Positions 1 through 46,810 of a stretch of 46,810 nt of DNA are shown here, in pieces (position 1 is the first letter of the stretch; every line of letters starts with the position of its first letter). The translations under genes were made by a program, and so were the position numbers. The stretch is taken from contig JBFXGO010000014.1 of NCBI GenBank assembly GCA_050239825.1, forward strand, positions 1 through 46,810, written 5' to 3'. This stretch comes from a bacterium (lineage in GTDB: Bacteria > Hydrothermota > 32-111). The notes under the pieces were generated by a model. That model saw only the letters and a list, made by a program, of their open reading frames with translations. It was not told the DNA's origin and made no database searches.

Positions 1-757
1 TCCTCTTCATATCATCAAGAATTTCATTGAGCTGGCGGAGACTCTTGTTTAACTGCATATATACCGTATCCTCCCTGAGTATCCTCTTCACAGTGCCGCT
101 TCCCTCTGAGAACACATCTATCTCCTTTTTTACAAGATTGACTGCCGGATAGAGGGAATCAACAAGGAGACGCACCTTGTCGGATGCATGAGCTATGTCC
201 TTAACCGCTGTTCTTATGTCGGTGTCATTCTTATCTACAATTTGATTTATTTTATTCAAAGCCGAATATATCGTGTCGGTTATGGCATTTATCTTTCCCT
301 TCTCCGGCATGGAATTTTCCACAATTTTCTTTATTTCCTGCAGCATTATTCCAAGCTGCGCTATATTAAAGTCATACCTCACTCCGATAAGCGTATCACT
401 CGGATAATTATAATCCGCTTCACCAAGCGGCTGGAGAAAAATGTATTTGGTTCCGCCTATTATTCCGAAATCCTGAAGAGATACGAAACTATTGTTTAGA
501 ACTTTTACTTTTTTGTTCATCCAGAGTTTAACCAATACAAAATCATTTTTGAGAGTAATCTGTTCCACCATTCCGCATTTTACCCCTCTGAATCTCACTT
601 CATCATTGGTTTTGAGACCATCTACGGATTCAAATTTCACGAGGACATAGTTGTCCGACTGCGCTATACGGATCTTGTTCATATAAAAAGAAACAAAAAT
701 AAGAATTGATAGCCCCGAAATCACAACAATTCCGATTGTAAAAGCTTTCATCTTCAT
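1..757 (-). CDS. mlaD: MlaD/MCE-family protein (3' end runs off the window)
   Basis: Manual translation from ATG 757 (ATGA overlap with the upstream stop): MKMKAFTIGIVVISGLSILIFVSFY...VKFESVDGLKTNDEVRFRGVKCGMVEQI, an MCE signature; open to position 1; follows mlaE and mlaF. Confidence 0.85.
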   Translation of the reverse strand, partial: MKMKAFTIGIVVISGLSILIFVSFYMNKIRIAQSDNYVLVKFESVDGLKTNDEVRFRGVKCGMVEQITLKNDFVLVKLWMNKKVKVLNNSFVSLQDFGIIGGTKYIFLQPLGEADYNYPSDTLIGVRYDFNIAQLGIMLQEIKKIVENSMPEKGKINAITDTIYSALNKINQIVDKNDTDIRTAVKDIAHASDKVRLLVDSLYPAVNLVKKEIDVFSEGSGTVKRILREDTVYMQLNKSLRQLNEILDDMKR

Positions 758-1485
758 ATTTTCCCCGCCATCTTTATATACGCTTTTGCAATTACATTCT
801 CAAAAGTCATGAATTCCTCCTTCTTTCCGCAGAATAATGTTCGTCCTTCGTCAATTAGCATTATGTAATCCGTAAAATCAATAAAACCTCTGATATCATG
901 TGTAATAATGATTGTTGTTTTTTTAATGTTTGAATGAAGGCTTTTTATAAGTTCGACAATGCCTTCCGAAGTCAACGGGTCAAGGCCTGTTATCGGTTCA
1001 TCATAAAAAAGTATTTCAGGGTCTGTAATCAGGGCGCGCGCAATGGCGACCCTCTTCTGCATTCCTCCTGAGAGCTGGTTTACATATTTTTCCGATACAT
1101 CCGCAAGAAGAGTTATTCTCAGTTTATCAGACACCATCTCTCTGAGTTTTTCGTGATTGATGTTTGGATTCCTGTATGATACGGGAAGAGAAACATTTTC
1201 ATAAACATTCATTGAATCCAAAAGCGCGTTATTCTGAAAAAGAACGCCGCATTTTGACCTTATGCTCTTCAACTTCTTATATTTGACATTGTATATATCG
1301 ATATCATCAATCAGCACACTGCCTGAATCGGGTTTTATCAGACCGAGTATTGTGCGCAGAAGGAGGCTCTTCCCGGCTCCGCTTCTTCCTATAATAGTGC
1401 ATATTGTGTTTTTAGGGAGATGGGCGTCAATTCCGTAAAGTCCTGCGTCATTGAATTTCTTTGTCACATTCTTTAGTTTTACCAT
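754..1485 (-). CDS. mlaF: MlaF-like ABC transporter ATPase
   Basis: GRSGAGKS, LSGGMQKRVAIARAL, YDEP; likely start MVKLK at 1485 rather than 1611. Confidence 0.88.
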   Translation of the reverse strand: MVKLKNVTKKFNDAGLYGIDAHLPKNTICTIIGRSGAGKSLLLRTILGLIKPDSGSVLIDDIDIYNVKYKKLKSIRSKCGVLFQNNALLDSMNVYENVSLPVSYRNPNINHEKLREMVSDKLRITLLADVSEKYVNQLSGGMQKRVAIARALITDPEILFYDEPITGLDPLTSEGIVELIKSLHSNIKKTTIIITHDIRGFIDFTDYIMLIDEGRTLFCGKKEEFMTFENVIAKAYIKMAGKI

Positions 1486-2231
1486 ATAAAAAGAATCCTT
1501 GTAAAGATGTAATCCAAAACAACCACGGCAATTGCCGAGACCGTTACGGAGAGTGTTGTCGCTTTTCCGACAGCTTTTGCTCCTATCTTTGCGGTTATTC
1601 CGAAGTAACATGAAAGCACCACCGTGAAGAATCCGAACATGACTGATTTGATAAGCCCTCCGAACACCTGAAACATCTGAAAATTCATTTTGGAGCCCTC
1701 TATGAACATATTTGAAGTTATGTCCAAAGCGGCTATTGACATCAGATATGAACCGAAAACAATTGAGAATTCAGTTATCAGTGTTAGAAACGGTATTATA
1801 AGAACCGCCGCTACGACTCTGGGCATTACGAGGTACTCAATCGGGTCAATCGACATAACTTCAAGAGCATCAATCTGGTCTGTGACTTTCATGGATGAAA
1901 GTTCTGCGCTCATCTGAGAGGATACCTTTCCTGAAAATCCGATTCCTACAATCAATGGTCCAATCTCTATCAAAACAGCCTGAGTGACTATCGTAGAGAT
2001 ATAGAGCATCGGCAGCACATCGCGCATTTGATAGGCAATCTGATAAGCGGATATCATTCCCATGAATAGAGATGCAAATACAAGTATAAGTATAGATTCC
2101 TGGCTTATCTCGAACATGTAATTCACCACTAATCTCCAGTTCTTAAACATCATTCTGAAACTTTTCAGCACCCTTAATATGAAGATTGTTATTTCACCGG
2201 TATTTGTGATGAATGATTTCAAATAGATCAT
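1479..2231 (-). CDS. mlaE: MlaE-family ABC permease
   Basis: AELSSMKVTDQIDALEVMSIDPIEYLVMPR and VGKATT motifs. Confidence 0.9.
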   Translation of the reverse strand: MIYLKSFITNTGEITIFILRVLKSFRMMFKNWRLVVNYMFEISQESILILVFASLFMGMISAYQIAYQMRDVLPMLYISTIVTQAVLIEIGPLIVGIGFSGKVSSQMSAELSSMKVTDQIDALEVMSIDPIEYLVMPRVVAAVLIIPFLTLITEFSIVFGSYLMSIAALDITSNMFIEGSKMNFQMFQVFGGLIKSVMFGFFTVVLSCYFGITAKIGAKAVGKATTLSVTVSAIAVVVLDYIFTRILFIW

Positions 2232-3556
2232 TGCTGTTTTGATTTTGGTTTAAATAGTGTGTGAGTAGGATCAAAATGAATCTCCACATCTCCGGTCGGT
2301 CCGTTCCTCTGCTTTGATATTATCAGTTTTGCGTCATCAAGCTCGACATTCTCTTTGAATTTTCTGTGAATGAATATCACCACATCGGCATCCTGCTCAA
2401 TTGAACCGGAGTCTCTTATATCTGAGAGAATCGGTTCTTTGTTCTCCCTCTTCTCCGGATTTCTTGACAGTTGAGCCAAGGCGATTACAGGAATATTCAG
2501 CTCCTTTGCAAGAAGTTTCAGGGAGCGGGATATTTCGGATATTTCCACCTGTTTGTTTTCCACTTTCCTGTCAAGATGCATCATCTGCATATAATCTATT
2601 ATCACGAAGTCAATTCCCTTGTCCATCTTCATTCTTCTGGATTTTGCTTTTATATCAAGAGGCGTTCCCTTTGTTGAATCATCAATATAGATTTCAGAGT
2701 TTGTGAAATCATTGTATGATACGAGAAGATTATGCATGTCGCCCTTCGAAAGATTGCCCTGCCTAAGCCTCAGTGATGAAATTCCGGAATAGGAGCATAA
2801 CATTCTTTGAATTAGCTGTTCTGAAGTCATTTCGAGTGAAAATATAAGACCCTTGTATTTTGAGGAATCATCCGGAGTCTTCACGCACTGATTTGAAAGC
2901 ATGTTCAAAGCAAAACTTGTTTTTCCGACACCGGGTCTTGCGGCTATGACTACCAACTCTCCTTTCTGAAAACCTGAAGTCATTTCGTCAAGGTCTGAAA
3001 ATCCTGTCGGCACTCCTGTAACAAGCTGTTTTCTCTTCATATATGTGTCTATCATTTTATGAACCTGAGGAATATAATCGGAGACGGATATAATGTCCAC
3101 TTTATATCTGCTTTCTCTCACCTTGAATATGCTTGATTCGGCGCTTTCTATGATTTCATCTACTGTCTTCTCGCTGTTACAGTCATCAACCATTGTTTTA
3201 GCTGTGGTTATCATGTGCCTTAAAACATAGTTCTCTTCCACTATGTTGACATATTCGTCAAGATTCGGAATCATATCAAGTTTGTCGGTCAGCATCTGCA
3301 GATACTCGTCGCCGCCTATCTCTGAAATAAGATTCTCTCTCTTTAAGCGATTTTTCAGGGTCACAATATCTATTTTTTCATTGCTGTTGTACATTTTAAT
3401 TATCACAGAATATATTTTTCTGTGTTCCGTGAAATAAAAATAATCTTCCTTTATTTTGGTAAGAATGCTGTTCAATTGATTTTGGGAATCAAGAATTATC
3501 CCCCCGAGAACCGACATCTCTGCCTCTTTCGAAAAGAATGGTTTCTCCCTGTTCAT
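2228..3556 (-). CDS. dnaB: Replicative DNA helicase
   Basis: AARPGVGKT, FSLEM, DYMQ, LSDIRDSGSIEQDAD, KQRNGPTG. Confidence 0.97.
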   Translation of the reverse strand: MNREKPFFSKEAEMSVLGGIILDSQNQLNSILTKIKEDYFYFTEHRKIYSVIIKMYNSNEKIDIVTLKNRLKRENLISEIGGDEYLQMLTDKLDMIPNLDEYVNIVEENYVLRHMITTAKTMVDDCNSEKTVDEIIESAESSIFKVRESRYKVDIISVSDYIPQVHKMIDTYMKRKQLVTGVPTGFSDLDEMTSGFQKGELVVIAARPGVGKTSFALNMLSNQCVKTPDDSSKYKGLIFSLEMTSEQLIQRMLCSYSGISSLRLRQGNLSKGDMHNLLVSYNDFTNSEIYIDDSTKGTPLDIKAKSRRMKMDKGIDFVIIDYMQMMHLDRKVENKQVEISEISRSLKLLAKELNIPVIALAQLSRNPEKRENKEPILSDIRDSGSIEQDADVVIFIHRKFKENVELDDAKLIISKQRNGPTGDVEIHFDPTHTLFKPKSKQQ

Positions 3557-4212
3557 ATTTCACCTGCTATGCTTATAAGTTTCTTCAGGTCTGCCGCGAC
3601 CTGTCTCCGTATCTTCTCCTTTATATTTCCCTTTGAATAAAGAATAGCCGCAGGATGGTAAGTGGGAATCACCTTAATTCCATTTTCTATTTCAAACACG
3701 GTATTGAGGTATTCATATAGATTTTTTGTTTCCATTCTCATAACAGCGCTTGCGGCATGCCGACCGAGTGTAAGAATGACTTTCGGACGAACAAGGGCTA
3801 TTTGCCTGATTAAAAAGTTTCTGCAGGCATCCTCCTGTTCTTTTGTCGGATCGGCATTGTGCGGAGGTCTGCACTTGAGCACATTGCATATATATACATT
3901 TTCCCTATTCAAGTCTATATATCTGAGCATCTCTTCAAGCTTCTCACCGGCCCTGCCTACGAAGGGAATTCCACTTTTGTCCTCCTCTTCGCCCGGAGCT
4001 TCACCCACAAGCATTATATCCGCATCAATTCTTCCTCTTCCTATGACTTTGTTTGTCGCAGTAAGGTAAAGCTGACATTTATTGCATGCAAGTATTTCTT
4101 CTTCAAGAAGACTCTCTTCGCTGTCAAGGACTTCAGTCAAAGCAATGCTTTTCCTGAAATACTTTTTTTCAAACTGCAGATAAGAGATAAGGCTCTTTAT
4201 ATTTTTATCCAT
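3553..4212 (-). CDS. Family 4 uracil-DNA glycosylase (Fe-S)
   Basis: CNKCQL, GEAPGEEED, PFVGRAG, KCRPP, TYHPA. Confidence 0.93.
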   Translation of the reverse strand: MDKNIKSLISYLQFEKKYFRKSIALTEVLDSEESLLEEEILACNKCQLYLTATNKVIGRGRIDADIMLVGEAPGEEEDKSGIPFVGRAGEKLEEMLRYIDLNRENVYICNVLKCRPPHNADPTKEQEDACRNFLIRQIALVRPKVILTLGRHAASAVMRMETKNLYEYLNTVFEIENGIKVIPTYHPAAILYSKGNIKEKIRRQVAADLKKLISIAGEI

Positions 4213-5354
4213 TCAAGAACCCTGCCTGCTATCTCTTCTTTGCTGATATTTTTTAGAGTAAGAGTCTTGTTGCTTTTTGATAATACCCTTGCAGAACATT
4301 TATTTGAACCTATGTTTGAAGGTGAATTGACGACTATGTAATCAAGATGCTTCTCTCTTAATTTCTTCAGCCCATTCTTTTCCAATTCGGATGATTCAAG
4401 AGCAAAACCCACCTTTACGGCTTTTGTCTTTATATTTTTTATTTCATTCAAAATATCTATATCTCTGCTCAATTTGAGAGAAAATTTGTTTTTCTTTATT
4501 TTTTCTTCAGAATAATTCGTTTTAAAATCATTCACTGCGGCAGCCATCACAAGAAGATCGGCTTTTTCAATCTCTTCCCTGAGGACTTTGAGCATCTCAT
4601 GGGAAGATTCTGCATAAATATTTTTTGAAACCGGATTTTGTCTAACATTTATTCTCCCGTGAATATATGTTATTTTTTCCGCTTTGAGATAGAATGCCTG
4701 AGAAATGAAAGCATCTGCCATTGCTCCGGTTGAAAGGTTTGTTATCACTCTTACAGGATCGATTTTAGAGCTTGTGCCGCCTCCTGTAATTACAACTCTT
4801 TTGCCCTTTAGCAAATCTTTTTCTCTAAGAAGCCTCTTCGCATGCATGAGTATGGTCTCGACATCCGGAAGCCGCCCTTTCCCTTCATCCCCGCATGCCA
4901 AAAAGCCCTTTTCAGGTTCAATTACGACGACTCCCCTCTCCTTGAGGATTGTTAGATTCCGTCTTGTGGCAGGATGCAGATACATTCTTTCATTCATTGT
5001 AGGAGCAATAAGCACATGTTTGTTAAAGGAGAGATACTCCGTAGAAAGAAGGTCGTCTGCTATTCCACATGCAAATTTTCCGATTATATCTGCCGACGCC
5101 GGTGCTACAACAAGAATATCTGCCCATTCTGAAAGGGCTATGTGCTCTGTTGAATACTCATTTTCGTCATCAAATAGGTCCGTGTAAACCTTATTTCCGG
5201 ACAGAGTGCGCATAGTAAGAGCAGTTATGAACTTCGAAGCATTCTCCGTCATAATAACCTTAACTTCGAAATCATTCTTTATGAACTCACGGACAAGAGC
5301 AGCGGCTTTATATGCCGCAATGCAACCTGTAACCCCTATGAGAACATTACTCAT
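4197..5354 (-). CDS. coaBC: Phosphopantothenoylcysteine decarboxylase/ligase
   Basis: GVTGCIAAYKA, HIAL, APTMNERM, LACGDEGKGRL, IDPVRVITN. Confidence 0.95.
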   Translation of the reverse strand: MSNVLIGVTGCIAAYKAAALVREFIKNDFEVKVIMTENASKFITALTMRTLSGNKVYTDLFDDENEYSTEHIALSEWADILVVAPASADIIGKFACGIADDLLSTEYLSFNKHVLIAPTMNERMYLHPATRRNLTILKERGVVVIEPEKGFLACGDEGKGRLPDVETILMHAKRLLREKDLLKGKRVVITGGGTSSKIDPVRVITNLSTGAMADAFISQAFYLKAEKITYIHGRINVRQNPVSKNIYAESSHEMLKVLREEIEKADLLVMAAAVNDFKTNYSEEKIKKNKFSLKLSRDIDILNEIKNIKTKAVKVGFALESSELEKNGLKKLREKHLDYIVVNSPSNIGSNKCSARVLSKSNKTLTLKNISKEEIAGRVLEWIKI

Positions 5355-5574
5355 TTGACTTTATACGTTCTTCAAGGTCATTGTCAAAAAAGTCGTTGAA
5401 TGCGTCCTTTAAAGGCTCGTTCTTGGCAAGATTTGACGGAGCCTCCTCTCCTTTTGAAGAGAAATTTATGTAATTTTCCTGATTGTACTTCTTTGCCCTC
5501 TTTGCTATCAGAACCACTGCAAGGTACTTGTTTTTTACCTTTTTGTAAACTTCGTCGATTGGATAAACATTCAT
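5347..5574 (-). CDS. rpoZ: RNA polymerase omega subunit
   Basis: NKYLAVVLIAKRAK; conserved gmk-rpoZ-coaBC order. Confidence 0.85.
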   Translation of the reverse strand: MNVYPIDEVYKKVKNKYLAVVLIAKRAKKYNQENYINFSSKGEEAPSNLAKNEPLKDAFNDFFDNDLEERIKSNE

Positions 5575-6149
5575 TTATTTCTCCTTTTAATTTCATTATC
5601 AATTATGGATTGAAGCTTTTCGTATGTGTCGGTTACACTTTCGTTGACTATTGTATATTTGAAATCCTTTGCTTCCTTCAACTCGTCCTCGGCATTCTTT
5701 AGCCTCACTTTAATTGTCTCTTCATCATCGGTATTGCGCTTCATCAGACGCGCTTTAAGTTCCGTTAATGACGGAGGAAGGATAAATACCGTTACGGAAT
5801 CAGCAAATTTGCTCATTATTGATTTTGCCCCCTGTACATCCAAATCCATAATAACCACTCTTCCTTTTTCAACTTCTTTTTGAATCATTTCAATCGGGGT
5901 TCCATAATGATAGTCGTGCACAACAGCTGTTTCAGCAAAATATCCCATATTTTCTCTTCTCAAGAACTCCTCTTCGGTTAAAAAATAATAATCCTTTCCA
6001 TCCACTTCGTTTCTTCTCATGGGTCTGGTTGTGGCAGAAATTGAATAGACCATATCTTTGCTATTCTCTGTAAGCATCCTGCATAATGTTGTCTTTCCGC
6101 CGCCTGACGGAGATGAAATTACAAGGAGGAATCCTCTCTTATTCGACAT
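5571..6149 (-). CDS. gmk: Guanylate kinase
   Basis: SPSGGGKTT, SATTRPMR, DYYF, YGTP, DVQGA. Confidence 0.96.
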   Translation of the reverse strand: MSNKRGFLLVISSPSGGGKTTLCRMLTENSKDMVYSISATTRPMRRNEVDGKDYYFLTEEEFLRRENMGYFAETAVVHDYHYGTPIEMIQKEVEKGRVVIMDLDVQGAKSIMSKFADSVTVFILPPSLTELKARLMKRNTDDEETIKVRLKNAEDELKEAKDFKYTIVNESVTDTYEKLQSIIDNEIKRRNK

Positions 6150-6957
6150 TTCCGGCCTGCTCCTTTATTTTCTCCATTGTCTCTTTGATTTTGATAACGC
6201 TTTGAATTATCCTCAAATCTTCTGATTTAGCCGACATAGTGTTTGATTCGCGAAGCATCTCCTGAAGAATGAATGACATGGAAGCACCCGATTGTTCATT
6301 TTTCAATCTTGAAAGATGCGCATTGAAACGGGATATCTCCTCGCTAATATCAATCTTGTCAGCAAACAGAATTATCTCCTGCTCTATGAGGGGACTCTTT
6401 TCTGCAAGAATCATCTTAAGCCTGCTTCTCTTCTTTTCCACAGACCCTCCGGCGACACTCATTATCTTTTTCATCTCTTCGGAAAGAATTCTATTGTATT
6501 TGATGAAATCCTTCTCAATTTCTTTGCCTTCGCTTTTTCTGAAACTGTCGTATTTTTTCAGGCAATCGGCCGCAATTTTGCCAATCTGCAGAGCATGCTT
6601 AGCATTGATCCTCCTTGAGAGAGGAATATAGCTTGAAATGTCATTGAATATGAGCTGCGAGAATTTTTCAAATCCTTTCACCTTTGACAGGCCATCAAGC
6701 TTATTAATTCTGTCTTTCACGAAAGATTCAATAAACTCGGACGAATAGTCCACATTCACATTTACGCTCAGTGTGCCTCTCTTAACATCTCTGCTTATCT
6801 GGCTTCTTAAAGACTGCTCAAGTGATGAAAGCTCCTGAGGCATTCTGAAATTTACAGTCAGGTTTTTCCCATTTACACTTTTCAATTCAAAAGAGACAGT
6901 TCCGTATCCGCCTACCTCTTTTGTTGTCTTCGAATAACCGGTCATTGATTTTATCAT
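6139..6957 (-). CDS. yicC: YicC/YloC family endoribonuclease
   Basis: MIKSMTGY, KSVNG, DISEEISRF, QEMLRESNTMSAK; upstream of gmk. Confidence 0.9.
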   Translation of the reverse strand: MIKSMTGYSKTTKEVGGYGTVSFELKSVNGKNLTVNFRMPQELSSLEQSLRSQISRDVKRGTLSVNVNVDYSSEFIESFVKDRINKLDGLSKVKGFEKFSQLIFNDISSYIPLSRRINAKHALQIGKIAADCLKKYDSFRKSEGKEIEKDFIKYNRILSEEMKKIMSVAGGSVEKKRSRLKMILAEKSPLIEQEIILFADKIDISEEISRFNAHLSRLKNEQSGASMSFILQEMLRESNTMSAKSEDLRIIQSVIKIKETMEKIKEQAGNVE

Positions 6958-7391
6958 TCTATCTCCAGCATAAAGGTTGCGGGTCCGTGATTGACAAGAG
7001 AGACATCCATCAAAGATTTAAACTCGCCCTGTTTAACTACAATCGATTTTGAGAGTGTTTCAAATAGCATGTTAAAAAACTTCGCCGCTTCATTGCTCTC
7101 CATTGCTCTGTCAAATGAAGGTCTGTTACCCTTCTTTGTTTCGGCGCAGAGAGTGAATTGAGATACTAACAGTACCTGCCCGTTTACTTCTGTTATGTTT
7201 TTATTCATTTTTCCTTTGTCATCCTCAAAAATTCTGAGACAGAGAAGCTTTTCCGCGGCTCTGGCACAGACAGCTTCGTTTTCGCCTCTATAAAAGCCTG
7301 CAAAGACCAAAAAACCGTTTTCTATTTCGGACACTCTTCTGCCATTTACAGATACGGAGGCTTCACTCACCCTTTGAACGAGCATTTTCAT
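6954..7391 (-). CDS. dtd: D-aminoacyl-tRNA deacylase
   Basis: VQRVSEASV, SQFTL, KGNRPSF, NHGPAT. Confidence 0.95.
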   Translation of the reverse strand: MKMLVQRVSEASVSVNGRRVSEIENGFLVFAGFYRGENEAVCARAAEKLLCLRIFEDDKGKMNKNITEVNGQVLLVSQFTLCAETKKGNRPSFDRAMESNEAAKFFNMLFETLSKSIVVKQGEFKSLMDVSLVNHGPATFMLEIE

Positions 7392-7962
7392 CAAGCCTCC
7401 AGATCAATTCTTTTATATAATATCTGACATAGCTTGCCGATGGAGATGTAATAAGATTTTCCGAAATCACTATAGGCTCCGACTTATATTTGATGTTGTA
7501 TTTTTCCACAAGCTCCTGAGTTGTGGAATTTCTGACAAAATTAATCTCCCTGCCCTTTAGAATTCCGCTCTTCATAAAAAGTATTGGGGCAAAATTTGAA
7601 GCCACTATGGGTATCTTCAACGAATCCGCTTTGATTATCACATCTTGAAGCGTATTGTTATCGACAGTATATGATATGCCTATGCCTCCATTCAAAATCA
7701 AAAAATCCATGGGATATCTGGATACTGAATCAAGTGATGTGAAAGGAAGTGTGTTGAAGCCGGTTGCGCCGAAGCATGTGTCGGAAGTTTCGGAAAATAC
7801 ATAATAGGTTATTCCGGCAGAATCCAAAAGCCCCGTCGTGATCAAAAATTCAACATCGTCGAACTGATTTTGGGGTATGAATACTGCTCCCACGGGAGAA
7901 GAACTAACCTCTGCGGCTAAAAGGATTAATAAATAAAATAAACACACTTTTATATGTTTCAT
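7363..7962 (-). CDS. Exported DJ-1/PfpI-like protein
   Basis: Hydrophobic signal peptide; FDDVEF, LILNGGIG, IVISENLITS resemble DJ-1/PfpI; catalytic Cys apparently absent; start 7962 or 7968. Confidence 0.6.
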   Translation of the reverse strand: MKHIKVCLFYLLILLAAEVSSSPVGAVFIPQNQFDDVEFLITTGLLDSAGITYYVFSETSDTCFGATGFNTLPFTSLDSVSRYPMDFLILNGGIGISYTVDNNTLQDVIIKADSLKIPIVASNFAPILFMKSGILKGREINFVRNSTTQELVEKYNIKYKSEPIVISENLITSPSASYVRYYIKELIWRLDENARSKGE

Positions 7963-7970
7963 AATCATTT

Positions 7971-7999
7971 ATTATATAAATTAAATATAGATTAGTCAA
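7971..7999 (-). promoter_or_regulatory. Sigma-70-type promoter, probably leaderless
   Basis: TTGACT-17-TATAAT, 8 nt before ATG 7962, no Shine-Dalgarno. Confidence 0.7.
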
Positions 8000-8050
8000 T
8001 AGAAAAGAACAGACAGCCAATTAAGCAAACTGCTTATTCCCCGCCTCTCT

Positions 8051-8896
8051 TTATCTGATTATCTCCCTCAGTCTTAACCTGTACATTGAGTCGATGAAAG
8101 TGTGGAGTGGAGTTAGATACTTGGCGTAGATTTCATTGTTTTTTTTCTCACAAGCCGCCTCAGCGTTTACTTTTGAGCCATTCTGAAATCTAACAACCAG
8201 AGAAGAGTATATGACATAGGCAAGAACATAATCCCTTGATTTGAAATAGGAAGAGGTGAATTCTATGTCATCAATTGTAAAATTATCCTTATTCTTCATC
8301 AATGCCAAAACTCCAAGAGCCGATACAGCTCCTGTTATCAAAATATCCCTTGCGGCAAGCATGTAATCTCCTGCATAGATTTCCCCAAGCCCCGGCAAAG
8401 CTGAGAGAGAGTGGGCAAACATGGGATTTTTTATGTCTATTCTGCTGTAAATAGATATATCTTTTTTCAAAGAATCAGGAAGGAAATCATACAAAAGAGT
8501 ATCATCCTTAAGCACGAGGGAGCGAATCAACTTCAATGATTTTAGCAGAGTATCTTCATTTGAAGCAAAATCCTCATATTCAAATATCGCCTCCGAGAAA
8601 GAGCCCTCTGTGAATGAAATATAGGAGCGAATCAATGCTTCATCTTCAAGCTGCTCTTCCATGCTTTGATATGAAAATCCTTTTTCCAGCATGCTTAAAG
8701 AGATTTCGTTATGATTTGAGAGAGCGTAAATTGAAGCAACAGAAAGATAATAATCGGCAGTATCCGTTATCTGGTTTTGATACTTGTATCTCTTATACTC
8801 ACCGCATGCCCTGAAGTAGTCGCCCTCGTCAAGCAACTTTTCGTAAACAGGTTCAGAATGAGAAGCGAGGCCGCAGGATAGAATCAGAATAATCAA
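8051..8896 (-). CDS. Hypothetical envelope protein (TPR-like N-terminus, TM2-like membrane motif)
   Basis: EGDYFRA and KNPMFAHSLSALPGLGEIY; paralogue of the next gene. Confidence 0.55.
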   Translation of the reverse strand: MIILILSCGLASHSEPVYEKLLDEGDYFRACGEYKRYKYQNQITDTADYYLSVASIYALSNHNEISLSMLEKGFSYQSMEEQLEDEALIRSYISFTEGSFSEAIFEYEDFASNEDTLLKSLKLIRSLVLKDDTLLYDFLPDSLKKDISIYSRIDIKNPMFAHSLSALPGLGEIYAGDYMLAARDILITGAVSALGVLALMKNKDNFTIDDIEFTSSYFKSRDYVLAYVIYSSLVVRFQNGSKVNAEAACEKKNNEIYAKYLTPLHTFIDSMYRLRLREIIR

Positions 8897-9629
8897 GAAT
8901 AACTTTTTTATAATACTCCTCTACTTTGTTTGTATGATATATGGACGCCGAATTGAACGCTCCGTAAAGTTCGCCGAAATAGAATGCGGCAAAAACTCCT
9001 GCTGAAGAGTATTGAGCCGTCTTATTGTCAGTATAGATGAAATAGTAAGCTCCCACAAGAGCTGGCGTGAGAACCGTAATAAGCGAGAATAATCCGTCCC
9101 CCGACCTTTCGGAGTAGAATCTTCCGGCTCCCGGTATGACAGCAGAGAGAAGCAGAGCAAGGTAAGGATTCTTCTTCTTTATCTTTAAGTATCCATTGTA
9201 AATATCTATCTCATCGTCATTTAACAAAAGCGTATCAGAGTGTTTGAATTTGCCTTGAAATATCTTTGAAAGATTTTTAATTCTTGTGCCATCATCATCT
9301 TCATTAAGAACAATTGTGTCGATTGAGATATAATTCTTCTGCAGAAATTGGCTTAAAAGGTAGTTATATCTCGCATCCTCGTCTGATGAAATGAAATTTA
9401 TAACAGCTTCATCAGCCTTTGTGTAATCTCCCATCAGAATACAGCAGGTTGATATCAGGTTGGATAGCTTCACTGTATCAGCGTTTGGATTTTCATACAT
9501 CTCCCTCTTCAACTCGGTGACACACCTGAAGTAGTCTCCTTCATTGAAAAGGAACTCTGCAAAATCCATATTAGCGCAGAAAGCATTCATTGAAAAGAGC
9601 AGAATTGATATCAAAAATGATTTTTTCAT
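8853..9629 (-). CDS. Hypothetical envelope protein (TPR-like N-terminus, TM2-like membrane motif)
   Basis: Signal peptide, FAEFLFNEGDYFRC, KNPYLALLLSAVIPGAGRFY. Confidence 0.6.
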   Translation of the reverse strand: MKKSFLISILLFSMNAFCANMDFAEFLFNEGDYFRCVTELKREMYENPNADTVKLSNLISTCCILMGDYTKADEAVINFISSDEDARYNYLLSQFLQKNYISIDTIVLNEDDDGTRIKNLSKIFQGKFKHSDTLLLNDDEIDIYNGYLKIKKKNPYLALLLSAVIPGAGRFYSERSGDGLFSLITVLTPALVGAYYFIYTDNKTAQYSSAGVFAAFYFGELYGAFNSASIYHTNKVEEYYKKVILDYSDSILRPRFSF

Positions 9630-9634
9630 ATTTA

Positions 9635-10033
9635 TTAAGGGTTGTCTATTATTTTATAACCCCTCTCCTTTGTCAGAACATAATCGGGATAGTGCAGATG
9701 AAGATAATCCCTTGAACTTAGATTGCATCTCTGAAGCCTGTCTATCCCCTTGAGTATTCCGAGAACAGGTCCGTACTTTCTGATAGCCATGAACATATAA
9801 TTAGAACAGCTTGGAGTAAAATTGCACACCTCGCCCTGCGCTGGAGATATAAATATCTGATAGAATCTCAGTGCTGAGAGAGGAATTATATTAAGGGAAT
9901 TGTCGGTAAGTTTCTTGTCATACTTATCGTCATAGTAAATCTCGACAGTGTCTCCCCTGTCAAATGGCGATTCAGTGAATGGTTCAACCGAACTAATCGC
10001 TATCAGTGTTAAAAACATCAATGAAATGCTCAA
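9635..10033 (-). CDS. yidD: YidD-family membrane protein insertion efficiency factor with N-terminal extension
   Basis: FYQIFISP, CNFTPSCSNY, AIRKYG, RLQRCN. Confidence 0.85.
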   Translation of the reverse strand: MSISLMFLTLIAISSVEPFTESPFDRGDTVEIYYDDKYDKKLTDNSLNIIPLSALRFYQIFISPAQGEVCNFTPSCSNYMFMAIRKYGPVLGILKGIDRLQRCNLSSRDYLHLHYPDYVLTKERGYKIIDNP

Positions 10034-11138
10034 TCATCTCTCCTTTTAATGTGAATCCCGCCGCCTGACGGTGGCCTCCCCAGGATAAGAAGAAATTCTT
10101 ATATCCTTCGAGAACACCGACCCAGTCATACGGTTTAACAGACCTGCATTCACCCGATAGATATCTGCCCTTTGCTCCTATAATGCAGACCGGCTTTTTC
10201 AGCTCTTCAGAGAGCCTGCCTGCAATGACTCCGATATATTTATGTTCTATCTGCCTGTCAAATATAAGGAGTCTTTTTTTTGCTCTTTTGATTTCTGTTT
10301 TTCTCTTAATCCTTCCGTAAAGGCGGTTTATGTTTTTTTTATATTCAATAGCCATCTTCCGGCAGATTTTTAGATATTTCACTTTTTCTTTATGGGCAGG
10401 ATTGCTACTCTCAGTGAATATTTCCACCATCATGTTCCTTGTGATTCTCGTTTTGGATGATGTTACTGCGGAACAAAGCTCCTCATCCTTCAACCCGGAA
10501 TCCTTGATTTCTTTGAAATGATAAGAGAGTTTCTCTGCTGACGAGACAAATAGACTGTTGAGAGAATTCATCTTGACCCTGTCGCATCGTGTGCCGAGAC
10601 CTGTCAATGAGAGATTCTTCCGGTCAAAATCCCATGATTCCTTCAAACTTGAGCACAAACCCAGTTCATTTTGAAGATAAACAGAAAATACAAAAGCGAC
10701 GCCAGCCCCCGACAGATGTTTGAATTTTTCATTCTTTAGTATGTGGGGATTTATATATGGAACACCATGAACAAGCCTGCTGTGAGGTATGTGGTGGTCG
10801 GTTATGATAACCTTCTTATTTCTTTTGATAAGTTCTTCAATCTCAGATGAATTTACTGAACCGCAGTCAACCGTGATTAAAGTGTCAAATGATTTTCTTT
10901 GTATCTTCTTCAATCCCTTTAATGTAATGCCTATCCCGTCCCTCTTTCTTGAAGGAATGAAATAATCGGTTTTTTTACCTGCGCTCCTGAGGGATCTCAC
11001 AAGGATGGCAGTAGATGTTATTCCGTCTGCGTCTTCGTCTCCCCAAACAAGGATTCTTCGCGACATCTTCACAATTTTCAATGCATCAGAAAAATATTTA
11101 TATGAAAAATCCTTTTTATTCAGCAGATAGTTATCCAT
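9993..11138 (-). CDS. recJ: RecJ-like DHH/DHHA1 phosphoesterase (short form)
   Basis: GDEDADG, ITVDCG, TDHH, LSGAGVAF, GGHRQAAG; only 381 aa. Confidence 0.75.
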   Translation of the reverse strand: MDNYLLNKKDFSYKYFSDALKIVKMSRRILVWGDEDADGITSTAILVRSLRSAGKKTDYFIPSRKRDGIGITLKGLKKIQRKSFDTLITVDCGSVNSSEIEELIKRNKKVIITDHHIPHSRLVHGVPYINPHILKNEKFKHLSGAGVAFVFSVYLQNELGLCSSLKESWDFDRKNLSLTGLGTRCDRVKMNSLNSLFVSSAEKLSYHFKEIKDSGLKDEELCSAVTSSKTRITRNMMVEIFTESSNPAHKEKVKYLKICRKMAIEYKKNINRLYGRIKRKTEIKRAKKRLLIFDRQIEHKYIGVIAGRLSEELKKPVCIIGAKGRYLSGECRSVKPYDWVGVLEGYKNFFLSWGGHRQAAGFTLKGEMIEHFIDVFNTDSD

Positions 11139-11824
11139 ATATCCTCAAACTGGCTCTCCTGTCTCACCTTGATTATGTCTTTCTGAGCCATATCAAGTAT
11201 GGCGACAAATGACAATATGACTTCAAACATTGTCTCCTGCAACAGAAGATAATCAAGAAAGTTGATACTCTTTCTCTCTTCAAGATATTCAATCAGTTCT
11301 CTGACTTTTTCCGTGATTGTCTTCTTCACTTTCGGCATTCTGTATGATGTGAGAGAGAGCCCTCTTTTTAAGAGAGGCATAAATGCGCTCATTAGGTCGC
11401 TCAGCGAGAGGTCTTCTTCCGTCTCCATGTTTCCAGATGATACAAACGAAATATTTCTTGAAAAGAGTTTTCCTGCTTCATACTCAATGCTTCTGAACAG
11501 GTCGGATGCCTTTTTAAATTTTTGATACTCAAGGAGTTTATCTACGAGAGGCCTTCTCGGATCCTCTATATCTTCGCTGTCAGCCTGCACCGGTAGCATC
11601 ATGTCGGACTTTATTTTCACAAGAGTCGCCGCCATTACTATATAATCGGATGCTATGTCTATTTTCAAATCCTTCATTCTGTCAATTGCTTCAAGATATT
11701 CGGCTGTTATCTGGGTTATCGGAATATCATAAATATCTATCTCATTTTTTCTTATAAGATACAGGAGGAGGTCTATCGGACCTTCAAACTCCTGCAAGTG
11801 AACTTCTATGCTTTCGCTGAACAT
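11120..11824 (-). CDS. scpA: Segregation and condensation protein A
   Basis: FEGPIDLLLYLIRKNEIDIYDIPI, EDPRRPLV. Confidence 0.93.
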   Translation of the reverse strand: MFSESIEVHLQEFEGPIDLLLYLIRKNEIDIYDIPITQITAEYLEAIDRMKDLKIDIASDYIVMAATLVKIKSDMMLPVQADSEDIEDPRRPLVDKLLEYQKFKKASDLFRSIEYEAGKLFSRNISFVSSGNMETEEDLSLSDLMSAFMPLLKRGLSLTSYRMPKVKKTITEKVRELIEYLEERKSINFLDYLLLQETMFEVILSFVAILDMAQKDIIKVRQESQFEDIWITIC

Positions 11825-13114
11825 TTAAAAGCTAAACCCTATGCCCAGTGTCTGCGTTATCCCAAGCTGACCCCACATCTTGGCAGAGTAATTCACTGAA
11901 ATTGAATTGTATGACATTCTGAATCCTGCGGTAAATCCTGCTAACAGGTCTGAACCATAGCCCATCATAAGTTCTTCCCTGTCTGATGAGAAGCCCCACT
12001 TGAATGAAAAGGCGAACGGGTCCATTAGGCTCTTCTTTCTTACTGCAATAGAAAGAGGCTCCTCCTCCTTTATGGTTTCGGCAGAATTCTTCTTTTTATC
12101 AAGAGACTCATCCAAAGGAATCTTTGTTGAGTCATCTGCCGCCTCTGCATCAAGGTAGTCCGCATAGCTCTGATATGCTTCATTTGTATCTGAAATTATT
12201 TCAGAATTCAAAACAAGAGATGTGTCGGCTGGAATTGAGTCCGACGGATTTAAAGATGCCAAAGCCGCTGTGTCGGTTTCGATATTCTCCGCTGAATATA
12301 CTGTTGTGTCGGGTGCCGAATCGGCAGGAAGAACCGAAACTTCAGAGTCTGGCGGAATTGTATTCACAATCGAAACATTCTCTACATCAGGTTTGCGGTG
12401 CCTTATGAGAAAAAATTCCATCCCTGCCGCATAGAAGTACTTTTTGTCAAGAATCTTGCCTGCATCTATATATACGGCAAAAGGCATATCATCTTTTGCT
12501 ATTGCGACACCGGCGACAAATTTTGCCGGAGTCATTGAAGTTTCTTCAAAATCATACACAGCTCCCAAATTCAAAATGCTGATGCCTGCGCTTAAAAAAT
12601 CCGAATAGATATTTCTGTAAATAATTCCCAAATCAACTGAACCCGCCACATCTTTGTAGTCGGTTATGTTCTGCATGCCTGCGCTTATACCCGCTCCGAC
12701 AATGATTTTTTCAGAGAGAAGAAATGATTTTGAATAATTCGCTATTATGACATTTGCTGAGTATTCACCCAAATCTGTGTTTAAAGAGTCTCTTCTTTCC
12801 ATAAAACCAGAGTTGAAATACTTGAGATAAACCTGAGACTTATCAAATGCATATGTCAGCAAACCGAAGTGTGAACCTGCTATATAATTCATATAATTCA
12901 CAGAAACTTTGTCTGAATTGCAATAGAAAAGAGACGCAGGGTTTATCAAGTCTCCGCTCCCTGAAATAGCCGCGGCTCCTGCAGTGGAGAATGCCTGTGA
13001 AGAGGGAGAAATTGGGATATTGAGGTAATTAAATCCCATCTCTCCGGAATAGTATTGGGCAAAAACAGAAAGAAAGCCCAAAATGAGCGATGAAATCAAA
13101 AATATTTTTTTCAC
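11825..13114 (-). CDS. PorV/PorQ-like outer-membrane beta-barrel protein with an acidic low-complexity insertion
   Basis: Signal peptide, FNYLNIPISP, NPAS, SILNLG, C-terminal aromatic GFSF; insertion at about aa 240-365. Confidence 0.6.
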   Translation of the reverse strand: MKKIFLISSLILGFLSVFAQYYSGEMGFNYLNIPISPSSQAFSTAGAAAISGSGDLINPASLFYCNSDKVSVNYMNYIAGSHFGLLTYAFDKSQVYLKYFNSGFMERRDSLNTDLGEYSANVIIANYSKSFLLSEKIIVGAGISAGMQNITDYKDVAGSVDLGIIYRNIYSDFLSAGISILNLGAVYDFEETSMTPAKFVAGVAIAKDDMPFAVYIDAGKILDKKYFYAAGMEFFLIRHRKPDVENVSIVNTIPPDSEVSVLPADSAPDTTVYSAENIETDTAALASLNPSDSIPADTSLVLNSEIISDTNEAYQSYADYLDAEAADDSTKIPLDESLDKKKNSAETIKEEEPLSIAVRKKSLMDPFAFSFKWGFSSDREELMMGYGSDLLAGFTAGFRMSYNSISVNYSAKMWGQLGITQTLGIGFSF

Positions 13115-14112
13115 TTTTTACCTCCGTTTATGTAAGATACAGCATCTTTCACGAATGAAGCCGTGCCTATATAAAGCGGTTCCCTCTGGTGCAGCTCTGA
13201 CGGCTTTATGTCAAGAATGTCCTGTAATCCGTTTGATGCCTCGCCTCCGGCATTCTTTACAACCATTGCCAGAGGATTCGCCTCATACATGAGCCTTAAT
13301 TTTCCTTTTGGTTTGGTAGGATTTTTAAAATCAAGAGGATACATAAATATACCACCATATATAAGATTTCTGTGAAAATCCGAAACAAGAGAACCGATGT
13401 ACCTGAGAGAAAACGGCTTATCCTGATTCTTCAGCAAATCCACATACTCCCTCGTTCTATTCTCCCAGAATTTGCAGTTGCCCTCATTTATAGAGTAATA
13501 CCTTTTAGACGGTTCCGGAATTTTCATGTTTTCATGGGAGAGAAGAAACTCGCCCAAAGAAGAATCAAGTGTGAATCCATGCACACCCTCTCCTGTTGTA
13601 AAGACCAGCATTGTTGAAGACCCGTATAATATGTATCCTGCGGCGACCTGTTCAGAGCCCTTTCTGAGGAAATCAAGCTCCGAGCATTCTCCTTCCTTTA
13701 AAAGCTTGTAAATTGAAAATATCGTGCCGATGCTCACATTGACATCAATGTTTGAAGAACCGTCAAGAGGGTCAAACAGCACGCAGTATCTTGCTGTTGC
13801 ATGATTTTGAAAATAGTTTGGTTCTGCCATCTCCTCAGATGCCACTCCTCCGACCGATTCATTCTTTGAAAGAATATTCAAGAAGGCGCTGTTGGCGAAA
13901 TCGTCGAGCTTCTGCACCTGCTCCCCCTGAACATTCTCCTGTCCTGTCAGTCCGAGTATTTCAACGAGACCGGCTTTGTTTACCTCCCTCGATATTATCT
14001 TTCCCGCGAGTATTATGTCAGATAAAAGAAGCGTGAAATCTCCTTTTGCATAAGGAAATTTTTTTTGCTGATTTAATATGTAATGCTGAAGTTGAATATT
14101 ATTATCATTCAT
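13111..14112 (-). CDS. fbp: Class 1 fructose-1,6-bisphosphatase
   Basis: GEQVQKLD, FDPLDGSSNIDVN, RYIGSLVSDFHR, GKLRLMYE. Confidence 0.96.
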   Translation of the reverse strand: MNDNNIQLQHYILNQQKKFPYAKGDFTLLLSDIILAGKIISREVNKAGLVEILGLTGQENVQGEQVQKLDDFANSAFLNILSKNESVGGVASEEMAEPNYFQNHATARYCVLFDPLDGSSNIDVNVSIGTIFSIYKLLKEGECSELDFLRKGSEQVAAGYILYGSSTMLVFTTGEGVHGFTLDSSLGEFLLSHENMKIPEPSKRYYSINEGNCKFWENRTREYVDLLKNQDKPFSLRYIGSLVSDFHRNLIYGGIFMYPLDFKNPTKPKGKLRLMYEANPLAMVVKNAGGEASNGLQDILDIKPSELHQREPLYIGTASFVKDAVSYINGGKK

Positions 14113-14121
14113 TATTTCTCC

Positions 14122-14841
14122 TTATAAACCTTTTATGTACCTGTTTATCTCAGCCGGCGAGTTAGTGGAGAATGAAGGTGCTATCTTGTCAGCATCTTTG
14201 AAAAGGTATGTCTCTCTGTGAAAGTGCACAGAGCGCATTCCGATTTCATTAGCCCCCTTTATGTCCGTGACAGGTATATCTCCTATATGTACGGCTTCAT
14301 ATGGCTTTGCTCCGAGACTCATCAACACATACTCAAAAATCTTCCTGTGGGGTTTGGATACCCCCACTTCATCGGAAAACGCATATATTGAAAATGCATC
14401 GTTTAGTCCCACCTGCCTTATCACCTCGCGGAGATAGCGCCCCGGCGTAAATCCCGAGTCCGAGATTATTGCCAGCATGTAATCTTCTTTTAGGGATAAA
14501 ATAAGCTCTTTCATTCCGTCTATGATTCTGTTTTCCGTTATCATCAAATTTTTCTGCATTATTTCAAGAACCTCTTTTTTCAGCTTGTCCGATGGCTCTA
14601 TGTTCAATTCGCTGAAAACAACATCCGCCGAAGCAGATGTTTGAAGCGTATAGTATTTTTCAAGCCATTCAACATTGAAATATTCCCATGCTTTTTTGAC
14701 TGCTAACTTGATTTCGTCCAGAGAAAAATTGTAACCCTCCTTTGACAGAGACTGTCTCATCATTTCACTTTTGTGATTTTCCGATGCATCGCTACCTGTC
14801 AATATTGTATTCCAAAGGTCAAATGAAACGACTTTTATCAT
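14122..14841 (-). CDS. HAD-superfamily hydrolase
   Basis: SFDLWNT, SKPHRKIF, HIGDIPVTDIKGA; likely start MIKVV at 14841. Confidence 0.85.
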   Translation of the reverse strand: MIKVVSFDLWNTILTGSDASENHKSEMMRQSLSKEGYNFSLDEIKLAVKKAWEYFNVEWLEKYYTLQTSASADVVFSELNIEPSDKLKKEVLEIMQKNLMITENRIIDGMKELILSLKEDYMLAIISDSGFTPGRYLREVIRQVGLNDAFSIYAFSDEVGVSKPHRKIFEYVLMSLGAKPYEAVHIGDIPVTDIKGANEIGMRSVHFHRETYLFKDADKIAPSFSTNSPAEINRYIKGL

Positions 14842-15337
14842 CTGACCCTCTGAATGTGTCCTTGCTTTTTGCGTAATCAATCATGTGATAGACTGCATCA
14901 TATATGTTTGCTTCAATTGTTTTTAATCGTTCGGATTTCTCCAGATTCTGATTTTTGATGGCGTTGAGAAGCTTAAGTTCATTCTCTTCAATCACACGGA
15001 TATTGGACTTGGCGAGATAAAAATAGACTCCTCCGTCAAGCTCGTTTACCAATTTAAATGCTATGAGAGCATGGTAGAATGATTTATTCATGAGAAAGTA
15101 AAACGCGACAAAGTAAGAAATCTCGGCATCACTTCTTGCGACTGAACCGAACATGCGCAACAGATTGAGGTAACGAGAGCTTTCTTTGTTATTGTACAGA
15201 TACTTCATCATTTCAACAATTGTGTCATAGTCAATCCAATTGTTCTTAACAATGAAAAGATAAATGGTATCCAGCTCCTCTCTGTTTTGATTGAGAATGT
15301 GCTTTTTCAAGTTTAAGTATAAATCTATTTTTTCCAT
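14819..15337 (-). CDS. Hypothetical helical (TPR-like) protein
   Basis: 172-aa ORF filling the gap, with its own promoter. Confidence 0.6.
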   Translation of the reverse strand: MEKIDLYLNLKKHILNQNREELDTIYLFIVKNNWIDYDTIVEMMKYLYNNKESSRYLNLLRMFGSVARSDAEISYFVAFYFLMNKSFYHALIAFKLVNELDGGVYFYLAKSNIRVIEENELKLLNAIKNQNLEKSERLKTIEANIYDAVYHMIDYAKSKDTFRGSDDKSRFI

Positions 15338-15343
15338 AATATA

Positions 15344-15371
15344 AATATAAAATATAATAAATAAAAGTCAA
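15344..15371 (-). promoter_or_regulatory. Sigma-70-type promoter, probably leaderless
   Basis: TTGACT-16-TATATT, then 6 nt to ATG 15337. Confidence 0.6.
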
Positions 15372-15377
15372 TACTCA

Positions 15378-16136
15378 TCAAAGCGCACGATCCCTCTTTA
15401 TCTTAGAATATGCCTCATTGATTGCCTTGAATCTTTCCTCGGATTTCCTTCGGATATTCTCCGGCATGTGCCTTAATTTATCCGGATGTGTCTCTTTTAC
15501 AAGGTCTTTGTACCTTTTCTTGACAACCTCATTTGAGTCATCCATCCTCAAGCCAAGGACAGAATAAGCATCTTCAATAGATGAAGCTCCCAAATCGGAG
15601 CCATAGTTCTGATAGTATCCGAGAAGGGAGTTTATCTCGTAATCGGAAATATCAAGTTTCAAACCGATTTCTCTCAATCTGTTTTTTACTCTTTCTGATT
15701 TTGCCGAACGAAAAGAGAGAGAGACGAGAATTGAAAACAGAGAGACCCTTTCATTGTAATTCAGCATCTCTTTCAGAGAGCGGGCCGCAACATCAATATT
15801 TATGCCTGACGGATTTTCATTGTAAAATCTATATCTTTCCATCAGATACTGCACTATCTCATTTCTTCCGGGGAAAGAATTCATGAGAAATTCCCTCACA
15901 AATTCAACTTCCCCTTTTGAAATCGAACCGTCTATAAGCGAGACATCGGAAAAAAGCATGATGATATTTTCAAGATTTTCTTTCAGTCTTTCCTCATTTA
16001 CCCCCCTGGAAAATGATGTCTGAACTTTCATGTTTGAATTCAATAATATAGTTATAAATAAAGCAACAATCAGACCGAGGGGTCCACCAATTGAAAAACC
16101 GACAGCTAAAATTAATATTGAACCCAAACAACCCAT
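15378..16136 (-). CDS. djlA: DjlA-like co-chaperone (TM + TerB-like + J domain)
   Basis: N-terminal GGPLG membrane segment, DGSISKGE, AYSVLG, HPDK, INEAY. Confidence 0.85.
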   Translation of the reverse strand: MGCLGSILILAVGFSIGGPLGLIVALFITILLNSNMKVQTSFSRGVNEERLKENLENIIMLFSDVSLIDGSISKGEVEFVREFLMNSFPGRNEIVQYLMERYRFYNENPSGINIDVAARSLKEMLNYNERVSLFSILVSLSFRSAKSERVKNRLREIGLKLDISDYEINSLLGYYQNYGSDLGASSIEDAYSVLGLRMDDSNEVVKKRYKDLVKETHPDKLRHMPENIRRKSEERFKAINEAYSKIKRDRAL

Positions 16137-16166
16137 ATTTAATCTTTCCTCTCTTTTTTCTTATTT

Positions 16167-17219
16167 CTATACATTGAATTTGAACTCCACAATGTCCCCG
16201 TCTCTCATTGTGTACTCTTTTCCTTCAAGCCTTAAAACTCCGTGTTTTACGCACTCTTTAAAATTCCCGTGTTTTTTAAAATCCTCAAATGAAGTTATCT
16301 GCGCTTTAATGAAGCCCCTCTCAATATCGGAATGGATTTTTCCTGCCGCCTTCAGCGCCGATGTGCCCAGCCTGATTGTCCATCCCTTCACCTCATCTTC
16401 TCCAACCGTGAAGAATGTTATCAGGTTAAGCATGGAGTACAAATGCCGTATCACCTTTTGTATGCCGAATTCTTCTATGTGCATCTCCTTTGCAAACTCA
16501 TTTTTGGATTCAGAGTCCAGAGAGTTCAGTTCCTTTTCATTCACAGCCGATATCAGTGCAAAGATTCTGCCTGATTGCTCAAGCTTCAATCTGAAATCTT
16601 CAGAAATCTTCCGTGACGGATCATCTATATTTACGACTACTATCTCTTTCTTGGAGGAAATAAGACCATAGTTTCTGGCTATCTTCTCCTCCTCCTTGTC
16701 GAGGTTTGCAGAGTAAATCATTTTGCCTGATGAAAGGAGGTTGTTGAAATTTGTCAGTGCCGCCAACTCCGTCTTCTCTTCCGCAGAGAGCTTATACTTG
16801 GCAGTCTTCAGTTTTTCAAGTCTTTTTTCGACGACTCCAAGGTCATTCAGTATTATCTCATCATCAAGCTCTGTAAGCTCCTTCATCGGGTCAACAACTG
16901 AAAGCGCCGGAGGATAAACATCATTTGCGAAATCCCTCACGACTTTCAATATTCCGTCGCTCTCCTTCAGTTTTGCGGTATAATCTGCGGAAAAACCCTT
17001 TTGCCCCTCTTCCCTTATGTAATCTATAAATTCTATCTCCGGATATATAATCTTTTTGGGTTTGAAGGATTCAGAGAGAGAGTCAATTCTTGAATCCGGA
17101 ACTCTGACTATTCCGAAATTGAATTTGTCTTTATGACTTGGTTGAACATCCCTCTGAGTGAGAGCTTCAAACATTGTCGTCTTTCCGCTTTTTGCCAAAC
17201 CTAAAATGCACACTTTCAT
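16167..17219 (-). CDS. ychF: YchF/OLA1-family ATPase
   Basis: VRVPDSR, ITFFTVGEDEVKGWT, AAGKIHSDIERGFIKA, EGKEYTMRDGDIVEFKFNV. Confidence 0.92.
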   Translation of the reverse strand: MKVCILGLAKSGKTTMFEALTQRDVQPSHKDKFNFGIVRVPDSRIDSLSESFKPKKIIYPEIEFIDYIREEGQKGFSADYTAKLKESDGILKVVRDFANDVYPPALSVVDPMKELTELDDEIILNDLGVVEKRLEKLKTAKYKLSAEEKTELAALTNFNNLLSSGKMIYSANLDKEEEKIARNYGLISSKKEIVVVNIDDPSRKISEDFRLKLEQSGRIFALISAVNEKELNSLDSESKNEFAKEMHIEEFGIQKVIRHLYSMLNLITFFTVGEDEVKGWTIRLGTSALKAAGKIHSDIERGFIKAQITSFEDFKKHGNFKECVKHGVLRLEGKEYTMRDGDIVEFKFNV

Positions 17220-17233
17220 TTTTTACTCCATAT

Positions 17234-17260
17234 AAAAAGAGCCGCTAAAAGCGGCTCTTT
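17234..17260 (-). terminator. Intrinsic terminator
   Basis: AAAGAGCCGC-TTTTA-GCGGCTCTTT followed by T tract after the oxidoreductase beta gene. Confidence 0.8.
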
Positions 17261-17265
17261 AATTG

Positions 17266-18153
17266 TTACGCTTCAGCGAGTTTCTTCAGTTTTTCCCATC
17301 TTTTATCAACGAATTCCTGAATGTCTTTAACATCCTCCTCTTTTAGGTGTCTGAATCTTCCCTGTTTGCTTATGTATTCGGTCACTGGAACACTCTTCTC
17401 CTTCTTGGGGTTCGGCATGTTTATCGTATATTTTTCGCCGTTCTCGATTTCAAAGAGAGGAAACATTTTGCTCTCTACCGCCATTCTTCCGAGTTTTATG
17501 GTCTCCTGCGGATTTGTCTTCCAGCCGGGAGGACAGGGTGCGAAAATGTGAAAGAACTTGAAACCTCTTATCTGTTTTGCCTTCTCCAACTTCTTTGTAA
17601 GGTCTTCCGGGTACGATACACATGCAGTCGCTATGTACGGAATCGCATGTGCGGCCATGATGGCAACCAAGTCCTTCTTTCTCTCTTTTTTCGGGAATTG
17701 CGTGGGAGTCGTTGTAGTCCATGCTCCCTTCGGAGTTGCTGAAGAGCGCTGAACACCTGTGTTCATGTACGCTTCATTGTCATAGACAAAATAGAACATA
17801 TCTTCGTTTCTCTCTGCGGCGCCTGAAAGCGACTGTATTCCTATATCGAATGTGCCTCCGTCTCCTGCCCATGCAACAGCATTTGTATTCGGGTCCTGAG
17901 CCTTCTTGACGCCTGCCTTTATTCCTGATGCGGTTACTGCGGCAGTCTCAAAAGCCGTGTGGAAAAGCGGCACTTTTACTGAAGAGTAGGGAAACGGACC
18001 GTCTATAACCGACCAACAGCAGGCCGGGAATGTCAGGATTGTGTTCTCTCCCAATGTTTTCAGCACAGTTCTGAGCGCAAGCGCTCCGCCGCATCCCTGA
18101 CATGCAAGATGTCCGGGATTAATCATCTCTTTCTGCGGTATTGTATATATCAT
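17266..18153 (-). CDS. 2-oxoacid:ferredoxin oxidoreductase beta subunit (Por/Vor type)
   Basis: GHLACQGCG, TPP-binding GDGGTFDIG, DNEAYMNTGVQRS, APCPPGW. Confidence 0.93.
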   Translation of the reverse strand: MIYTIPQKEMINPGHLACQGCGGALALRTVLKTLGENTILTFPACCWSVIDGPFPYSSVKVPLFHTAFETAAVTASGIKAGVKKAQDPNTNAVAWAGDGGTFDIGIQSLSGAAERNEDMFYFVYDNEAYMNTGVQRSSATPKGAWTTTTPTQFPKKERKKDLVAIMAAHAIPYIATACVSYPEDLTKKLEKAKQIRGFKFFHIFAPCPPGWKTNPQETIKLGRMAVESKMFPLFEIENGEKYTINMPNPKKEKSVPVTEYISKQGRFRHLKEEDVKDIQEFVDKRWEKLKKLAEA

Positions 18154-19310
18154 ATTTTAGCCTCCATCCAAATGATGTCCTGCGGTTCATTCTTTTTGGC
18201 ATAATCAAACAGCTTGGAAATTGAATCCACAGTTATGTCTCTTCCTCCGAGGCCCATGATGAATCCATAGACCGGAGGTTTGTTCTTCTCATTGTACAAA
18301 GCCGACTTTATTTCCTGATAGATAATTCCGCCAATCCCGGGCGACAGATTCCTGTCGAGCACAAGGATTTGTTTTGCATTCTTGAGAGCTTTGCGCACAT
18401 CCTCAAACGGGAAAGGCCTGAAGAATCTTATTCTCAAAAGACCCGCCTTCACTCCCTTGCTTCTTAAATTGTCTATCGTCTCTTTCGCCGTTGATGCGGC
18501 GGTAGCCATGCCGACAAGTATTACATCCGCATCTTCGCACTTGTATTCCTCAACCATATTGTATTCTCTGTTAAACATTGATTTGAATTCAGCCTGCGCA
18601 TCCCTTATAACAGAGTAAGAATCATCCATAGCTTTCTGAATGTTGTACCGAAGCTCCATGTACCAGTCAGGTGTGGTAAGACCGCCGAATGTGTGCGGGT
18701 CCTTCGGATCGAGTTTGTACTTTGGATTGTATTTCGGAAGGTATGCGTCTGCCTTGTCTTGGTCAATCATGGTGACATTTTCAGATGTGTGCGAAAGGAA
18801 AAATGCATCAAGAATAATCATCACCGGAAGAGATACTTTCTGATTTTCAGCTATCTTGTAAGCTATCAGGGTTGAATCATAAACCTCTTGGTTTGATGAT
18901 GCATACATCTGAAGCCATCCCGTATCTCTCTGAGAGAGTGAATCGGTCTGTTCGGTCCAGATTGTCCATGGCGGAGCCATAGAACGGTTGATGTTTCCCA
19001 TAACAACCGGAAGTCTTCCTCCCACAGCCCAATGCAGCATTTCATGCATCAAAGCAAGCCCCTGTGCGCTTGTCGCCGTGAAAGTGCGGGCGCCCACCGC
19101 AGATGCTCCTATACAGGCGGCCATAGCAGAGTGTTCCGATTCCACTTTTATAAATTCAGCATCCAGAGTTCCATCAGCGCACATCTCCGAGAGAAGCTCG
19201 ACCACCTGAGTCTGAGGTGTGATTGGGTATGCCGAAATAACCTGCACTCTTGATGTGACTGCGCCCCATGAAAGTGCATGGTTTCCCATGAGAACTTTTT
19301 GTGTGCTCAT
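18150..19310 (-). CDS. 2-oxoacid:ferredoxin oxidoreductase alpha subunit
   Basis: AYPITPQT, VESEHSAM, ATSAQGLALMHE, GLGGRD; start MSTQK at 19310 (ATGA overlap). Confidence 0.93.
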   Translation of the reverse strand: MSTQKVLMGNHALSWGAVTSRVQVISAYPITPQTQVVELLSEMCADGTLDAEFIKVESEHSAMAACIGASAVGARTFTATSAQGLALMHEMLHWAVGGRLPVVMGNINRSMAPPWTIWTEQTDSLSQRDTGWLQMYASSNQEVYDSTLIAYKIAENQKVSLPVMIILDAFFLSHTSENVTMIDQDKADAYLPKYNPKYKLDPKDPHTFGGLTTPDWYMELRYNIQKAMDDSYSVIRDAQAEFKSMFNREYNMVEEYKCEDADVILVGMATAASTAKETIDNLRSKGVKAGLLRIRFFRPFPFEDVRKALKNAKQILVLDRNLSPGIGGIIYQEIKSALYNEKNKPPVYGFIMGLGGRDITVDSISKLFDYAKKNEPQDIIWMEAKI

Positions 19311-19603
19311 TTCTCCTCCTCTTTCATAGTGATTGCCTTGACCGGGCATTCTACGGCGCATATTCCGCATCCTTTGCAGAACATATAGTCTATTGAGGCT
19401 TTTTTATTAGCGTCTTCCTTTATTGACATGTCCGGACAGAATTTCCAGCATATTCCGCATCCGGTGCACTTTGCACTGTCAACTATGGGACGCTCATTTC
19501 TCCAAGACCCTGTCTCATTGTACTCTGTCGAGCCAAGGGACATTGCCATCGGCGGAAGGTCGGAAGCCTTCTCAAATATTATTTTTTTGCCATCCCTTTT
19601 CAT
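19307..19603 (-). CDS. 2-oxoacid:ferredoxin oxidoreductase delta subunit, 2x[4Fe-4S]
   Basis: TGSWR, CTGCGICWKFCP, CKGCGICAVECP. Confidence 0.93.
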   Translation of the reverse strand: MKRDGKKIIFEKASDLPPMAMSLGSTEYNETGSWRNERPIVDSAKCTGCGICWKFCPDMSIKEDANKKASIDYMFCKGCGICAVECPVKAITMKEEEK

Positions 19604-19614
19604 TTTTTCTCCTT

Positions 19615-20166
19615 TTACAGTAATGTCGAATTGAATGCTTCTACAGCGGCCTGAGCATTCTCATCAGGTTTTATTGGAACTTCTTTCTTTATCGCGGCTA
19701 CTATGGATTCAATCTTGACAAACCCAGTTGCTTTTGCAAATGCGCCAAGAATGGCGGTATTTACAATCGGAGCTGCAGATGAACCAAGGCGATGCTTTAT
19801 CGCTATCCCTGAAGCATCCACTGTTGCTATCTTTGAACCGAACTTGTTTAGCTTCACTTCACTGGGATTTCTCTTTGTGTTAATGATTATGAATCCACCC
19901 TCTTTTAACCCTTCTGTAATATCTATGGCTGTTAAAAGGGTCGGTTCAAGAACGATTAAATGCTGCGGCTCATAAATTTTTGAGCGCACATTAATCGCGC
20001 TGTCGCTTACTCTGATAAAGGCTGTTACAGGCGCGCCCCTTCTTTCCACTCCGAATTCAGGGAATGCCTGCACGGATTTGCCTTCCATTGCAAATGCGTA
20101 TGCAAGGATCTTTGAAGCAATCACTCCTCCCTGCCCGCCTCTGCCGTGAACTCTTATTTCAAGCAT
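19615..20166 (-). CDS. 2-oxoacid:ferredoxin oxidoreductase gamma subunit
   Basis: EIRVHGRGGQG, FGVERRGAPV, NTAILGA. Confidence 0.93.
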   Translation of the reverse strand: MLEIRVHGRGGQGGVIASKILAYAFAMEGKSVQAFPEFGVERRGAPVTAFIRVSDSAINVRSKIYEPQHLIVLEPTLLTAIDITEGLKEGGFIIINTKRNPSEVKLNKFGSKIATVDASGIAIKHRLGSSAAPIVNTAILGAFAKATGFVKIESIVAAIKKEVPIKPDENAQAAVEAFNSTLL

Positions 20167-20176
20167 CAGACCTCCT

Positions 20177-21244
20177 TTATTTATATTCGCGCACTCTCTC
20201 TTCGCCTGTCAGAACTCTGAGTCCTCCAAAAGCAAGAGCGCTCATTTCATCTTCACCGGGATATATGATTATCTGTGATATGAAGGATATCATCTCCTTT
20301 ATCCAGGATATGAATCCTTTGTCATACGCGAGACCTCCTGTTATGACTATTGCGTCGACTTTTCCTTCAAGAACCGCCGCCATTGCGCCGACCCATTTGC
20401 CTATGTTGTATGCCATTGCCTTATATATCTTTTCATACTCCTTGTTTCCCGCTAAAATCTCATTTTCAACCTTTCTCATGTCATTTGTGCCGAGATGTGC
20501 AACAATTCCTGCCTTTCCGGCAAGCCTCTTCATAAAATCCTTCTCTTCAATGTTGCTCTCTTTTATAAACTGATAGAGGCCCCATGCGGGGACACTGCCT
20601 GCTCTCTCAGGAGCAAAAGGTCCGTCTCCGTTTAATGCATTATTTACATCGACAACCATTCCCTTTTTATGAGCTCCCACAGAGATGCCTCCTCCAAGGT
20701 GGACTACTATGAGATTTATTTCATCATATTTCTTATTGAGTTCCCTTGCCGCTTTTCTCGCAACTGCTTTTTGGTTCAGCGCGTGGAAAATTGAAACTCT
20801 CTCAATTTCGGGGAAGCCTGTGAGACGGGCAACATCTGCCAATTCATCAACAACTACAGGGTCAACGATATATGAAGGCTTTCCGGATTCTTTTTCGAAT
20901 GCAAGAGCAATCATGCCGCCAAGATTTGAAGCATGTTCTCCGAGTTTTGAATTTTTCAGATCATCTATCATCCTGTCATCTACTTTATAAGTGCCGGATG
21001 GTATCGGTTTCACAAGTCCTCCTCTTCCGACAAAGGCATCAAAGTCGCGCACATTGTAATTATGCTCTTCAAGAACCGCCTCTATCGATTTCCTTCTGAA
21101 ATCATACTGCTCAAATATATGCTTGTATGCGGAGAGTTCTTTTTCGGAATGGGAGATATTCTTTTTAAAAACCTCTTTCTCGTCAAAATAAACAGCAATT
21201 TTAGTTGATGTTGAGCCGGGGTTGATGGCGAGAATTTTAAACAT
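20177..21244 (-). CDS. buk: Butyrate/branched-chain fatty acid kinase
   Basis: INPGSTSTKIA, GRGG, HASNLG, HALNQKA, HLGGGISV, YPGEDEM. Confidence 0.95.
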   Translation of the reverse strand: MFKILAINPGSTSTKIAVYFDEKEVFKKNISHSEKELSAYKHIFEQYDFRRKSIEAVLEEHNYNVRDFDAFVGRGGLVKPIPSGTYKVDDRMIDDLKNSKLGEHASNLGGMIALAFEKESGKPSYIVDPVVVDELADVARLTGFPEIERVSIFHALNQKAVARKAARELNKKYDEINLIVVHLGGGISVGAHKKGMVVDVNNALNGDGPFAPERAGSVPAWGLYQFIKESNIEEKDFMKRLAGKAGIVAHLGTNDMRKVENEILAGNKEYEKIYKAMAYNIGKWVGAMAAVLEGKVDAIVITGGLAYDKGFISWIKEMISFISQIIIYPGEDEMSALAFGGLRVLTGEERVREYK

Positions 21245-21327
21245 ATCACTCCTTTGTTTAATTAAAAGAGTGATTTTAGCATAATAAAATATTAAGTCAA
21301 CTGATTTTTTTAATTGGCGCAGGCATT

Positions 21328-23685
21328 TCAGAAAACAATAGCTTTCTGATGTTTCTTAACCTCTCCCGATATAATCATCTGAGAAAGTTTGTTTTCAATA
21401 TTACTCTGTATCATTCTTTTTATAGGTCTCGCCCCATATTCGTCCGAAAACCCCTCTTTAGCAATGCTTTTAATTGTCTTTTCGGAAAACTCCACATTAA
21501 GTCCGTACTCTTTTGCTCTCTCTTCGACTCTCTGAAGCTGAATTTTAACGATTTTCTCAATCTCTTCTTCATTAAGTTTCTGGAAAATTATTATATCGTC
21601 AAGCCTGTTTACGAACTCCGGCCTAAAATGATTTTTTATTGCTGTCTCAATTTCAACGCGCACAAGATTATAATCCTTCGTAAAGTCAACTCTGTGAGAG
21701 CCAATGTTTGATGTCATTATTATCACAGTGTTTCTGAAATCCACAATATGACCCTGACCGTCGGTGAGTCTTCCGTCATCAAGCACTTGCAGAAGAATAT
21801 TATAGACATCCGGATGAGCCTTCTCAATTTCATCAAATAGAACGACAGAGAATGGTTTCCTCCTTATCAACTCAGTAAGCTGGCCTCCCTCTTCATAACC
21901 GACATACCCGGGAGGAGCTCCGATAAGACGGCTGATGGAGAATTTTTCCATATACTCGGTCATGTCAATTCTTACAAGCGCATCCTCAGTATCAAACAAA
22001 AATTCAGCCAAACCCTTAGCAAGTTCTGTCTTCCCTACGCCGGTTGGTCCTACGAACATGAATGAGCCTATTGGCCGTTTTGGGTCGGAAAGACCTGCCC
22101 TCGACCTTCTTATTGCATCAGAGACAGCCTTTATTGCATTCTCCTGTCCTATGACTCTCTCATGAATTCTCTCCTCCATCTTCATAAGCTTCGTTTGTTC
22201 TGTTTCAAGCATCCTTGATACCGGTATTCCTGTCCATTTTGAAACAATCTCTGATATAACTTCTCCGTCAACTCTCTCCTTTATTTTATGTTTCTTTCGC
22301 CATTCGTCTTTCTTTTCTTTCAATTCTTTTGAGAGTTTGTCAGTCTCCTGTTTCAAACTTGCGGCTTTTTCATAATCTTTTCTCCAAACCGCCTCCTCAC
22401 CGTCATGAGTGAGTGTCTTCATGCGATTTTCAAGAAATTTCAAATCATCAGGCATTTCAAACATCTTCAGTTTAAGCCTTGCGGCGCCTTCATCCATAAG
22501 GTCTACCGCTTTGTCGGGAAGCCTTCTCTCCGTGAGATACCTGTAAGAGAGCTTCGCGGCTTGCTCAAGGGCTTCATCATCAATTTTTACTTTGTGATGC
22601 TCCTCATATTTTTTTCTGAGACCTTTTAAAATTTCAATAGTCTCTTCAACAGAGGGCTCCTTGACCAATACAGGCTGGAATCTTCTCTCAAGAGCCCCGT
22701 CCTTCTCTATGTACTTTCTGTACTCATCAAGAGTTGTCGCTCCAATGACCTGCATCTCGCCTCTCGCAAGAGCCGGTTTAAGCATATTTGACGCATCCAT
22801 CGAACCCTCAGCTCTTCCTGCACCGACTATGTTATGAAGTTCGTCTATAAAGAGTATAATCCTACCCTTTGAATTGATTATCTCATCAACAAGGAGTTTA
22901 AGCCTCTGTTCAAATTCTCCTCTGAACTGAGTTCCTGCAATTAATGCGCCCATGTCGAGACCGAGAATTGTTTTATCTTGAAGATTTTCGGGTAAATCCT
23001 TTGAAACGATCTTTTGTGCAAGACCCTCTATAATAGATGTCTTTCCGACTCCCGGCTCTCCGATAAGAACAGGATTGTTCTTTGTTCTTCTTGAAAGTAT
23101 CTGAATAGTGCGCTCTATCTCATCATTTCTGCCGATTACAGGATCAAGTTTATTCTTTTTGGCCATTTCAGAGTAATCTCTGGTATACTTTTTCAAAACA
23201 TTATAGTTTTTCTCTCCGGATTCTGCAGTAACCCTCTGATTTCCTCTTATATCCTGAAGAACAGAATAGATTTTTTCTCTGGTTACATTATACCTGTTGA
23301 AGAGATTGTTTATGAATTTTGAAGAAATATCAAACATTGCTATGAAGAGATGTTCGGATCCAAGATACTCATCCTTCATCCTCTCTCTCTCTCTCTCAGC
23401 AAAATCAAACAACTGCTCTGTATCATAAGTTATATAAACCTGATATCCGCCTCCATGCTCTGTATATGGCAAATTGTTAAGTTCTCTGTCTATTTCATCA
23501 CTGAATGAACGCACTGATATTGATAGATTTTCAAGTAATGAAGGAATAATTGATTCTGAACTTGAAATAAGCCCCTTCAGTATATGAAGAGGTGTGAGTT
23601 CAGTGTGTTTTTTCTTCCTCAGGACATCCTGAGCGTTTGTTACAGCGCTTCTTGCGCCCTCAGTGAGTTTTTCAAAATTTATCAT
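21328..23685 (-). CDS. clpC: Clp/Hsp100 ATPase, ClpC-like
   Basis: Clp-N repeats, GEPGVGKT and [17 protein letters not shown]; short UVR-like middle domain ([15 protein letters not shown]) favours ClpC over ClpB. Confidence 0.8.
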
Positions 23686-23969
23686 CTTTTACCTCCGAAA
23701 CATAATATAACTTAACAAAGACCAATGTCAAGAACCATAGGTATGTAGCATACTTTATACTATCCAAACAACTTAATGACACTTTTAATTGAAATTCCCT
23801 TTCCAAATAAAATTGGCGTATTAAAAAGATGAAGCAAGGTTTTGCATAAACACAATTTTTTTGGCTTCAAATTCTCATATACTACTTTAATTGCTTTCTC
23901 TATCTTATTATTTTATAGTTATTTAAAATATTTATAAAAAGTATAAACCATACTCCGTCCCTATAAAAG

Positions 23970-23994
23970 AAAAAGGGGCGGAGTGCCGCCCCTT
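23970..23994 (-). terminator. Intrinsic terminator
   Basis: AAGGGGCGG-CACT-CCGCCCCTT followed by T tract after the lipoprotein gene. Confidence 0.8.
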
Positions 23995-24018
23995 AAAACC
24001 GCTGTAAATATTAGTGTC

Positions 24019-24825
24019 CTATTCGGATTTGTATGGAAGCATCCATCCATAGGATGAATATGCGCTATCCGAATCAAGAAGAGAATACTCTGTCAATCCG
24101 TCGAATGCCGCCCTGTATGTTCCGGAAATCAAAGGCACCCTAAAAGTTCCGCTGTAAACTCCATCCGAGTAAACGCACTTTGAGCGCCTCAATGCAGAGT
24201 GTATATAGAAGAATCCGGTTGTGTCAGGAGAATAGACCGTTATCTCTATGGCTTCACCCTTAGGCAGAGTTATGAATTCATTCTTGGGGAAGAATTCTCC
24301 GACTCCCATTATCATAGTGTCAATGATTCCTGTTTTATAGAGTTTGACAGAGTCAATGTGCATCAATGGCGGCTCCATAGTATATATCTCTGCGCCTGTT
24401 ATCTTTGCGACTCTCCACCCTCCATGGTACTCCTTCAATGTGTCTTTTAAAAACATTACAGACCTTATCAGAGTATCGACAAAAGTCTTTTCACACACCA
24501 CAGTGTCAAGCGAATCATTGACATAATGTATGTTCATTGTGCCCGGGAATATGACTTTTATAACTGCTATGGCTGAATCTCCCTCCAAATCGAACTGAAT
24601 GCTGTGTGAGACAGAATCGGTCTCCGACTTATCCCTGTACCAGAAGATTGGAGTGATTGATGTTTTGACTGCATCCTCCTCCTCTCCGGTCTCGTATGTT
24701 GAGAGCAGAATGTCGTGAAACTCAAGTATCAGGTCATTTAAATTCTCTTCATCGCTGTTTGTAGTCAATCCGCATGATGAAAAGAGAAACAATAAAACCA
24801 AAACTAATAATCCTGTTTTTTTCAT
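24019..24825 (-). CDS. Lipoprotein of unknown function
   Basis: MKK, hydrophobic stretch, lipobox FSSC; GGAGG RBS. Confidence 0.75.
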   Translation of the reverse strand: MKKTGLLVLVLLFLFSSCGLTTNSDEENLNDLILEFHDILLSTYETGEEEDAVKTSITPIFWYRDKSETDSVSHSIQFDLEGDSAIAVIKVIFPGTMNIHYVNDSLDTVVCEKTFVDTLIRSVMFLKDTLKEYHGGWRVAKITGAEIYTMEPPLMHIDSVKLYKTGIIDTMIMGVGEFFPKNEFITLPKGEAIEITVYSPDTTGFFYIHSALRRSKCVYSDGVYSGTFRVPLISGTYRAAFDGLTEYSLLDSDSAYSSYGWMLPYKSE

Positions 24826-24834
24826 ATCGCCTCC

Positions 24835-25272
24835 TTACTTTATTTTTTCTATAATTTTATCTTTCAATGTGCTCTTGAACTTCATCTCGTAGAGTATGTA
24901 TTTCGCTCTCTTTTCCTTTGACAGCTTTTTCGCGAATTCCCGTCTTATTTTCAGCGCATCTTCTATTCTCTCTATTTCAATCTTCTCAAGACTGTCGATT
25001 ATATCATCTATTTCGTCATACTTTTTTTCTTCAATAGATTTTTCAAGTTTGGAAACGAGGGAATCTTCGCTCTTCTGGTAATCTTTCTGCATCTTCTTGA
25101 GTTTTGTCTCAACTTTAATCAGTTGGGATATCATGTCAGCATCCAAATCAAGAAGCTCTGCTATTTTGTTGACTTTTACCGCCTCCACTATGTCCTTCTT
25201 TTCACCCGCATAGATAGTTGATGCACACACCGCCAACATTAAAAAGATGAGAAGGAAGTTTTTGATTTTCAT
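24835..25272 (-). CDS. Periplasmic Spy/CpxP-like helical protein
   Basis: Signal peptide, charged helices, LSKEKRAKY; position in an ECF/anti-sigma operon. Confidence 0.55.
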   Translation of the reverse strand: MKIKNFLLIFLMLAVCASTIYAGEKKDIVEAVKVNKIAELLDLDADMISQLIKVETKLKKMQKDYQKSEDSLVSKLEKSIEEKKYDEIDDIIDSLEKIEIERIEDALKIRREFAKKLSKEKRAKYILYEMKFKSTLKDKIIEKIK

Positions 25273-25643
25273 AAATCCTCCTGTAATTTATTTATAATTT
25301 CTATGAATTCATCGTCTGATATGCTGTCCATAATATCAAGACAATCATTGTATGTGATTGAAGAGTAGCCGTTCGCCTTATCAGCTTTTACATTGCTTAA
25401 AAAGAATATTCCTGCGGCGACAGCTACGGTTATACCTGCGGTCAAAGAGGCAAGCTTAAAGAAGAGAACTCGGTTTTTATTAAATCTTTTCACCTTCACA
25501 CTCTCAAAAGGCAGGTTAGGGTAGAGAAGGTTCAGAGCGGCAGAGAATCTGCTGTCGCACTCTCTGCATTGCTTTATATGTTCAAATGCCTCATCAGCCG
25601 GGTACCTGTCTAAAAATTCCTCTAATGATTTTATTTCACACAT
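25269..25643 (-). CDS. Zinc-finger anti-sigma factor
   Basis: HIKQCREC (HxxxCxxC) plus one TM helix; overlaps the ECF sigma gene. Confidence 0.8.
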   Translation of the reverse strand: MCEIKSLEEFLDRYPADEAFEHIKQCRECDSRFSAALNLLYPNLPFESVKVKRFNKNRVLFFKLASLTAGITVAVAAGIFFLSNVKADKANGYSSITYNDCLDIMDSISDDEFIEIINKLQEDL

Positions 25644-26112
25644 TCGCTTCCTCCTTTATCTTGAGAAGAGCATTTCTGAATGCCACCCTGCATGTTGACT
25701 CGCTTACTTGAAGCTCTTCCGCAATCTCCGAATAATCCATTCCCATATAGAATTTCATTGTAAACACCTTGTGCTCCTGCTCCGAGAGCAGAGCCAATGC
25801 TCTTCCTACCTTCTCCATTCTCTCCCTTCTCAACACCTCATTCTCCACAGAGATGGGAGAAAAGGCAATCTCTTCATTCAATTCGACTGTTTCATGCCTT
25901 CTGCAGACTCTGTTGAGTGAGATGTTGCGTGCCGACATGCAGATATATGATTTCAAATCCTTAATATTCTCCAAGTTTCTGAAAATATTTATAAAGAGAT
26001 CCTGAACAGCATCCTTTGTGTCGTCATAGTTGCCTATTATTGAATAGCAGATATAAAATGCCTTCTTGTAGTAAGTTGTATACACCCTTTCAAACTCCTT
26101 TTTTTTGTTCAT
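25636..26112 (-). CDS. ECF RNA polymerase sigma factor
   Basis: DAVQDLF, ARN, LSEQEHKVF, YSEIAEEL. Confidence 0.9.
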   Translation of the reverse strand: MNKKKEFERVYTTYYKKAFYICYSIIGNYDDTKDAVQDLFINIFRNLENIKDLKSYICMSARNISLNRVCRRHETVELNEEIAFSPISVENEVLRRERMEKVGRALALLSEQEHKVFTMKFYMGMDYSEIAEELQVSESTCRVAFRNALLKIKEEANV

Positions 26113-26122
26113 TTTGAATTTA

Positions 26123-26148
26123 TGACACCCTTTTTGAAATTTTGTTTA
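26123..26148 (-). promoter_or_regulatory. Putative ECF autoregulatory promoter
   Basis: TAAAC-16-TGTC just upstream of the sigma ATG, resembling AAAC-N16-CGTC ECF promoters. Confidence 0.4.
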
Positions 26149-26646
26149 TACTTTTTTGAGGCTTTTCCTTGCTTCCGTAAAGAATTGCACGGCTTCATCT
26201 GTTTTATAATCCGGATATGTCCATTCAAGATGCTTTACCCCCCTCCTTGTGAAAAGAAGAGTCGCCTCGCAGTATATCCCCTCTCCAAGATAGACTCTAT
26301 GGGCAAAATTCTTAGTAGTCAAAAGTTGTAGGTTGTTCAAAGTGATTATACCCGGGTCTATGTTTACTGTGCGCCTCCCCTCTTTGCGAAAGTGATTCTC
26401 AATAGAGCAGGAATTGATTTTCTTCTCATAAAGGTGTTCCAAATCAACATGCTCGGCAAAAACAATCCATTCTCTCACTATATCTCCGCCTAACTCCGAA
26501 TCATAATAATCTGAGAAAGAGTTAAAATTGATTGTTTTTGAAAATGATTTTATCTCTCCATAAGAATCAACAAGCTCTGATATGGCTCTATTCCTGAAAT
26601 CTCTCTCATTGTAGAGAAGCCCGCAGAAAAGTATCGCTTTATTCAT
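26146..26646 (-). CDS. DUF4416-family protein
   Basis: DYYDSELG, RTVNIDPG, TTKNFAHRVYLGEGIY, WTYPDY. Confidence 0.8.
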   Translation of the reverse strand: MNKAILFCGLLYNERDFRNRAISELVDSYGEIKSFSKTINFNSFSDYYDSELGGDIVREWIVFAEHVDLEHLYEKKINSCSIENHFRKEGRRTVNIDPGIITLNNLQLLTTKNFAHRVYLGEGIYCEATLLFTRRGVKHLEWTYPDYKTDEAVQFFTEARKSLKKV

Positions 26647-27320
26647 TTTATAAGATAAGAAAAAAGGATATCAGAAAACATAAAAACAATAAAAAGACCG
26701 AGAGAGAGGAATGGAGCAAATGGTATCTCTCTGCTCTTCTTCAAAGCAGGCATTAAAAGGTAGAATAGAATGCCTAAAATTCCCGCGGCGATTATTGAAT
26801 AAAAGAACATTTCATAACCCAGAATAAGTCCCATTATGATTGCCACATAAATGTCGCCCTCTCCAAGACCCTCCTGTTTTAGGATTTTGCTTCCTATGAA
26901 CCTGACAAGGAATACGAAGAGTCCTCCGGAGAATCCGCCTATAAGAGAGGGAAAGAGCGGAGCGATGGGATGCCCGAGGATTTTTTCATCAACTCTGTTG
27001 AAAAATCCGAGAAGAGTCCCGGTTAACAGGAGAGATGCAGGAATTAGAAGGTAATAAATGTTTATCTCCTTTGTTTTGAAGTCAATAACGGAGATGAGAA
27101 ACATTACGGAGAATGAGAGAGAGTAAATGAGTGAAAATAGCGTCAGCCCCGACTTCATGTAAACAAGAAGAAAGAGAACTCCGCAAGCTGTTTCAACAAA
27201 CAGATGCAGGGATTTATTTGAATTCACTTTCAGTTTCTTCAAATCGTTCTTTATCCATAATGAAATAATAAAACCTGTAACAGCGCCGCAAAGCAAGGCA
27301 ACTATATGCATAAGATTCAT
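26643..27320 (-). CDS. pilD: A24 prepilin peptidase lacking the N-terminal Cys cluster
   Basis: SVIDFKTKEI, GLGEGD, IPFAPFL. Confidence 0.8.
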   Translation of the reverse strand: MNLMHIVALLCGAVTGFIISLWIKNDLKKLKVNSNKSLHLFVETACGVLFLLVYMKSGLTLFSLIYSLSFSVMFLISVIDFKTKEINIYYLLIPASLLLTGTLLGFFNRVDEKILGHPIAPLFPSLIGGFSGGLFVFLVRFIGSKILKQEGLGEGDIYVAIIMGLILGYEMFFYSIIAAGILGILFYLLMPALKKSREIPFAPFLSLGLFIVFMFSDILFSYLIK

Positions 27321-28099
27321 TTTGCCTCCACAATAACAGTATCTTTTAGAATCTTTACAAATGAAGAGAATGGCAGAAATTTCATTTTCTTCAGCTCTTC
27401 GTTCACATATATTTCTATAGAACCGCCCGCATTCTCTTTAAGCTTGCTGTTAAAATCAAGTGAAAGAATGTTTACCATGTTCTTCACCGCATTCTCTTTT
27501 TCCATTCGGTTTGAAGAGTTGTTGTAAATTTCCGTCCACAATCTGAGAGCAGTTAAATAATCCCCCCCTCTCTTCATTGCGGATGCGGCGAATGACTTGC
27601 AGTAATATGGCGCATCAGGTTTTTGGGATGCAAACTCAAACCATTTGTATGCGGCATAGTAATCTCTTATATACATATAATTGAGAAATCCTGCTATAAA
27701 AGGAATCTGCCAAGAGGAGGGCATATTTGCCATTCCTTTTCTTATCAATTTCATTCCCAAGTCAGGTCTCTTCTGGTCATAGGCAATAATTGTCCCTCCA
27801 AATATGTAGCACTGCATAAGATTCGGGTCAAGGTCGGTTATTATGTCAAACAGATTATAAAGCTGGTGCAGGTCTTTGTCTGTTATTATATGTTCGCCGT
27901 AGTATTGAACTGTCTGAAGCCACATTATGTTGGTGACTGTGGTTTTATAATCAAGAGAGACCTGTTGTATGAATTTTCCGGATGGGAAATAGAGCAGTTC
28001 ATTGGATTTTCTGTTAGAATTTTCCGGACGGGTTTGAAGAAGAAAAGAAAATAGCATCACAAGAGCGAGCATGAAAATTATATTTACGGTTTTTCTCAT
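27317..28099 (-). CDS. Pilus-locus TPR-like membrane-anchored protein
   Basis: N-terminal TM, WLQTVQYYG, ITDLDP, WQIPFIAGF; follows the pilH/pilI-like ABC genes. Confidence 0.65.
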   Translation of the reverse strand: MRKTVNIIFMLALVMLFSFLLQTRPENSNRKSNELLYFPSGKFIQQVSLDYKTTVTNIMWLQTVQYYGEHIITDKDLHQLYNLFDIITDLDPNLMQCYIFGGTIIAYDQKRPDLGMKLIRKGMANMPSSWQIPFIAGFLNYMYIRDYYAAYKWFEFASQKPDAPYYCKSFAASAMKRGGDYLTALRLWTEIYNNSSNRMEKENAVKNMVNILSLDFNSKLKENAGGSIEIYVNEELKKMKFLPFSSFVKILKDTVIVEAK

Positions 28100-28180
28100 T
28101 TTCAAATTATCCGCCGCTTAATCGTATTTTGTTTGCCGACCGCGTTCCCGCAGGAGCCTGAAAGGAAAACTCTCATTCTT

Positions 28181-28948
28181 TCAGTAAAACTCTCTCTTGT
28201 TGAAAATCTCCATTGAAGCATAAACAAGAAGCACAATATAAGAGGCAACATAGCAGAGAGAGAATAAAATATATTCGCCAGTCACAGGAAGATTGTTAAC
28301 AGCATTTATTTTTACATCAAGATAATAAAAATTGGGAATGACAAGCATAATGAATTTTACAGCTATCTTTACAATCAAAGATGCCGATTTTTCTATGAAA
28401 AATCCAATATCATTTACAAAATGCCCTGCGATGTAAGTTATCAGAGTGAACATCCCTGAGAGTATCGGAGAGGCAAAAGAAGAGAAAAATATGGCAATTG
28501 CCGAAAGCAGAGCTGTCTGAAGGAAAATAAGGAGAAGAGAGATTAATACCGATAGGGTGAATGTAATTTTAGAGATAAAGAGAATGAAGATGAAAAAGAT
28601 TGAAGATGCAAGTATATAGAGAGAGACAGTTGACAGAAGTCCTATGAATTTTCCCAGAAGGAGCCTTCTTCTTGAAATCGGCTTGGGAATGATAATGAAA
28701 ATTGTCTTTTTCTCTATCTCCTGATATATCAGCCTCGTTCCAGAGAGAATGATAAGGATAAGAGAAAAGAATGAAATTGTCGATAAACCGGCATCCTTCA
28801 CGAGTCGTTCTCTTTCACCGAGAGCTATAGGGTCGAGAATCAATGAAAGCATTATGATTAAAAATGAGAGAATTATCAGGGACAGTATTATTCTGTGCCT
28901 CAGAGATTCTTTCACAACTACATTTGAGACAAGCAATATATCATTCAT
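28181..28948 (-). CDS. ABC permease (PilI-like, Myxococcus nomenclature)
   Basis: EIEKKTIF..KPISR..LLGKF; about 6 TM helices. Confidence 0.8.
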   Translation of the reverse strand: MNDILLVSNVVVKESLRHRIILSLIILSFLIIMLSLILDPIALGERERLVKDAGLSTISFFSLILIILSGTRLIYQEIEKKTIFIIIPKPISRRRLLLGKFIGLLSTVSLYILASSIFFIFILFISKITFTLSVLISLLLIFLQTALLSAIAIFFSSFASPILSGMFTLITYIAGHFVNDIGFFIEKSASLIVKIAVKFIMLVIPNFYYLDVKINAVNNLPVTGEYILFSLCYVASYIVLLVYASMEIFNKREFY

Positions 28949-28951
28949 ACT

Positions 28952-29881
28952 TCAATCCTTCATCAGATTCATGAAATAATCCTCAAGTTTGGATTCTCTT
29001 GGAATATAAGATATGACTCTTCCGTTATTCTCTTTTACTAACTGCATAATCTGCTCTGCTGTCTCAGCATTTGATGTGGTTATAAATATCTTGTTTTCAT
29101 GATTGGAAAAAAATCTGCAGTCATCTTTATACTTTTCAAGCAGAGAATTTATTTTTTCATTTGAAATCAATTCAAGTTCAATCTCTTTCAGTTCTCTTTT
29201 GATTATATCCTGAATATATCCTATTCCGACAACAATGCCTTTGTTTATGACGCACACCTTGTCCGCAAGTATCTCTATGTCAGGCAGTATATGGGAAGAG
29301 AAGATAATCGTCTTTCCTCTTCTCTTCATCATCAGGATGATGTCTTTCATCTCTTTTCTGCCTATCGGGTCAAGACCTGACATTGGTTCGTCAAGAATGA
29401 TTATTTCAGGGTCATTTATCAATGCCTGCGCCATGCCTAATCTCTGCGCCATTCCTTTGGAGAATGTGCCCACAGGATTATTCATTGCATCTTTGAGCCC
29501 TACAAGGCCTATCAGTGTCTTTATCCTGTCCTGCTTTGATTCTTTCGGAATTCCAAAAAGACCTCCGATAAAATCAAGGGTTTCATAAGCAGTCAGGAAA
29601 GGATAAAATGAAGGATTCTCAGGAAGAAAACCGATTCTTTTCCTGACATTCTTATCATCTATCACTGAATTAAAAATTGCCACACTACCTGTTGTGGGTT
29701 TTATAATGCCCATCATCATCTTAAGTGTCGTTGACTTGCCTGCTCCGTTGGGTCCCAAAAGACCAAAAATCTGATTCTCCTCCACAGAGAATGTCACAGA
29801 TTTGACCGCCTCTATCTTTTTGAATGGAAATTGCAGTTTGTATGTCTTTGTGATTTTATCAGCTCTTATAATATTATTCAT
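28952..29881 (-). CDS. ABC ATPase (PilH-like, Myxococcus nomenclature)
   Basis: GPNGAGKST, FSKGMAQR, LDEPMSGLDPIGR; directly after the pilin gene. Confidence 0.88.
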   Translation of the reverse strand: MNNIIRADKITKTYKLQFPFKKIEAVKSVTFSVEENQIFGLLGPNGAGKSTTLKMMMGIIKPTTGSVAIFNSVIDDKNVRKRIGFLPENPSFYPFLTAYETLDFIGGLFGIPKESKQDRIKTLIGLVGLKDAMNNPVGTFSKGMAQRLGMAQALINDPEIIILDEPMSGLDPIGRKEMKDIILMMKRRGKTIIFSSHILPDIEILADKVCVINKGIVVGIGYIQDIIKRELKEIELELISNEKINSLLEKYKDDCRFFSNHENKIFITTSNAETAEQIMQLVKENNGRVISYIPRESKLEDYFMNLMKD

Positions 29882-29895
29882 TTTATTATTATAGC

Positions 29896-29925
29896 AAAAA
29901 AAAAGGGGCTTGAAAAGCCCCTTTT
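29896..29925 (-). terminator. Intrinsic terminator after the major pilin gene, abutting an extended -10 (TGCTATAAT)
   Basis: AAAAGGGGCTT-TTC-AAGCCCCTTTT followed by T tract. Confidence 0.8.
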
Positions 29926-29940
29926 ATTAAAGAAATAAAA

Positions 29941-30390
29941 TTACTCAGCTACCGAGCCGGGTGTAAGAGTGAGTTTTACATTTTCTCCATCTTTGCCAAA
30001 ACCCATAATTGTATATGTGGTTCCATCAAATACATCAGCTGCAGATGCATCTGAATAGAATCCGACTCTTCCGTCTGTTCCTGTCGTTGTCTCATCAGCA
30101 TCAGCGTCTATTAATTCAACTGCATCACCGGTAACTTCTGTTGTATTATAAGGATTCTTGAAGTTTGCAGGAAGCTCTGTATTATCTAAGTCACCTTCTT
30201 CGCAGTATCCTCCGGCATGGTCAACCGCTATTGTCTCAACAGTAACCTGCACTGTGTGCATATTTGACTTTACTGAAGCAATCTTTGCCTTGTCTATAAC
30301 TTTGACAAAGTTTGGTATTGCGACTGCTGAGAGAATTCCTATGATCACGACCACGATCATAAGTTCAATGAGTGTAAATCCTTTTTTCAT
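29941..30390 (-). CDS. pilA: Type IVa pilin (probable major pilin)
   Basis: MKKG/FTLIELMIVVVIIGILSAVAIPNF; GGAGG RBS; own promoter and terminator. Confidence 0.9.
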   Translation of the reverse strand: MKKGFTLIELMIVVVIIGILSAVAIPNFVKVIDKAKIASVKSNMHTVQVTVETIAVDHAGGYCEEGDLDNTELPANFKNPYNTTEVTGDAVELIDADADETTTGTDGRVGFYSDASAADVFDGTTYTIMGFGKDGENVKLTLTPGSVAE

Positions 30391-30431
30391 TTTGACCTCC
30401 TGATTTAAGATTTTGTTTTACCATATCAAAA

Positions 30432-30447
30432 AGCATTTTTAGTGCCA
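30432..30447 (-). promoter_or_regulatory. Sigma-54 promoter
   Basis: TGGCAC-TAAAA-ATGCT (GG-N10-GC). Confidence 0.8.
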
Positions 30448-30493
30448 AATGTAAACTTCATTCATTCAGACACTTAACTATATATAAAGAGCC

Positions 30494-30516
30494 TTAATTT
30501 GCATTTTGCAAATTAA
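30494..30516. promoter_or_regulatory. Palindromic upstream activator site candidate (PilR?)
   Basis: TTAATTTGCA-TTT-TGCAAATTAA, a perfect 10-bp inverted repeat about 85 bp upstream of the predicted +1. Confidence 0.5.
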
Positions 30517-30917
30517 AATGAGTGAGTTGCCGGAGTGAGCTCAAGAAGCGTGCTGTCTGTCTTGTTTGCATAACCTGTGATTTTATAGTATGTTTCATCT
30601 CCTTCATACTCAACTACTCCCTCTATGTTCTCTTCATCTTCATTCTGAATTGCATTTCCTTTAGAGTAAGGATTTTTGAAATTGCGTGGCAGTTCGCTTA
30701 CAAAACCCTCTATATTGGGGAAGTAAACAATAGTTCCGCTTTCAGATGCCATTAACTCTACTGTCACCTGAGTTGTATGCATGTTTGAAATAACAGATGC
30801 CGCTCTTGCCTTGTGAACAAGACGGTAAAAATTAGGTATTGCAATCGAGGTTAGAACCCCTATGATTACAACTACAATTAGAAGTTCAATGATTGTGAAA
30901 CCTTTAAGTTTTTTCAT
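30513..30917 (-). CDS. Second type IV pilin
   Basis: MKKLKG/FTIIELLIVVVIIGVLTSIAIPNF; shares SNMHT.QVTVE and ELP.NFKNPY with pilA. Confidence 0.88.
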   Translation of the reverse strand: MKKLKGFTIIELLIVVVIIGVLTSIAIPNFYRLVHKARAASVISNMHTTQVTVELMASESGTIVYFPNIEGFVSELPRNFKNPYSKGNAIQNEDEENIEGVVEYEGDETYYKITGYANKTDSTLLELTPATHSF

Positions 30918-30930
30918 ATACAAAATTATC

Positions 30931-30945
30931 GCAAATAGCGTGCCA
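30931..30945 (-). promoter_or_regulatory. Sigma-54 promoter
   Basis: TGGCACGCTATTTGC, a consensus match. Confidence 0.85.
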
Positions 30946-31063
30946 TACTTAATTACTTATATTTAATCACTTAACTGCTTTCAATCCATTGCTTTTCTTG
31001 CTGATTGGCAAATTGCAAAAACAATATTTTTCTCTTTTATTTTAAATCAAATTTATATATAAT

Positions 31064-32197
31064 ATGATAGTGAAGAAAATATTAATTGCAACATTCAGCG
31101 AAGTATCCTACGACTCCCGGGTTTTAAGATATTTATCATCCTCTTCATCCGAACATTTGGTAATATTGGCAGGATGCGGGAGTAAACCATCTTTAAATGC
31201 TGTTTTCGAATACATTGACCTTGGATATAAAGGAAAAAGAAAAAATAAGAATATTCTTGATTTTTTATTATATAATATAGCACTCAAAATAAAATTATAT
31301 CAAGTTATTAAGAAATACTCTCCGGACATTATCCATGCGAATGATTTTGAGACCCTTATTCCTTCTTATTGTGCATTCATCTGCAAAAAATCAAAAATAA
31401 TATACGATTCTCATGAGATATGGACAAAGAGAAGCGGCACAGAAAAGAATCTTGTTAATAGGTTAATAAATTGCATCGATGAGATAATGGAAGGTTTTGT
31501 AGTAAGGAAACTTGCTAATGTCATAACGGTCTCCTCCGGAATTTCAAAATATTTAAGTGAAAGATACAGGATAAAAAGACCCATCGTAATAATGAATATG
31601 CCTGAATCAACTGTCGGTGAAATAAAAATACCTGATGAGATACTCTCCTTTTTTGAATCGGTGAAGGAGAAGATAAAGCTTGTTTACATAGGACCGGTAT
31701 CAAGAGAGAGAAACATGGATGTTTTTATTGATTCATTCACTAAAGCAAACATCCCCAATCTGCATCTTATTCTGCTTGGCGACTCTTTTCTTGACAAATC
31801 TTATTTTAATAAAAACAATATAACTCTCTTTAATAAGGTTCCTGAGCAGATGCTCTATCCTATACTCTCTAAGTGCGACATAGGAGTACACCCAATGCGC
31901 ACAGATGAGTGCTTAAACCACAGATACGCCCTTCCGAACAAGGTATTTCAGTATATGCAGGCAGGACTTGCGCTCTTTGTATTTAAAAATGATGAGACTG
32001 ATGAAATTTTAAAAAAGTATAAAATAGGAATAAATCTTGATTTTTCATCCGAAGAGGTTATTTCCGAGAAACTGACTATATTTGTCAAAAATGACCTCTC
32101 TGAAATTAAATTCAACTCTGCTTCCGCTTTTAAAGAAATTCTTGAAACATCCGCTCCCTCAGTTATCTACAAGAGAATATTGAACAGAATAAGATAA
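31064..32197 (+). CDS. GT-B (family 4-like) glycosyltransferase
   Basis: YDSRVLR, PDIIHAND, IYDSHE, ALPNKVFQYMQAGL; the only + strand gene in the window. Confidence 0.85.
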   Translation: MIVKKILIATFSEVSYDSRVLRYLSSSSSEHLVILAGCGSKPSLNAVFEYIDLGYKGKRKNKNILDFLLYNIALKIKLYQVIKKYSPDIIHANDFETLIPSYCAFICKKSKIIYDSHEIWTKRSGTEKNLVNRLINCIDEIMEGFVVRKLANVITVSSGISKYLSERYRIKRPIVIMNMPESTVGEIKIPDEILSFFESVKEKIKLVYIGPVSRERNMDVFIDSFTKANIPNLHLILLGDSFLDKSYFNKNNITLFNKVPEQMLYPILSKCDIGVHPMRTDECLNHRYALPNKVFQYMQAGLALFVFKNDETDEILKKYKIGINLDFSSEEVISEKLTIFVKNDLSEIKFNSASAFKEILETSAPSVIYKRILNRIR

Positions 32198-32198
32198 A

Positions 32199-33548
32199 CT
32201 AATCTTTTATGCCGTACTGATTGAGCTTTCTGTAAAGCGTGGAATAATTAATGCCTAAAATCTTTGCCGCTGTTTTTTTGTCATTATTCGTTTTTTTTAG
32301 AGCCAGAAAAATCATTTTCTTCTCCATGTTTTCCAAAGTATCCAATTCGCGGCCGCTATCACCGCTTTCATTAGCCGATAAATCAATCATTGAAAGGTCA
32401 TCAGTTTTAATAATGCTGTCTGTCTTTATGACCATTATTCTTTCAATTACATTCATCATCTCTCTGACATTCCCGGGCCATCTGTAATTTTTAAGTTTGT
32501 CATAGACATCCGCATTTATCTTTGTTATTTTCTTAGAGTATCTTGTGCTGTATTTATCTACATAATAGTTGAAAATCATGGGTATATCGCTCCCCCTCTC
32601 CCTTAAAGGCGGAATATCAATCCGTATCACATTGAGTCTGTAAAAAAGGTCGAGACGAAATTTATTGTTTCTCACCTCTTCCTCTATGTTTTTATTTGTG
32701 GCTGATATAATCCGCACATCGACAGCCATTGAATCTGTGCTTCCTATGGGAGTTATCTCCCTCTCCTGAATTACCCTGAGTAATTTTGCCTGCATGTTTG
32801 TATCCATCTCAGCTATTTCATCAAGAAATATTGTCCCCTTGTCCGCCACTTTAAATAGTCCCTCTTTATTAGTATATGCCCCTGTAAATGCTCCCTTCTT
32901 GTACCCGAACAGTTCGCTCTCAATTAGATTCGCATTTATAGCCGCGCAATTGAATGAAATGAAATTGTTGTCCCTCCTCTTTGAGAGATTGTGAATCATC
33001 TTCGCGATTATCTCTTTGCCTGTTCCGCTCTCCCCCGTAACAAGGGCTGTGGAATCCGTTGGAGCGACATTCTTCACGACTTTTATTATTTCCCTGATTT
33101 TTTTGTCATCTCCCACGAACTCAACTTCATTCTTCACTGTCTGGACATTCCTGAGATATGCAAAACCTATCTTCTCTTCCCTGCTCTTTATTGCCCTCTC
33201 GATAATGCTTGTTAAAAGGTCTATATCTTCAACCTTCTCCAAAAAATCATAGGCATCATTCCTCAGGGCACTGAGTATGAGTTCCGCATCCTTTCCATAA
33301 GCTGTGATTAAAATGACATTGACAAGAGGGTCAATTTTTTTCAACTCTTTTAAAAGTTCGATTCCGGTCATCTCACCCATTCTTATATCGGAAATGACAA
33401 GGTCTATGTTTTCTCTGTTGAATATCTCCAGAGCCGTCTTCGGAGAAGTCGAGTAGGTCACCTTATAGTCGGCTTTTTTTAGTTTGTATTCAAGCATCTT
33501 GCACCTGTTTATATCATCATCAACGACAAGCAGATGGTACTTAGTCAA
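32199..33548 (-). CDS. pilR: Sigma-54-dependent response regulator
   Basis: Receiver domain (VVDDD, SDIRM), GESGTGKE, GAFTGA, WPGNVRE, Fis-type HTH. Confidence 0.88.
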   Translation of the reverse strand: MTKYHLLVVDDDINRCKMLEYKLKKADYKVTYSTSPKTALEIFNRENIDLVISDIRMGEMTGIELLKELKKIDPLVNVILITAYGKDAELILSALRNDAYDFLEKVEDIDLLTSIIERAIKSREEKIGFAYLRNVQTVKNEVEFVGDDKKIREIIKVVKNVAPTDSTALVTGESGTGKEIIAKMIHNLSKRRDNNFISFNCAAINANLIESELFGYKKGAFTGAYTNKEGLFKVADKGTIFLDEIAEMDTNMQAKLLRVIQEREITPIGSTDSMAVDVRIISATNKNIEEEVRNNKFRLDLFYRLNVIRIDIPPLRERGSDIPMIFNYYVDKYSTRYSKKITKINADVYDKLKNYRWPGNVREMMNVIERIMVIKTDSIIKTDDLSMIDLSANESGDSGRELDTLENMEKKMIFLALKKTNNDKKTAAKILGINYSTLYRKLNQYGIKD

Positions 33549-35097
33549 TGTTCCTCCTGAGTTTTATGCTGAAAATTGTCTCCCCGGGCTTTGAGGAGTA
33601 TTCTATCTCTCCCTTGTGGTCGTCCTTTATCAGTTTATAAACTATTGCAAGCCCCAGTCCTGTCCCCTTTCTTTTAGATGTATTGAAGGGCTGAAATATT
33701 CTGCTTTTTATCTTCTCGTCAATTCCGCTTCCATTGTCCTTTACTTTTATAAAATCAAAATGTTCATCTCTTTGATAAAATACTGATACTGTAGGTTTTT
33801 CAATATTTTCAACAGCATCAAGAGCATTTGAGATAAGATTCACCAACACTTCCTTCAGTTTATATTTATCTCCGTAAACTACTGCATTGAGAGGAATGCC
33901 TGATGCATCAACAATAGCCGCCCTCTCATCAACAGATGTAATCTCCTTTAAAAGTTCATTCAAATTCACCTGTTCCTGAACAATTGGCCTTGTGCGGGAA
34001 AACTCCAAAAAATCAGTGACAAGCTCGTTCAGTCTCTCTATCTCTTCAAGAACTATTTTAAACATCGGATGATTTTTTTTGTCCTCCGGCTCCTCATCAA
34101 TAAGAATTTTTGCCGCTCCCTTTATATTTGACATGGGATTCCTTATTTCATGCGCTATAGAAGCGGCGAGTTCGCCGATAACCTCCATCTTCTCTTTTGT
34201 AATAAGTTTATTTTCATATTCTATTATCTCCGTGATATCCGATATGACAATTATATAAAAATCCTCATACTTGCCTTTATAGGTTATTTTTTCGCTTGTC
34301 ATCGTGTAGTATTCGCTGTCAATCTGAAATTGATGCCTCTTCTGTGAAATGATGTGGGGCAGGAGTTCTGCGTCAATATCTCTGAAGCTCTTGTTGGTTT
34401 CGATTTTTTTAAAAAGCTCTTTGCTCTTTCTGTTGAAATCAGTAATAACCAGAGAGTCATTGAGTATGATTATCGATAGAGGAATATGCTCAATTATGTC
34501 TTTTATCCTCAGCCTAATCTTGGCTATCTCTTCAGAACTTCTAACCTGAAGCCTCTCCGACAAAAATCCGCTTATTGCCGCTGTTAAAAAGAATGAGAGC
34601 ACATATATGAATGCTTTGACAATTATATTTTCAAGCATGATATCGCTATAGACGGGATTTCTATAAGGAGAAATAATGAAACCGAAATACTCGCCGAAAA
34701 GAATGAGGGAGAATCCTACAGTTGACATTATTGCAGTCGCAAACCCTCCCTTTGCAAAAAGAAAGAATGACCCTGTTACAATATTCACAAAATAGAGTAT
34801 TTCAAAAATACTATTTGTTCCGCCCGTAAAATAAAGTATAGCAAAGATGAGAAGATTGTCGAACATAATCTGAACATAGTAGTAAAACGGCTTGTTTAAG
34901 CCCTTATACAACACAAAATAAAAAATGACCGACATCACTATCGATAGGATGAATATTACTATATGGGGAACTAAATTAACCTCAATGCCTCTTATGAGAG
35001 TCAGAATTCCCATAAGAGGTATTGAGAATACAATTACAAGTCTAAGTACTAAGTACCATCTGTACCTGACGCCGATTTTTGCAAACATTCTCGTCAC
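33541..35097 (-). CDS. pilS: Membrane sensor histidine kinase
   Basis: Multi-TM N-terminus with FTGGTNS, AHEIRNP, NLISNA, DNGSG, GTGLGL. Confidence 0.85.
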   Translation of the reverse strand: MTRMFAKIGVRYRWYLVLRLVIVFSIPLMGILTLIRGIEVNLVPHIVIFILSIVMSVIFYFVLYKGLNKPFYYYVQIMFDNLLIFAILYFTGGTNSIFEILYFVNIVTGSFFLFAKGGFATAIMSTVGFSLILFGEYFGFIISPYRNPVYSDIMLENIIVKAFIYVLSFFLTAAISGFLSERLQVRSSEEIAKIRLRIKDIIEHIPLSIIILNDSLVITDFNRKSKELFKKIETNKSFRDIDAELLPHIISQKRHQFQIDSEYYTMTSEKITYKGKYEDFYIIVISDITEIIEYENKLITKEKMEVIGELAASIAHEIRNPMSNIKGAAKILIDEEPEDKKNHPMFKIVLEEIERLNELVTDFLEFSRTRPIVQEQVNLNELLKEITSVDERAAIVDASGIPLNAVVYGDKYKLKEVLVNLISNALDAVENIEKPTVSVFYQRDEHFDFIKVKDNGSGIDEKIKSRIFQPFNTSKRKGTGLGLAIVYKLIKDDHKGEIEYSSKPGETIFSIKLRRNID

Positions 35098-36296
35098 ATG
35101 ACAAGATTGACCATTGAGAACATCGGCAGGTACATTGAAACCATCAGTCCGCCTACGACGGTTGCCAACAGAACCATTATTATCGGTTCAAGAGCGCTCA
35201 TTAGAGTTGTCACAGCATCATCTACTTCAGAATCGTAGAAATCTGCGACCTTGGTAAGCATCGATTCAAGTCCTCCCGTCTCTTCTCCGATTCGTATCAT
35301 CTGCACAACCATTGAAGGAAAGACCTTCTCTTTTGAAAGGGGCAGTGATATGGATTCTCCCTCCTGAATGGCAGTCCTTGCCTTTAGAATCGCCGCCTCT
35401 ATGATTGCATTTCCGGAGGTCTTTGCTGTTGTTTCAAGCGCAGAGATAATATTGACTCCTGATGAGAGAAGAGTGGCTAAAGTTCTTGTAAATCTCGCCA
35501 CAGCCTGTTTCTTCTGCAAATCTCCCATAACCGGGATATTCAAAATAAGATTGTCAAAGAAGATTCTTCCCTGCGGAGTCTTCTTGTATGAGTTTGTGGC
35601 TGTAACTATTATTGCCACGACAATCAGTATGAAAATTATATTGTGTTGAAGAAATTCCGAGAGCCACATTACTATTCTCGTGGGAAGCGGGAGCGTGCCG
35701 CCGAAGGAGGTGAACATGCTCGCGAATACAGGAATAACAAAAAGAAGCATGACTACCACAGCGACAACCATGACAACACTTATTACCACGGGATAAACCA
35801 TTGCGCCTTTGATTTTTCTGGTCAATGCTTCAGAGACTTCAAGATATGTGGCGAGTCTGGACAATATTGTCTCCAATGCTCCTCCCTCTTCACCGGCCTT
35901 CACCATGTTGACATATAGTTCCGGGAATGCCCTCTTGTGTTTTCTCATGGCATCTGCGAGAGTGGTTCCTGCTTCAACATCATTTATCATTTCAAGTATT
36001 ATCTTTTTGAAGGATTTGTCCTCCGCCTGCTCGGCTAATATTCTGAGACACTGCATCAGAGGAAGACCGGCCGCTATCATTGTAGAAAACTGTCTTGTAA
36101 AGAGAGATATTGTCTTTGTTTTTATTCCGCCGCCGCCAATATTGATCTCTATATTAGCCCAGTCGCGGTTTATTGATAAAACCTGCATTCCCTGCGATTT
36201 TAAAATTTGCCTCGCTTTTTCTATGTCGGGAGCTTCAATTGTGCCTTCCTTGCTCTTTCCGTCCTTGGCTTTTGCTTTGTATTTGAACTGTGCCAT
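35094..36296 (-). CDS. pilC: Type IV pilus platform protein
   Basis: FTRQFSTMIAAGLPL, AGEEGG, AMVYP, GEETG, LEP, YLPMF. Confidence 0.93.
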   Translation of the reverse strand: MAQFKYKAKAKDGKSKEGTIEAPDIEKARQILKSQGMQVLSINRDWANIEINIGGGGIKTKTISLFTRQFSTMIAAGLPLMQCLRILAEQAEDKSFKKIILEMINDVEAGTTLADAMRKHKRAFPELYVNMVKAGEEGGALETILSRLATYLEVSEALTRKIKGAMVYPVVISVVMVVAVVVMLLFVIPVFASMFTSFGGTLPLPTRIVMWLSEFLQHNIIFILIVVAIIVTATNSYKKTPQGRIFFDNLILNIPVMGDLQKKQAVARFTRTLATLLSSGVNIISALETTAKTSGNAIIEAAILKARTAIQEGESISLPLSKEKVFPSMVVQMIRIGEETGGLESMLTKVADFYDSEVDDAVTTLMSALEPIIMVLLATVVGGLMVSMYLPMFSMVNLVM

Positions 36297-36311
36297 ATTT
36301 CCCCCTTGTTA

Positions 36312-37397
36312 TTAATTACCGTTTGCTTTTCTGAACTCAGCGAGCATTTTCTCAAGTTCTTCGGGTTCTCTGGAGTTTGCCATCATATTGTCCAAGCTTA
36401 TATGCCCTGCCTTAAATATTTCGAAAAGCGCCTGATTCATCGTCTGCATGCCATACTTCTTTCCTGCCTGAATTAGCGAGTATATCTGATGAACTTTATC
36501 GTCTCTTATCAGAGCTTTAATAGCCGGAGTTCCCGTCAGAATTTCCATTGCCATTGCTCTGCCGCCTCTCTGTTTGGGAATGAGGGTCTGTGTCATTATT
36601 CCTATTATGACGAAAGCAAGCTGAGCTCTCACCTGCCCCTGCTGAGCTTCGGGAAAAACATCTATAATGCGGTTTATCGACTCTGCCGCTGAATTCGTGT
36701 GCAGTGTGGCAAATGTTAAATGCCCTGTCTCGGAAATTGTCAAAGCGGCTTGAATTGTTTCAAGGTCTCTCATTTCTCCTATCATTACAATGTCAGGGTC
36801 CTGTCTGAGAGCATACTTTAATGCGCTCGTAAATGATTTGGTGTCTGAACCAACCTGACGCTGATTTACAAGGCATCGCTTATGTTTAAATAAAAATTCT
36901 ATCGGGTCCTCAACAGTGATAATATGGCTTCTCCTCTCCTGATTTATCTGGTCTATCATCGAGGCAAGAGTTGTGGATTTGCCCGAGCCGGTGGGACCTG
37001 TCACAAGTATAAGCCCCTTGGGCCTCTTTGCCAATTCTGCTATTACAGGAGGAAGACCGAGATCTTTATAGCTCTTAATCTCAAATGGAATCTGACGAAG
37101 CACCATGGCGACATTGCCTCTCTGGCGAAAGACATTGCCTCTGAACCTTGACAGGTTGGGCACTCCGATTGAAAGGTCAAGCTCCCAATTCTGTTCAAAT
37201 GTTTTTTTCTGCTGGTCATTTAGCAGAGAATAAGCGAGATTCTCCGTGTCTTGGGGTTTCAGCACATCATAGTTCATCGGCTGAATCTCTCCGTCTATTC
37301 TGATACTCGGGGGAACTCCGGGCGTGAGATGAAGATCCGAAGCCTTTCTCTCCACCATCTCTGTCAATAACTGTACAATCGATGGTAATGGCGACAT
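36312..37397 (-). CDS. pilT: Type IV pilus retraction ATPase
   Basis: ASDLHL, GPTGSGKSTT, ALRQDPD, AIKALIRDDK, GMQTMNQ. Confidence 0.95.
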   Translation of the reverse strand: MSPLPSIVQLLTEMVERKASDLHLTPGVPPSIRIDGEIQPMNYDVLKPQDTENLAYSLLNDQQKKTFEQNWELDLSIGVPNLSRFRGNVFRQRGNVAMVLRQIPFEIKSYKDLGLPPVIAELAKRPKGLILVTGPTGSGKSTTLASMIDQINQERRSHIITVEDPIEFLFKHKRCLVNQRQVGSDTKSFTSALKYALRQDPDIVMIGEMRDLETIQAALTISETGHLTFATLHTNSAAESINRIIDVFPEAQQGQVRAQLAFVIIGIMTQTLIPKQRGGRAMAMEILTGTPAIKALIRDDKVHQIYSLIQAGKKYGMQTMNQALFEIFKAGHISLDNMMANSREPEELEKMLAEFRKANGN

Positions 37398-37405
37398 TTT
37401 TCCTC

Positions 37406-39175
37406 CTATTCCATAACAGCTGTTTCTCTTATAACTTCATCAAGGGTCGTTAGACCATTTTTTATCTTCATAATTGCATCTTCTCGAAGAGTATTCATAC
37501 CCTCTTTTCTCGCCTGCTCCCGAAGGTCCGATGTGCTTGACCTCTTTAAAATCATATCTCGGAGCTCCATTGAAATAGGCATCACTTCTGTGACGCAGAG
37601 ACGCCCTTTGTAACCTTTTCCCTTGCACTTGTCGCACCCGTCACCCTTTTCAAAAACCTGATGCCCCTTTAAAAGTATGGGATTGATGTCAAACTGTTTT
37701 AAGGTCTCTTCATCATACACAATCGGCTTTCTGCAGTTTTCACAGACCTTCCTTAACAATCTTTGCGCCTGAATGAGGTTCAAAGAAGCAGATACGAGGA
37801 ATGGCTCAATGCCCATATCAATAAGACGGTTCACTGTGGAGGGCGCATCGTTAGTGTGTATCGTTGAAACCACGAGATGTCCTGTAAGAGCGGCTCTGAT
37901 CGCTATCTCGGCTGTCTCGGAATCTCTTATCTCTCCAACAAGAATAACATTCGGCGATTGGCGGAGAAATGCTCTTAGAGCCACGGAGAAATTGAATCCT
38001 ATGTCCGAATTCATCTGAACCTGATTTATTCCATACAGATTGTATTCAATCGGGTCTTCAGCAGTCATTATCTGAATTTCAGGAGTGTTTAAAGACGACA
38101 ATGCCGAATAGAGTGTGGTGGATTTTCCTGAGCCGGTAGGACCCGTGACAAGAACAATTCCGTAGGGTTTGTGAATTGATGCCTGAAATTTTTCAAGAGC
38201 TTCAGGCTCAAATCCGAGTTTTGTCATCTCAAGCTGGAGAGAGGATTTGTCAAGTATTCTCATGACAACCTTCTCGCCGAACAGAACAGGTATTATCGAA
38301 ACGCGCAGGTCTATCTGTTTGTCCATCACCTTCAGTCTTATTCTTCCGTCCTGCGGAATGTTGTGAACTGCAATGTCCAATTCTGCCAGCAGTTTCAATC
38401 TTGAAATTATTCCGGCTTTAAGTTCATAAGGCGGTCTTATCAGCTCTGAGAGCACACCGTCAATTCTAATACGAACCTTGATATGTTTCTCAAATGGTTC
38501 AATGTGTATATCAGATGCATTAAGCTCAACTGCCTTCGTGAAAATATAATTTACCACCTTAACGACTGGCTTATCGTCAGCGGCATTGACTCCGTCGATT
38601 ACTGTCTCCTTGGAATCAAATTCCGCCATTACTTCAAGGTCATCACTACCGCCGGAAAAATCATCTTCATCTATATCTATGTCTATTTCCGCTTCATCCT
38701 CGTCAATGTCAATGTCAATGTCGTCTTCCGAATCAAACTCCGATACTTGGGTCTGCGCTTCTCTATACTTGCCGAGAGCTTTCTGAAGCGATGTCTCGGT
38801 TGTCACAACGGGTATTACATCAAGACCTGTTTTAAATTTTACATCATCAATTGCATTTAAATTGGCAGGATTTATCATCGCAATAAAAAGCATGTTTCCC
38901 ATCTTCTTATACGGTATGAGTCCGTGTTTGTTCGCCAACTCTTCGGAGACAAGATTTAAAACCTGTATGGGTGTCTCCTCTTTGTCAATCTGAATGAAAT
39001 CTGTCTTAAAATATTTGGCAAGAAATTTTGCCACCTTGTCTTCTGTTGAAAAACCGAGAGAGACCATTGTTTTGATGAATGTATCTCCGCTCACTTTCTG
39101 TTCTTCAAATATCTTCTTTACCTGTTCCCTGTTTAGAAGACCCGACATGACGAACAGATTCGCTAATGTCTGCAT
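37406..39175 (-). CDS. pilB: Type IV pilus assembly ATPase, paralogue 2
   Basis: ASDIHIEP, PQDGR, GPTGSGKST, AEDPIE, GEIRD, CENC...CDKC. Confidence 0.92.
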   Translation of the reverse strand: MQTLANLFVMSGLLNREQVKKIFEEQKVSGDTFIKTMVSLGFSTEDKVAKFLAKYFKTDFIQIDKEETPIQVLNLVSEELANKHGLIPYKKMGNMLFIAMINPANLNAIDDVKFKTGLDVIPVVTTETSLQKALGKYREAQTQVSEFDSEDDIDIDIDEDEAEIDIDIDEDDFSGGSDDLEVMAEFDSKETVIDGVNAADDKPVVKVVNYIFTKAVELNASDIHIEPFEKHIKVRIRIDGVLSELIRPPYELKAGIISRLKLLAELDIAVHNIPQDGRIRLKVMDKQIDLRVSIIPVLFGEKVVMRILDKSSLQLEMTKLGFEPEALEKFQASIHKPYGIVLVTGPTGSGKSTTLYSALSSLNTPEIQIMTAEDPIEYNLYGINQVQMNSDIGFNFSVALRAFLRQSPNVILVGEIRDSETAEIAIRAALTGHLVVSTIHTNDAPSTVNRLIDMGIEPFLVSASLNLIQAQRLLRKVCENCRKPIVYDEETLKQFDINPILLKGHQVFEKGDGCDKCKGKGYKGRLCVTEVMPISMELRDMILKRSSTSDLREQARKEGMNTLREDAIMKIKNGLTTLDEVIRETAVME

Positions 39176-39176
39176 A

Positions 39177-40892
39177 TTATCTCAGCCCCGTCTCTTTAAC
39201 AGCTTCAAGAATATCCACTATCCCCTGATTCATCTTTCTAACCGCTATCTGTCTCAGTGTTATCATGCCATTCTGAACTGCTACTGCCTCAAGGTCATCT
39301 GTCGGAAGTTTTTTCATAATCGCTCTTCTTATCTCAGGCGACATCTCCATCACTTCAAAAAGTCCGACCATTCCCTTATATCCTGTATTTCCGCATTTTT
39401 CACAGCCTCGTCCTTTCATTAAAGTATTGCCTTTGAAGTCCTCCGGTTTGAACCCGAGCCGTATCAGCTCCTCATCGCTCTTTACATCCGGCACTTTGCA
39501 GTTGGTGCAGATCCTCCTCACAAGACGCTGTGATACTATGCAGTTGATTGTGGACGAGATAAGAAAGGGCTCCACTCCCATGTTTATCAAACGGGTTATG
39601 GTGCCTGCCGATGAATTGGTGTGTACAGACGACAGAACAAGGTGACCGGTCAATGAAGCTCTAATGGCTATCTCCGCAGTATCCTTGTCTCTGACCTCTC
39701 CCACCATTATCACATTCGGATCCTGTCTGAGGTAGGCTCTGAGAGCAGATGCGAATGTCAAACCCACGGCTTCCTGTACCTGAAGCTGATTAATTCCATC
39801 CAAGGAAAACTCTATCGGGTCCTCAGCCGTTGTGATATTGAGCTCCGGGGAGCTTATCTTTTCTATGCAGGTGTAAAGGGTTGTGGTCTTTCCGCATCCT
39901 GTGGGACCTGTTATAAGAATTATACCCACAGGATTTCTGAGAGATTTCATAAGAATTCTTTCGAGGTCTTCCTCGAATCCCAATTTGTCAAATTCAAAAT
40001 CCACCTTCTCTCTGTCCAGAATTCTCATCGCGACTTTCTCTCCATACATTGTGGGACATGTCGCAACGCGGATATCAATTGGTTTGTCATGAACTCTTAC
40101 TTTTATTCTTCCGTCCTGCGGAAGACGAGTCTCCTGCAGACGCATTCTGCCCATAACCTTTACTCTTGAAACCAATGCTTTTCTGTATTGCCAGCGGGGA
40201 GGTCTTTCAATAGGCCTCAATACACCATCTATTCTAAATCGTATTCTCAATGATTGATCGTATGGCTCAATATGAATATCTGAAGCGCCCTGCTCTACGG
40301 CAGATGTGATAAGACTGTTTACTATTTTTACTATGGGTCCGCTTTCAACATTAGCCGCAAGGTCGCTTATTGCATCATCTGCCTGTTCATTTTCATCTTT
40401 TTTTATAACCTCAATATCCTCATCCTGAATTTCATCAATATCCACAATATCATCAAGATGAACTTCAACATTTGCATAATATTTTTCTATGAAACTATCA
40501 ACAGAATTCTCAGTCGCAACAAGAGGAATTATATTGTGTGCAGTAGTAAATTTCAAATCCTCCAAAGCAAAAATATCCGCAGGATTTGTCATTGCAAGAT
40601 AAATGCTTCTACCTTCTCGTCTCACGGGGAATACTGAATATTTTTTTGCCAGATTTGCAGGAATGACTTGCAGAAGAGATTCATCTATTTGAATTTCATT
40701 AAGATTGATGGATTGCACCTTGTATTGGCGGGATAAAAATTCAACAAGTTTGTTTTCAGATGTAAAACCAAGCTCTACTAAGATAGAACCCAATTTTTTA
40801 GTAGTGCCTTTTTGGGCTTTCAATGCCTCATTTAGCTGTTCATTATTTATCAGCCCGGCATTGATGAGCATGTTTCCAAGTTTTTCCGACAT
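39177..40892 (-). CDS. pilB: Type IV pilus assembly ATPase, paralogue 1, with MshEN-like N-terminus
   Basis: KLGNMLINAGLI, ASDIHIEP, GPTGCGKT, RQDPN, CTNC...CEKC. Confidence 0.92.
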   Translation of the reverse strand: MSEKLGNMLINAGLINNEQLNEALKAQKGTTKKLGSILVELGFTSENKLVEFLSRQYKVQSINLNEIQIDESLLQVIPANLAKKYSVFPVRREGRSIYLAMTNPADIFALEDLKFTTAHNIIPLVATENSVDSFIEKYYANVEVHLDDIVDIDEIQDEDIEVIKKDENEQADDAISDLAANVESGPIVKIVNSLITSAVEQGASDIHIEPYDQSLRIRFRIDGVLRPIERPPRWQYRKALVSRVKVMGRMRLQETRLPQDGRIKVRVHDKPIDIRVATCPTMYGEKVAMRILDREKVDFEFDKLGFEEDLERILMKSLRNPVGIILITGPTGCGKTTTLYTCIEKISSPELNITTAEDPIEFSLDGINQLQVQEAVGLTFASALRAYLRQDPNVIMVGEVRDKDTAEIAIRASLTGHLVLSSVHTNSSAGTITRLINMGVEPFLISSTINCIVSQRLVRRICTNCKVPDVKSDEELIRLGFKPEDFKGNTLMKGRGCEKCGNTGYKGMVGLFEVMEMSPEIRRAIMKKLPTDDLEAVAVQNGMITLRQIAVRKMNQGIVDILEAVKETGLR

Positions 40893-40900
40893 ATCATAAT

Positions 40901-40928
40901 ATTTTATACAAATAACATATTAAGTCAA
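40901..40928 (-). promoter_or_regulatory. Sigma-70-type promoter of the pil operon
   Basis: TTGACT-16-TAAAAT, 8 nt before ATG 40892. Confidence 0.65.
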
Positions 40929-40986
40929 GCATAAATATATAATATAAACAGTATTTATTTAATTAAACAAGTTTCTAATTGAATAC

Positions 40987-42640
40987 AATATAGGGAAGTT
41001 TAGTAAATGACTTGCCTTTACAACTCCGACGAAAAATTCCAGTGCTGCCCCCCAAGTCAGCCTTGAGCCGTGAGCCATGTGCCATGAGCTTAATGCGGGG
41101 AGCTGAGTAAATAACTTGCCTTTACAGTTCCGAATGAGAAGCCTGTCCACAGCGCTCGTCTGTCCAATGCTTCTCATGAGGACAATCAAGTCAATGACTT
41201 ATTGAAAGTAAAAGCTTCAAGTCGGCGAGGACGCTCCGCGAAGACGCCCATCAAGTGGGCGACCCCTTGCTACGCTATCCCATCTTGATAAAGCGGCGAA
41301 GCGGAGTGTGTGAGCCGACGCTACGCCCGCGTGTAGCCACTAAGTCAGCCCTGAGCCTTGAGCCATGTGCCTTGAGCTTAATACGGAGAGTTGAGTAAAT
41401 AACTTGCCTTTACAGTTCCGAGGAAAAATTCCAGTGCATCTCCGCACTGCTATTCAATGTTTTTCCGAGGACAATCAATTAAATAACTTATTGAGAGTGA
41501 AAGCTACAAGTCGGCGAGGACGCTCCGCGCAGACGCCCATCAAGTGGTTCTCCCCTTGCTCCGCTATCCCATCTTGATAAAGCGGCGAAGCGGAGTGTGT
41601 GAGCCGACGCTAAGCCCGCCAGCAGCCCCCCAAGTCAGCCTTGAGCCGTGAGCCTTGAGCTTAATACGGAGAGATGATTAAGATTTTGTCTTTACAATAA
41701 TCTTCACAAAGTTCTGGTGCAACCCGAGGTCTCTATCATGTGCGTTAGCGCACATTTCACCCCAGCCAATGCTTTGTGAAGATTCAATCAATTAAATAAC
41801 TTATTGAAAGTGAAAGCTACAAGTCGGCGAGGACGCTCCGCGCAGACGCCCATCAAGTGGTTCTCCCCTTGCTCCGCTATCCCATCTTGATAAAGCGGCG
41901 AAGCGGAGTGTGTGAGCTGACGCTACGCCCGCCAGCAGACCCCAAGTCAGCCCTGAGCCGTGTGCCTTGTGCCATGAGCTTAATGCGGGGAGCTGAGTAA
42001 ATAACTTGCCTTTACAGTTCCGAGGAAAAATTCCAGTGCATCTCCGCATTTAACACAATACTCCTGATGATTAAATAATTTTATCTTTACAGTAATCTTC
42101 ACAAAGTTCTGGTGCAACCCGATACCTCTATCATGTGCGTTCGCGCACATTACACCCTCGCCAATGCTTTGTGAAGATTCAATCAATTAAATAACTTATT
42201 GAAAGTGAAAGCTTCAAGTCGGCGAGGACGCTCCGCGAAGACGCCCATCAAGTGGGCGACTCCATGCTACGCTATCCCATCTTGATATAGCGGCGAAGCG
42301 GAGTGTGTGAGCTGACGCTACGCTATTCAGCAGCCCCCAAGTCAGCCTTGAGCCGTGAGCCTTGTGCCATGAGCATAATACGGGGAGTTGATTAATATTT
42401 ATTCTTTTCAGTAATCTTCACAAAGTTCTGGTGCAACCCGATACCTCTATCATGTGCGTTCGCGCACATTACACCCTCGCCAATGCTTTGTGAAGATTTA
42501 ATCAATTAAATAACTTATTGATACTCGAAAGCTTCAAGTCGGCGAGGACGCTCCGCGAAGACGCCCATCAAGTGGGCGACTCCATGCTACGCTATCCCAT
42601 CTTGATATAGCGGCGAAGCGGAGTGTGTGAGCTGACGCTT
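40987..42640. repeat. Modular structured repeat array 1 (5 core hairpins)
   Basis: Core GTCGGCGAGGACGCTCCGCG at 41221, 41510, 41823, 42218, 42538; periods 289, 313, 395, 320 bp. Confidence 0.95.
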
Positions 42641-42701
42641 GGCTTACCTGCCGCCACCAAACAATCTTCAATTATCAATAAGCAATAAACAATAAACTGA
42701 T

Positions 42702-42745
42702 AGACCCTTCACGATAGTCATAAACACAGAGGCGTTCAGGGTGAC
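42702..42745. repeat. Solo 44-bp REP-like element, same family as the GIY-YIG flanks
   Basis: AGACCCTTCACGATAG...GCGTTCAGGGTGAC aligns without gaps to 46371-46414. Confidence 0.8.
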
Positions 42746-42780
42746 TGAATTGATTAAGTAAATAGCGGTTAGTAAATTTT

Positions 42781-43080
42781 GATTAAAAACGGAGGATGAG
42801 GGACTCAGTCCTCGGTTTTGTTCCTGCATTACTCCGCAATGCTGGGGACATTCCTTCGGTGTGTCCCCACAAAAACTCCGCGCTTCCGCCGCTTCTTCTC
42901 ACGCAGGTGAGCGCGGCTGTCAGCGTTCGAGTCCCATAAGATTAAAAACGGAGGATGAGGGACTCAGTCCTCGGTTTTGTTCCTGCATTACTCCGCAATG
43001 CAGACAAAACTCTCAACTCCGCGCTTCCGCCGCTTCTTCTCACGCAGGTGAGCGCGGCTGTCAGCGTTCGAGTCCCATAA
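42781..43080 (-). repeat. Two tandem tRNA-3'-end-linked elements (159 and 141 bp)
   Basis: GATTAAAAACGGAGGATGAGGGACTC at 42781, 42940 and 43081; the last copy is the real tRNA end. Confidence 0.92.
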
Positions 43081-43089
43081 GATTAAAAA

Positions 43090-43172
43090 CGGAGGATGAG
43101 GGACTCGAACCCCCAAGGGTGTGAACCCGTCGGATTTCAAATCCGATGCCTTACCAGTTAGACTAATCCTCC
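43090..43172 (-). tRNA. tRNA-Ser(TGA)
   Basis: GGAGGAT/ATCCTCC-G acceptor, TCGGA-TTTGAAA-TCCGA anticodon arm, long variable arm, GGGGG-TTCGAGT-CCCTC T arm; CCA not encoded. Confidence 0.93.
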
Positions 43173-43195
43173 GTATTTCAAAAAGCAGAAATGAA

Positions 43196-43223
43196 ATTAT
43201 ATAAGAAATTCAATTCTTGTCAA
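43196..43223 (-). promoter_or_regulatory. Sigma-70 promoter of tRNA-Ser(TGA)
   Basis: TTGACA-16-TATAAT. Confidence 0.8.
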
Positions 43224-43275
43224 TAAAAAATTAAGATGCAAAAATAACAATTAATCTATAACTGGCAGGTATCCT

Positions 43276-43839
43276 TCAACTTTTTAACTTTCTTGAATTT
43301 ATATCAGAATGATTGAAAAGAATTGCAGAACCGGTAAAGATAGTCACAAAAAATGAATTGAGAATGAATATCTTGAAAATGTCAATAAATGTCCCTGATT
43401 CACCTGCAAGAGGTTGTCCGATTATAAATGCCATTAATGTAACAATTGCCTGCACCGCTGCAGTAACAAACATTGCGTATTTCATGCCTCGTGCATTAAA
43501 TTGGGCAATTAAAAGACCTATGAATTCAACTAATATGACCAATAAATATATTGCATTGATTGGATTATTCTCATCTCCGATTATTCCTACAGCAAGGTTT
43601 ATCCAAATGAGAAGAAGTGTGCCCGCAACTGCTAAACCCACGGCCGAGCGATACACCACATCTGTCGCCTTAGTGCACAAGATTTCATAAGCCAATCCAG
43701 AACAGAACAGCAGACCGCCCGCGGCAATAAAATCGAATAATGTCCAATCAACTCCTTCTACAAAACGCATAGCTACGAGAGGTACAAGCAAAATTGATAC
43801 TGTAACTATACCTATGATGATTATGTTTTTTCTTCTCAT
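43276..43839 (-). CDS. Multi-pass membrane protein of unknown function
   Basis: About 6 hydrophobic segments, PLVAMRF..GVDWTLFDF, WINLAVGIIG; AGGAG RBS. Confidence 0.75.
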   Translation of the reverse strand: MRRKNIIIIGIVTVSILLVPLVAMRFVEGVDWTLFDFIAAGGLLFCSGLAYEILCTKATDVVYRSAVGLAVAGTLLLIWINLAVGIIGDENNPINAIYLLVILVEFIGLLIAQFNARGMKYAMFVTAAVQAIVTLMAFIIGQPLAGESGTFIDIFKIFILNSFFVTIFTGSAILFNHSDINSRKLKS

Positions 43840-43890
43840 TCGCTTTTCTCCTTTCTTACATAATAAACATTACATATTTTTGACTGAAAT

Positions 43891-45205
43891 TGAGCCGACG
43901 CTACGCCCGCCAGCAGACCCCAAGTCAGCCCTGAGCCGTGAGCCGTGTGCCGTGAGCTTAATGCGGGGAGCTGATTAATATTTTGTCTTTTCAATTCCGA
44001 ATGAGAAGCCTGTCCACAGCGCTCGTCTGTCCAATGCTTCTCATGAGGACAATCAAGTCAATGACTTATTGAAAGTGAAAGCTACAAGTCGGCGAGGACG
44101 CTCCGCGAAGACGCCCATCAAGTGGCCGACCCCTTGCTACGCTATCCCATCTTGATAAAGCGGCGAAGCGGAGTGTGTGAGCCGACGCTACACCCGCCAG
44201 CAGCCCCCCCAAATCAGCCCTGAGCCTTGTGCCGTGTGCCATGAGCATAATACGGGGAGCTGAGTAAATGACTTGCCTTTACAGTTCCGAGGAAAAATTC
44301 CAGTGCATCTCCGCACTGCTATTCGATGTTTTTCCGAGGACAATCAAGTCAATGACTTATTGAAAGTGAAAGCTACAAGTCGGCGAGGACGCTCCGCGAA
44401 GACGCCCATCAAGTGGCCGACCCCTTGCTACGCTATCCCATCTTGATAAAGCGGCGAAGCGGAGTGTGTGAGCCGACGCTACACCCGCCAGCAGCCCCCC
44501 CAAATCAGCCCTGAGCCTTGTGCCGTGTGCCATGAGCATAATACGGGGAGCTGAGTAAATGACTTGCCTTTACAGTTCCGAGGAAAAATTCCAGTGCATC
44601 TCCGCACTGCTATTCGATGTTTTTCCGAGGACAATCAAGTCAATGACTTATTGAAAGTGAAAGCTACAAGTCGGCGAGGACGCTCCGCGAAGACGCCCAT
44701 CAAGTGGTTCTCCCCTTGCTCCGCTAACCCATCTTGATAAAGCGGCGAAGCGGAGTGTGCGAGCCGACGCTAAGCCCGCGTGCAGCCCCCCCCAAATCAG
44801 CCTTGAGCCGTGAGCCTTGTGCCATGAGCATAATACGGGGAGCTGAGTAAATAACTTGCCTTTACAGTTCCGAGGAAAAATTCCAGTGCATCTCCGCATT
44901 TAACACAATACTCCTGATGATTAAATAATTTTATCTTTACAGTAATCTTCACAAAGTTCTGGTGCAACCCGATACCTCTATCATGTGCGTTCGCGCACAT
45001 TACACCCTCGCCAATGTGGGGACATTCCTACGGTGTGTCCCCACTGCAACAATCAATTAAATAACTTATTGAAAGTGAAAGCTCAAAGTCGGCGAGGACG
45101 CTCCGCGCAGACGCCCATCAAGTGGTTGACCCCTTGCTCCGCTAACCCATCTTGATAAAGCGGCGAAGCGGAGTGTGCGAGCCGACGCTAAGCCCGCGTG
45201 CAGCC
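43891..45205. repeat. Modular structured repeat array 2 (4 core hairpins plus one truncated)
   Basis: Cores at 44088, 44379, 44670, 45088; periods 291, 291, 418 bp. Confidence 0.95.
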
Positions 45206-45222
45206 AATGAACATTTTATCAA

Positions 45223-45414
45223 GATTAAAATCGGAGAGGCTGGGATTCAGTCATCGGTTTTGTTCCTGCATTACTCCGCAATGCTGGGGACATTCCTACG
45301 GTGTGTCCCCACAAAAACTCCGCGCTTCCGCCGCTTATTCTCACGCAGGTGAGCGCGGCTGTCAGCGTTCGAATCCCTGGGGACATTCCTACGGTGTGTC
45401 CCCACTACAAAAAT
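45223..45414 (-). repeat. tRNA-3'-end-linked element at tRNA-Ser(CGA)
   Basis: CGGAGAGGCTGGGATTC (45232-45248) duplicates the tRNA 3' 17 nt; body nearly identical to 42807-42935. Confidence 0.92.
45378..45408 (-). repeat. GTAG-tagged REP-like hairpin (also at 42843-42870, 45016-45047, 45285-45312)
   Basis: TGGGGACATTCCT(A/T)CGGTGTGTCCCCAC occurs four times; the minus strand here reads GTAG-TGGGGACA...TGTCCCCA. Confidence 0.8.
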
Positions 45415-45502
45415 CGGAGAGGCTGGGATTCGAACCCAGGGTACCCGTAAGGATACTCCGCATTTCGAGTGCGGTGCCTTAAACCAACTCGACCACCTCT
45501 CC
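45415..45502 (-). tRNA. tRNA-Ser(CGA)
   Basis: GGAGAGG/CCTCTCC-G acceptor, CCGCA-CTCGAAA-TGCGG anticodon arm, long variable arm, CTGGG-TTCGAAT-CCCAG T arm; CCA not encoded. Confidence 0.95.
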
Positions 45503-45516
45503 AAAGAACTTTCACA

Positions 45517-45544
45517 ATTATATATAAAACAGATATGATTTCAA
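45517..45544 (-). promoter_or_regulatory. Sigma-70 promoter of tRNA-Ser(CGA)
   Basis: TTGAAA-16-TATAAT. Confidence 0.65.
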
Positions 45545-45545
45545 C

Positions 45546-46010
45546 CTATTTCTTTCTTGCTCTTATGAAAAATTCCCTCATCATTTCAGAGCTCTCTTTT
45601 TCAAGAATACCGCCCTCTACAAGAATATTATGATTCAAACCATTGAGTTTCTGAATGTCAATGAGTGAAACGCAGCCTCCACAATTTTTTTCTCTGCATC
45701 CGAAAACAACTCTCTTTACGCGTGCCAGCATTGAAGCTGAAATGCACATAAGACAAGGTTCGACTGTTGAATACAGAGTGCAATTATTCAGCCTCCAGTC
45801 ACCCTCTCTCTTCTGCGCTTTTTTAATGGCTTTTATCTCAGCATGTGAAAATGTTGATTTATCCTTCTCCATAGTGTTATGCGCCCTTGCAATAATCTTT
45901 CCGTCTTTTACTATAACACAACCTATGGGCACTTCATTCTTTTCAAATGCCTTCTCCGCCTCTTTCAAAGCAGATCTCATATATTTTTCGTCAATATTAA
46001 TTTTTTTCAT
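45546..46010 (-). CDS. tadA: tRNA adenosine(34) deaminase
   Basis: EVPIGCVIV, HAEI, WRL, VEPCLMC, LNH. Confidence 0.93.
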   Translation of the reverse strand: MKKINIDEKYMRSALKEAEKAFEKNEVPIGCVIVKDGKIIARAHNTMEKDKSTFSHAEIKAIKKAQKREGDWRLNNCTLYSTVEPCLMCISASMLARVKRVVFGCREKNCGGCVSLIDIQKLNGLNHNILVEGGILEKESSEMMREFFIRARKK

Positions 46011-46036
46011 ATTTCATTTTAAATAATTTTTTATAT

Positions 46037-46414
46037 GTCATTCTGACCGGCTCTATTCACTGTTCTCGTGTGAAGAATCTATCAATCTGTTATTTCTTTC
46101 CACTTGTCAATCCATTTTGGATTAATGCTGTTAATCAATCTCTCTTTCTTTTCTCTTTTCCATCCTTTCAATGTTTTCTCTCTTTTAATCGCATTTTCAA
46201 TATCATCATAACACTCATAATAAATTAGAAGACAAGCCTTATACCTCTCTGCGAAACCTTCAATATATTTTTGCTTATGTTCATATGTTCTTCTTACAAT
46301 GTCATTTGTAACACCAGTATAAAGGACTGTCTTGTTTTTGTTTGTAAGAATGTACACATAATACATTGATAGATCCTTCACTATAGACATAACCTCAGAA
46401 GCGTTCAGGATGAC
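46037..46414. mobile_element. Candidate GIY-YIG cassette bounded by 44-bp inverted REP-like elements (46037-46080 and 46371-46414)
   Basis: Left GTCATTCTGA-N24-TGAAGAATCT; right (reverse complement) GTCATCCTGA-N24-TGAAGGATCT. Confidence 0.6.
46082..46366 (-). CDS. Minimal stand-alone GIY-YIG nuclease
   Basis: YYVYIL..LYTGVTNDIVRRTYEHK..AIKREKTLKGWKREKK..NPKW; likely start at 46366. Confidence 0.9.
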   Translation of the reverse strand: MYYVYILTNKNKTVLYTGVTNDIVRRTYEHKQKYIEGFAERYKACLLIYYECYDDIENAIKREKTLKGWKREKKERLINSINPKWIDKWKEITD

Positions 46415-46424
46415 ATTACTATTT

Positions 46425-46810
46425 GGGACACTCCGTCACCTCTCTTGAATAGAAGCATGTTCCTGCCCGGTGAACGAACCCCTTCTTACCCGAAGGGACA
46501 CTCCGTCACCTCTCTTGAATAGAAGCATGTCCCTGCCCGGTGAACGAACCCCTTCTTACCCGAAGGGACACTCCGTCACCTCTCTTGAATAGAAGCATGT
46601 CCCTGCCCGGTGAACGAACCCCTTCTACGGGGTTGTGCTTCGCGCACGGCTTTCAGCCGCTTCGAGTCCCTCTATGTTAAAGAAAATGCGCCCGAAGGGA
46701 CACTCCGTCACCTCTCTGGAATAGAAGCATGTCCCTGCCCGGTGAGCGAACCCCTTCGACGGGGTTGTGCTTCGCACACGGCTTTCAGCCGCTTCGAGTC
46801 GCGCTATGTC
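46425..46810 (-). repeat. Tandem repeats (70, 70, 132 bp, then partial) carrying a probable tRNA-Arg 3' end
   Basis: GGGACACTCCGTCACC at 46425, 46495, 46565, 46697; TGCGCCCGAAGGGAC is the reverse complement of GTCCCTTCGGGCGCA. Confidence 0.85.

Follow-up and report, generated by a model that had tools for sequence, protein, structure and literature searches.

The two repeat arrays analysed here, located in a 46,810-nucleotide stretch of DNA (the window) from the 2.1 Mb genome of an uncultured WOR-3 lineage, are most likely selfish or semi-domesticated non-coding mosaic repeats that work like REP/BIME, NIME or BOX elements. The repeat family is genus-specific and non-coding, and the fold, more than the sequence, is what its hairpin keeps. 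We lean towards the view that the arrays are non-autonomous mobile or recombining DNA that is copied via a folded single strand, possibly by REP-transposase-like enzymes.

The window contains nine full hairpins in two arrays, all on the + strand and in the cassette orders given by the original prediction (A,B,C,B'C,C and A,B,B,B'C'); each measures 99 nt foot to foot. Array 1 (40993..42745, + strand) runs from a linker through a truncated B and a T1 tract into five units with cassettes A, B, C, B'+C and C, a hairpin after each, and closes with a terminal T2 tract. Its hairpins span 41221-42636: copy 1 (41221..41319, alpha type), copy 2 (41510..41608), copy 3 (41823..41921, with the foot GCTGAC, which gives a G-T pair), copy 4 (42218..42316) and copy 5 (42538..42636), the last two also with the foot GCTGAC. 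Array 2 (43891..45205, + strand) opens with the hairpin 3' foot alone (GAGCCGAC...), consists of four units (A, B, B and B'+C with D) and ends with the end of a hairpin block. Its hairpins span 44088-45186 (44088..44186, 44379..44477, 44670..44768 and 45088..45186); the third of these, copy 8, served as the reference for the searches and for covariance model R1. Each hairpin is enclosed in a conserved block of 157 nt, and 9/9 window copies of this block are 74-100% identical to the reference. Array 1 was thought to lie between a tRNA promoter and the pil operon promoter. This is imprecise: the array lies upstream of the pilB promoter and downstream of the tRNA-Ser(tga) gene, whose promoter (43223-43196) is on the far side of the tRNA.

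Each unit is laid out as a tract (T1, T2 or T3), a linker, a cassette (A, B or C, sometimes D) and the hairpin. Of the single variable slot with three cassettes originally proposed, the cassette slot holds, but the tract is a second variable slot and D a fourth module. The cassettes are located where they were predicted, all on the + strand: A at 41134..41177 and 44001-44044, B at 44291..44335, 41422-41466 and 44582-44626, and C at 42094..42179, 41699-41784 and 42413-42498. A truncated B' with a second linker occupies 42024-42093 and 44874-44943. In the C copy starting near 44944, the 3' arm is replaced by D, a small GC-clamped hairpin (GGGGACA...TGTCCCC; 45018..45043, + strand); further D copies (42844-42868, 45286-45310 and 45379-45403) lie in or beside E elements. 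The D loop variants on the + strand are TTCG and TACG, which we take to be UNCG tetraloops. The predicted heptamer tracts were recovered by TRF. T1 is of the TGAGCCN type, with 4.4 copies at 44799..44829 (+ strand), and other T1-type tracts start at 41059, 41347, 41637, 41957, 42344, 43927, 44224 and 44515. T2 (42660..42745, + strand) begins with CAATNNN heptamers and is the usual 3' terminal module of the arrays. The last letters of the linker (44841..44873, + strand) are CTTTACAG, and its end point is the cassette junction within arrays as well as the outer 3' end of many arrays. The left border of the cassette slot is ...TTAC and its right border ...TCAA. A search for an 'empty' linker, that is, a unit without a cassette, found none, so that cassette mobility as such is unproven.

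Across the genome, a motif search identified 101 full hairpins: the standard form accounts for 84 of them, the apex contains D in 8 and is short in 5, and 4 are of the beta type. They lie in arrays that occupy 46 intergenic regions and total 39.7 kb, or 1.9% of the genome. When the modules were catalogued, 60 inter-hairpin segments sorted into a few recurring types. Many copies in the family are truncated or chimeric. With blastn, 103 genome copies of at least 130 nt were found; together with the folding z-scores given below, they show that the window copies are not chance occurrences. Logan contigs of run X1 bear out the junctions between unique and repeat DNA, a check that covers the junctions and not the order or number of units within arrays. 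Their depth is ~17-20 on unique DNA and reaches ~1250-2200 where the core bins are deepest, which would fit about 100 copies in the genome. The hairpin core was found by blastn in 3/41 relatives, all of this genus, and model R1 matches 3/151 phylum genomes. A pattern scan of 185,579 species returned matching contigs from just two other MAG records, and no match to the repeat was found in viral contigs. In Rfam, which was searched for a described family, the window's matches at the gathering threshold are two tRNA-Ser genes alone, with none on the arrays, and no family fell on the arrays at E<=5 over 40900-45600. The repeats amount to ~2% of the genome and many copies are located at contig ends in two relatives, suggesting that short-read assemblies break there.

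The hairpin consists of four helices with 29 pairs. On the + strand, fold z-scores are -3.7 for the hairpin, -6.6 for cassette C and -4.1 for cassette B, and the whole unit folds with a z-score of -3.15 on the + strand versus -0.36 on the minus strand. In an alignment of 31 sequences, 92% of the cells pair, compared with 24-44% when the partners are slid. Covariation is strong: 19 of the 29 pairs have changed on both sides among three subfamilies and three species, which was matched by 0/500 shuffles. The hairpin pairing is under selection across these subfamilies and species. One G-T (G-U) pair is invariant (31/31 sequences), and the purine-rich internal loops (GAGG/GYGA, tandem G-A) are conserved on one strand. 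The foot occurs as GTCGGC/GCCGAC, GCTCAT/ATGAGC or GCCGGC/GCCGGC, and length variants of 77, 114 and 124-141 nt exist besides the 99-nt form. Compensatory changes are also present in cassette C.

Copies diverge by ~15% between species and are near-identical within one genome, where very few private substitutions are seen (0.35% per site in stems versus 0.64% in unpaired positions, p=0.07). Stem changes had been described as solely G-U-compatible; this does not hold, the stem variants within the genome being about equally of G-T type (13) and of A-C type (10). Loop alleles show no linkage to neighbouring modules. The rare private substitutions, the similar numbers of G-T and A-C variants, the unlinked loop alleles and the divergence between species suggest that selection acts at propagation and not in place.

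Elements reach a locus with defined ends, a ragged 5' end within the hairpin 3' foot and a sharp 3' end at the linker TTTAC, and these ends are not inverted copies of each other, as the terminal inverted repeats of a MITE would be. Read by eye, 9/14 arrays that start with T1 open with an alpha or beta hairpin 3' foot alone, and 11/17 arrays that end with T2 extend through the linker as far as TTT(T)AC. Comparison with relatives provided insights into turnover. The pilB locus has five units in this genome and no array in one sister genome (G002); in the other (G001), only a linker and a start resembling B can be read before ~170 masked bases. The array at the C25 locus, placed after the intrinsic terminator of the upstream gene and before the next promoter, is ~460 bp long here and corresponds to a 58-nt spacer in G002. 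This one empty/occupied pair revealed neither a target-site duplication nor a conserved target, and a duplication is unreadable because the flanking spacers have diverged. At a third locus (C7), the flank matches a metagenome contig (L131). Orientation is strongly biased: hairpins are co-stranded in 42 of 43 array clusters, the sole mixed-strand region (on C39) being two arrays back to back. Where the flanking genes are co-directional, the + strand is antisense to them in 14/16 arrays (15/16 with cruder gene calls), and it is the C-rich strand in 35/41 arrays.

In the mechanism we favour, the folded single strand would be the substrate for whatever copies or recombines the element, and the putative REP-transposase-like HUH (Y1) enzymes of the genome are the obvious candidates for the copying. 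The genome contains four Y1_Tnp genes with 'REP-associated tyrosine transposase' as the best NCBIfam match, G001 and G002 have six such matches each, and genes of this kind occur in 29/41 phylum genomes, most of them without the hairpin. All four genes here are flanked by their own inverted 25-37-nt repeats; flanking hairpin cores were looked for and found at none of the four. As predicted, the minus strand carries GTAGC at the hairpin foot in most copies (66/101); ATAGC (21) and TTAGC (10) bring NTAGC to 97/101, so that TAGC is kept beside the foot and its preceding G is not. The transposases' own REPs within arrays are co-oriented with this strand in 17/18 cases, which may stem from a few composite modules copied together and not from independent events. 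The 'active' strand is ambiguous, because the + strand, with the invariant G-T and the purine-rich loops, folds best while the GTAG-type tag and the strand expected to be exposed are the minus strand. Once at a locus, arrays would lengthen, shorten and exchange modules (tracts T1-T3, cassettes A-D), probably by recombination or gene conversion where they have hairpin and linker segments in common. Such exchange would hold the copies of one genome nearly identical.

A bolder version of this mechanism, which we regard as quite improbable, makes the hairpin the nicking or recombination site of a new DNA shuffling system, specific to single strands, in which an HUH (RAYT-like) enzyme replaces the integrase. 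Such a system would follow an integron-like or rolling-circle-like logic, with a nick at the hairpin internal loop and an end at the linker TTAC, and would move and reshuffle short non-coding cassettes among ~46 arrays on the chromosome. Its working parts would be the polarity of the arrays, the invariant G-T, the conserved GAGG/GYGA loop and the TTAC/TCAA borders. If true, it would be a new HUH-enzyme way of moving DNA, and REP-transposase-like proteins would gain a substrate of a new size class.

To our knowledge, known HUH enzymes need less than a four-helix structure of 29 bp that is maintained from end to end, and such a structure fits an RNA equally. It is possible, if rather unlikely, that hairpin and cassette are transcribed from the + strand or within neighbouring transcripts and that the arrays are multi-copy RNA loci, in line with the multi-unit structured ncRNA that was the second original suggestion. 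Among other roles, the RNA could bind proteins as a scaffold, influence processing or stability, or be a small RNA. The covariation over all four helices, the invariant G-U, the one-stranded conservation of the purine-rich loops, the compensatory changes in cassette C, the presumed UNCG tetraloops of D and a + strand that beats shuffles in folding by far when the minus strand does not are all consistent with this. However, Rfam offers no match even at E<=5, and no sigma-70-like promoter or intrinsic terminator is repeated per unit; the tRNA genes adjoining arrays have near-consensus promoters. Where the neighbours are co-directional, 14/16 arrays have the strand that folds better antisense to them, the C25 array lies between a terminator and a promoter, and stem mutations within the genome show no G-U bias. 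Restriction to one genus, copy numbers that vary at shared loci, and truncated or chimeric copies also argue against an RNA gene.

The position of the C25 array can also be taken as a sign that the DNA serves the host, as hot spots of recombination, as sites for the nucleoid or for supercoiling, or as insulators that separate transcription units, and is kept for its effect in place. The location of arrays ahead of the pilB promoter and on the downstream side of tRNA genes, the orientation bias with respect to genes and GC skew, and array positions shared with relatives (pilB in G001, C7) agree with this. Host roles of this sort have been proposed for BIMEs as well as NIME arrays. NIME arrays are proposed to favour recombination of the genes that flank them (PMC1797815). 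We consider a host function improbable all the same: no functional pattern was found among the neighbouring genes examined, sister species differ in presence or absence at the same locus, the family is of too recent origin and too restricted to have a central role in the cell, and no binding protein is known. The array ends could also point to yet another origin, as SINE-like retro-elements spread via an RNA copy made by a reverse transcriptase, in which incomplete reverse transcription would have left the 3' end sharp and cut the 5' end short at the base of a stable hairpin. The RNA-like features of the + strand and one defence-associated, Drt4/Drt3b-like reverse transcriptase in this genome are in its favour. 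We give it very little credence, since that enzyme is found in 1/41 relatives, this genome alone, and RVT_1 in 1/3 genus genomes, with no match in the array-bearing G001 (99% complete) and G002 (91%); the region upstream of the gene has, by eye, no visible similarity to the array modules.

If the preferred reading, non-autonomous DNA copied via a folded strand, is true, the family is a well-resolved case of a selfish repeat evolving under selection on shape and not on sequence, with three subfamilies that covary, a mismatch that never changes and arrays with defined ends; its phylum has no cultured members.

Among known systems, CRISPR was rejected: the repeat block is 157 nt compared with ~23-50 nt, and the intervening segments are recurring module types, not unique spacers. 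The attC arrays of integrons, including Vibrio VCR arrays, are closer. Their sites are long imperfect hairpins in which the fold, unpaired spacer and variable tip outweigh the sequence, and an orientation bias relative to replication is reported for chromosomal integrons. The hairpins are of similar size, both systems form direct arrays with exchangeable segments, and the first site is a 3' part alone. However, the 'cassettes' here are non-coding and 45-90 nt long, and 46 scattered arrays replace one platform. None of the five Phage_integrase matches in the genome is beside an array (the nearest is ~4 kb from a beta copy, on C66), and the integron core sites RYYYAAC/GTTRRRY form 0 pairs in 40987-45205. 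The original view that the arrays are neither CRISPR nor integron is upheld.

In the IS200/IS605 family and its miniature derivatives (PATEs), single-stranded DNA hairpins are recognised by a Y1 HUH enzyme. The arrays share with them the hairpins, the strand bias and a sharp end beside a specific tetranucleotide. The TTAC and TCAA borders are presumably the two IS608 cleavage tetranucleotides, an agreement that was noticed post hoc and may be chance. In contrast, the Y1 genes of this genome are all RAYT-like; an IS200-type short TnpA was not found, TnpB gave no match that passed its family cut-off, and no empty TTAC site adjoining the hairpin block was found. Pneumococcal BOX elements consist of hairpin-forming modules in the order boxA-boxB(n)-boxC and do not code for protein, and enterobacterial ERIC (IRU) elements are imperfect palindromes of ~127 bp. 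The former resemble the arrays in their modular hairpin build and the latter resemble the hairpin in size, but both are mostly single elements within transcribed regions, whereas here multi-unit arrays have two slots for alternative modules.

The neisserial NIMEs, in which dRS3 repeats alternate with RS elements, are similar in several respects. In both, intergenic arrays are built head to tail from a constant inverted repeat and, between its copies, variable segments of 50-150 bp that belong to several families; the array length and repeat number vary between related genomes, and the distribution is limited to one genus (PMC1797815). The dRS3 site, ATTCCCN8GGGAAT, has 20 bp and gave 0 matches in this genome, whereas the constant element here is a 99-nt covarying four-helix hairpin; there are two variable slots with a handful of module types here versus >100 RS families, and no phage or transposase is known to target the hairpin. 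The arrays resemble REP, BIME and REPIN sequences (PMC3733652; PMC3337134) in being high-copy extragenic palindromes, in the RAYT-like genes of the genome, and in subfamilies that retain the fold and not the sequence. REPs have an unpaired GTAG or CGTC tag at one end of the palindrome; here GTAGC adjoins the foot on the minus strand in 66/101 copies, with TAGC kept and the G variable. The BIME-like mosaic of REP-type elements originally suggested is the best-supported reading on account of the GTAGC beside most feet and the four RAYT-like genes, but strict membership does not stand. The hairpin has 99 nt, four helices and conserved internal loops, compared with 20-40 bp for REP palindromes (PMC3733652). 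REPs are paired in inverted orientation in REPIN doublets and BIME Y/Z alternation, while the arrays here are strictly direct, head to tail, and the RAYT-like genes are flanked by other short repeats and not by the hairpin. The most likely identity of the family is thus an unusual form of selfish DNA akin to REP, BIME and NIME elements, rather than a proven RNA gene.

The original prediction placed nine hairpins, interleaved with cassettes A, B and C, in two arrays of the window. Region reading and repeat finders recovered all nine 99-nt hairpins on the + strand (array 1, 40993-42745; array 2, 43891-45205). Cassette A was found at 41134-41177 and 44001-44044, B at 41422-41466, 44291-44335 and 44582-44626, and C at 41699-41784, 42094-42179 and 42413-42498; the predicted order, A, B, C, B'C, C in array 1 and A, B, B, B'C' in array 2, was likewise recovered. 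The conserved block around each hairpin is 157 nt long. In the whole source genome (G000; 2.1 Mb, 67 contigs), blastn revealed 103 copies of at least 130 nt. A motif search, giving the genome-wide count that the prediction had called for, found 101 complete hairpins: 84 standard, 8 whose tip contains the small GC-clamped hairpin D, 5 short-tipped and 4 of the beta subfamily. They occupy 46 intergenic regions with a combined length of 39.7 kb (1.9% of the genome). The order of units inside the arrays rests on the assembly, Logan contigs of the runs X1 and X2 being too short in the repeats to confirm it.

The predicted layout of a constant hairpin with one cassette slot was borne out for the hairpin and the cassettes. 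The single slot was not, and the grammar is richer. Based on the 60 segments between consecutive hairpins and a module-by-module annotation, each unit runs from a tract (T1, T2 or T3) through a linker, then a cassette of type A, B or C, in some cases with D, and a leader to the hairpin. Two segments of each unit are thus conserved, the linker and the leader plus hairpin, and two slots vary. T1 begins with TGAGCCN heptamers, T2 begins with CAATNNN heptamers, and T3 looks 7-periodic by eye. The tandem repeat finder TRF made 471 period-7 calls in the source genome, many with only two copies; 104 of them lie in or within 150 nt of arrays, zones that make up 2.5% of the genome. Of the 48 copies of module D, 45 lie inside the arrays, 44 of these 45 in array orientation. 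A cassette-free site was not found in a narrow regular-expression search, which could miss some.

Tandem heptamer tracts of 3-6 copies (TCAACTA, AGTTACG, AGCCNTG and others) are common in intergenic DNA of the source genome, also away from the arrays; examples are at C49:4509-9068, C60:24158-24434 and C63:17337-17557. In this they are reminiscent of short heptamer repeats in tandem known from some cyanobacteria. Those of Beggiatoaceae (PMC4679880) are a parallel for the intergenic heptamer tracts only. A further tandem repeat family, with periods of 70 and 132 nt and 94-99% matches, is located at 46419-46809 in the window; a GGGACA...TGTCCC clamp in its unit resembles the one in module D, and a lone T2-like piece lies just before it at 46367-46414.

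The outer ends of all arrays were read for polarity. Among the arrays that end in T2, 11 of 17 run into the linker and stop at TTT(T)AC, the same point where cassettes begin inside arrays. Among those that begin with T1, 9 of 14 open with no more of an alpha or beta subfamily hairpin than its 3' foot, the break falling 1-8 nt upstream of the bases of the internal loop. The arrays can therefore be written as S(XS)n, with S standing for foot-tract-linker and X for cassette-leader-hairpin as far as the loop. The element accordingly has defined ends, a sharp 3' end and a ragged 5' end at the base of the stable hairpin. This favours seeding through copying or transposition, with unequal recombination afterwards. 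Some 20 additional 3' half-copies were found, often beside D or short REP-type repeats.

The fold is under selection. We aligned 31 hairpins (alpha, short-tip, beta and gamma) from the source genome and two other genomes of its genus, G001 and G002, on the four-helix structure. Standard pairs fill 92% of the cells, versus 24-44% when the partners are slid by 1-3 columns. Of the 29 pairs, 19 change on both sides, and none of 500 shuffles reached the observed values. One G-U (G-T) pair is invariant in all 31 hairpins, and the adjoining 4x4 internal loop, in which GAGG faces GYGA, is nearly so; G-A oppositions also occur at other positions of the hairpin. Compensatory changes are seen as well in the outer and in the inner stem of cassette C. 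The + strand folds far better than shuffled sequence, whereas the minus strand does not (folding z of -3.15 and -0.36 for the whole unit, -3.7 and -2.0 for the hairpin).

Within the source genome the 84 standard copies are near-identical, with private substitutions at 0.35% per site in stems and 0.64% at unpaired sites (p=0.07), versus a divergence of ~15% between copies of different species. All but two of the common variants are in loops, and they show no linkage to which cassette or tract lies next to them. Stem variants within the genome include 13 of G-T type and 10 of A-C type, showing no G-T bias; the cross-species alignment, with the invariant site excluded, has 18 and 14. This pattern fits per-species concerted evolution or recent bursts, with the fold selected at copying. 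It fits less well a fold that is policed at each locus.

The arrays also have a preferred orientation. Scored against flanking genes of at least 150 aa, 14 of the 46 regions have both neighbours antisense to the + strand and 2 have both sense (one of them a mixed back-to-back region); 9 are divergent, 8 are convergent and 13 touch a contig end. A hand calculation puts the one-sided binomial probability of antisense placement in 14 of 16 at ~0.002; with cruder gene calls the count was 15 of 16. In 35 of 41 arrays the C-rich strand is the + strand. Since GC skew and gene strand are concordant in 159 of 178 10-kb windows of the 67-contig assembly, replication and transcription are inseparable as causes of the bias. 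The leading strand is usually G-rich, and by this rule the minus strand is expected to be the exposed strand at the fork. The main conflict is over the active strand: folding is best on the + strand, which also has the conserved purine-rich loops, and the minus strand has a REP-type tag. Of the 101 copies, 66 read GTAGC on the minus strand at the foot of the hairpin, and 97 read NTAGC there. Short REPs inside arrays are co-oriented with the minus strand in 17 of 18 cases, which may not be independent events.

The source genome has candidate enzymes for such repeats. Four Y1_Tnp genes, with a Y1 HUH domain, encode proteins of 259-301 aa (C14:63662-64483, C5:4330-5109, C56:11012-11902 and C18:43111-44016). 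Their best match is the NCBIfam family 'REP-associated tyrosine transposase' (RAYT), at 57-73 bits against a cut-off of 80, and two of the four have weak C-terminal helix-turn-helix matches. Each gene lies between inverted 25-37-nt repeats of its own, and these recur 8-18 times in the genome; three of these REPs start with NTAGGGACGG and one with AGCGGCGGGG, and the window has one REP copy, at 23934-23974. Here a candidate phylum shows the RAYT/REP arrangement in its textbook form. None of the four genes is flanked by the long hairpin, an arrangement that the prediction had proposed to look for. RAYT-like genes are present in 29 of 41 genomes of the phylum, versus 3 of 41 for the hairpin; their presence is thus not specific to the hairpin and was rejected as a marker of it. 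In the source genome we found no TnpB match above the cut-off and no IS110-type transposase. Its single reverse transcriptase (497 aa; C17:33700-35190, or 898-2391 of locus L075, minus strand) is most like the defence-associated Drt4/Drt3b, although its match, at 100 bits, falls far short of the family cut-offs. This Drt4/Drt3b-like enzyme occurs in only 1 of 41 relatives, the source genome itself, and RVT_1 in 1 of the 3 genomes of the genus, which weakens any route through an RNA copy.

Loci shared within the genus point to turnover. Five units lie upstream of pilB in the source genome. At this locus G001 has the tRNA-Ser gene and the tRNA-linked element described below; its unit is partly readable, a linker and a B-like start followed by ~170 masked bases. 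The limited readability is due to masking, as stretches inside the arrays of the relatives are given as N (L084 372-512 and L062 1566-1679, G001). G002 has neither array nor tRNA at this place. At the C25 locus, the source genome has an array of ~460 bp, versus a 58-nt spacer in G002. The array sits 3' of the upstream gene's intrinsic terminator and 5' of the next gene's TTGTCA-17-TATAAT promoter; the flanks have diverged, so that a target sequence or duplication is unreadable there. In the window, tandem genes for PilB-type ATPases of 571 and 589 aa (37406-40892, minus strand) precede PilT-like, PilC-like, PilS-like kinase and sigma-54 activator genes.

A tRNA lies within 1.5 kb of only 3 of 43 arrays, so the tRNA neighbourhood of the window is not general, and tRNA linkage was rejected as a general array feature. 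The tRNA-Ser genes have a structured element of their own on their 3' side (~115-135 nt), two in tandem after tRNA-Ser(tga) and one after tRNA-Ser(cga) (42781-42939, 42940-43088 and 45223-45413, minus strand). A further copy lies beside a putative tRNA-like 3' end at C7:59637-59827. The 3' end of the element repeats the T-arm and acceptor 3' end of the tRNA, its 5' end is complementary to the T-arm, and the two ends vary with the preceding tRNA. The tRNA-sense strand has a closed three-stem fold, with 4 compensatory pairs among 4 sequences, one of them from G001. It could be a tiny integrative element that targets tRNAs, or an RNA that is co-transcribed with them.

The hairpin family itself was found in few genomes. 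A blastn search with the core found it in 3 of 41 relatives, all in the genus, and R1, a covariance model of the hairpin (99 positions, 29 pairs), in 3 of 151 genomes of the phylum. A pattern scan of one genome per species (185,579 species) matched 8 contigs from only two MAG records, one of them labelled as candidate division WOR-3; viral contigs gave no matches. Metagenome contigs contributed 5 loci, 4 of which have flanks 71-83% identical to the source genome over more than 400 nt. An Rfam search, at the gathering threshold and at E<=5, matched only two tRNAs and nothing in the arrays. A literature search, including one on WOR-3, returned no description of the family, which is not proof that none exists.

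Could the arrays act through a product? Protein coding was rejected: the subfamilies differ by paired changes that preserve the stems, which argues against a reading frame. Open reading frames of 57 aa occur on the + strand in B-type units only (starts at 41404, 44273 and 44564), and the minus strand has other small ones, of 51-83 aa, that overlap the arrays. An RNA role for the hairpin units is possible, at a rather low probability. A promoter scan found no recurrent per-unit promoters except TTAACA-18-AATAAT at the two B'C junctions, and inspection by eye gave nothing convincing for sigma-54 or extended -10 sites. A sequencing-run search returned four DNA runs, one of them with 76% of the words, and no RNA run.

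We conclude that the arrays are a lineage-specific family of non-coding mosaic repeats, abundant and narrow in distribution, with a selected fold, a module grammar, polarity, turnover and strand bias. The folded single strand would be the substrate of a copying or recombination step, modules would be shuffled by recombination at the shared segments, and an HUH enzyme may be involved. IS608, integron attC sites, BOX, ERIC and UNCG loops also served for comparison. The definitions and hypotheses for NIMEs follow PMC1797815, and the definitions for REPs follow PMC3733652 and PMC3337134. The arrays had been proposed to be a BIME-like mosaic of REP-type elements. A REP/BIME-like way of working is the best-supported reading; strict membership fails, and the RAYT-like genes have separate REPs of their own. 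The repeats work like REP/BIME, NIME or BOX elements and, we conclude, are members of none of these families.

Follow-up and report, generated by a model that had tools for sequence, protein, structure and literature searches.

What is the short, gene-less and hairpin-rich unit that follows serine tRNA genes in this genome, and why do both of its ends resemble the tRNA in front of it? The window, that is, the whole stretch of DNA analysed, is contig C27 (46,810 nt) of a 2.1-Mb genome assembled in 67 contigs (G000). A first-pass annotation, made from the sequence alone, offered three answers: a miniature tRNA-targeting element mobilised in trans, a 3' trailer able to invade the T-arm of the precursor tRNA, or a set of decoy att sites that absorb integration.

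The unit and its two forms

The unit is a real and conserved feature behind three serine tRNA genes. Its plan is an 11-nt arm antisense to the T-arm, then a body of 100 or 118 nt, then a 17-nt copy of the tRNA 3' end; the total unit size is 111–129 nt. There are two units behind tRNA-Ser(TGA) (the tandem number as assembled), one behind tRNA-Ser(CGA) and one behind tRNA-Ser(GGA) on contig C7. The order from tRNA-Ser(TGA) is a 13-nt spacer, arm, 100-nt body, exact copy of tRNA positions 57–73, spacer, arm, 118-nt body and copy. The features are as follows.

43196–43223, minus strand: sigma70-type promoter of tRNA-Ser(TGA), 12/12 consensus matches (pattern scan)
43090–43172, minus strand: tRNA-Ser(TGA), without encoded CCA (ARAGORN, Rfam)
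43077–43089, minus strand: spacer, 13 nt, without terminator hairpin
43066–43076, minus strand: unit 1 arm, antisense to tRNA positions 53–63, G59 type
42966–43065, minus strand: body of unit 1 in its 100-nt form, with two hairpin domains; a C-GGA-G loop caps the distal domain (42982–43004)
42949–42965, minus strand: unit 1 direct copy of tRNA positions 57–73, followed by a copy of the spacer
42925–42935, minus strand: unit 2 arm
42807–42924, minus strand: body of unit 2 in its 118-nt form; the 27-nt GGGGACA hairpin that recurs throughout the genome occupies 42843–42869
42781–42806, minus strand: unit 2 direct copy (42790–42806) and 9 nt of copied flank
45517–45544, minus strand: sigma70-type promoter of tRNA-Ser(CGA), 11/12 matches (pattern scan)
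45415–45502, minus strand: tRNA-Ser(CGA), without encoded CCA (ARAGORN, Rfam)
45378–45414, minus strand: spacer with a second GGGGACA hairpin (45378–45404) immediately ahead of the arm
45367–45377, minus strand: unit 3 arm, A59 type
45249–45366, minus strand: unit 3 body, 118-nt form, hairpin insert at 45285–45311
45232–45248, minus strand: unit 3 direct copy of tRNA-Ser(CGA) positions 57–73
46419–46810, minus strand: distal part of an array of the same layout with a different body, belonging to tRNA-Arg(ACG) at the end of contig C7

Open reading frames that overlap the units were judged spurious. The first-pass annotation had placed the same body twice behind tRNA-Ser(TGA) and once behind tRNA-Ser(CGA), each copy opened by an inverted 11-nt copy of the T-arm and closed by a 17-nt direct duplicate of the end of its own tRNA, and the coordinates of arms, copies and tRNAs are confirmed as listed. 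The direct copies in the window are exact over 17 nt, and the identity extends 5–13 nt into the flank. The units of the window score 11 for the arm and 17 for the direct copy, against best values of 8 and 9 among 160 unit-free trailers of the family, a ceiling that is partly set by construction because these controls are the family tRNAs remaining below the thresholds. The match of the ends to the tRNA is beyond chance.

The body, taken at first to be constant, comes in two forms: in the long form, 13 nt of the short one are replaced by 31 nt that contain the 27-nt GGGGACA hairpin, of which there are 48 copies on 23 contigs of G000. Repeats are abundant in this genome generally, four motifs having 104, 64, 48 and 41 copies. 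The body matched no Rfam family, the tRNA alone lying above the gathering score in the Rfam scan.

Distribution and exchange of bodies

The G000 assembly contains four full bodies, all four of which adjoin a tRNA-Ser with matching ends, and no further full body was found anywhere in it; copies away from tRNA genes, or with ends unlike those of the neighbouring tRNA, which had been named as an outcome that would refute the first-pass annotation, did not appear. When 272 genomes of the phylum were searched with the body, six matched: three matches are real (the three genomes of the genus) and three are borderline (21–26 nt). Among 25 metagenome pattern matches, one is real, behind a Ser(GGA), and 24 are chance. 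Throughout the body copies found, the tRNA is a tRNA-Ser in every case in which a neighbouring tRNA or tRNA-end copy is assembled. The copy counts of this body per locus are two, one, and one plus a partial copy.

It might be supposed that a single tRNA-Ser locus was duplicated, or that the arrangement is an artefact of assembly, because every copy of this body follows a tRNA-Ser and the tandem copy number rests on the assembly. One duplication cannot explain the copies, since the three host tRNA-Ser genes are 62–68% identical but same-form bodies are 97% identical; given also that the orthologous tRNA-Ser genes of sister genera carry other bodies or none, the body has spread among old loci. 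A contig from another study, of low depth (~2), is identical to 43000–43252 and includes body, arm and tRNA, which refutes an artefact for this junction, and a contig from a third study joins a variant body to a CGA-type end. Both suppositions, which the first-pass annotation had itself raised, are therefore hardly credible.

A second possibility is that replication slippage, together with fold-back at tRNA ends, generates the units neutrally, without function or enzyme, and that abundant repeat hairpins have decorated them. The richness of the genome in repeats would suit this, as would the existence of partial units and arrays. Against it, the identity of the body between four genomes or contigs is 76–95% (the TGA copy being used as the body of G001), compared with 33–47% at the four-fold sites of the adjacent gene, which follows Ser(GGA), and the loop motifs described below are strand-specific. 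We regard a neutral origin as very improbable.

The layout is not restricted to this body. In G000, the tRNAs Gln(CTG), Arg(ACG), Asn(GTT) and Lys(CTT) are followed by arm–body–copy units with other bodies. In the family, a census of 264 tRNA records, taken from seven genomes plus two single loci, picked out 38 loci; G008 Leu(TAA) was left out because no arm position could be assigned to it, and the other 37 were used. It should be noted that these units were chosen partly by arm match, that arm positions were hand-seeded, and that related loci lack independence (14 distinct classes). Which tRNAs are occupied varies rather little across the family. A model of 28 other family units (R1) matches the Arg array at 31–46 bits, Arg being in its training set, and meets the Ser body of the window over the arm alone, at <7 bits, so that homology of this body with those of the other family units is not supported. 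R1 is nearly sequence-only because it holds just two base pairs, RNAalifold having given these on 28 diverse units because the alignment is poor at helices; it did not detect E. coli RtT. It matched 8 of 151 genomes of the phylum, all within one family, and two matches on tRNA-less contigs were set aside as continuations of arrays at contig ends. A phylum-wide search with the inverted T-loop pattern was noisy, many matches being adjacent tRNAs or chance.

Bodies group by genome, not by tRNA. Thus, the Gln body of G005 is 76–78% like the Arg and Ser(CGA) bodies of G005 and 49–58% like the Gln bodies of three other genomes. The Ser(TGA) unit of G003 ends in a Leu(TAA)-type tRNA end, Leu(TAA) itself not being assembled in that genome, and unrelated bodies replace each other at one locus. 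Empty sites and variation in copy number, both of which the first-pass annotation had proposed to look for, are present: the former at G002 Arg(ACG) and several Ser sites, the latter among loci and genomes, along with partial units and arrays that include broken units. The simplest account is one of locus-specific frames between which bodies are swapped at shared ends. The frame (arm and direct copy) would be a property of the locus and predate its present body; the body would move between loci via recombination at the shared ends, so that no re-tailoring is needed; and tandem copies would come from unequal exchange at the direct repeat.

What the ends follow, and candidate enzymes

In all 37 family loci, the arm agrees with the tRNA at T-loop base 59, where all four bases are represented, and at base 57 it agrees in 35/37, in many cases despite the absence of that base from the direct copy (an initial count that used hand-set offsets had given 35/37 at both bases). 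The claim that both ends co-vary with the host tRNA is borne out by the matching ends of all four full bodies and has to be narrowed for the arm, the tailoring of which amounts within the window to one base (59). A cleaner test, because arm match played a part in the choice of family loci and related loci have a common history, is provided by a cross-taxon sample of 120 loci among the matches listed, of which 47 (52 rows) have a tRNA T-arm as their first half. A direct copy lies downstream in 21 of these 52 rows, from bacteria and archaea; when base 59 is left free, the arm matches in 21/21 rows with a direct copy versus 14/31 without, again among the matches listed.

The direct copy behaves differently. 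Of the 30 direct copies scored across the family, only 6 have their first base at 57, all of this body type, so the GA of the proposed TTC|GA break may belong to the body; the remaining 24 start at 58–61, and the break is uncertain. Where an A57 tRNA has a scored copy, the arm has the matching base in 5/6 and the copy has C or G there, the sixth row disagreeing. Direct copies that lack A57 while the arms match indicate that the arm follows the intact gene. At the terminator-bearing loci of G003, G005 and G008, the pairing of the arm continues through the acceptor strand and into non-tRNA flank, and those of the sister genera form one long imperfect palindrome around the terminator. The arm of the window, at 11 nt, resembles a trimmed version of this long arm. 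The arm may have originated by fold-back copying of the tRNA end, the long form being seen in sister genera and a shortened one here. Template-switch correction acts on quasi-palindromes; such correction, or alternatively a guide role, could keep the arm in T-loop register through pairing with the tRNA gene.

The 3' ends of tRNA genes are att sites for tyrosine integrases, and integration typically leaves a displaced tRNA 3' fragment behind. The unit could thus be the scar or minimal islet of integrase traffic at the T-loop, or a decoy att site absorbing phage and island integration. As in tRNA-integrated islands, the displaced fragment starts in or just past the T-loop, and arm and copy could fold into a duplex att-like site. 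Moreover, among the 34 free-trailer tRNAs of G000, a unit is present in 7/8 with a TTCGARTCCC end and in 0/26 others (25/36 and 12/163, respectively, in all censused genomes). Unlike an island, the unit has neither integrase nor cargo; its arm is inverted, its copies can stand in tandem, and its body is structured and conserved. PF00589 has no match on contig C27 and none of the five integrase-family matches in G000 lies there; the one nearest any tRNA is a remnant after Leu(TAA), a tRNA without a unit. No integrase gene lies between tRNA and displaced fragment, and no island begins at a direct copy within the first 330 nt of the trailers. The conserved pairing and sequence argue against decay, and copy starts are scattered over positions 57–61. 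An integrase scar is distinctly unlikely in our judgement, and decoy att sites find no support here.

The idea of a miniature tRNA-targeting element fares better, in that body exchange, empty sites and a mini-hairpin signature (below) all speak for it; on the other side, no mobilising enzyme linked to the unit was found, and neither a circle nor an excision joint was seen in the contigs. There are 4–13 Y1-HUH genes in eight genomes outside genus g5 and 0–2 in the six genomes of g5, where units were found in 1/6; this correlation, across five genera, is weak, and the census was less complete for g5. Terminal inverted repeats are visible at no fewer than three of the four Y1 matches in G000. None of its four body copies lies beside a Y1 gene, and of the unit parts just the 27-nt insert is dispersed. 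According to the passages drawn on here, Y1-HUH classes act on ssDNA hairpins (PMC6006769), and the REP/REPIN and TIR repeats associated with them (RAYT, TIRYT; PMC3733652, PMC6006769) are, like the unit, gene-less ssDNA hairpin repeats that need an enzyme in trans. Furthermore, the GGGGACAC end of the optional 27-nt insert fits the GGGGWSAS motif given in part of PMC3733652. In contrast to these repeats, the unit occurs in low copy and at tRNA ends alone; its ends are specific to the locus, it includes a 17-nt copy of the target, and it flanks no transposase gene. A GIY-YIG gene (102 aa, with flanking inverted repeats) is found at 46082–46390, between the Arg array and Ser(CGA), and recalls the Ssn (SsnA) GIY-YIG ssDNA nucleases with flanking hairpin repeats described in the passages seen of PMC11893778; its own flanking repeat belongs to a family other than the unit, with 41 copies in G000. 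The likely helper for new insertions would be a putative trans-acting ssDNA hairpin enzyme of the Y1-HUH or Ssn type.

Known repeats, folded DNA and RNA

The unit is a lineage-specific variant of known, unexplained tRNA-linked repeats, and the general layout is not itself new. In the parts of PMC8144298 used here, the E. coli repeats termed TLRs, described in 1978, lie directly behind a tRNA or rRNA gene, carry an 18–19-bp copy of the 3' end of that gene, and number one to five per locus (22 units at 10 loci); their function is unknown apart from modest effects of RrA/B/F. The unit of the window shares the position behind a tRNA, the gene-end copy and the number per locus, and differs in that its direct copy is 17 nt without CCA. 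The first-pass annotation was right to cite E. coli tyrT for tandem repeats containing a tRNA 3' end, and the tyrT units additionally carry an inverted arm: the tyrT–tyrV repeats, or RtT (rttR, RF00391), share with the unit the inverted T-arm copy, the hairpin body and sense-strand C-GNA-G loops. There, the arm is split by 7 nt before its loop part, whereas here it is contiguous through the T-loop. The host also lies outside the Enterobacteriales, and RF00391 (membership requires at least 45 bits to the covariance model) is unmatched up to E 10 in positions 41000–46810 of the window and up to E 1 in five loci of relatives, the E. coli control giving 133–138 bits. The inverted arm, its tracking of the T-loop and TLR-like units outside enterobacteria are undescribed in the titles, opening parts of abstracts and passages of the literature covered here, and the layout is absent from the passages seen of the Geobacteraceae genome literature. 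New here are the tracking of T-loop bases 59 and 57 by the arm, the grouping of bodies by genome, the conservation of the body above synonymous sites and the strand-specific mini-hairpin loops.

These loops bear on whether the unit acts as DNA or RNA. C-GN(N)A-G mini-hairpins are present on the tRNA-sense strand in 8/8 copies of this body (mean 2.2 and maximum 6 after shuffling), copies that derive from just four genomes or contigs, in 25/28 other family units and, among the matches listed, in 12/21 cross-taxon units; the corresponding numbers for the antisense strand are 0, 1 and 4. Neither the 159 unit-free trailers nor the 30 arm-only rows show any enrichment of them. With a strict test (perfect stem, triloop), the family gives 25 versus 1.1 in shuffled sequences and four E. 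coli RtT copies give 10 versus 0.6; this body scores 0/8, needing a G-T pair or a 4-nt loop. GNRA and UUCG loops have no sense-strand enrichment. In the part consulted of a review (PMC13037366), GCGNAGC and GCGNNAGC are described as very stable in DNA and their RNA counterparts as considerably less so. The loop type thus hints at folded single-stranded DNA. Sense and antisense folding z-scores do not separate RNA from DNA. Of the unit-bearing tRNAs, 6/7 lie on the G-rich strand, an observation with no control, which makes strand skew uninformative.

The reading that we prefer, at about even confidence, is a tRNA-linked repeat that is handled in the form of folded single-stranded DNA and passes by exchange from one tRNA locus to another. 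The stable set of occupied tRNAs and the conservation of the body above synonymous sites fit a host function equally well. In the main alternative, which we hold to be less probable, the unit might be a functional small RNA cassette like E. coli RtT/RrB, co-transcribed with the tRNA, closed by a stem of arm and direct copy, and excised as the copied tRNA end serves as a processing signal, the arm perhaps slowing the folding of the precursor; the two readings may hold together. Since the promoters upstream are strong (12/12 and 11/12 matches) and no scanned terminator lies between either window tRNA and its unit, RNA is probably made from the units. The closing stem has 8 bp with a compensatory change, 6 of the 29 predicted pairs of the body have changed on both sides (among few independent sequences), and the conservation of the body would suit a functional RNA. 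In the passages drawn on, RrA/B/F are transcribed, processed 3 nt past the repeat and bound by Hfq and CsrA (PMC8144298), and covariation supports a tandem GA motif in RtT (PMC7657543), which speaks for RNA structure there. By 2D energy, which ignores tertiary structure and modifications, the arm prefers the T-arm of the tRNA by 5–9 kcal/mol at full length and about equally when the transcript ends at the arm; on this basis alone, invasion of the T-arm in the precursor is possible. A mobilome preprint describes raised coverage of the rttR region and attributes such signals at RNA genes to RNA/DNA hybrids, not circles.

Several observations tell against an RNA cassette. The arm follows base 57, which is missing from most direct copies, and it pairs with flank that a processed RNA would lose. 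The loops are of the DNA mini-hairpin type, not GNRA or UUCG; unrelated bodies interchange at a single locus, and some units within tandem arrays are broken. In addition, many family units sit behind a terminator-like hairpin. Two of the signals are testable, namely the tracking by the arm of T-loop bases that the copy lacks and the one-strand DNA-type mini-hairpins here, in relatives and in E. coli RtT, and they turn the choice between RNA cassette and ssDNA element into simple experiments. The family is a natural experiment in its own right, in which one set of frames surrounds different bodies, one body recurs in several frames, and some sites are empty.

A broader form of the preferred reading, handling as folded single-stranded DNA, is more speculative and on balance rather unlikely: TLR-like units would be a widespread gene-less mobile class in bacteria and archaea that moves as folded ssDNA, the antisense arm being a guide that reads the target T-loop on an exposed strand while an HUH-type enzyme transfers the strand in trans. 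If the arm is such a guide, an altered arm would retarget insertion. Whatever their nature, the units mimic att scars and can therefore mislead island-finding software.

Unit architecture in related genomes

The tRNA-linked units (an antisense copy of the T-arm, a hairpin body and a direct copy of the tRNA 3′ end) also lie in tRNA trailers of related genomes.

Ser(GGA) trailers L329 (genome G005) and L401 (genome G008): tandem of two different units

Between these two tandems, the first halves of the units are exchanged at an internal GGGTTCGTC motif, a pattern that would be given by excision of a circle and its re-entry or, alternatively, by an older, longer array. The family's other units, which have the same layout but different bodies, share in their alignment an internal, T-arm-like GGGTT(C/T)G and a conserved, apparently unpaired motif ending CTATTCAAG; the latter is also found immediately upstream of some antisense arms. 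In three G005 trailers (L314, L326 and L012), the stem of a second internal hairpin is AAGTCC or AATCC and, judged by eye, seems to track tRNA base 59, such that alternative pairings with the arm and the copy seem possible.

Repeats and genes in the window

41500-42660 and 43890-45210: a large intergenic repeat of modular build, in arrays
43276-43839: 187-aa hydrophobic ORF between the two Ser loci, with repeats on both sides
35094-40892: genes for two tandem PilB-like ATPases, one PilT-like and one PilC-like protein
46082-46390: single-domain GIY-YIG gene (102 aa) flanked by inverted repeats

The 131-nt core of the large repeat occurs in 104 copies on 31 contigs of the genome. By eye, it has the short motifs GTCGGC and ATCAAG in common with the family's other units, and it too receives, by swap, the 27-nt GGGGACA hairpin that is the optional insert of the body, present in its 118-nt form. 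The 187-aa ORF has no Pfam match; amongst the Pil-like genes, the Pfam check covered the first.

GIY-YIG and Y1-HUH genes near tRNAs

The inverted repeat flanking the GIY-YIG gene is present in 41 copies across the genome, and the arrangement of gene and repeats resembles that of Ssn systems. The gene with its repeats also occurs in G002, directly behind an Arg(ACG) tRNA that lacks a unit.

G000:C5:4741-5160 and G000:C56:11573-11950: Y1-HUH genes adjoining the 3′ ends of tRNA-Ala(TGC) and tRNA-Ser(GCT)

Two of the four Y1-HUH genes in the genome of the window have a GGGAC-headed inverted repeat at their start, at most ~12 nt from the tRNA 3′ end. Behind Ser(GCT), a tRNA-linked unit stands in G003 and G005 in place of the Y1-HUH gene.

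The Arg(TCT)-Lys(CTT) pair that is present twice, either side of an N gap (G000:C17:39075-39465), is probably a scaffolding duplicate.
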